Shown here: positions 1 to 20,000 of the stretch, piece after piece | Position numbering within the stretch: position 1 is the first letter of the stretch | Layout of the letters: every line of letters begins with the position of its first letter | IMG/VR virus record: IMGVR_UViG_3300017752_000005 | Origin: an uncultured virus (IMG/VR IMGVR_UViG_3300017752_000005) | Taxonomy: Duplodnaviria; Heunggongvirae; Uroviricota; Caudoviricetes | Length of the DNA stretch: 20,000 nt | Strand: one strand, 5' to 3' | The notes under the pieces: generated by a model | Databases searched by the model: none | What the model saw: only the letters and a program-made list of their open reading frames with translations | Told to the model about the DNA's origin: nothing | Made by a program: the position numbers and the translations under genes

Positions 1-102
1 TCAGAACTTATTTCTAAAATGCCCGAAAAAATCATATCAAAGTCAAAAATAAGTAACATTGACATGAATATGATGAAACTCTTTGAGAAAGTCTTGGGTT
101 AG
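1..102 (+). CDS. 3' end of a hypothetical protein entering from outside the window
   Basis: Frame 1 is open from base 1 to TAG at 100-102 (...KLFEKVLG*) and ends tail-to-tail with the amidase stop at 106. Confidence 0.4.
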   Translation, partial: SELISKMPEKIISKSKISNIDMNMMKLFEKVLG

Positions 103-105
103 ACT

Positions 106-816
106 CTATCCTATAAAGTAATCTACAATACCTTTGGTATAAATTTCTTCCAAGATATTCTTGTCTCTATAGTAAGTAGTCTCTTCCTGATTAGAACCAA
201 AATAAGGCTCTGTAATAACAGAAGGGCAATGAGTCTTTGAAAGGAAGCCAGAACCTCTATCACTAGAAGTTTTAGATTTGATGCCCCTATTTTTCATTTG
301 CGGGGTCTTTTCTTCTTGAGCTTTTAGCAAAGAGTCCGCTAAAGCTTTGGACGAGCTACTTGAGTGCCAGTAAAGATATTCATAACCAGCCGCGCTTGGA
401 GAGGCACTATTAAAATGTAGTTCAATAGCTATGTCAGCATCATACTTTTTAACCTGATCCCCTATCCAAGACATAGCTGATCCATAACCGCTGCCTTCGT
501 AATAATCAAAAACTTTACTTTCAATACCGTGAGATGATAATTTTTGGCTAAGATTGTGAGCGATTTGACCATTGTATGTGTGTTCTGAAACTCCGTCAGT
601 ATTAACCGCTCCGTTATCGCCACTTCTACTGTGACCGACACATATGGCTACCTTTTTTCCAGTAGGCTCAACTGGAACCTCAATAGGCTCAGTAGGCTGC
701 TCGTCTTCTTGTTCTTTCATTTCTTTTAACAATGAGTCTAATTTAACGCCCTCCCATTCCAATGCTTTTTGAATATCCAAAAGCTGTTTATACTGTTTAT
801 CGGAAACTCTCATCAT
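106..816 (-). CDS. N-acetylmuramoyl-L-alanine amidase (Amidase_3 family), probable endolysin
   Basis: Zn-ligand motifs VAICVGH, SE, ELHFNS and ITEPYF, preceded by a ~50 aa acidic/Pro-rich N-terminal extension. Confidence 0.9.
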   Translation of the reverse strand: MMRVSDKQYKQLLDIQKALEWEGVKLDSLLKEMKEQEDEQPTEPIEVPVEPTGKKVAICVGHSRSGDNGAVNTDGVSEHTYNGQIAHNLSQKLSSHGIESKVFDYYEGSGYGSAMSWIGDQVKKYDADIAIELHFNSASPSAAGYEYLYWHSSSSSKALADSLLKAQEEKTPQMKNRGIKSKTSSDRGSGFLSKTHCPSVITEPYFGSNQEETTYYRDKNILEEIYTKGIVDYFIG

Positions 817-820
817 AATA

Positions 821-855
821 AATTACACATTAAACGATTCAATATATGTGTAATT
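821..855. promoter_or_regulatory. Back-to-back GTGTAA motifs (putative late promoters) for the divergent amidase and peptidase genes
   Basis: AATTACACAT (821-830) and ATGTGTAATT (846-855) form a perfect 10-bp inverted pair. GTGTAA lies 6 nt before ATG 816 and 9 nt before ATG 863. Confidence 0.6.
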
Positions 856-862
856 AGTTTAA

Positions 863-1372
863 ATGACAAGATTTTTATTTCTGCTATACCCAATTGTAAT
901 ATTATTTCTTTCTAGTTGCGGAGGCGTAAGAGAAAGAACTCCAGAGAACCCAATTACAAAGGAAGAATCAGTGTCTGTTCAAAAGATAGTTTTTAAAAAC
1001 ATTTACAGAGATGTTCCTAAATGGGAAGAAGATGCCAAGGCTGGTGTGATCGAAGGCTTCAACAAATCAAAAGGCGCTCATAGATATAAGACATTTTTTG
1101 AAGAGTCTGATAATCAAGTAGGTTTAAAAATCAGTTATTTCCCAAGAAGGTATGGTTCACGGTGGTCGCCTCATTACAAGGGTGAAACTTATGGATACTT
1201 CCAGAAGGGCGGGGGCATCATACCCCCATCAGTAGGTATTACGGATAGGTTTCAAAATGACCCTAAATCCTTATCATACATCGCCTCACATGAAGCTGAT
1301 CATTTTTTTGGTAGAGAACACACTAAAGATAAAATAGGCTGGAAACCTTGGCCTACTGAAGCCGTAAAGTAA
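863..1372 (+). CDS. Putative lipoprotein zinc metallopeptidase (zincin-like)
   Basis: Hydrophobic N-terminus with lipobox LSSC and an HExxH motif (IASHEADHFFGREH). Confidence 0.6.
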   Translation: MTRFLFLLYPIVILFLSSCGGVRERTPENPITKEESVSVQKIVFKNIYRDVPKWEEDAKAGVIEGFNKSKGAHRYKTFFEESDNQVGLKISYFPRRYGSRWSPHYKGETYGYFQKGGGIIPPSVGITDRFQNDPKSLSYIASHEADHFFGREHTKDKIGWKPWPTEAVK

Positions 1373-3265
1373 TCAAGCACCAAAAGGCGTAAAGGTGTCA
1401 AAGGTCTTGACTTCTTCTGTTGTATTCATTGCGTCAAAATAAGTTTTGATAGCCCAATTACCCAATACAAGCGCAGAATAATTATCTTTTCTTGGTTTGT
1501 TCGGTCCAGTTTGACGAGACATATGTGGCGGCAATCTAAAGGTTTGAGAACCTTGAGGATTTGTCACCACTTCTACGTTAGCACATTGCTGTTTTGTTTG
1601 TTCTATTTTAGAAACCTGATGATCTAAGAAATCAATTTTAGCAGCACCAGAAGACTGTTTTTTAACCCTTGTGTCCCATTTTAAATCGTCAATAGGAATA
1701 TTTTTCTTTCTTTGTTTATTAAAATTTTCATCATGCGCTGGAGCAGCAAATAATATTCTTTTATGGTCGATGTTAGCTTGGAGCAATTCGTTAGCTTGTC
1801 TGATCCAATTAGAAGAAGGTTTTCTTAAAATACAATACTTATGCTGAGTTGGAGCAAGCTCTCTTTTGAAGGTATTTAAATCTTTAAGGTATGTCTCAGG
1901 CTTATCAAACTCGCCTTCTGTTTCTATGCCACTAAGATGGATTTTGCTTTCTTTAAATAGCTCACTCTCGTTGCAAGCAGAAACAAACTGAACGCCGCCA
2001 GCATAATCCAATACGACACACTGCACATTGAAATTTGTTATTAAGTAATGAAAATATTGAATATGTTTTTTAAGTCCTGTTCCAGCAAGACCGTAAGCAT
2101 GGACCAGACAGCCCTTCTGAGAGCTTTCATCTAATTCGAATACTTCCATAGCAAAATCATCAGACCCGCTATCCTCAGACCAAGAGGGGTCAATTGCGAC
2201 CACATACTTACGGTCAGGGTTTCCCGCTATCTGAACAAAAGGTGCATCTCCGTCTGGAACTGTGCAAGCCGCCATTTTAGAAAGCTTAAAATATGAATCT
2301 GATTCTGATACAAATTGACCGCCATACTCTTTATTGAATACAGCCTCAGACATAGTTTGCTTTGCTACTTGAAGTTGATTTTTGTCATAAAGAGCCTTTG
2401 GCGCACAATCGTAACTCAACTGAAAGATAATCCTGTAAGCATCTGCATCAAACTCTTCATCTACATCGGTCCTAATATCAACACCTAATATAGCATCTCT
2501 GTATTGACAATAAAGTTCATACATATACTCGAAAGTATAAGAAGGAGAAGAAAGCATGATCAGTTTGTTGTTGATCCATTTATACCTATCCTCTTCTTTC
2601 ATTTTTCCATTGGCAATCAATTCATCTTCTAGTAATGCCAAGTCCTCTCGCTCTGTCGGGTTGTCGATAACCCCAAGAAAAGGTAGAATAACTTCTTGAA
2701 AAATATTTTTTGGGATATTTAAAAACTCATCCAATAGTAGAACAGAAAAACGAAAACCCCTGAGTCGAGAACCGTCTGCTAGAGGTAGCGCCATAGCTTT
2801 GCTCATTCCACAACTCAAAGTCCATTGATCTGTTCCTTTCTGTAAAGTAAACATAGGAGATGCCATAGCAGCGGCGGGTTTTTTGAGTATGTCTTCGCAT
2901 TTTTGCAATATAAATTTAGCTTGTCTAAAACCACTAGAAAGAACTCCAATATTTATGCCTTGTCTGAATATTAATTGAAGCATCACATAAATCGCAGCAG
3001 ACCACGTTTTAGACATACCGCGAGATAGCACGAACATTGAGAAGTCGCCAATCATCATTGCCTTAATAAGCATTGCTTGAAAAGGAAACAGCTTCATCCC
3101 AATAATCATCTCTGATGCTAATGAAATATTATTCCTTAAAAATTTACATAAGAGAACCTTAGCTTCACCCTCTTGGATAAAACCCTCTTTCTCTAACACC
3201 TCTTCGTTTACAGCCCTCGCAGAATATTCCATGCGGCGACCTTGAATTCCTTTACTCCAAGCCAT
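1373..3265 (-). CDS. terL: Terminase large subunit
   Basis: Adenine-binding LFPFQ, Walker A SRGMSKT, Walker B LLLDE, coupling motif LSS, EYGGQF, RNase H-like VAIDPS and C-terminal KDNYSAL. Confidence 0.9.
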   Translation of the reverse strand: MAWSKGIQGRRMEYSARAVNEEVLEKEGFIQEGEAKVLLCKFLRNNISLASEMIIGMKLFPFQAMLIKAMMIGDFSMFVLSRGMSKTWSAAIYVMLQLIFRQGINIGVLSSGFRQAKFILQKCEDILKKPAAAMASPMFTLQKGTDQWTLSCGMSKAMALPLADGSRLRGFRFSVLLLDEFLNIPKNIFQEVILPFLGVIDNPTEREDLALLEDELIANGKMKEEDRYKWINNKLIMLSSPSYTFEYMYELYCQYRDAILGVDIRTDVDEEFDADAYRIIFQLSYDCAPKALYDKNQLQVAKQTMSEAVFNKEYGGQFVSESDSYFKLSKMAACTVPDGDAPFVQIAGNPDRKYVVAIDPSWSEDSGSDDFAMEVFELDESSQKGCLVHAYGLAGTGLKKHIQYFHYLITNFNVQCVVLDYAGGVQFVSACNESELFKESKIHLSGIETEGEFDKPETYLKDLNTFKRELAPTQHKYCILRKPSSNWIRQANELLQANIDHKRILFAAPAHDENFNKQRKKNIPIDDLKWDTRVKKQSSGAAKIDFLDHQVSKIEQTKQQCANVEVVTNPQGSQTFRLPPHMSRQTGPNKPRKDNYSALVLGNWAIKTYFDAMNTTEEVKTFDTFTPFGA

Positions 3266-4178
3266 GTCTTTTATCTAAAAAATATTGAAAATCGCAGTCC
3301 CATAAAATAGGACCATTAAATAATATACGTTTTGTTATATCATTAGCTTCTCCTCTACTATCGCAGAATACAATTTGACTATTATCTGGATAAGAAAGAA
3401 GAAAGTCTCTTACATTATGAAAAATATAATTTAACCTAGAAGGATGTTTCGAAATCTCGTTTTCTTGTTCTATTTGCTTTATGCTGGCTTCAACAACTAC
3501 AAAAAGATAAGAATCAAACTGCTTCGCCCTTTCCGCTTCTTGTTTGAACCTTTGATAACCTTTTCCAAATGTTCCTTTAAAATCCTCCAAGCTCTTTCTG
3601 TCTACGTAAGTTTTATTAAAAAAATTTCCAGAAGCAACGTAGTCGCCAAAATCTAATTTATTGATAATGCTATTTTTAAATTCAAAAGGCTTTTGCTCTC
3701 TAGTGTCTACAAAGACCGTCATTTCATCTAGCCCCTTGTCTCTATCCCAAAAGCTCTTAGGCAATTTTTCTGTATATATTTGCCTCAAATCAGATTGATC
3801 AGCAAAACAAGCACAAGATTCAAATAATTTTTTGATAACCTTAACACCAGAGAGCTTACTAAATTTAAAGTAATTATCGCAAGGAATGAAGTCTATATTT
3901 TTATATTTAGCGTGAGTTAAAAATTCTTCTAAATATACTTTACGAGATTCTGAAGCTGGAGTAGAGGAGTAATAAGCCTCTCTGTTTTCTGATGAATTAA
4001 AAAATGTAGAGAAGTATCTATCTTTGTTCTTGAACTTTATTAGAGATCCATCGTATAAATCCAAGCGAGGATAGTGGGTATGATAATACACCTCTTGACC
4101 CCCATGAACCTTAACGTGAGAGTGAAGACCACGTAATGTTTTAAATGTAGCGCCACATTGCTTACAAGTAACACTCAT
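3252..4178 (-). CDS. C2H2 zinc finger plus ERCC4/XPF-like nuclease domain protein
   Basis: N-terminal CKQC..F.....L..HVKVH and C-terminal VDTREQKP...LDFGDY...DRKSLEDF (ERCC4 GDxnERKx3D-like). Overlaps the terL start by 14 nt. Confidence 0.75.
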   Translation of the reverse strand: MSVTCKQCGATFKTLRGLHSHVKVHGGQEVYYHTHYPRLDLYDGSLIKFKNKDRYFSTFFNSSENREAYYSSTPASESRKVYLEEFLTHAKYKNIDFIPCDNYFKFSKLSGVKVIKKLFESCACFADQSDLRQIYTEKLPKSFWDRDKGLDEMTVFVDTREQKPFEFKNSIINKLDFGDYVASGNFFNKTYVDRKSLEDFKGTFGKGYQRFKQEAERAKQFDSYLFVVVEASIKQIEQENEISKHPSRLNYIFHNVRDFLLSYPDNSQIVFCDSRGEANDITKRILFNGPILWDCDFQYFLDKRHGLE

Positions 4179-5239
4179 AAGAGTTCCTCTTTGCTTGTTC
4201 CAAATATACGAGCTTTGTATTCGTCTAAAGATTCTAGTCTATCTGCCTCTTTTTCAACGAGTGACAGTCTTTGTTCTGCCATCATTACTAGCCTTTGCCT
4301 TTCTTCCTCATCTTGAAAGGCTTCTACTAAAGAAAGAATGTTTTGAGTGTTTTCACCCTTCTTTTCTAGTTTTTTGGCTCTATCACCATTTAGTTTTTGA
4401 GTTAAGCTTTCGATCCTTTTTTCACAAGCATTCAACTCATCGTTGGTAGCCTTAATATGTTCTGTAAGGCGCATATTGATGTCTTGGCTCTCAAGCTCCT
4501 CGTTTTCGAGCATATCAGTAAAGATATCCATTCTGTTTTGAATGTGCTTGGCCCTGACAAAATTAGAACAAATCATCATATAAAGATTGAGTTCGTCAGT
4601 CGTTAAGTCTGGTTTGTCCCATGTTGCTCTTACAAATTCCGATTCAAACAAATCCCTGTCGGCATCTGTTCGATAAGCGTTAACTGTAGTAATTAATTTA
4701 TGAATGTTTAAATATTCAAGTAGCCTCTCTGTGTTCTTCCTTTGCTTCGCAGGGAGTTCGTCAGGATTCTCCTTCAAGCTTGTAGCGCACCATTTGTTGC
4801 ACCTTCTAATAGCCATAGAATGAGACTTAGGAGAATGCCATTTTCCGTCTGCGGCTTTGGCACTTGAGTCAATCACATCTGGTCTAAATTTTTCTAAAAA
4901 TTCAATAACTGATCTATGACTTGCATCTAACGATTTAACGTCAGGTGTTTGAAATACCACCCTTGCAATCTCAAGAGCGGTCATTGAAGATGAAACTTGA
5001 TTAGACATAAGGACAGACTTTTGACTATCCGTTAACTCTACGTTAGTTTTTTTTGTGCTTTTGGTTGTATTATATTTCATTCCCTCTGAAACAAGGAAAT
5101 CTCTAACTGCACGACCCTCTTGCGATCTACCATCAAGGTCTTCGTTTTTGAAAACGTTTTTGGTAATCTCGATTAAGTCTTGGGTGACTTTAAAAGTATT
5201 TCTAATAGACTCCCTTTGCTCTGCTGTTAGCTCAACCAT
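4175..5239 (-). CDS. Hypothetical coiled-coil protein in the packaging operon (possible small terminase)
   Basis: 354 aa ORF overlapping both neighbours, with a charged helical C-terminus. The TerS role is inferred from position only. Confidence 0.55.
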   Translation of the reverse strand: MVELTAEQRESIRNTFKVTQDLIEITKNVFKNEDLDGRSQEGRAVRDFLVSEGMKYNTTKSTKKTNVELTDSQKSVLMSNQVSSSMTALEIARVVFQTPDVKSLDASHRSVIEFLEKFRPDVIDSSAKAADGKWHSPKSHSMAIRRCNKWCATSLKENPDELPAKQRKNTERLLEYLNIHKLITTVNAYRTDADRDLFESEFVRATWDKPDLTTDELNLYMMICSNFVRAKHIQNRMDIFTDMLENEELESQDINMRLTEHIKATNDELNACEKRIESLTQKLNGDRAKKLEKKGENTQNILSLVEAFQDEEERQRLVMMAEQRLSLVEKEADRLESLDEYKARIFGTSKEELL

Positions 5240-5919
5240 TATTCAATAATATCCTCCGAATCAAGTATTTCACGGGCTAGTTCAGCGAATCTCTTTTTTA
5301 AATTGTCTAATTGCTTATACCTTTTTTTCTTTTTCGCGCTCTCAGGTTTAAATCCCATTTTAAAAGCGACCTCTTCATCAGACTTATTTTCAAGAAACAA
5401 CATTGTATAAACTTCTTTATGTCTTTCGTTGTTTAACTCTCTTAGAACTATAGCATGTAATTTATCTGCGCTTTTTTCGTAATCAAATTGATCATATAAA
5501 TCTGTAGAAGCTGTTATAACCCTACCTTCTAAGGGAAGAGGAAGCTTAACGTCATAAACCTTTTTCTTCTTTTTCAGCCACTTAGCATAATCTGGACAGG
5601 AATCGTCTTGCTGTTTTGATCTTGTAAACGCGCATCCGTCTTCAGAAACATAATGCTTACATCTCAAACATGGTTTAGAAAAAGTAAGGTAATGATTCCT
5701 TATTAAATTTCTAATTTGATTCTGAACGACCTGTCTACACCAAGGCTTGAACGGTCTTTCTTGTATCCATAAATCCCATTTCTCATTGATGTGAATACGG
5801 ATTATCTGTTTTACATCATCGTAATCGAACCATTGAATAGCATCTAATTGCCATTTACTCCTATTTATGTCGAGAAGCTGATCAATCTCTTCGATTTTAT
5901 CTTCGAAGCTTTCTCGCAT
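5239..5919 (-). CDS. Phage RNA polymerase sigma-factor-like protein
   Basis: Region-2-like DDVKQIIRIHI..KW....ERPFKPWCRQVVQNQIRNLIR, region-4 HTH-like EVYTMLFLENKSDEEVAFKMGF, and a Cys-rich insert between them. Confidence 0.7.
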   Translation of the reverse strand: MRESFEDKIEEIDQLLDINRSKWQLDAIQWFDYDDVKQIIRIHINEKWDLWIQERPFKPWCRQVVQNQIRNLIRNHYLTFSKPCLRCKHYVSEDGCAFTRSKQQDDSCPDYAKWLKKKKKVYDVKLPLPLEGRVITASTDLYDQFDYEKSADKLHAIVLRELNNERHKEVYTMLFLENKSDEEVAFKMGFKPESAKKKKRYKQLDNLKKRFAELAREILDSEDIIE

Positions 5920-5923
5920 GTTA

Positions 5924-6289
5924 TCACTTGCCGAGTTCCCTGCTTTTAGTCACCCTACCAAATTCTTTCATGGTAGATTTAACTACATCTTTCCCCTTGA
6001 AACCTTTGGGGCGATGATGCCGCGCGGGAGGTGCATCTGATCCAGCAATGGACCCGAATGTAGGAAAGCCAGAGTTGTCTACTTGAGTAGACCAGCCTTG
6101 AGATAATTTATCTTTGTTTAATTGAGGCATTTGCTCAGATTGCTCTAAAACCTCTTCTTCAGAAGAATTAGCTCTAGAGACGATAGCACCGCCTACGTTA
6201 AAAGGTTGCCCACATCCAGCGCAGAATTTAGGCTTAACGCTCTCAAATAAGTTTTTATGTCCACACTGGACGCAAAATTCGTGCATCAT
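5924..6289 (-). CDS. Zinc-ribbon protein
   Basis: FCVQCG....KPKFCAGCG double CxxC at the N-terminus. Confidence 0.7.
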   Translation of the reverse strand: MMHEFCVQCGHKNLFESVKPKFCAGCGQPFNVGGAIVSRANSSEEEVLEQSEQMPQLNKDKLSQGWSTQVDNSGFPTFGSIAGSDAPPARHHRPKGFKGKDVVKSTMKEFGRVTKSRELGK

Positions 6290-6340
6290 TACAAAATTTT
6301 GGTTACACGTAATTATAAATGTTTGGAAAGATTATTACAA

Positions 6341-7018
6341 TTAAATAATTTCTTCTATTTGATCTAATAGAAAAGAAATAACTTCATCTCTTTGAATATC
6401 TCCTTTGTCGAAAGCTAAATGGTAAACACCGTTTTCCTTAGATTCCTCGCTATCGAAAAGCTTACATAACTGAGAAAAACCAGAATTTTTTATATCGCTT
6501 TGAAAAGCGTCTCCACAAATAAAAAGCCTTGTCCCTTTATTCATTCTGGTAAGAACCGTAATTAATTCTTTCATCGTTGCGTTCTGCATTTCATCAGCTA
6601 TTACAACGCGCTGTTTCCAATCCTGACCCCTGATAAAGTTGACAGGAGAGCCAAGCAAAGCATTACTTCTTTTAAGTCTTTGTTTATCTGGTGCTTGTAG
6701 CATCTCATCGACTTTTTCTTCTAAAGGAGCTAGATAAGGACTGAATTTCTCATCCTCGCCGCCTTTGAGGTATCCCAAACTTCGTTCGGCAGATTCTACG
6801 ACAGTTCTTAAATAAAGAATGTCAGAGCAATCTCCATCCGACCATAAAGATAAAGCTGTATAGATTGAAAGAAAAGATTTAGAAGAACCCGCTGGACCCG
6901 AAAGGAATACCACTTTTGTTTTTGGGTCTGACATGATTTTAAAAAATTCATGCTGCTTTTTGGTGAGTTCTATGTGCCTCATGTTGAGGCCCGACCTAGA
7001 GGTTGATTTCTGAGGCAT
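6341..7018 (-). CDS. phoH: PhoH-family ATPase
   Basis: GPAGSSKS Walker A, LGYLKG..EKFSPY, FIRG, ADEMQN, LTR, GDAFQSD and DIQR are all PhoH signatures. Confidence 0.93.
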   Translation of the reverse strand: MPQKSTSRSGLNMRHIELTKKQHEFFKIMSDPKTKVVFLSGPAGSSKSFLSIYTALSLWSDGDCSDILYLRTVVESAERSLGYLKGGEDEKFSPYLAPLEEKVDEMLQAPDKQRLKRSNALLGSPVNFIRGQDWKQRVVIADEMQNATMKELITVLTRMNKGTRLFICGDAFQSDIKNSGFSQLCKLFDSEESKENGVYHLAFDKGDIQRDEVISFLLDQIEEII

Positions 7019-7041
7019 ATATAATAAATTACACTTTTTAA

Positions 7042-7070
7042 TTGACTTCTAGATAAAACTAATGTATCAT
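7042..7070 (+). promoter_or_regulatory. sigma70-like promoter, probably leaderless
   Basis: TTGACT (7042-7047), 17 nt, TATCAT (7065-7070), then ATG 6 nt later at 7077. Confidence 0.65.
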
Positions 7071-7076
7071 TTTAAT

Positions 7077-7349
7077 ATGATTTCTTTTTGTAGAACAAAG
7101 GAGGAAAAGATTACCTTGACGGAACGAGAGTGCCGCGATGTAACCTCTATTTTCCTACGTCAAAAATTCTTTCCAGAACTTACAATGTGTGACGTTTGGA
7201 CAGAGGTTTACATCGAAAATGATAAGATATGCGAAGCGAGCATACACCCTCATAAAGAAGAGCGTATTCGCGCAAAAACAAAAAGGGTTCTTACAGAAAA
7301 AGATAAACTTATCTGGAGTCTTATTGAGGAGCTAGAAGCACCCTTTTAA
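7077..7349 (+). CDS. Hypothetical protein (90 aa; start moved from 7062 to 7077)
   Basis: The ORF fills the gap between two minus-strand genes. The ATG at 7062 lies within the promoter spacer, so 7077 is preferred. Confidence 0.6.
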   Translation: MISFCRTKEEKITLTERECRDVTSIFLRQKFFPELTMCDVWTEVYIENDKICEASIHPHKEERIRAKTKRVLTEKDKLIWSLIEELEAPF

Positions 7350-7352
7350 CAA

Positions 7353-7796
7353 TTACTCTCCGTCAGTAAACTCTCTCATACTAAGCTCTTTAGCAGAAAG
7401 GGGTCTAGCGTCTTCGTCCAAAGTGATAGATCCATCTTCTTGGACAGTGTAAGGGAACATGAGGTCTAGGTAATTAGTAATATCTCTACTAGAAGTAACT
7501 CCTTCTTTTTGCGACTCCAGAAACTGCAAAAGCTCATTAGATTTAGCGAAAAGCTCAGAAGCGTCTGTTCCAATCTTGTTAAGAATCTTCTTTGTATCAT
7601 CCCATCTTTTTCTAGGGAAAGTTCCTTCCATTCCCCAAAGAGATGTCATCGTAAGTTGCCAATTTATCAAATTAGATTGGAAGATGTCAGATGGAGCTTC
7701 AAGTAACTGAACCGCTCTTTTTGAGGTTTCTGCTTGTGTTTTCTGCTGATTCTTGGATTTCTTCAAATCTTTGTCGTTATCGTCTAATAAACTCAT
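7353..7796 (-). CDS. Hypothetical protein
   Basis: 147 aa ORF with a GTGTAA motif (7812-7817) 15 nt upstream. Confidence 0.7.
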   Translation of the reverse strand: MSLLDDNDKDLKKSKNQQKTQAETSKRAVQLLEAPSDIFQSNLINWQLTMTSLWGMEGTFPRKRWDDTKKILNKIGTDASELFAKSNELLQFLESQKEGVTSSRDITNYLDLMFPYTVQEDGSITLDEDARPLSAKELSMREFTDGE

Positions 7797-7850
7797 AATA
7801 TTTTTATATTCTTACACTATGTTAATCTTGATTGGGTGATTTTTAATACA

Positions 7851-9083
7851 TTAAGATTTAACACAAGTAACGTCTACCGTTGCTACCCACTTGATTGTTT
7901 TACTTGTCTCACCTGTAACCTTGGCTACCAAAGCATCATTTGTATCATCTGCCTCTAAGGTAAAATCCCAAGTATTAGCGCCTGTAGTCTTTTTGTGGAA
8001 GTTCTCAGTTACAGTCTGTATCAAAGCTGTTGTAGCACCATTTCGATGTATGCCACCTTGTATTTCGAAAACGCAAGAATCTGTGCCATCCCTACCTGCA
8101 AGTGTAGCTACGAAAATCCAAGTTTCTCCAGCATTTAAAGTCATTCTTTGCGTTGCACTAGAACCATCCAGAAACAATTCTGTCTGAGTATTATTTGAAG
8201 TGGTGTTAGCAATAACAAATTTTGCAAATTGAGCCTCTCCAAGTCCAAAGCCTCCTTTAAGACCACCTCCAAAAGCATATTGACCAAATTTGTCTGCATT
8301 GCCTTTATAGCCACCAGCTATAGCAGAGTAATGTGCAGAAGCAGTATTTTCTCTTCCTCCACCCACGGCAGAATACTGACTGCTAACAGTATTGTCATAA
8401 CCTCCTACGATAGAAGAGTAAGTTTGGGTAATGTTATTAGTATTTCCACCACCTATAATCGTGTAAGGACCGCTTGAAGTATTGTTGTCGCCGCCTCCTA
8501 CAAAGATGTGGTTAGAAGTAGCCTGATTCCTTTCTCCACCAACAACACTTGAATGTTCTTCGGTGACTTTGTTGTTTCTTCCAGCGCCAATAAAGTCATA
8601 ATCTCTAGATGTTGCATTGGACCTTCCACCTACAATAACAGAATTTCTTGATGATGCGTTTACAGAGTTAGAACCGCCTCCACCAATAAAAGAATAAAAT
8701 GCACCAGTGGCAACACTGTTTGTTAGTCCACCTGCAATAACGCTGTGGTTTGCGCCACCAATAATACTATTGTTCTCTCCTCCTAAAATAGAAGAATTTG
8801 TCGCAGCAGCAACCTGATTTGAGGCAGCGCGGAGTGTTTGGAGGTCTACAGAAGATTCTCCTCGCGCACTACCAAGACCACCACCAGATACATTTGGATC
8901 TCTTGATCTAATATTATGATCGTTTGAATCAGTCCCTTGAACCGTTCCCGCTACACCAGAAACAGGTATAGCGTTCATTGGAACACGGATTTCTTCATTG
9001 CTCGATGCTGAATATCCTACCACAAAATCTCCTGTGGCTGGAGTTAAACTTTGTGCGAAATCTGTAAATTTTTTATCTGCCAT
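7851..9083 (-). CDS. Tail-fibre/adhesin-like protein with GGxxN beta-helix repeats
   Basis: About a dozen ~14-15 aa repeats (S.I.GG..N), an N-terminal KKFTDF anchor-like segment and a C-terminal beta-rich domain. Confidence 0.7.
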   Translation of the reverse strand: MADKKFTDFAQSLTPATGDFVVGYSASSNEEIRVPMNAIPVSGVAGTVQGTDSNDHNIRSRDPNVSGGGLGSARGESSVDLQTLRAASNQVAAATNSSILGGENNSIIGGANHSVIAGGLTNSVATGAFYSFIGGGGSNSVNASSRNSVIVGGRSNATSRDYDFIGAGRNNKVTEEHSSVVGGERNQATSNHIFVGGGDNNTSSGPYTIIGGGNTNNITQTYSSIVGGYDNTVSSQYSAVGGGRENTASAHYSAIAGGYKGNADKFGQYAFGGGLKGGFGLGEAQFAKFVIANTTSNNTQTELFLDGSSATQRMTLNAGETWIFVATLAGRDGTDSCVFEIQGGIHRNGATTALIQTVTENFHKKTTGANTWDFTLEADDTNDALVAKVTGETSKTIKWVATVDVTCVKS

Positions 9084-9086
9084 TTA

Positions 9087-9383
9087 TTAAATTCTAGAAA
9101 TTTTTTCAGAGTTTTCTACCACTTCAATAAACTTACCATCAATGGTTCGTAAATAATCAAGTGGTTGAGGTTGAGTAGGTCTACCTCCCGCGCCATGCGG
9201 GGTTTTAAGTAGCTCTTCTCTCTGTAATACTATACACCGTTTATTGAATTCTCGCCACACATGATGTGCAGCCCAATTGTCTTCAATATAACCGCTTTCG
9301 TAATCTCTTATTATTCTAGATTTTACATCAGGAAGTTCAGACGCTAAAGCAATATGGATTTCTGCAACTGTTATAACAGCCAT
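9087..9383 (-). CDS. Hypothetical protein, paralog of the N-terminal domain of 11172..12782
   Basis: Shares ITV.EIH...EL....SRI...Y.SG.I.DN.A..H.WREFN.RC with the 2xLamG protein. Confidence 0.75.
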   Translation of the reverse strand: MAVITVAEIHIALASELPDVKSRIIRDYESGYIEDNWAAHHVWREFNKRCIVLQREELLKTPHGAGGRPTQPQPLDYLRTIDGKFIEVVENSEKISRI

Positions 9384-9413
9384 TGTTATCCTTTTTCTAT
9401 ATTAGTTTTAAAA

Positions 9414-9878
9414 TTAAATTATTTGTGAGGCTTCGATAAAAATTGTGTCAACTTGCTCATCAGAAAGATTAAAGTCGTTCTTGAGTTCAATGACTAGAGG
9501 GTGATCGACAGGGATAAAATCTGCGTGATCCCACCTTACTTTAGCCTCAGTTCCCTTGGATGAGATCGCTGCATCTAAATCTTCTAGATTTAAAATATCG
9601 CTATTTATAATGGCGAGCCTCAACTGTAATCGGCTAACTTCTTGAAAAACTAAGTTTTGCGAAGAATCAACGATCTCCCAAGTGTCGCTTTCTTTGGTTA
9701 GATTTCTTATGACTTCTTTGCCATCAGGAACCTCTGGTTTCTCCATTATTGGAACGTAAGTATATCCATCAGGAGAACTAAACTCTTGACCTTTTGCGAG
9801 TTGGCGAATAGGAGGAAAGCCGCCAATGGGACTAGATGCCCTCTCCAGTGGGTTGATTTTAATTAGTTGATGTTTCAT
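9414..9878 (-). CDS. Phage tail-fibre-associated (chaperone-like) protein
   Basis: C-terminal VSRLQLRLA...W..A..I...HPLV..L....LSDEQVD.IF..A pattern seen in small genes beside tail fibres. It also lies within the fibre operon. Confidence 0.55.
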   Translation of the reverse strand: MKHQLIKINPLERASSPIGGFPPIRQLAKGQEFSSPDGYTYVPIMEKPEVPDGKEVIRNLTKESDTWEIVDSSQNLVFQEVSRLQLRLAIINSDILNLEDLDAAISSKGTEAKVRWDHADFIPVDHPLVIELKNDFNLSDEQVDTIFIEASQII

Positions 9879-9883
9879 AAATT

Positions 9884-10609
9884 TTATAGGCCGAAACGTC
9901 CTTTAAGTGCATTGTAGTTTTGTGTAACTTCTACTGCTGATAGTGCTTTGTTATAAACTAAAGTTTGTGCTATTTTACCCTCAAAAAACACCAGTGATCC
10001 ATTATTCACTGATCCTATATTAAAATTCATTTGTTGCTTTGAAGCAGTTCCAACATTATGATTTTTTATGAAAACACTATTCAAATATGATTTTGCTGTA
10101 GTTCCGTCCCAAGTTACAACAATATTATGCCATACATTGCTGGAAATATCACCAATACGATTATCAGTAGATCCTCCTCTCAGTTTTACAAAAAGACCAC
10201 TTCCAGCTTGATAAAGAAGATAGTTTCCAAAAGATCCCGCCCCGCCACCTTTTCCAATGATAGAGCTAATACCTCTGTTTAATCTATCACAATTAAACCA
10301 AGAACTTGTTGACCAGATATTTCCGCTATCTGCAAATAATCCGTAAGCGTCTGGATCTAATTGATTACTTGTAGTTACAAAATCATCAGTGCCATCAAAT
10401 ACTAAAGTCCCACCATTCGCGCTACTATACCCAACACCATTCATAAGAGTGCCATCATTCCCGTTGCCGCTCAAGTCCGTCCAAATGGTTCCGCTTCCAG
10501 AATATGAGCTTGTATTACCAGCATCTAAGTGCAAGACAAGACCTGACGTAACAATTCGTTCACCAGCCCCGCCGCGAAGCATACCGGCTTGTGTTGCTAT
10601 GCCGCTCAT
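9884..10609 (-). CDS. LamG/concanavalin A-like domain virion protein
   Basis: IVTSGLVLHLDAGN..SYSGSGT.WTDLSGNGN.GTL, FDGTDD, WHNIVVTWDG and YNKALSA.EV.QNYNA, typical of phage LamG proteins. Confidence 0.88.
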   Translation of the reverse strand: MSGIATQAGMLRGGAGERIVTSGLVLHLDAGNTSSYSGSGTIWTDLSGNGNDGTLMNGVGYSSANGGTLVFDGTDDFVTTSNQLDPDAYGLFADSGNIWSTSSWFNCDRLNRGISSIIGKGGGAGSFGNYLLYQAGSGLFVKLRGGSTDNRIGDISSNVWHNIVVTWDGTTAKSYLNSVFIKNHNVGTASKQQMNFNIGSVNNGSLVFFEGKIAQTLVYNKALSAVEVTQNYNALKGRFGL

Positions 10610-11067
10610 TATGCGGAGATCGTTATCCAGAATTTGCAGTTAGTGGAATCCGTCTTGCGCCAAGCGATTTCGCACTCTTCATTTGCTCCCATGCCAGCGA
10701 TGTCAGAAAGAGTTCCAAGCACATCAATCTGAGAAGCATCTAACGTCAAAGCACGACCGCCTGTAGCATCCTGTATGACAGTGAGGCTTCCGCTTTTCCC
10801 TTCTGCGGCATTAGTGATGGCAGCGAGCGTTCTGTCGCCGCCCAGTGTCACCTTCGCGTTCACACCGTTACTCGCATCGTAAGCGATTGTGGCTCCGTCA
10901 GTGAGCGTCTGCGGGGTAAAATAAGACTCGTCTAAAACTTCGTTAGCAGACAAGATTTGATTAATGGTAGTTTTGATTTCTCCTGTTCCAGCAGCGTTGT
11001 GTCCTACCAGAACAACGTTGCCACTAGGAGACGCATCACTTGTAAAATCAGTAAAGTTAGTAGCCAT
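10609..11067 (-). CDS. Tail-fibre-associated structural protein
   Basis: N-terminal FTDF segment shared with 7851..9083, and a C-terminal LTDGATIAYDAS..VTLGGDRTL..QDATGGR domain common in phage fibre genes. Confidence 0.65.
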   Translation of the reverse strand: MATNFTDFTSDASPSGNVVLVGHNAAGTGEIKTTINQILSANEVLDESYFTPQTLTDGATIAYDASNGVNAKVTLGGDRTLAAITNAAEGKSGSLTVIQDATGGRALTLDASQIDVLGTLSDIAGMGANEECEIAWRKTDSTNCKFWITISA

Positions 11068-11171
11068 TTATACCACCATTTACACCATGATATAAGTAAA
11101 TTTATAGAAAAATCAGTAATTATAAAGGGGGTGGGACAGCTAATACACCCATGCTCTGAGTAAAGTATTTT

Positions 11172-12782
11172 TTAAACGAATGGACCGTCATTCGCAATAA
11201 AAGTTTCCCCACTAGAGGTCATGGGTATTTTACCAATTTTATCCTCTATATCTTGATCGTCGGTTGCTATCCAATGAATCAAACCATTCTCTATCAATTG
11301 ACCACCATAAATATCTGCAATTTCAGAATCAGACAAAGCTCTGTTGTATACTCTACAATCAGCATACCTTCCTTCTCCATCTGTATCACTTGGAATACTT
11401 AAATGGTTTAGTCCAAGCATAAGAAAACCATCAGAGATTGTATCGTTAGCACTAGCGGTTGATTGAAAAGCTCCATTAAGAAAACATCTAGCTCTTTCTG
11501 AAGTGGCTTTGCTTGTATCAATAGTGATCGCTAAATGATTCCAAGCTGTAGATGTATTGGCTATAAGATCGCTGTAAAAATATGGATTGCCGTTCCTAGC
11601 TCCCCATATAATAAAATCTCTGAAATCCCAAGTTAAAAAAGTCTGATTGTTTGTAGCCTCTCTAATTGCGAAAATGCTAAAACGACCAGTGTGTGTTCTT
11701 TTTATCCAAAAAGCTAAAGTTAATTCTGTTTCTGTCCCATCAAGAATTTTATTCTGAGAACCCACAAAAGGAGATGAGTCTGTTCCAGCTAATTCTATTG
11801 AATTATGACCGAAAGGCGGCAGATCGTTAAGGGGTCCACCATTTACAAATCTTGGATTATTATTTTTAATTGCAGACCTATGCTTGTGGCTGTAGTCTAA
11901 GGTGTCATCATTATCAGAAATCCAGCGTCCGATTAAATCAGAACTAATATCTTCAAAATTATATACAGATTGTATTTGACTTGATGATAAAGCCTTAGAG
12001 AAAAGTCTAACATCGCAAGTTTGACCATCAGAACCAAAAAGACTGTTATGACCTATTTCTCCAATATTAAAATTAGAGAAAGTATCAGAATCTAAACTTG
12101 TAGGACCAAAGCTCCCACTTGCGGCTAACTCTCCATCAACGTAAAGTTTAAGCCTGTCTCCCGAATCTTGTGAGCCATCAAAAACCATCGCGCAATGAAC
12201 CCATCCCGAAGAGTTCTGCGTTCCTGACGCAGAGGTATTTCCGCTAGATGCAGTAACTGAAGCCGTTATCCCTGTTCCGTTCCAGATCAAGCTAACAAAA
12301 TTACTAAGACTTACTATACTACCAACCATGAATCTATCTCCAGCACCTACGCCAAATTTTTTCATCCAGCATGTGAGCGTAAATTCAGTAGCACTTCCCA
12401 GTTCTTTAATATTCGCAAAACTAAGGTTGTCTAGAGTGGAGCTACTAAAAGAATAAGAGTTGCTGCCAAAGGTTCCACTAGGAGCCTCGTAAGTCAGAGG
12501 TATAATAAATCCACTCCCGTCAATCAACTGAATGTCGCTGCTTCCATCAATTAGAATAATACGATCTATATCAAGATTAACTGGTCTAAAACCATCATAA
12601 GTTGGAACCAACATAAGGCTCTTACGCCCCGCAAAGAAACAGCGTCTGTTAAATTCTCTCCAAAGATGGTTTTGAGCATAATTGTCAGTTATCACTCCAC
12701 TAGAGTAAGCTGATTCAATACGACTTCTAATGCTAGATAACTCTCCCGCCGGTGCGCTATGAATTTCGTGAACAGTAATCAT
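11172..12782 (-). CDS. Protein with WREFN N-terminal domain and two LamG-like domains (start moved from 12800 to 12782)
   Basis: Two LamG repeats (FTLTCW..WVHCAMVFDG..LYVDG..DVRLFSKALS and LTLAFW..WNHLAIT..DCRVYNRALS). The ORF-track GTG at 12800 is part of the GTGTAT motif, and ATG 12782 aligns with the paralog start. Confidence 0.8.
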   Translation of the reverse strand: MITVHEIHSAPAGELSSIRSRIESAYSSGVITDNYAQNHLWREFNRRCFFAGRKSLMLVPTYDGFRPVNLDIDRIILIDGSSDIQLIDGSGFIIPLTYEAPSGTFGSNSYSFSSSTLDNLSFANIKELGSATEFTLTCWMKKFGVGAGDRFMVGSIVSLSNFVSLIWNGTGITASVTASSGNTSASGTQNSSGWVHCAMVFDGSQDSGDRLKLYVDGELAASGSFGPTSLDSDTFSNFNIGEIGHNSLFGSDGQTCDVRLFSKALSSSQIQSVYNFEDISSDLIGRWISDNDDTLDYSHKHRSAIKNNNPRFVNGGPLNDLPPFGHNSIELAGTDSSPFVGSQNKILDGTETELTLAFWIKRTHTGRFSIFAIREATNNQTFLTWDFRDFIIWGARNGNPYFYSDLIANTSTAWNHLAITIDTSKATSERARCFLNGAFQSTASANDTISDGFLMLGLNHLSIPSDTDGEGRYADCRVYNRALSDSEIADIYGGQLIENGLIHWIATDDQDIEDKIGKIPMTSSGETFIANDGPFV

Positions 12783-12808
12783 TTCTATCTTTAAATACAC
12801 TTTTTTAC

Positions 12809-12837
12809 TTGACTTTATGTGTAAATTGTATTACCAT
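12809..12837 (+). promoter_or_regulatory. sigma70-like promoter for the NlpC/P60 operon
   Basis: TTGACT (12809-12814), 17 nt, TACCAT (12832-12837). A GTGTAA also sits in the spacer (12819-12824). Confidence 0.5.
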
Positions 12838-12862
12838 TTATTACATTTTTTAAAACCCCAAT

Positions 12863-13240
12863 ATGATTAAAACTTTATTCTTAATAGCAATCCTTGGTTT
12901 AAGTGATGTTTCACAAGAGGCTCAAAAGTGGAATGGTAAATTTTTTAAAAGAGGACAGTCGGCGCGTTGTGCCGATTTTGTTGGAGAAGTCGTAAGAAGG
13001 GCTGGAGGAACCCCACCAGTAGGTTATCAAAAATGCACCTCTTGGTTGGGTTGGGGCAAAAAGGTGAGCTTATCAAATATTCAAAAAGGAGATATTGTTA
13101 TCTATTCAAGCAACGGTAGTTATAACCACATTGGTATTTATATCGGAGACAAGAGAATTATTCACAGACCAACATTAAGCAAACCAGTTGGAACTATGAA
13201 TTTACATTATAGAAGAATTATAGGAATTAGAAGAAAATGA
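12863..13240 (+). CDS. NlpC/P60 (CHAP-like) cell-wall peptidase with signal peptide
   Basis: CADFV catalytic Cys, QKGDIVIY and NHIGIYIGD..IIH, with a short hydrophobic N-terminus. Confidence 0.85.
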   Translation: MIKTLFLIAILGLSDVSQEAQKWNGKFFKRGQSARCADFVGEVVRRAGGTPPVGYQKCTSWLGWGKKVSLSNIQKGDIVIYSSNGSYNHIGIYIGDKRIIHRPTLSKPVGTMNLHYRRIIGIRRK

Positions 13241-13551
13241 CTAATATTTATTTTTTAGCTGGTGCAATCACTTTACTTTTTGGTTGGTATTCTTTTGGAC
13301 TATTGGGTAAATGGTGGCTTAGTAAAATCTTTACATATATCTATTTGATCCTAATGGTTTGGATGGCATATATGTTCATAGCCGTAGAGCAGAAGCCTAC
13401 ATACATCCTTTCTTCTCTTATTGCTGCATTTTTCGCAGCTTGGTCTGTATTCGTAAGATATTTGATTCAGTTTGACCTTCCAGAAAAAAGAACAAAGCTT
13501 CAGAATGAATGGTTGGAAGAATTAGAGAAAAAAAATAAACGCGACGATTAA
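13237..13551 (+). CDS. Membrane protein (3 predicted TM segments, charged C-tail)
   Basis: Three hydrophobic stretches and an ATGA overlap with the NlpC/P60 gene. Confidence 0.65.
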   Translation: MTNIYFLAGAITLLFGWYSFGLLGKWWLSKIFTYIYLILMVWMAYMFIAVEQKPTYILSSLIAAFFAAWSVFVRYLIQFDLPEKRTKLQNEWLEELEKKNKRDD

Positions 13552-13583
13552 TAAGGCGTTTTTATAGAAAGCCCTGATTTTAA

Positions 13584-13886
13584 CTAGGGAGCTTTCTTTT
13601 TCTTGTATTGATCAGATACAAAATGGAAAACTGAAACAAACAAAAGCACGGAGATACCAAAAGGATAATAAACATTATCTAAAAAAGCACAAAATGTATC
13701 TCCTGTGTAGTCGAAGTTTTCAACTTCTAGGAACGCAGTGAGATTCCTTGCTGCCATCATAAATGAGGCTGTTATAAATAAATAACCAGAAGGTGTGTAA
13801 AGCCGCTGATATTTAGCCCACAACATCAAAAAACCAACTCCAAATTGGAGTAGCGTAGCGATAGCGGCAATAATACTGAATAACAT
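13584..13886 (-). CDS. Membrane protein (3 TM, basic C-terminus; holin-like topology possible)
   Basis: Three hydrophobic segments, a KKKKAP tail and GTGTAA (13901-13906) 14 nt upstream. Confidence 0.6.
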   Translation of the reverse strand: MLFSIIAAIATLLQFGVGFLMLWAKYQRLYTPSGYLFITASFMMAARNLTAFLEVENFDYTGDTFCAFLDNVYYPFGISVLLFVSVFHFVSDQYKKKKAP

Positions 13887-13948
13887 TAATCTATGTTGTC
13901 TTACACGGAAAATAAAGAAGAAAGCCTTTACTACCTTTCTGATCTAGG

Positions 13949-15157
13949 TTAGAACACATTTGGAATTACTTTACCATTATGGGCGACTTTGAATGGTCTT
14001 GCAGATGGGGAGAATAGTGTTTGATTGATATCTAATCCCATAGCATCTGCTATTGTTGCATTTAAGTCTGCTACCTGATAAGGTGACTCTTCTATCGCCA
14101 TAGCTTTATCGTCTGTTTTACCTATTGCTTTACCATCTATCTTTCCTCCAGCCATCATACATGAGAAGGCTCTTGGGTAGTGGTCGCGTCCAGTGTTGAC
14201 GTTGATTTTAGGTGTTCTACCAAATTCAGTAGCAACAACGATCATTGTATCTTCATAAAGACCTTTCGCTTTTAGATCATCAATAAGAGCAGCAATACCT
14301 TTGTCTACCTCTGGAAGCTTAGTAGCTAATCTATCAAAGTTTTCGGTGTGGGTATCCCAACCACCATGCATGACTTCAATGAAGTTTACTCCCTTTTCAA
14401 CCAAGCGACGAGCAAGCAAAAGGCTTTGCCCGAATCTTGTAGCCCCATATTTTTCAGATGTCTCTTTACTTTCTTGAGAGATATCAAAAACCGCTAAGTC
14501 TTCACTATCTAGAATATTAAAAGCCTCTGCATAAAAATCTCTATAAGAAGTAGCCGCATCGTTTGGCTCGAACTTAGAGTTTAGTAGATCAAGAGCATCT
14601 AGCCTATTGTTCAACAGCCTATCATCATATTTTAAATCAAAAGCACTTTTAGCCTTCAAAGGATCAGTGATAGGAAGGGGCGAGGTTCTAGCTGGCAAAA
14701 ACCCGTTCAATGGGTGAGACGGGTCAGGATTTATCAAAACATTATTAGGTAATGAATTATCATTAGTCAAAAGGTGGTTAGACCACGCTCCCAAAGAAGG
14801 ATGTATAATACTGCCCACTTTTCTGTAGCTTGTGTGGTGCAAGTATTTTCCCTCAGAGTGTGCGCCGGTCTGAGAGGTCATAGAATTAATCACAGCAAAA
14901 TTTTCTGCTCGTTCTGCCAATAAGGGCAAATTGTGACCGAATTTAATTCCATCAACCTTGGTGTCGATGATTTCTGTAGCACCCTTAACTTCAGCGTCGG
15001 ATTTTGGATCGAATGTGTCGATATGACTCATTCCCCCGTTCATGTAAATATAAATTACATTTTTTACCTTTGGTGTAGGCTTGCTTGCATAAGAATTAAA
15101 AGTAAGCCCTAAAGTAGAAGCTGCCAGAGTTTTTGCGAAGTCTCTTCTTGTATTCAT
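13949..15157 (-). CDS. DUF1501 family protein with Tat-like signal
   Basis: N-terminal TRRDF twin-arginine motif, VIYIYMNGGMSHIDTFDPK, LLARRLVEKGV.F, GGWDTH, TEFGRTPKIN..GRDH. Confidence 0.92.
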   Translation of the reverse strand: MNTRRDFAKTLAASTLGLTFNSYASKPTPKVKNVIYIYMNGGMSHIDTFDPKSDAEVKGATEIIDTKVDGIKFGHNLPLLAERAENFAVINSMTSQTGAHSEGKYLHHTSYRKVGSIIHPSLGAWSNHLLTNDNSLPNNVLINPDPSHPLNGFLPARTSPLPITDPLKAKSAFDLKYDDRLLNNRLDALDLLNSKFEPNDAATSYRDFYAEAFNILDSEDLAVFDISQESKETSEKYGATRFGQSLLLARRLVEKGVNFIEVMHGGWDTHTENFDRLATKLPEVDKGIAALIDDLKAKGLYEDTMIVVATEFGRTPKINVNTGRDHYPRAFSCMMAGGKIDGKAIGKTDDKAMAIEESPYQVADLNATIADAMGLDINQTLFSPSARPFKVAHNGKVIPNVF

Positions 15158-16725
15158 TGTATAAATAAAAATTCGTTGGAGTTAATTACCGCCCACACAA
15201 TATCAGCCGGTGAAAGTTGACGTAGAGCAGACTTCTCTTGTAGAGTTGGCTGTCTAGTGAGGGTAGATAAGAAAATATTCTCAATGGAAGGGTCTTTCAT
15301 CAAGATTGAATCTTTATGAGACAACGAATTTGTGACCTCTCCGTTGATAAGAAGTAAAACTTGACCAGAAGAGCCATTTACTGAGGAAGAATCAATCAGT
15401 TCCCGCTCTGAAGCCCCGAACTTCTTCAAAAAGTCGGTGCGTCTCTCTAAATCTGACGCTCTGACGATGGGTAAGCTTCCTATTTGCTTTGGTCGTGGTA
15501 TTTTTTTTGTAAAATCCCTATATTCTTCCATAGCGTCGATTGCGCCTTGTCCAGTTAACGATGCTAAGTCTAAATTTACAAAATCAGAATAACCAGAACG
15601 GTCGATGGGCGCTGGAACGCCACCAGCGATTGTTACCAAAGAGTCCCAAGCTTGCTCTGCGGTAAGCCTTCTAGTTTTTATACCGTTTTCTTGCTTAAAA
15701 GCGTTAGAGGTCACTAAAAAGTGCAAAAATAAGCGAACGTCATAATTTAATTCCTCAAATTTTACCGCGAGCTTGCGTGAAAGCTCTTCGTTTGTAGATT
15801 CAGCAATATCTACGTTAACTAATGGCGTGATAAGTGGGTCGCCAGTAACGAAGCCCCATAATCTGTTTGACGCTGCTACTGAGAAGTCGTGCTGTTTGAC
15901 AATCCATTCTGCAAAAACGGCTGAGTCACCACTCTTTACAACATCCCCGAAAGGGGTATATGGACTAACGGCACTACTAGGCTCTGCATCGTCATATCTG
16001 TAGTCATGGGGTAATTTTAAAACTCCATTTTTATTTTTGAAGCTACCATAACCATTGCCGCGCAAAAGTTGTCTGATTGCGTTGTCTATTCTATCGGTTT
16101 CTCTGATTTGTTTAACCTCTTCGTCAATTTTTCTGGAAATCTGACCAACAGAAGGGTCACGGGTAGTATTTTGTGCAAAAAACGCAGCACTCTGATAAAA
16201 GTCCATTTGAGTCCAATGACTGAAGGGATCATCATGGCATTGGGCGCAAGAAAGGTCTTTGCCAAGAAAAACTTGCATAGTATAAGAAAAATTATCCAGT
16301 GGCATACCATTGTCCCGCGCATAGTAACCTGCGGCTGGATTTTCTATCATTTTGCCTTCTGCGGTCAGCATTTCGCGAACCATTTGATCGTAAGGCTTAT
16401 TTTCCCTAATATTATTTTTTACCCAATCAATATAAGGATAAAACTTCAAAAACCCCACACCGTCAATGTTCGCCTTGATTCTAAACAGATCAGCATAGTA
16501 ATTATAAAAAGACTGAACATAGTCTTCGCTTTTAAGAAGATTGACCACTAACTTGTCATGGTCAGGACTTTGTAAATAATTTTTAGTCTCTTCCAAGGTA
16601 GGAATTCTACCTGCTAGAGTTAAATATGTCCTTCTCAATAAAACTTCGTCTGAAACTTGCTCACTATGAGCATTACCTGTGAATAAAAGGACAGCCGCCA
16701 AGATTTTTACGAAAAACTTTCCCAT
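15154..16725 (-). CDS. DUF1549/DUF1553 (Planctomycete PSCyt2/PSD1-type) protein
   Basis: Signal peptide, LRRTYLTLAGRIPT, NKPYDQMVREML, FLG..L.CAQCHDDPF..WTQ.DFY...AFF, NRLW, RRLTAEQ.WDS, F.STLTR.PT and W...NSNEFLF. Confidence 0.9.
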   Translation of the reverse strand: MGKFFVKILAAVLLFTGNAHSEQVSDEVLLRRTYLTLAGRIPTLEETKNYLQSPDHDKLVVNLLKSEDYVQSFYNYYADLFRIKANIDGVGFLKFYPYIDWVKNNIRENKPYDQMVREMLTAEGKMIENPAAGYYARDNGMPLDNFSYTMQVFLGKDLSCAQCHDDPFSHWTQMDFYQSAAFFAQNTTRDPSVGQISRKIDEEVKQIRETDRIDNAIRQLLRGNGYGSFKNKNGVLKLPHDYRYDDAEPSSAVSPYTPFGDVVKSGDSAVFAEWIVKQHDFSVAASNRLWGFVTGDPLITPLVNVDIAESTNEELSRKLAVKFEELNYDVRLFLHFLVTSNAFKQENGIKTRRLTAEQAWDSLVTIAGGVPAPIDRSGYSDFVNLDLASLTGQGAIDAMEEYRDFTKKIPRPKQIGSLPIVRASDLERRTDFLKKFGASERELIDSSSVNGSSGQVLLLINGEVTNSLSHKDSILMKDPSIENIFLSTLTRQPTLQEKSALRQLSPADIVWAVINSNEFLFIQ

Positions 16726-16802
16726 ATTTAAGAATATACACTAAAATACCGGCCTAACAACTTACTTTTTATGGCTATAACATAAGACCTTTTCTTCTTT
16801 AA

Positions 16803-16832
16803 CGAACGAAGTGAGTGTCCGAACAAAGTGAG
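16803..16832 (+). repeat. Direct repeat CGAAC(G/A)AAGTGAG x2
   Basis: CGAACGAAGTGAG at 16803-16815 and CGAACAAAGTGAG at 16820-16832. Confidence 0.6.
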
Positions 16833-16834
16833 GC

Positions 16835-16861
16835 TCCCGATTTTTTGGGATTTATTTTTTT
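16835..16861 (+). terminator. Possible weak intrinsic terminator
   Basis: TCCCGA-TTTT-TTGGGA hairpin followed by TTTATTTTTTT. Confidence 0.3.
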
Positions 16862-17046
16862 GGGGAATGGAATTAGTGATTATATGATTTTAAATAAGGG
16901 GGAGGGGGTATGTTGAGTGTGGTGGGGATGTAATTTAATTTTTTGAGATTGGGTTGTTGACAATGTGAACCACCCCCCCCTGATTGTCTAACATAACCGT
17001 AAAACCCTACATTCTAAATAACCCACCCCCATAGAGCTATGTGTCT

Positions 17047-17118
17047 ATGGCGTGATCGCGTAAGCTAATCTAATAAAAAAGAACTTGCGATTCTCTTGTG
17101 GTGTGGTATAGTTACAGC
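17047..17118 (+). promoter_or_regulatory. Cassette promoter 1 (18-bp palindrome, A-tract, -35, extended -10)
   Basis: ATGGCGT-GATC-GCGTAAG 17047-17064; TTGCGA 17085-17090; TGgTATAGT with -10 at 17107-17112; ATG 17119. Confidence 0.85.
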
Positions 17119-17259
17119 ATGAACGAACTAAAAGTAGATGACCAAGTAAACTTCAAAGGCGCATGGGCTATCGTGGCTCATGTCGATGAAGACGGGACTG
17201 TATGGCTCTTCGATGAGGACGGGGGCGAGCATGAGGCCACCGCTGATCAGCTTGATTAG
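17119..17259 (+). CDS. Small acidic protein, 46 aa (MNELKVDDQVNFKGAW...ADQLD), possibly an SH3/Tudor-like beta fold
   Basis: Not in the ORF track; translated by hand. It runs from just after promoter 1 to just before cassette 2. Confidence 0.75.
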   Translation: MNELKVDDQVNFKGAWAIVAHVDEDGTVWLFDEDGGEHEATADQLD

Positions 17260-17262
17260 CAC

Positions 17263-17333
17263 ATGGCGCGATTGCGCCATACAATACAATAAAAAAGAAC
17301 TTGCGATTAAATAAATCTGTGGTATAGTTAGGC
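17263..17333 (+). promoter_or_regulatory. Cassette promoter 2
   Basis: ATGGCGC-GATT-GCGCCAT 17263-17280 (perfect arms); TTGCGA 17301-17306; TATAGT 17323-17328; ATG 17334. Confidence 0.85.
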
Positions 17334-17456
17334 ATGAAAGAAATTATAAAAGAGTTGTCCGAATTGTTCCTCTATGTCTTCGTGGTCTTCGTGATGATCG
17401 CGGTTGCCGTAAGCACCATACTAAATCCTGACTGGACTTTTTCCCTCCTTAACTAA
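17334..17456 (+). CDS. Small single-TM membrane protein, 40 aa (MKEIIKELSELFLYVFVVFVMIAVAV...)
   Basis: Translated by hand. The stop codon overlaps the next cassette palindrome. Confidence 0.7.
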   Translation: MKEIIKELSELFLYVFVVFVMIAVAVSTILNPDWTFSLLN

Positions 17457-17527
17457 TAGCGCGATTGCGCCATATAACAGAATAAAAAACAATTTGCTTT
17501 TAACTCTAACCTGTGGTAAATTTAGAC
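17456..17527 (+). promoter_or_regulatory. Cassette promoter 3
   Basis: ATAGCGC-GATT-GCGCCAT 17456-17473; TTGCTT 17494-17499; TAAATT 17517-17522; ATG 17528. Confidence 0.8.
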
Positions 17528-17743
17528 ATGATCAAGGAAATGACTCAAGACCAGTTTAACGCACTCGCTGCAAAGCACTATGCGAAGCAGTGCAAGGTTA
17601 ACCCTTCTTACCGCGACCACGTAAGATATATCAACGCATTGGGTGACGCTACTTGCCAAGTAGAAATCGAGAAGGAGTATAGCCTTCTCAACGTGAGCGT
17701 TTACCTAAAGGGACGCGACTATCTCGCAAGCCTTAACAAGTAA
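17528..17743 (+). CDS. Hypothetical protein, 71 aa (start moved from 17513 to 17528)
   Basis: ATG lies 5 nt after the -10 box, as in the other cassettes. Confidence 0.75.
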   Translation: MIKEMTQDQFNALAAKHYAKQCKVNPSYRDHVRYINALGDATCQVEIEKEYSLLNVSVYLKGRDYLASLNK

Positions 17744-17749
17744 AACAAT

Positions 17750-17959
17750 ATGACCATCGAACAAGTAAAGAACAAGATGCTTCGCCTCAAGTCCGAGATG
17801 GATCGGATAGAGGACGAGCGCGGATTCTCTAACGTGCCAAGCAATCTCAAGATGCAGATGTGGGAGTTAAAGAATAGCTTGCGCGCCAAGCAACGCAACG
17901 CGCCAGAGATGTCGGATGGCGTGAGAGATGCGCTGGCGAACCTTACGGTTCGTCGGTAG
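17750..17959 (+). CDS. Hypothetical helical protein, 69 aa
   Basis: Follows the previous gene by 6 nt as second cistron. Confidence 0.7.
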   Translation: MTIEQVKNKMLRLKSEMDRIEDERGFSNVPSNLKMQMWELKNSLRAKQRNAPEMSDGVRDALANLTVRR

Positions 17960-18010
17960 TGTTAGTGTTAGTGTTAGTGTTAGTGCTAGTGTTAGTGCTA
18001 GTGTTAGTGC
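17957..18010 (+). repeat. Hexanucleotide microsatellite (TAGTGY)x9
   Basis: Nine tandem TAGTGT/TAGTGC units starting at the TAG stop of the upstream ORF, followed by degenerate TAACGC TAGT. Confidence 0.95.
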
Positions 18011-18043
18011 TAACGCTAGTCTCGTTGCACAGAAAAGATAAGT

Positions 18044-18122
18044 CGTAAGTCGTTGAGGCTTAGGGAGTTACGTCGGCGCGCCCCGCCCGTCAGCGTAACT
18101 CGTTGACGCTTAAGCAGTTACG
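18044..18122. repeat. Palindrome cluster A: two 29-bp 13-3-13 palindromes with 21-bp GC linker
   Basis: CGTAAGTCGTTGA-GGC-TTAGGGAGTTACG (18044-18072), linker TCGGCGCGCCCCGCCCGTCAG, then CGTAACTCGTTGA-CGC-TTAAGCAGTTACG (18094-18122). Confidence 0.9.
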
Positions 18123-18154
18123 AAGATACCGATTCAGCTACCATGCCAAGCCAC

Positions 18155-18226
18155 CATACGCGATCACGCCATGTAATCTAATAAAAAAGAAGTTGCGATT
18201 ACCTTATGATGTGGTAAATTATATAC
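18155..18226 (+). promoter_or_regulatory. Cassette promoter 4
   Basis: CATACGC-GATC-ACGCCAT 18155-18172; TTGCGA 18193-18198; TAAATT 18215-18220; ATG 18227. Confidence 0.85.
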
Positions 18227-18457
18227 ATGAACAAGACCTTTACTAATAACAACGGCGAGCGCGTCGAGTGCGTCGAGATCGCTACGCTATACCCTAGCGA
18301 GGCATTCCAGAACCGCAACGCGCAAGAGCGTCAAGCGGCTGCTGACGAGAACAACGATGGCAAGTTGGGCGAAGTGTGCCGCTTCGGTGGTGGTGGCGAC
18401 CATCAGCTTTTGGTGGACATCGACAGCAAGGTGTGGTGGGAGCAAGACTACAGGTAA
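18227..18457 (+). CDS. Hypothetical protein, 76 aa
   Basis: Starts 6 nt after the -10 box. The stop lies inside the next cassette palindrome. Confidence 0.75.
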   Translation: MNKTFTNNNGERVECVEIATLYPSEAFQNRNAQERQAAADENNDGKLGEVCRFGGGGDHQLLVDIDSKVWWEQDYR

Positions 18458-18524
18458 CGTGATCGCGCCATACCTAACACACAAAAACAATTTGACTTAT
18501 ACCAATACTGTGTTACATTATACC
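18454..18524 (+). promoter_or_regulatory. Cassette promoter 5
   Basis: GTAACGT-GATC-GCGCCAT 18454-18471; TTGACT 18492-18497; TACATT 18514-18519; ATG 18525. Confidence 0.85.
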
Positions 18525-18695
18525 ATGAACAAGAAAACATACATCATCACCCTCCTTGCTAACAACGGCGAAACTCACACCTTCAACTGGGAAGGAGAGG
18601 GTTTCTTTGCCGCTTGCAGGGATGCAATGGCATCGGTCGTGAAACTCCACGACGGGCGACAGTGGGAACTGGTAGAGGCCAAGCTCCTAGCTTAA
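18525..18695 (+). CDS. Hypothetical protein, 56 aa (MNKKTYIITLLANNGE...; true start of ORF-track 18357..18695)
   Basis: ATG lies 5 nt after the -10 box. Confidence 0.75.
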   Translation: MNKKTYIITLLANNGETHTFNWEGEGFFAACRDAMASVVKLHDGRQWELVEAKLLA

Positions 18696-18708
18696 CCACC
18701 TTGTAAAT

Positions 18709-18807
18709 ATGAAAGACATCTTTTCTCTAGCCATTCACGGAATCTACTGTATGCTTGCCATCATTCTCATTGCTCTCTTCGTTAACGTCATCCTAAACTT
18801 TTACTAA
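18709..18807 (+). CDS. Small single-TM membrane peptide, 32 aa (MKDIFSLAIHGIYCMLAIILIALFVNVILNFY)
   Basis: Translated by hand; TAATG coupling to the next ORF. Confidence 0.6.
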   Translation: MKDIFSLAIHGIYCMLAIILIALFVNVILNFY

Positions 18808-18983
18808 TGAACCAACAACATCTACGCTTTGCACGGTCCCACGATTGGGGCCGTGAGGCTTTCCTAAACAATGGAAGGCTCTTCATCATCAACAGCGAGC
18901 CAGCCGAATCTTACGGCGTGAGCCGTGGAGCTTGGATTGAGTTCACTTCCTTTGATAACCTCCGCGCATGGGCGGGATACTAA
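18807..18983 (+). CDS. Hypothetical protein, 58 aa (MNQQHLRFARSHDWG...FDNLRAWAGY)
   Basis: Translated by hand and coupled to the upstream stop. The HDW...LR.WAGY pattern resembles small phage hypotheticals (from recall, unverified). Confidence 0.7.
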   Translation: MNQQHLRFARSHDWGREAFLNNGRLFIINSEPAESYGVSRGAWIEFTSFDNLRAWAGY

Positions 18984-18991
18984 AAAACAAA

Positions 18992-19198
18992 ATGAGATAC
19001 TTCCTCCTAACACTAACACTGTCACCAATGCTTGCACTAGCAAACGCACCACAGCCACGCGACTTCAGACCGCTGTTGCCTAACAACACCATAAAAAAAC
19101 AAGAGTTAGAGTTACCGAGTTGGGACGGCAGCGAGACACACCGCGCACCCGAAGCCAGTCTGTTTCCAACCCGCGACAAACGCGCTGTAAGTCGTTGA
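18992..19198 (+). CDS. Small secreted-type hypothetical protein, 68 aa (start moved from 18968 to 18992)
   Basis: Signal-peptide-like MRYFLLTLTLSPMLALA. The TGA stop lies within the first palindrome of cluster B. Confidence 0.6.
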   Translation: MRYFLLTLTLSPMLALANAPQPRDFRPLLPNNTIKKQELELPSWDGSETHRAPEASLFPTRDKRAVSR

Positions 19199-19264
19199 AT
19201 ATCAACGAGTTAGGGCTGCGCGCCCCCCGCGCCGACGTAACTCACTGATGGTCAATGAGTTACG
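19186..19264. repeat. Palindrome cluster B
   Basis: TGTAAGTCGTTGA-ATA-TCAACGAGTTAGG (19186-19214), 21-bp linker GCTGCGCGCCCCCCGCGCCGA, then CGTAACTCACTGA-TGG-TCAATGAGTTACG (19236-19264). Confidence 0.9.
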
Positions 19265-19296
19265 CAGATAGCCTTTCAGCAACCATGCCAAGCACT

Positions 19297-19367
19297 AATA
19301 CGCAATCGCGTATAGCTAACAGGCAAAAAAAGAATTGCGCGCTACAGAATTTGTGGTATATTGGGGC
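19297..19367 (+). promoter_or_regulatory. Cassette promoter 6
   Basis: AATACGC-AATC-GCGTATA 19297-19314; TTGCGC 19335-19340; TATATT 19357-19362; ATG 19368. Confidence 0.85.
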
Positions 19368-19547
19368 ATGACATTAGAACAGCAGAAAGCATATGACGCA
19401 GGTTTCGAGGGAACCGCCGAACGCGAGGAGATCGCCCCCAACTTCCTCCAGTTTTTTGACGAGGGCGTGGCTGACGAGCGCGCAGTCGCCCAAGCGGAGA
19501 TGGCAGACTGGCATCAGGAAACATCTGGTTACGGGTGGGACGCATAA
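19368..19547 (+). CDS. Small acidic protein, 59 aa (start moved from 19335 to 19368)
   Basis: ATG lies 5 nt after the -10 box. The TAA stop lies inside the first palindrome of cluster C. Confidence 0.75.
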   Translation: MTLEQQKAYDAGFEGTAEREEIAPNFLQFFDEGVADERAVAQAEMADWHQETSGYGWDA

Positions 19548-19669
19548 CCCGTTGAGCGTCAACGAGTTACGGGGGCGCGCCCCTCTCGTCGGCGTAAGTC
19601 GTTAAGCCTCAGTGAGTTACGACAATAGACCTCGCCGCCTCGTAAGTCGTTGAGCATCAATAACTTATG
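19543..19669. repeat. Palindrome cluster C (three copies)
   Basis: Copies at 19543-19571, 19593-19621 and 19641-19669, with linkers of 21 bp (GGGGCGCGCCCCTCTCGTCGG) and 19 bp. Confidence 0.9.
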
Positions 19670-19683
19670 TAATATATTACATT

Positions 19684-19779
19684 CTATTTGTTATTTATCT
19701 ATTTGCTATTTGCTATTTAGCTATTTGTTGTTTAGCTATTTGCTATTTGTTGTTTTATTTGGCATTCTATTTGGCATTG
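19684..19779 (+). repeat. Degenerate T-rich tandem repeat (GCTATTT-like 7-8-mers)
   Basis: ctatttg ttatttat ctatttg ctatttg ctatttag ctatttg ... ggcattctatttggcattg. Confidence 0.8.
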
Positions 19780-19853
19780 TTGGCGTGATCGCGTGATGTG
19801 ATTTGAATAAAAAATCATTTGCAACCTAAATTTAAATAGTGTATATTATCACC
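19780..19853 (+). promoter_or_regulatory. Cassette promoter 7 (also contains GTGTAT)
   Basis: TTGGCGT-GATC-GCGTGAT 19780-19797; TTGCAA 19819-19824; TATATT 19842-19847; ATG 19854. Confidence 0.8.
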
Positions 19854-19985
19854 ATGAGCAAGCCTCTCAAGCATAAAGCTGCCTTTGGTCGCGGCCCTTC
19901 CTTTGTATTGAACAAGGGAACTAAGGTGGTGTCTTCTAAGAAGAAAGAAGAAAATAAAAATGCTTGTAGGAAAAAGGATTGGTGA
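19854..19985 (+). CDS. Small very basic protein, 43 aa (MSKPLKHKAAFGRGPSF...NACRKKDW)
   Basis: Translated by hand; ATG lies 6 nt after the -10 box. Confidence 0.7.
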   Translation: MSKPLKHKAAFGRGPSFVLNKGTKVVSSKKKEENKNACRKKDW

Positions 19986-20000
19986 GATGTCGGACACTAT

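Follow-up and report, generated by a model that had tools for sequence, protein, structure and literature searches.

The 20,000-nucleotide stretch of DNA from an uncultured virus analyzed here (the window; IMG/VR record IMGVR_UViG_3300017752_000005) carries seven 29-bp palindromes of 13-3-13 layout, which raises the question of what protein binds them and why they stand in pairs at a fixed distance. The window belongs to a large tailed phage of marine origin and encodes an amidase, a terminase, an ERCC4 nuclease, PhoH, tail-like proteins, and DUF1501, DUF1549, and DUF1553 proteins; the genes for the last three suggest a host from the PVC group.

Palindromes of the window and their viral relatives

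The palindromes start at 18044, 18094, 19186, 19236, 19543, 19593, and 19641 and form the three clusters listed here together with a neighboring repeat.

Cluster A, 18044..18122, no strand assigned: sites 18044-18072 and 18094-18122, separated by a 21-bp GC linker
Cluster B, 19186..19264, no strand assigned: sites 19186-19214 and 19236-19264, separated by a 21-bp GC linker
Cluster C, 19543..19669, no strand assigned: sites 19543-19571, 19593-19621, and 19641-19669, separated by linkers of 21 and 19 bp
About 10 TATTTG/TATTTA repeats, 19684..19780, plus strand: between cluster C and the following promoter

A search with the 25-base core pattern, allowing up to three mismatches, returned exactly these seven copies in the window, and 200 shuffled sequences gave a mean of 0.00 and a maximum of 0; the predicted set of seven palindromes in three clusters thus stands against a chance expectation of 0. 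All 14 half-sites carried TAA at positions 3 to 5, G or C at position 6, T at position 11, and A at position 13. Consecutive copies within clusters were spaced by 50, 50, 50, and 48 bp (linkers of 21, 21, 21, and 19 bp), so that the half-site invariants, the 50-bp pairing, and the third copy of cluster C at 48 bp were all as originally predicted. The arms departed from perfect symmetry at 1 to 4 of 13 positions, including three G.G oppositions at position 6. Two open reading frames have their stop codons within palindromes (18992-19198, TGA; 19368-19547, TAA).

The element is widespread among viral contigs. A scan with the exact pattern yielded at least 185 stretches (about 430 estimated); locus L176 is identical to the window and not independent of it. 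A relaxed scan of the 180 loci listed plus the window gave at least 202 distinct pairs and at least 82 single copies; among the loci listed, the pair spacing was 50 bp in 117 cases and 38 to 60 bp otherwise. A single spacing was kept within 31 of the 35 loci that had two or more pairs. Different phages had different spacings (42 to 60 bp), which places their paired sites on different helical faces, so no single rigid shape is conserved. Three genomes (G003, G004, and G008) held every match inside one island of 8 to 12 kb, and a fourth (G002) had two islands, probably one that was split by an assembly overlap. Genomes carried 4 to 10 pairs each, and the sites per genome copy numbered about 14 to 20. 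The PhoH-to-terminase operon of the window recurred in G002 (terminase, 58%) and G004 (terminase, 48%), the window's terminase was only 23 to 26% identical to its best listed matches, and the element was not found in 50,697 records of cultured phages.

In the window, each of the three 21-bp linkers had a 9-base GC motif starting at its position 4, as had been claimed together with a conserved direction. Family-wide, the exact motif occurred in 3 of 80 21-bp linkers, on the sense strand, and is peculiar to the window's phage. Linkers of the family were 89% G+C, G-rich and then C-rich; of the 80, 56 had a C-run on the sense strand and 18 a G-run, so that directionality is conserved only partially across the family.

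Nature of the sites and their probable binding protein

The original prediction had seen neither clear covariation nor strand bias in the arms and had favored sites at the level of DNA, and both observations held for 338 palindromes and 122 oriented pairs. Agreement between the arms of the 338 palindromes was no higher than for independent draws, and among the oriented pairs the number of arm mismatches (2.87) equaled that obtained after re-dealing arms within loci (2.84 ± 0.05). G.T and A.C oppositions were about equally frequent (200 versus 197), and the folding energy was the same for sense and antisense strands (mean of about -9 kcal/mol per copy). A T-run followed the first hairpin in none of the 122 pairs and the second in 15, equal to the opposite strand; Rfam gave two chance matches, neither on the element. 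Since the arms show neither selection for pairing nor strand bias, these results support the view that the palindromes are protein sites on double-stranded DNA, not RNA hairpins or terminators. Every copy can be folded and placement is intergenic, as would be expected of RNA hairpins, terminators, or RNase III sites; however, the re-dealt arms, the balanced mismatches, the equal strand energies, and the missing U-tract have largely refuted this explanation already and leave it with hardly any chance of being right.

The bending protein IHF is described as recognizing WATCARnnnnTTR and introducing kinks at two DNA steps separated by 9 bp (bioRxiv 10.1101/382655, PMC9519438, PMC7581858). We compared this consensus with 430 half-sites that lay outside the seed pattern and had been filtered only for AA at positions 4 and 5. 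Position 11 was T and position 10 was T or C in all 430, and position 3 was T or C in 427. As read from the sequence, positions 10-11 and 3 are the AR and the TTR of WATCARnnnnTTR, mirrored on both halves, and Y|T and A|R steps lay 9 bp apart in each of the 430 half-sites. The center, which had never been constrained in the searches, fit WA in 248 of 338 cases (22 to 31% expected), and 207 of 311 family palindromes matched the full consensus perfectly on at least one strand. The window's own centers fit poorly: only the first site of cluster B was perfect (plus strand), and the other six of the seven had one or two mismatches. The 5′ A-tract was not present; a second TTR took its place, and the linker side was 89% G+C. 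Arm positions 6 to 9, which fall on N positions of the consensus, were conserved as well; E. coli IHF does not require conserved bases there. A DNA hairpin with a GNA triloop at the center had been a further candidate and was rejected, because the centers follow NWA/TWN and the arms lack pairing selection.

The palindrome also occurs in bacteria. Exact matches in genome contigs numbered 43, and 8 loci were phage-like pairs. Fibrobacter contributed 21 single copies, which were intergenic and often located ahead of surface-protein genes; no convincing inverted repeats were found around these 21 sites. Single copies adjoined tRNA 3′ ends at four loci and tyrosine integrases at two. In a Verrucomicrobiales MAG, a CRISPR repeat beside cas1 had a single copy at a distance of 8 to 36 bp; the E. 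coli CRISPR leader has an IHF site at -9 to -35 (PMC5224486). An Akkermansia MAG had 14 matches, one of which lay, together with a weaker second copy, in a 165-bp cluster of seven DnaA-box-like 9-mers. Analysis of 11 Akkermansia loci, one of them cut by a contig end, placed 10 palindromes inside predicted inversion switches, between paired second dyads 142 to 159 bp apart. The 7-bp cores of these dyads were locus specific and identical in inverted orientation in all 10 cases, and the distance from palindrome to nearer dyad was 29 to 30 bp in seven and 37 to 38 bp in three; the other three Akkermansia matches did not have such a dyad pair. Because the palindrome stands beside the crossover dyad and not at it, it would be an accessory site in these switches. 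In lambda att and fimS, IHF binds next to the core. Invertons have been described for Akkermansia (PMC13343947, PMC11892184), with IHF mentioned in neither source as far as its text was available. The published "Akkermansia promoter motif" of invertons may overlap the palindrome.

Taken together, CRISPR leader, DnaA boxes, tRNA/integrase loci, and switches are places where a bending accessory factor would work. Within two mismatches, 17 of 151 Verrucomicrobiota genomes had a match (control, 1), mostly a single copy, and 134 had none; with mostly one copy per matching genome, the site is not a chromosome-wide repeat. Each of five bacterial genomes examined encoded exactly one HU/IHF-family match with Arg at the position aligned to EIRGFG of IHF-β. 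This Arg reads TTR in IHF-β. The one such protein that was tested had IHF as its best PDB match. A single HU/IHF gene would imply a homodimer and hence a symmetric site, although the MAGs are incomplete. PF00216 (HU/IHF) had no match in 18 virus records. We therefore predict, from consensus and bacterial contexts, that the binder is very probably a host IHF-type bending protein; the earlier assignment to a DNA-binding protein stands, and the protein that it had left unidentified is narrowed to this type.

The same bacterial contexts bear on two functions that the original prediction had proposed. As a decoy array, the pairs could compete for host IHF with CRISPR adaptation, oriC, or inversion switches, and the site does occur in the CRISPR leader and the DnaA-box cluster of likely host relatives. 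However, about 14 to 20 sites per genome copy face nearly 1,000 specific sites on the E. coli chromosome (PMC6606824), and a sink needs neither a fixed pair spacing nor phased neighbors, which makes titration very improbable. The pairs could also be recombination sites, or bending accessories of recombination, that shuffle early gene cassettes. Bacterial single copies do sit in recombination loci, and among 36 element pairs that had a homologous flank, 24 shared one flank only, a count made without control anchors. Against this, neither tyrosine recombinases (PF00589) nor serine recombinases nor RAYT (Y1) transposases were found in five virus records, three of them complete; contigs from eight runs contained no joints at the centers; and the points at which flank homology switched varied among flank, linker, and beyond. 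The 3-bp centers differ between copies and so offer no shared overlap. Recombination at the centers is thus not supported by these data, and the wider recombination reading appears improbable. Partition loading, another earlier suggestion, found no counterpart, as PF02195 (ParB) was absent from all five virus records. A contig joint from 19577 to 18044 and loose ends at element edges were also observed; they are best read as other phages that have only the element in common.

Predicted early promoters and genome end, with promoter-like flanks

The clusters lie within an array of predicted early genes, whose features are as follows.

Conserved G-tract, 16898..16907, plus strand: just before the array, at the depth step; predicted left end or start of a terminal repeat
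Early array, 17085..20000, plus strand: co-oriented predicted promoters and small open reading frames without Pfam match; encloses the clusters
Predicted leaderless sigma70-type early promoter, 18193..18229, plus strand: -35 element 70 bp past cluster A; ATG at 18227
Predicted early promoter, 19335..19370, plus strand: -35 element 70 bp past cluster B; ATG at 19368
Predicted early promoter, 19819..19856, plus strand: -35 element 149 bp past cluster C; ATG at 19854
Inward TTGGCA, 18144..18149, minus strand: 21 bp outside cluster A
Inward TTGGCA, 19286..19291, minus strand: 21 bp outside cluster B

Eight sigma70-type promoter matches, all in the same orientation, were found from 17085 on, each with an ATG within 5 to 7 bases. 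Among the family elements scored, a predicted -35 element lay 20 to 160 bp downstream of the pair in 66 and in the other direction in 2, and a terminator-like hairpin preceded the pair in 31 of 128 (control, 9). The clusters had been described as sitting at the ends of transcription units; two do contain the stop codon of the preceding reading frame, but a position just upstream of promoters describes them better. Helical phasing to the nearest forward promoter was not significant once duplicates were removed (P of about 0.15; n = 73), unlike that of outward TTGAC within 62 bp (z = 8.3; n = 49).

A second type of promoter-like sequence faces the pairs. TTGAC pointing inward was located 27 to 33 bp outside the element at 59 of 260 flanks (23 of 39 contigs), compared with at most 13 in other 7-bp bins and 3 in the outward direction. 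Side peaks were about 10 bp apart (P = 0.0005, main peak excluded). In 31 of 75 cases, inward TTGAC was followed by TA after a spacer of 16 bp (shuffles, 6.5; maximum, 18). The T at -7, which is important for promoter melting, was found at none of these 31 inward sites and at 21 of 24 and 28 of 32 outward-facing promoters; relative to local T content the deficit was modest (P = 0.035), and the 11 contigs involved are related. The +1 position of the inward sites would land on the palindrome edge. We infer that TTGGCA of the window is the local version of this phased inward -35-like element. Sigma54-like TGGCA at a gap of 20 to 21 with a -12-like element occurred at only 4 of 332 flanks, two of them from the window's phage.

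Read depth over the array was elevated in all three usable runs, from 16.5 to 40.1, from 18.3 to 45.1, and from 17.4-20.5 to 34.6 (2.0- to 2.5-fold), and about 2-fold in three of four further runs, the fourth being flat; these figures come from contigs, which cannot show genome ends. Two-level mixing placed the step at 16.83 to 16.92 kb in two runs and at 15.95 kb in the third. Runs X4 (early part only) and X19 (flat depth) gave no support for a terminal repeat. Six other contigs also have the G-tract of 16898 in front of the array. The doubled depth from about 16.9 kb is consistent with a long terminal repeat like that of the SPO1 early module, although a second phage that has the region in common might also produce it.

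These features can be combined in one model, to which we give an even chance: each palindrome would be a site for the host's homodimeric IHF-type protein, and each pair would fold into a double U-turn that organizes early transcription units within a likely terminal repeat. The dimer would insert its two prolines at the Y|T and A|R steps on either side of the central 9 bp, with TTR on both flanks because both subunits would be identical. Bending at a fixed-spacing pair would separate strong early transcription units, and the bound pair might serve as a roadblock and hold transcription-driven supercoils in place at intervals of about 1.2 kb, while keeping the flanking inward promoter-like sites without -7 T silent. 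IHF pins plectonemes in simulations (PMC9519438). The presumed function would thus be to fold and insulate early units; as sequence common to many places, the elements could in addition act as passive exchange points for gene cassettes.

The main rival is a role of the pairs in DNA entry, in which host IHF, together with RNA polymerase parked at the nonfiring inward sites, would bind the first-entering repeat about once per kilobase and ratchet, compact, or pace injection; this idea gains from the evidence for a terminal repeat. The restriction of sites to one 10- to 12-kb island per genome, the 2.0- to 2.5-fold and about 2-fold depth, and the recurrence of clusters at a median of 1,159 bp regardless of promoter number would fit. 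However, depth is known from contigs only, the tight coupling to promoter-like sites points to transcription, and a ratchet needs no paired sites at fixed spacing; we regard a role in entry as unlikely. A fuller version, which seems distinctly unlikely, would make the pairs a lytic family's repeating scaffold on the first-injected DNA: two IHF U-turns between nonfiring sigma70 promoters that park RNA polymerase where each bend begins or ends would pull or pace the DNA and feed early promoters, and the host's IHF level would act as a growth-state switch.

Replication was likewise among the functions first suggested, and some clusters with TATTTG repeats might be origins or sites of terminal-repeat processing. 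At least three TATTTG-type repeats adjoined 5 of 11 triple clusters and 24 of 178 pairs, with 10 beside the window's triple, and IHF acts at oriC, datA, and DARS2 (PMC11724364). However, most pairs lack the repeats, 4 to 10 pairs per genome exceed the need of an origin, and the skew extremes of G002 and G004 lie off the island, all of which renders an origin quite improbable.

Relation to known systems

Temperate phages and mobile elements are known to use IHF as a helper. Our literature searches did not turn up a phage early region with paired symmetric IHF sites, nor a structural role for IHF in a large, apparently lytic phage, whether in early expression or in DNA entry; work on CRISPR-leader motifs or invertons may already show the symmetric site. 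New here are the bacterial IHF-type contexts, the doubling of depth, and the inward promoters without -7 T, whose lack of one melting base provides a sharp handle on the system. The palindrome would define the IHF site by sequence in Verrucomicrobia and related phyla, in which it appears symmetric. An abundant uncultured phage family invests in 4 to 10 paired early-region copies with no recombinase to serve, and in hosts the motif is also found at predicted phase-variation switches, in a CRISPR leader, and at an origin-like locus.

Known IHF sites (E. coli, lambda H′) share with the phage element the invariant bases, the 9-bp core between Y|T and A|R, and a length of about 29 bp. The phage element differs in its full symmetry with TTR on both sides, its lack of an A-tract, its conserved N positions, its GC-rich surroundings, its phage-specific fixed pairing, and its arrangement in arrays in a lytic early region. 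The E. coli REP/BIME family has an IHF-binding type, RIB/RIP. REP/BIME sequences are also intergenic palindromes in fixed composites at the ends of transcription units (PMC3733652). The phage element has no GTAG/CGTC tag, no RAYT, and no stem selection, and its palindromes are themselves IHF-type sites. Membership in a described REP family, named earlier as a possible match, was looked for and not found: GTAG and CGTC each occurred at only 3 of 336 flanks, and RAYT/Y1 was absent from all five records. Crossover sites of tyrosine recombinases differ in that the palindrome centers vary; the bacterial switches keep their shared 7-bp core in a separate dyad. The difference from parS is that no cognate phage ParB was found in five records.

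TF1 of SPO1 reportedly has its preferred sites in the redundancy. In SPO1, as in the window's phage, small early genes under host-type promoters are clustered within a long terminal repeat (PMC3896407), which for the window's phage is predicted. SPO1 encodes the HU-like TF1 (PMC6606824), whereas none of 18 virus records had PF00216. PeSL cassettes of the T4-type phages RB49 and phi1 are similar in being intergenic repeats of an early region that varies, accompanied by sigma70-like promoters and poly-G/poly-C tracts, and in their swap points (PMC2839356), which are a possibility for the phage element. PeSL cassettes are exchanged and form mini-circles by recombination between elements; for the phage element, the flank switches in 24 of 36 pairs might correspond to such exchange, and the contigs showed no joints. 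Their strong sigma70-like promoter with AT-rich upstream sequence has predicted consensus matches downstream of all three clusters. However, PeSL stem-loops are tested RNA terminators, and in the phage palindromes neither selection for pairing nor a strand bias nor a U-tract was seen; IHF has 0 occurrences in the available text on PeSL (PMC2839356). Type I-F CRISPR leaders contain two IHF sites, through which about 150 bp are bent into a U and looped so that motifs on the flanks are presented to a partner (bioRxiv 10.1101/2023.05.26.542337). The phage pairs differ from these leaders in having promoter-like flanks, with neither Cas integrase nor repeat, and in being present in many copies per genome.

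Repeats and linkers around the clusters

Upstream of each early -35 in the window, at a fixed distance, lies a short near-palindrome that leads into an A-tract:

17048-17062, near-palindrome plus A-tract, copy 1
17264-17278, near-palindrome plus A-tract, copy 2
17457-17471, near-palindrome plus A-tract, copy 3
18156-18170, near-palindrome plus A-tract, copy 4
18455-18469, near-palindrome plus A-tract, copy 5
19298-19312, near-palindrome plus A-tract, copy 6
19781-19795, near-palindrome plus A-tract, copy 7

A short way upstream of cluster A, a 6-bp unit is repeated in about nine tandem copies (17957-18012), and a partial inverted copy of this repeat lies inside an ORF at 19007-19042. A run of TATTTG/TATTTA repeats occupies 19684-19780, and similar runs were observed at 29 related clusters. 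These runs adjoined 5 of 11 triple clusters and 24 of 178 pairs and are iteron-like.

The self-complementarity of the linkers differed between spacing classes. In the 57- to 58-bp class (loci L011, L037 and L188), the linker holds a perfect 6-3-6 GC hairpin. Linkers of 42- and 52-bp spacing were also self-complementary, whereas those of 50-bp spacing were barely so.

The predicted genome end

Ahead of the early array (16860-17040), a G-tract, in many cases followed by a C-tract, is conserved; it was likewise present at loci L011, L020, L030, L036, L074/L075 and L238, and constitutes a candidate terminase end signal. A phage-borne DUF1501 and DUF1549/DUF1553 pair (13949-16725) adjoins the predicted end. 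Two seemingly unrelated proteobacterial prophage-like loci (L017:4999-5070 and L218:2960-3030) each carry one palindrome adjoining a G-run motif, which is similar in the two; the combination is possibly a packaging site.

Single palindromes in bacterial genomes

The palindromes at 21 Fibrobacter loci (L181-L221) are single and intergenic, and they frequently precede large Ig/cadherin or repeat surface-protein genes. At locus L250, the region 1811-2008 combines seven DnaA-box-like 9-mers, two IHF-type palindromes and an AT-rich stretch, and is a candidate oriC, datA or DARS. An Akkermansia metagenome-assembled genome contains ten predicted inversion switches (L246-L248 and L251-L257), several of which are adjoined by capsule-type genes; their dyad is not the same as the published A. 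muciniphila motif.
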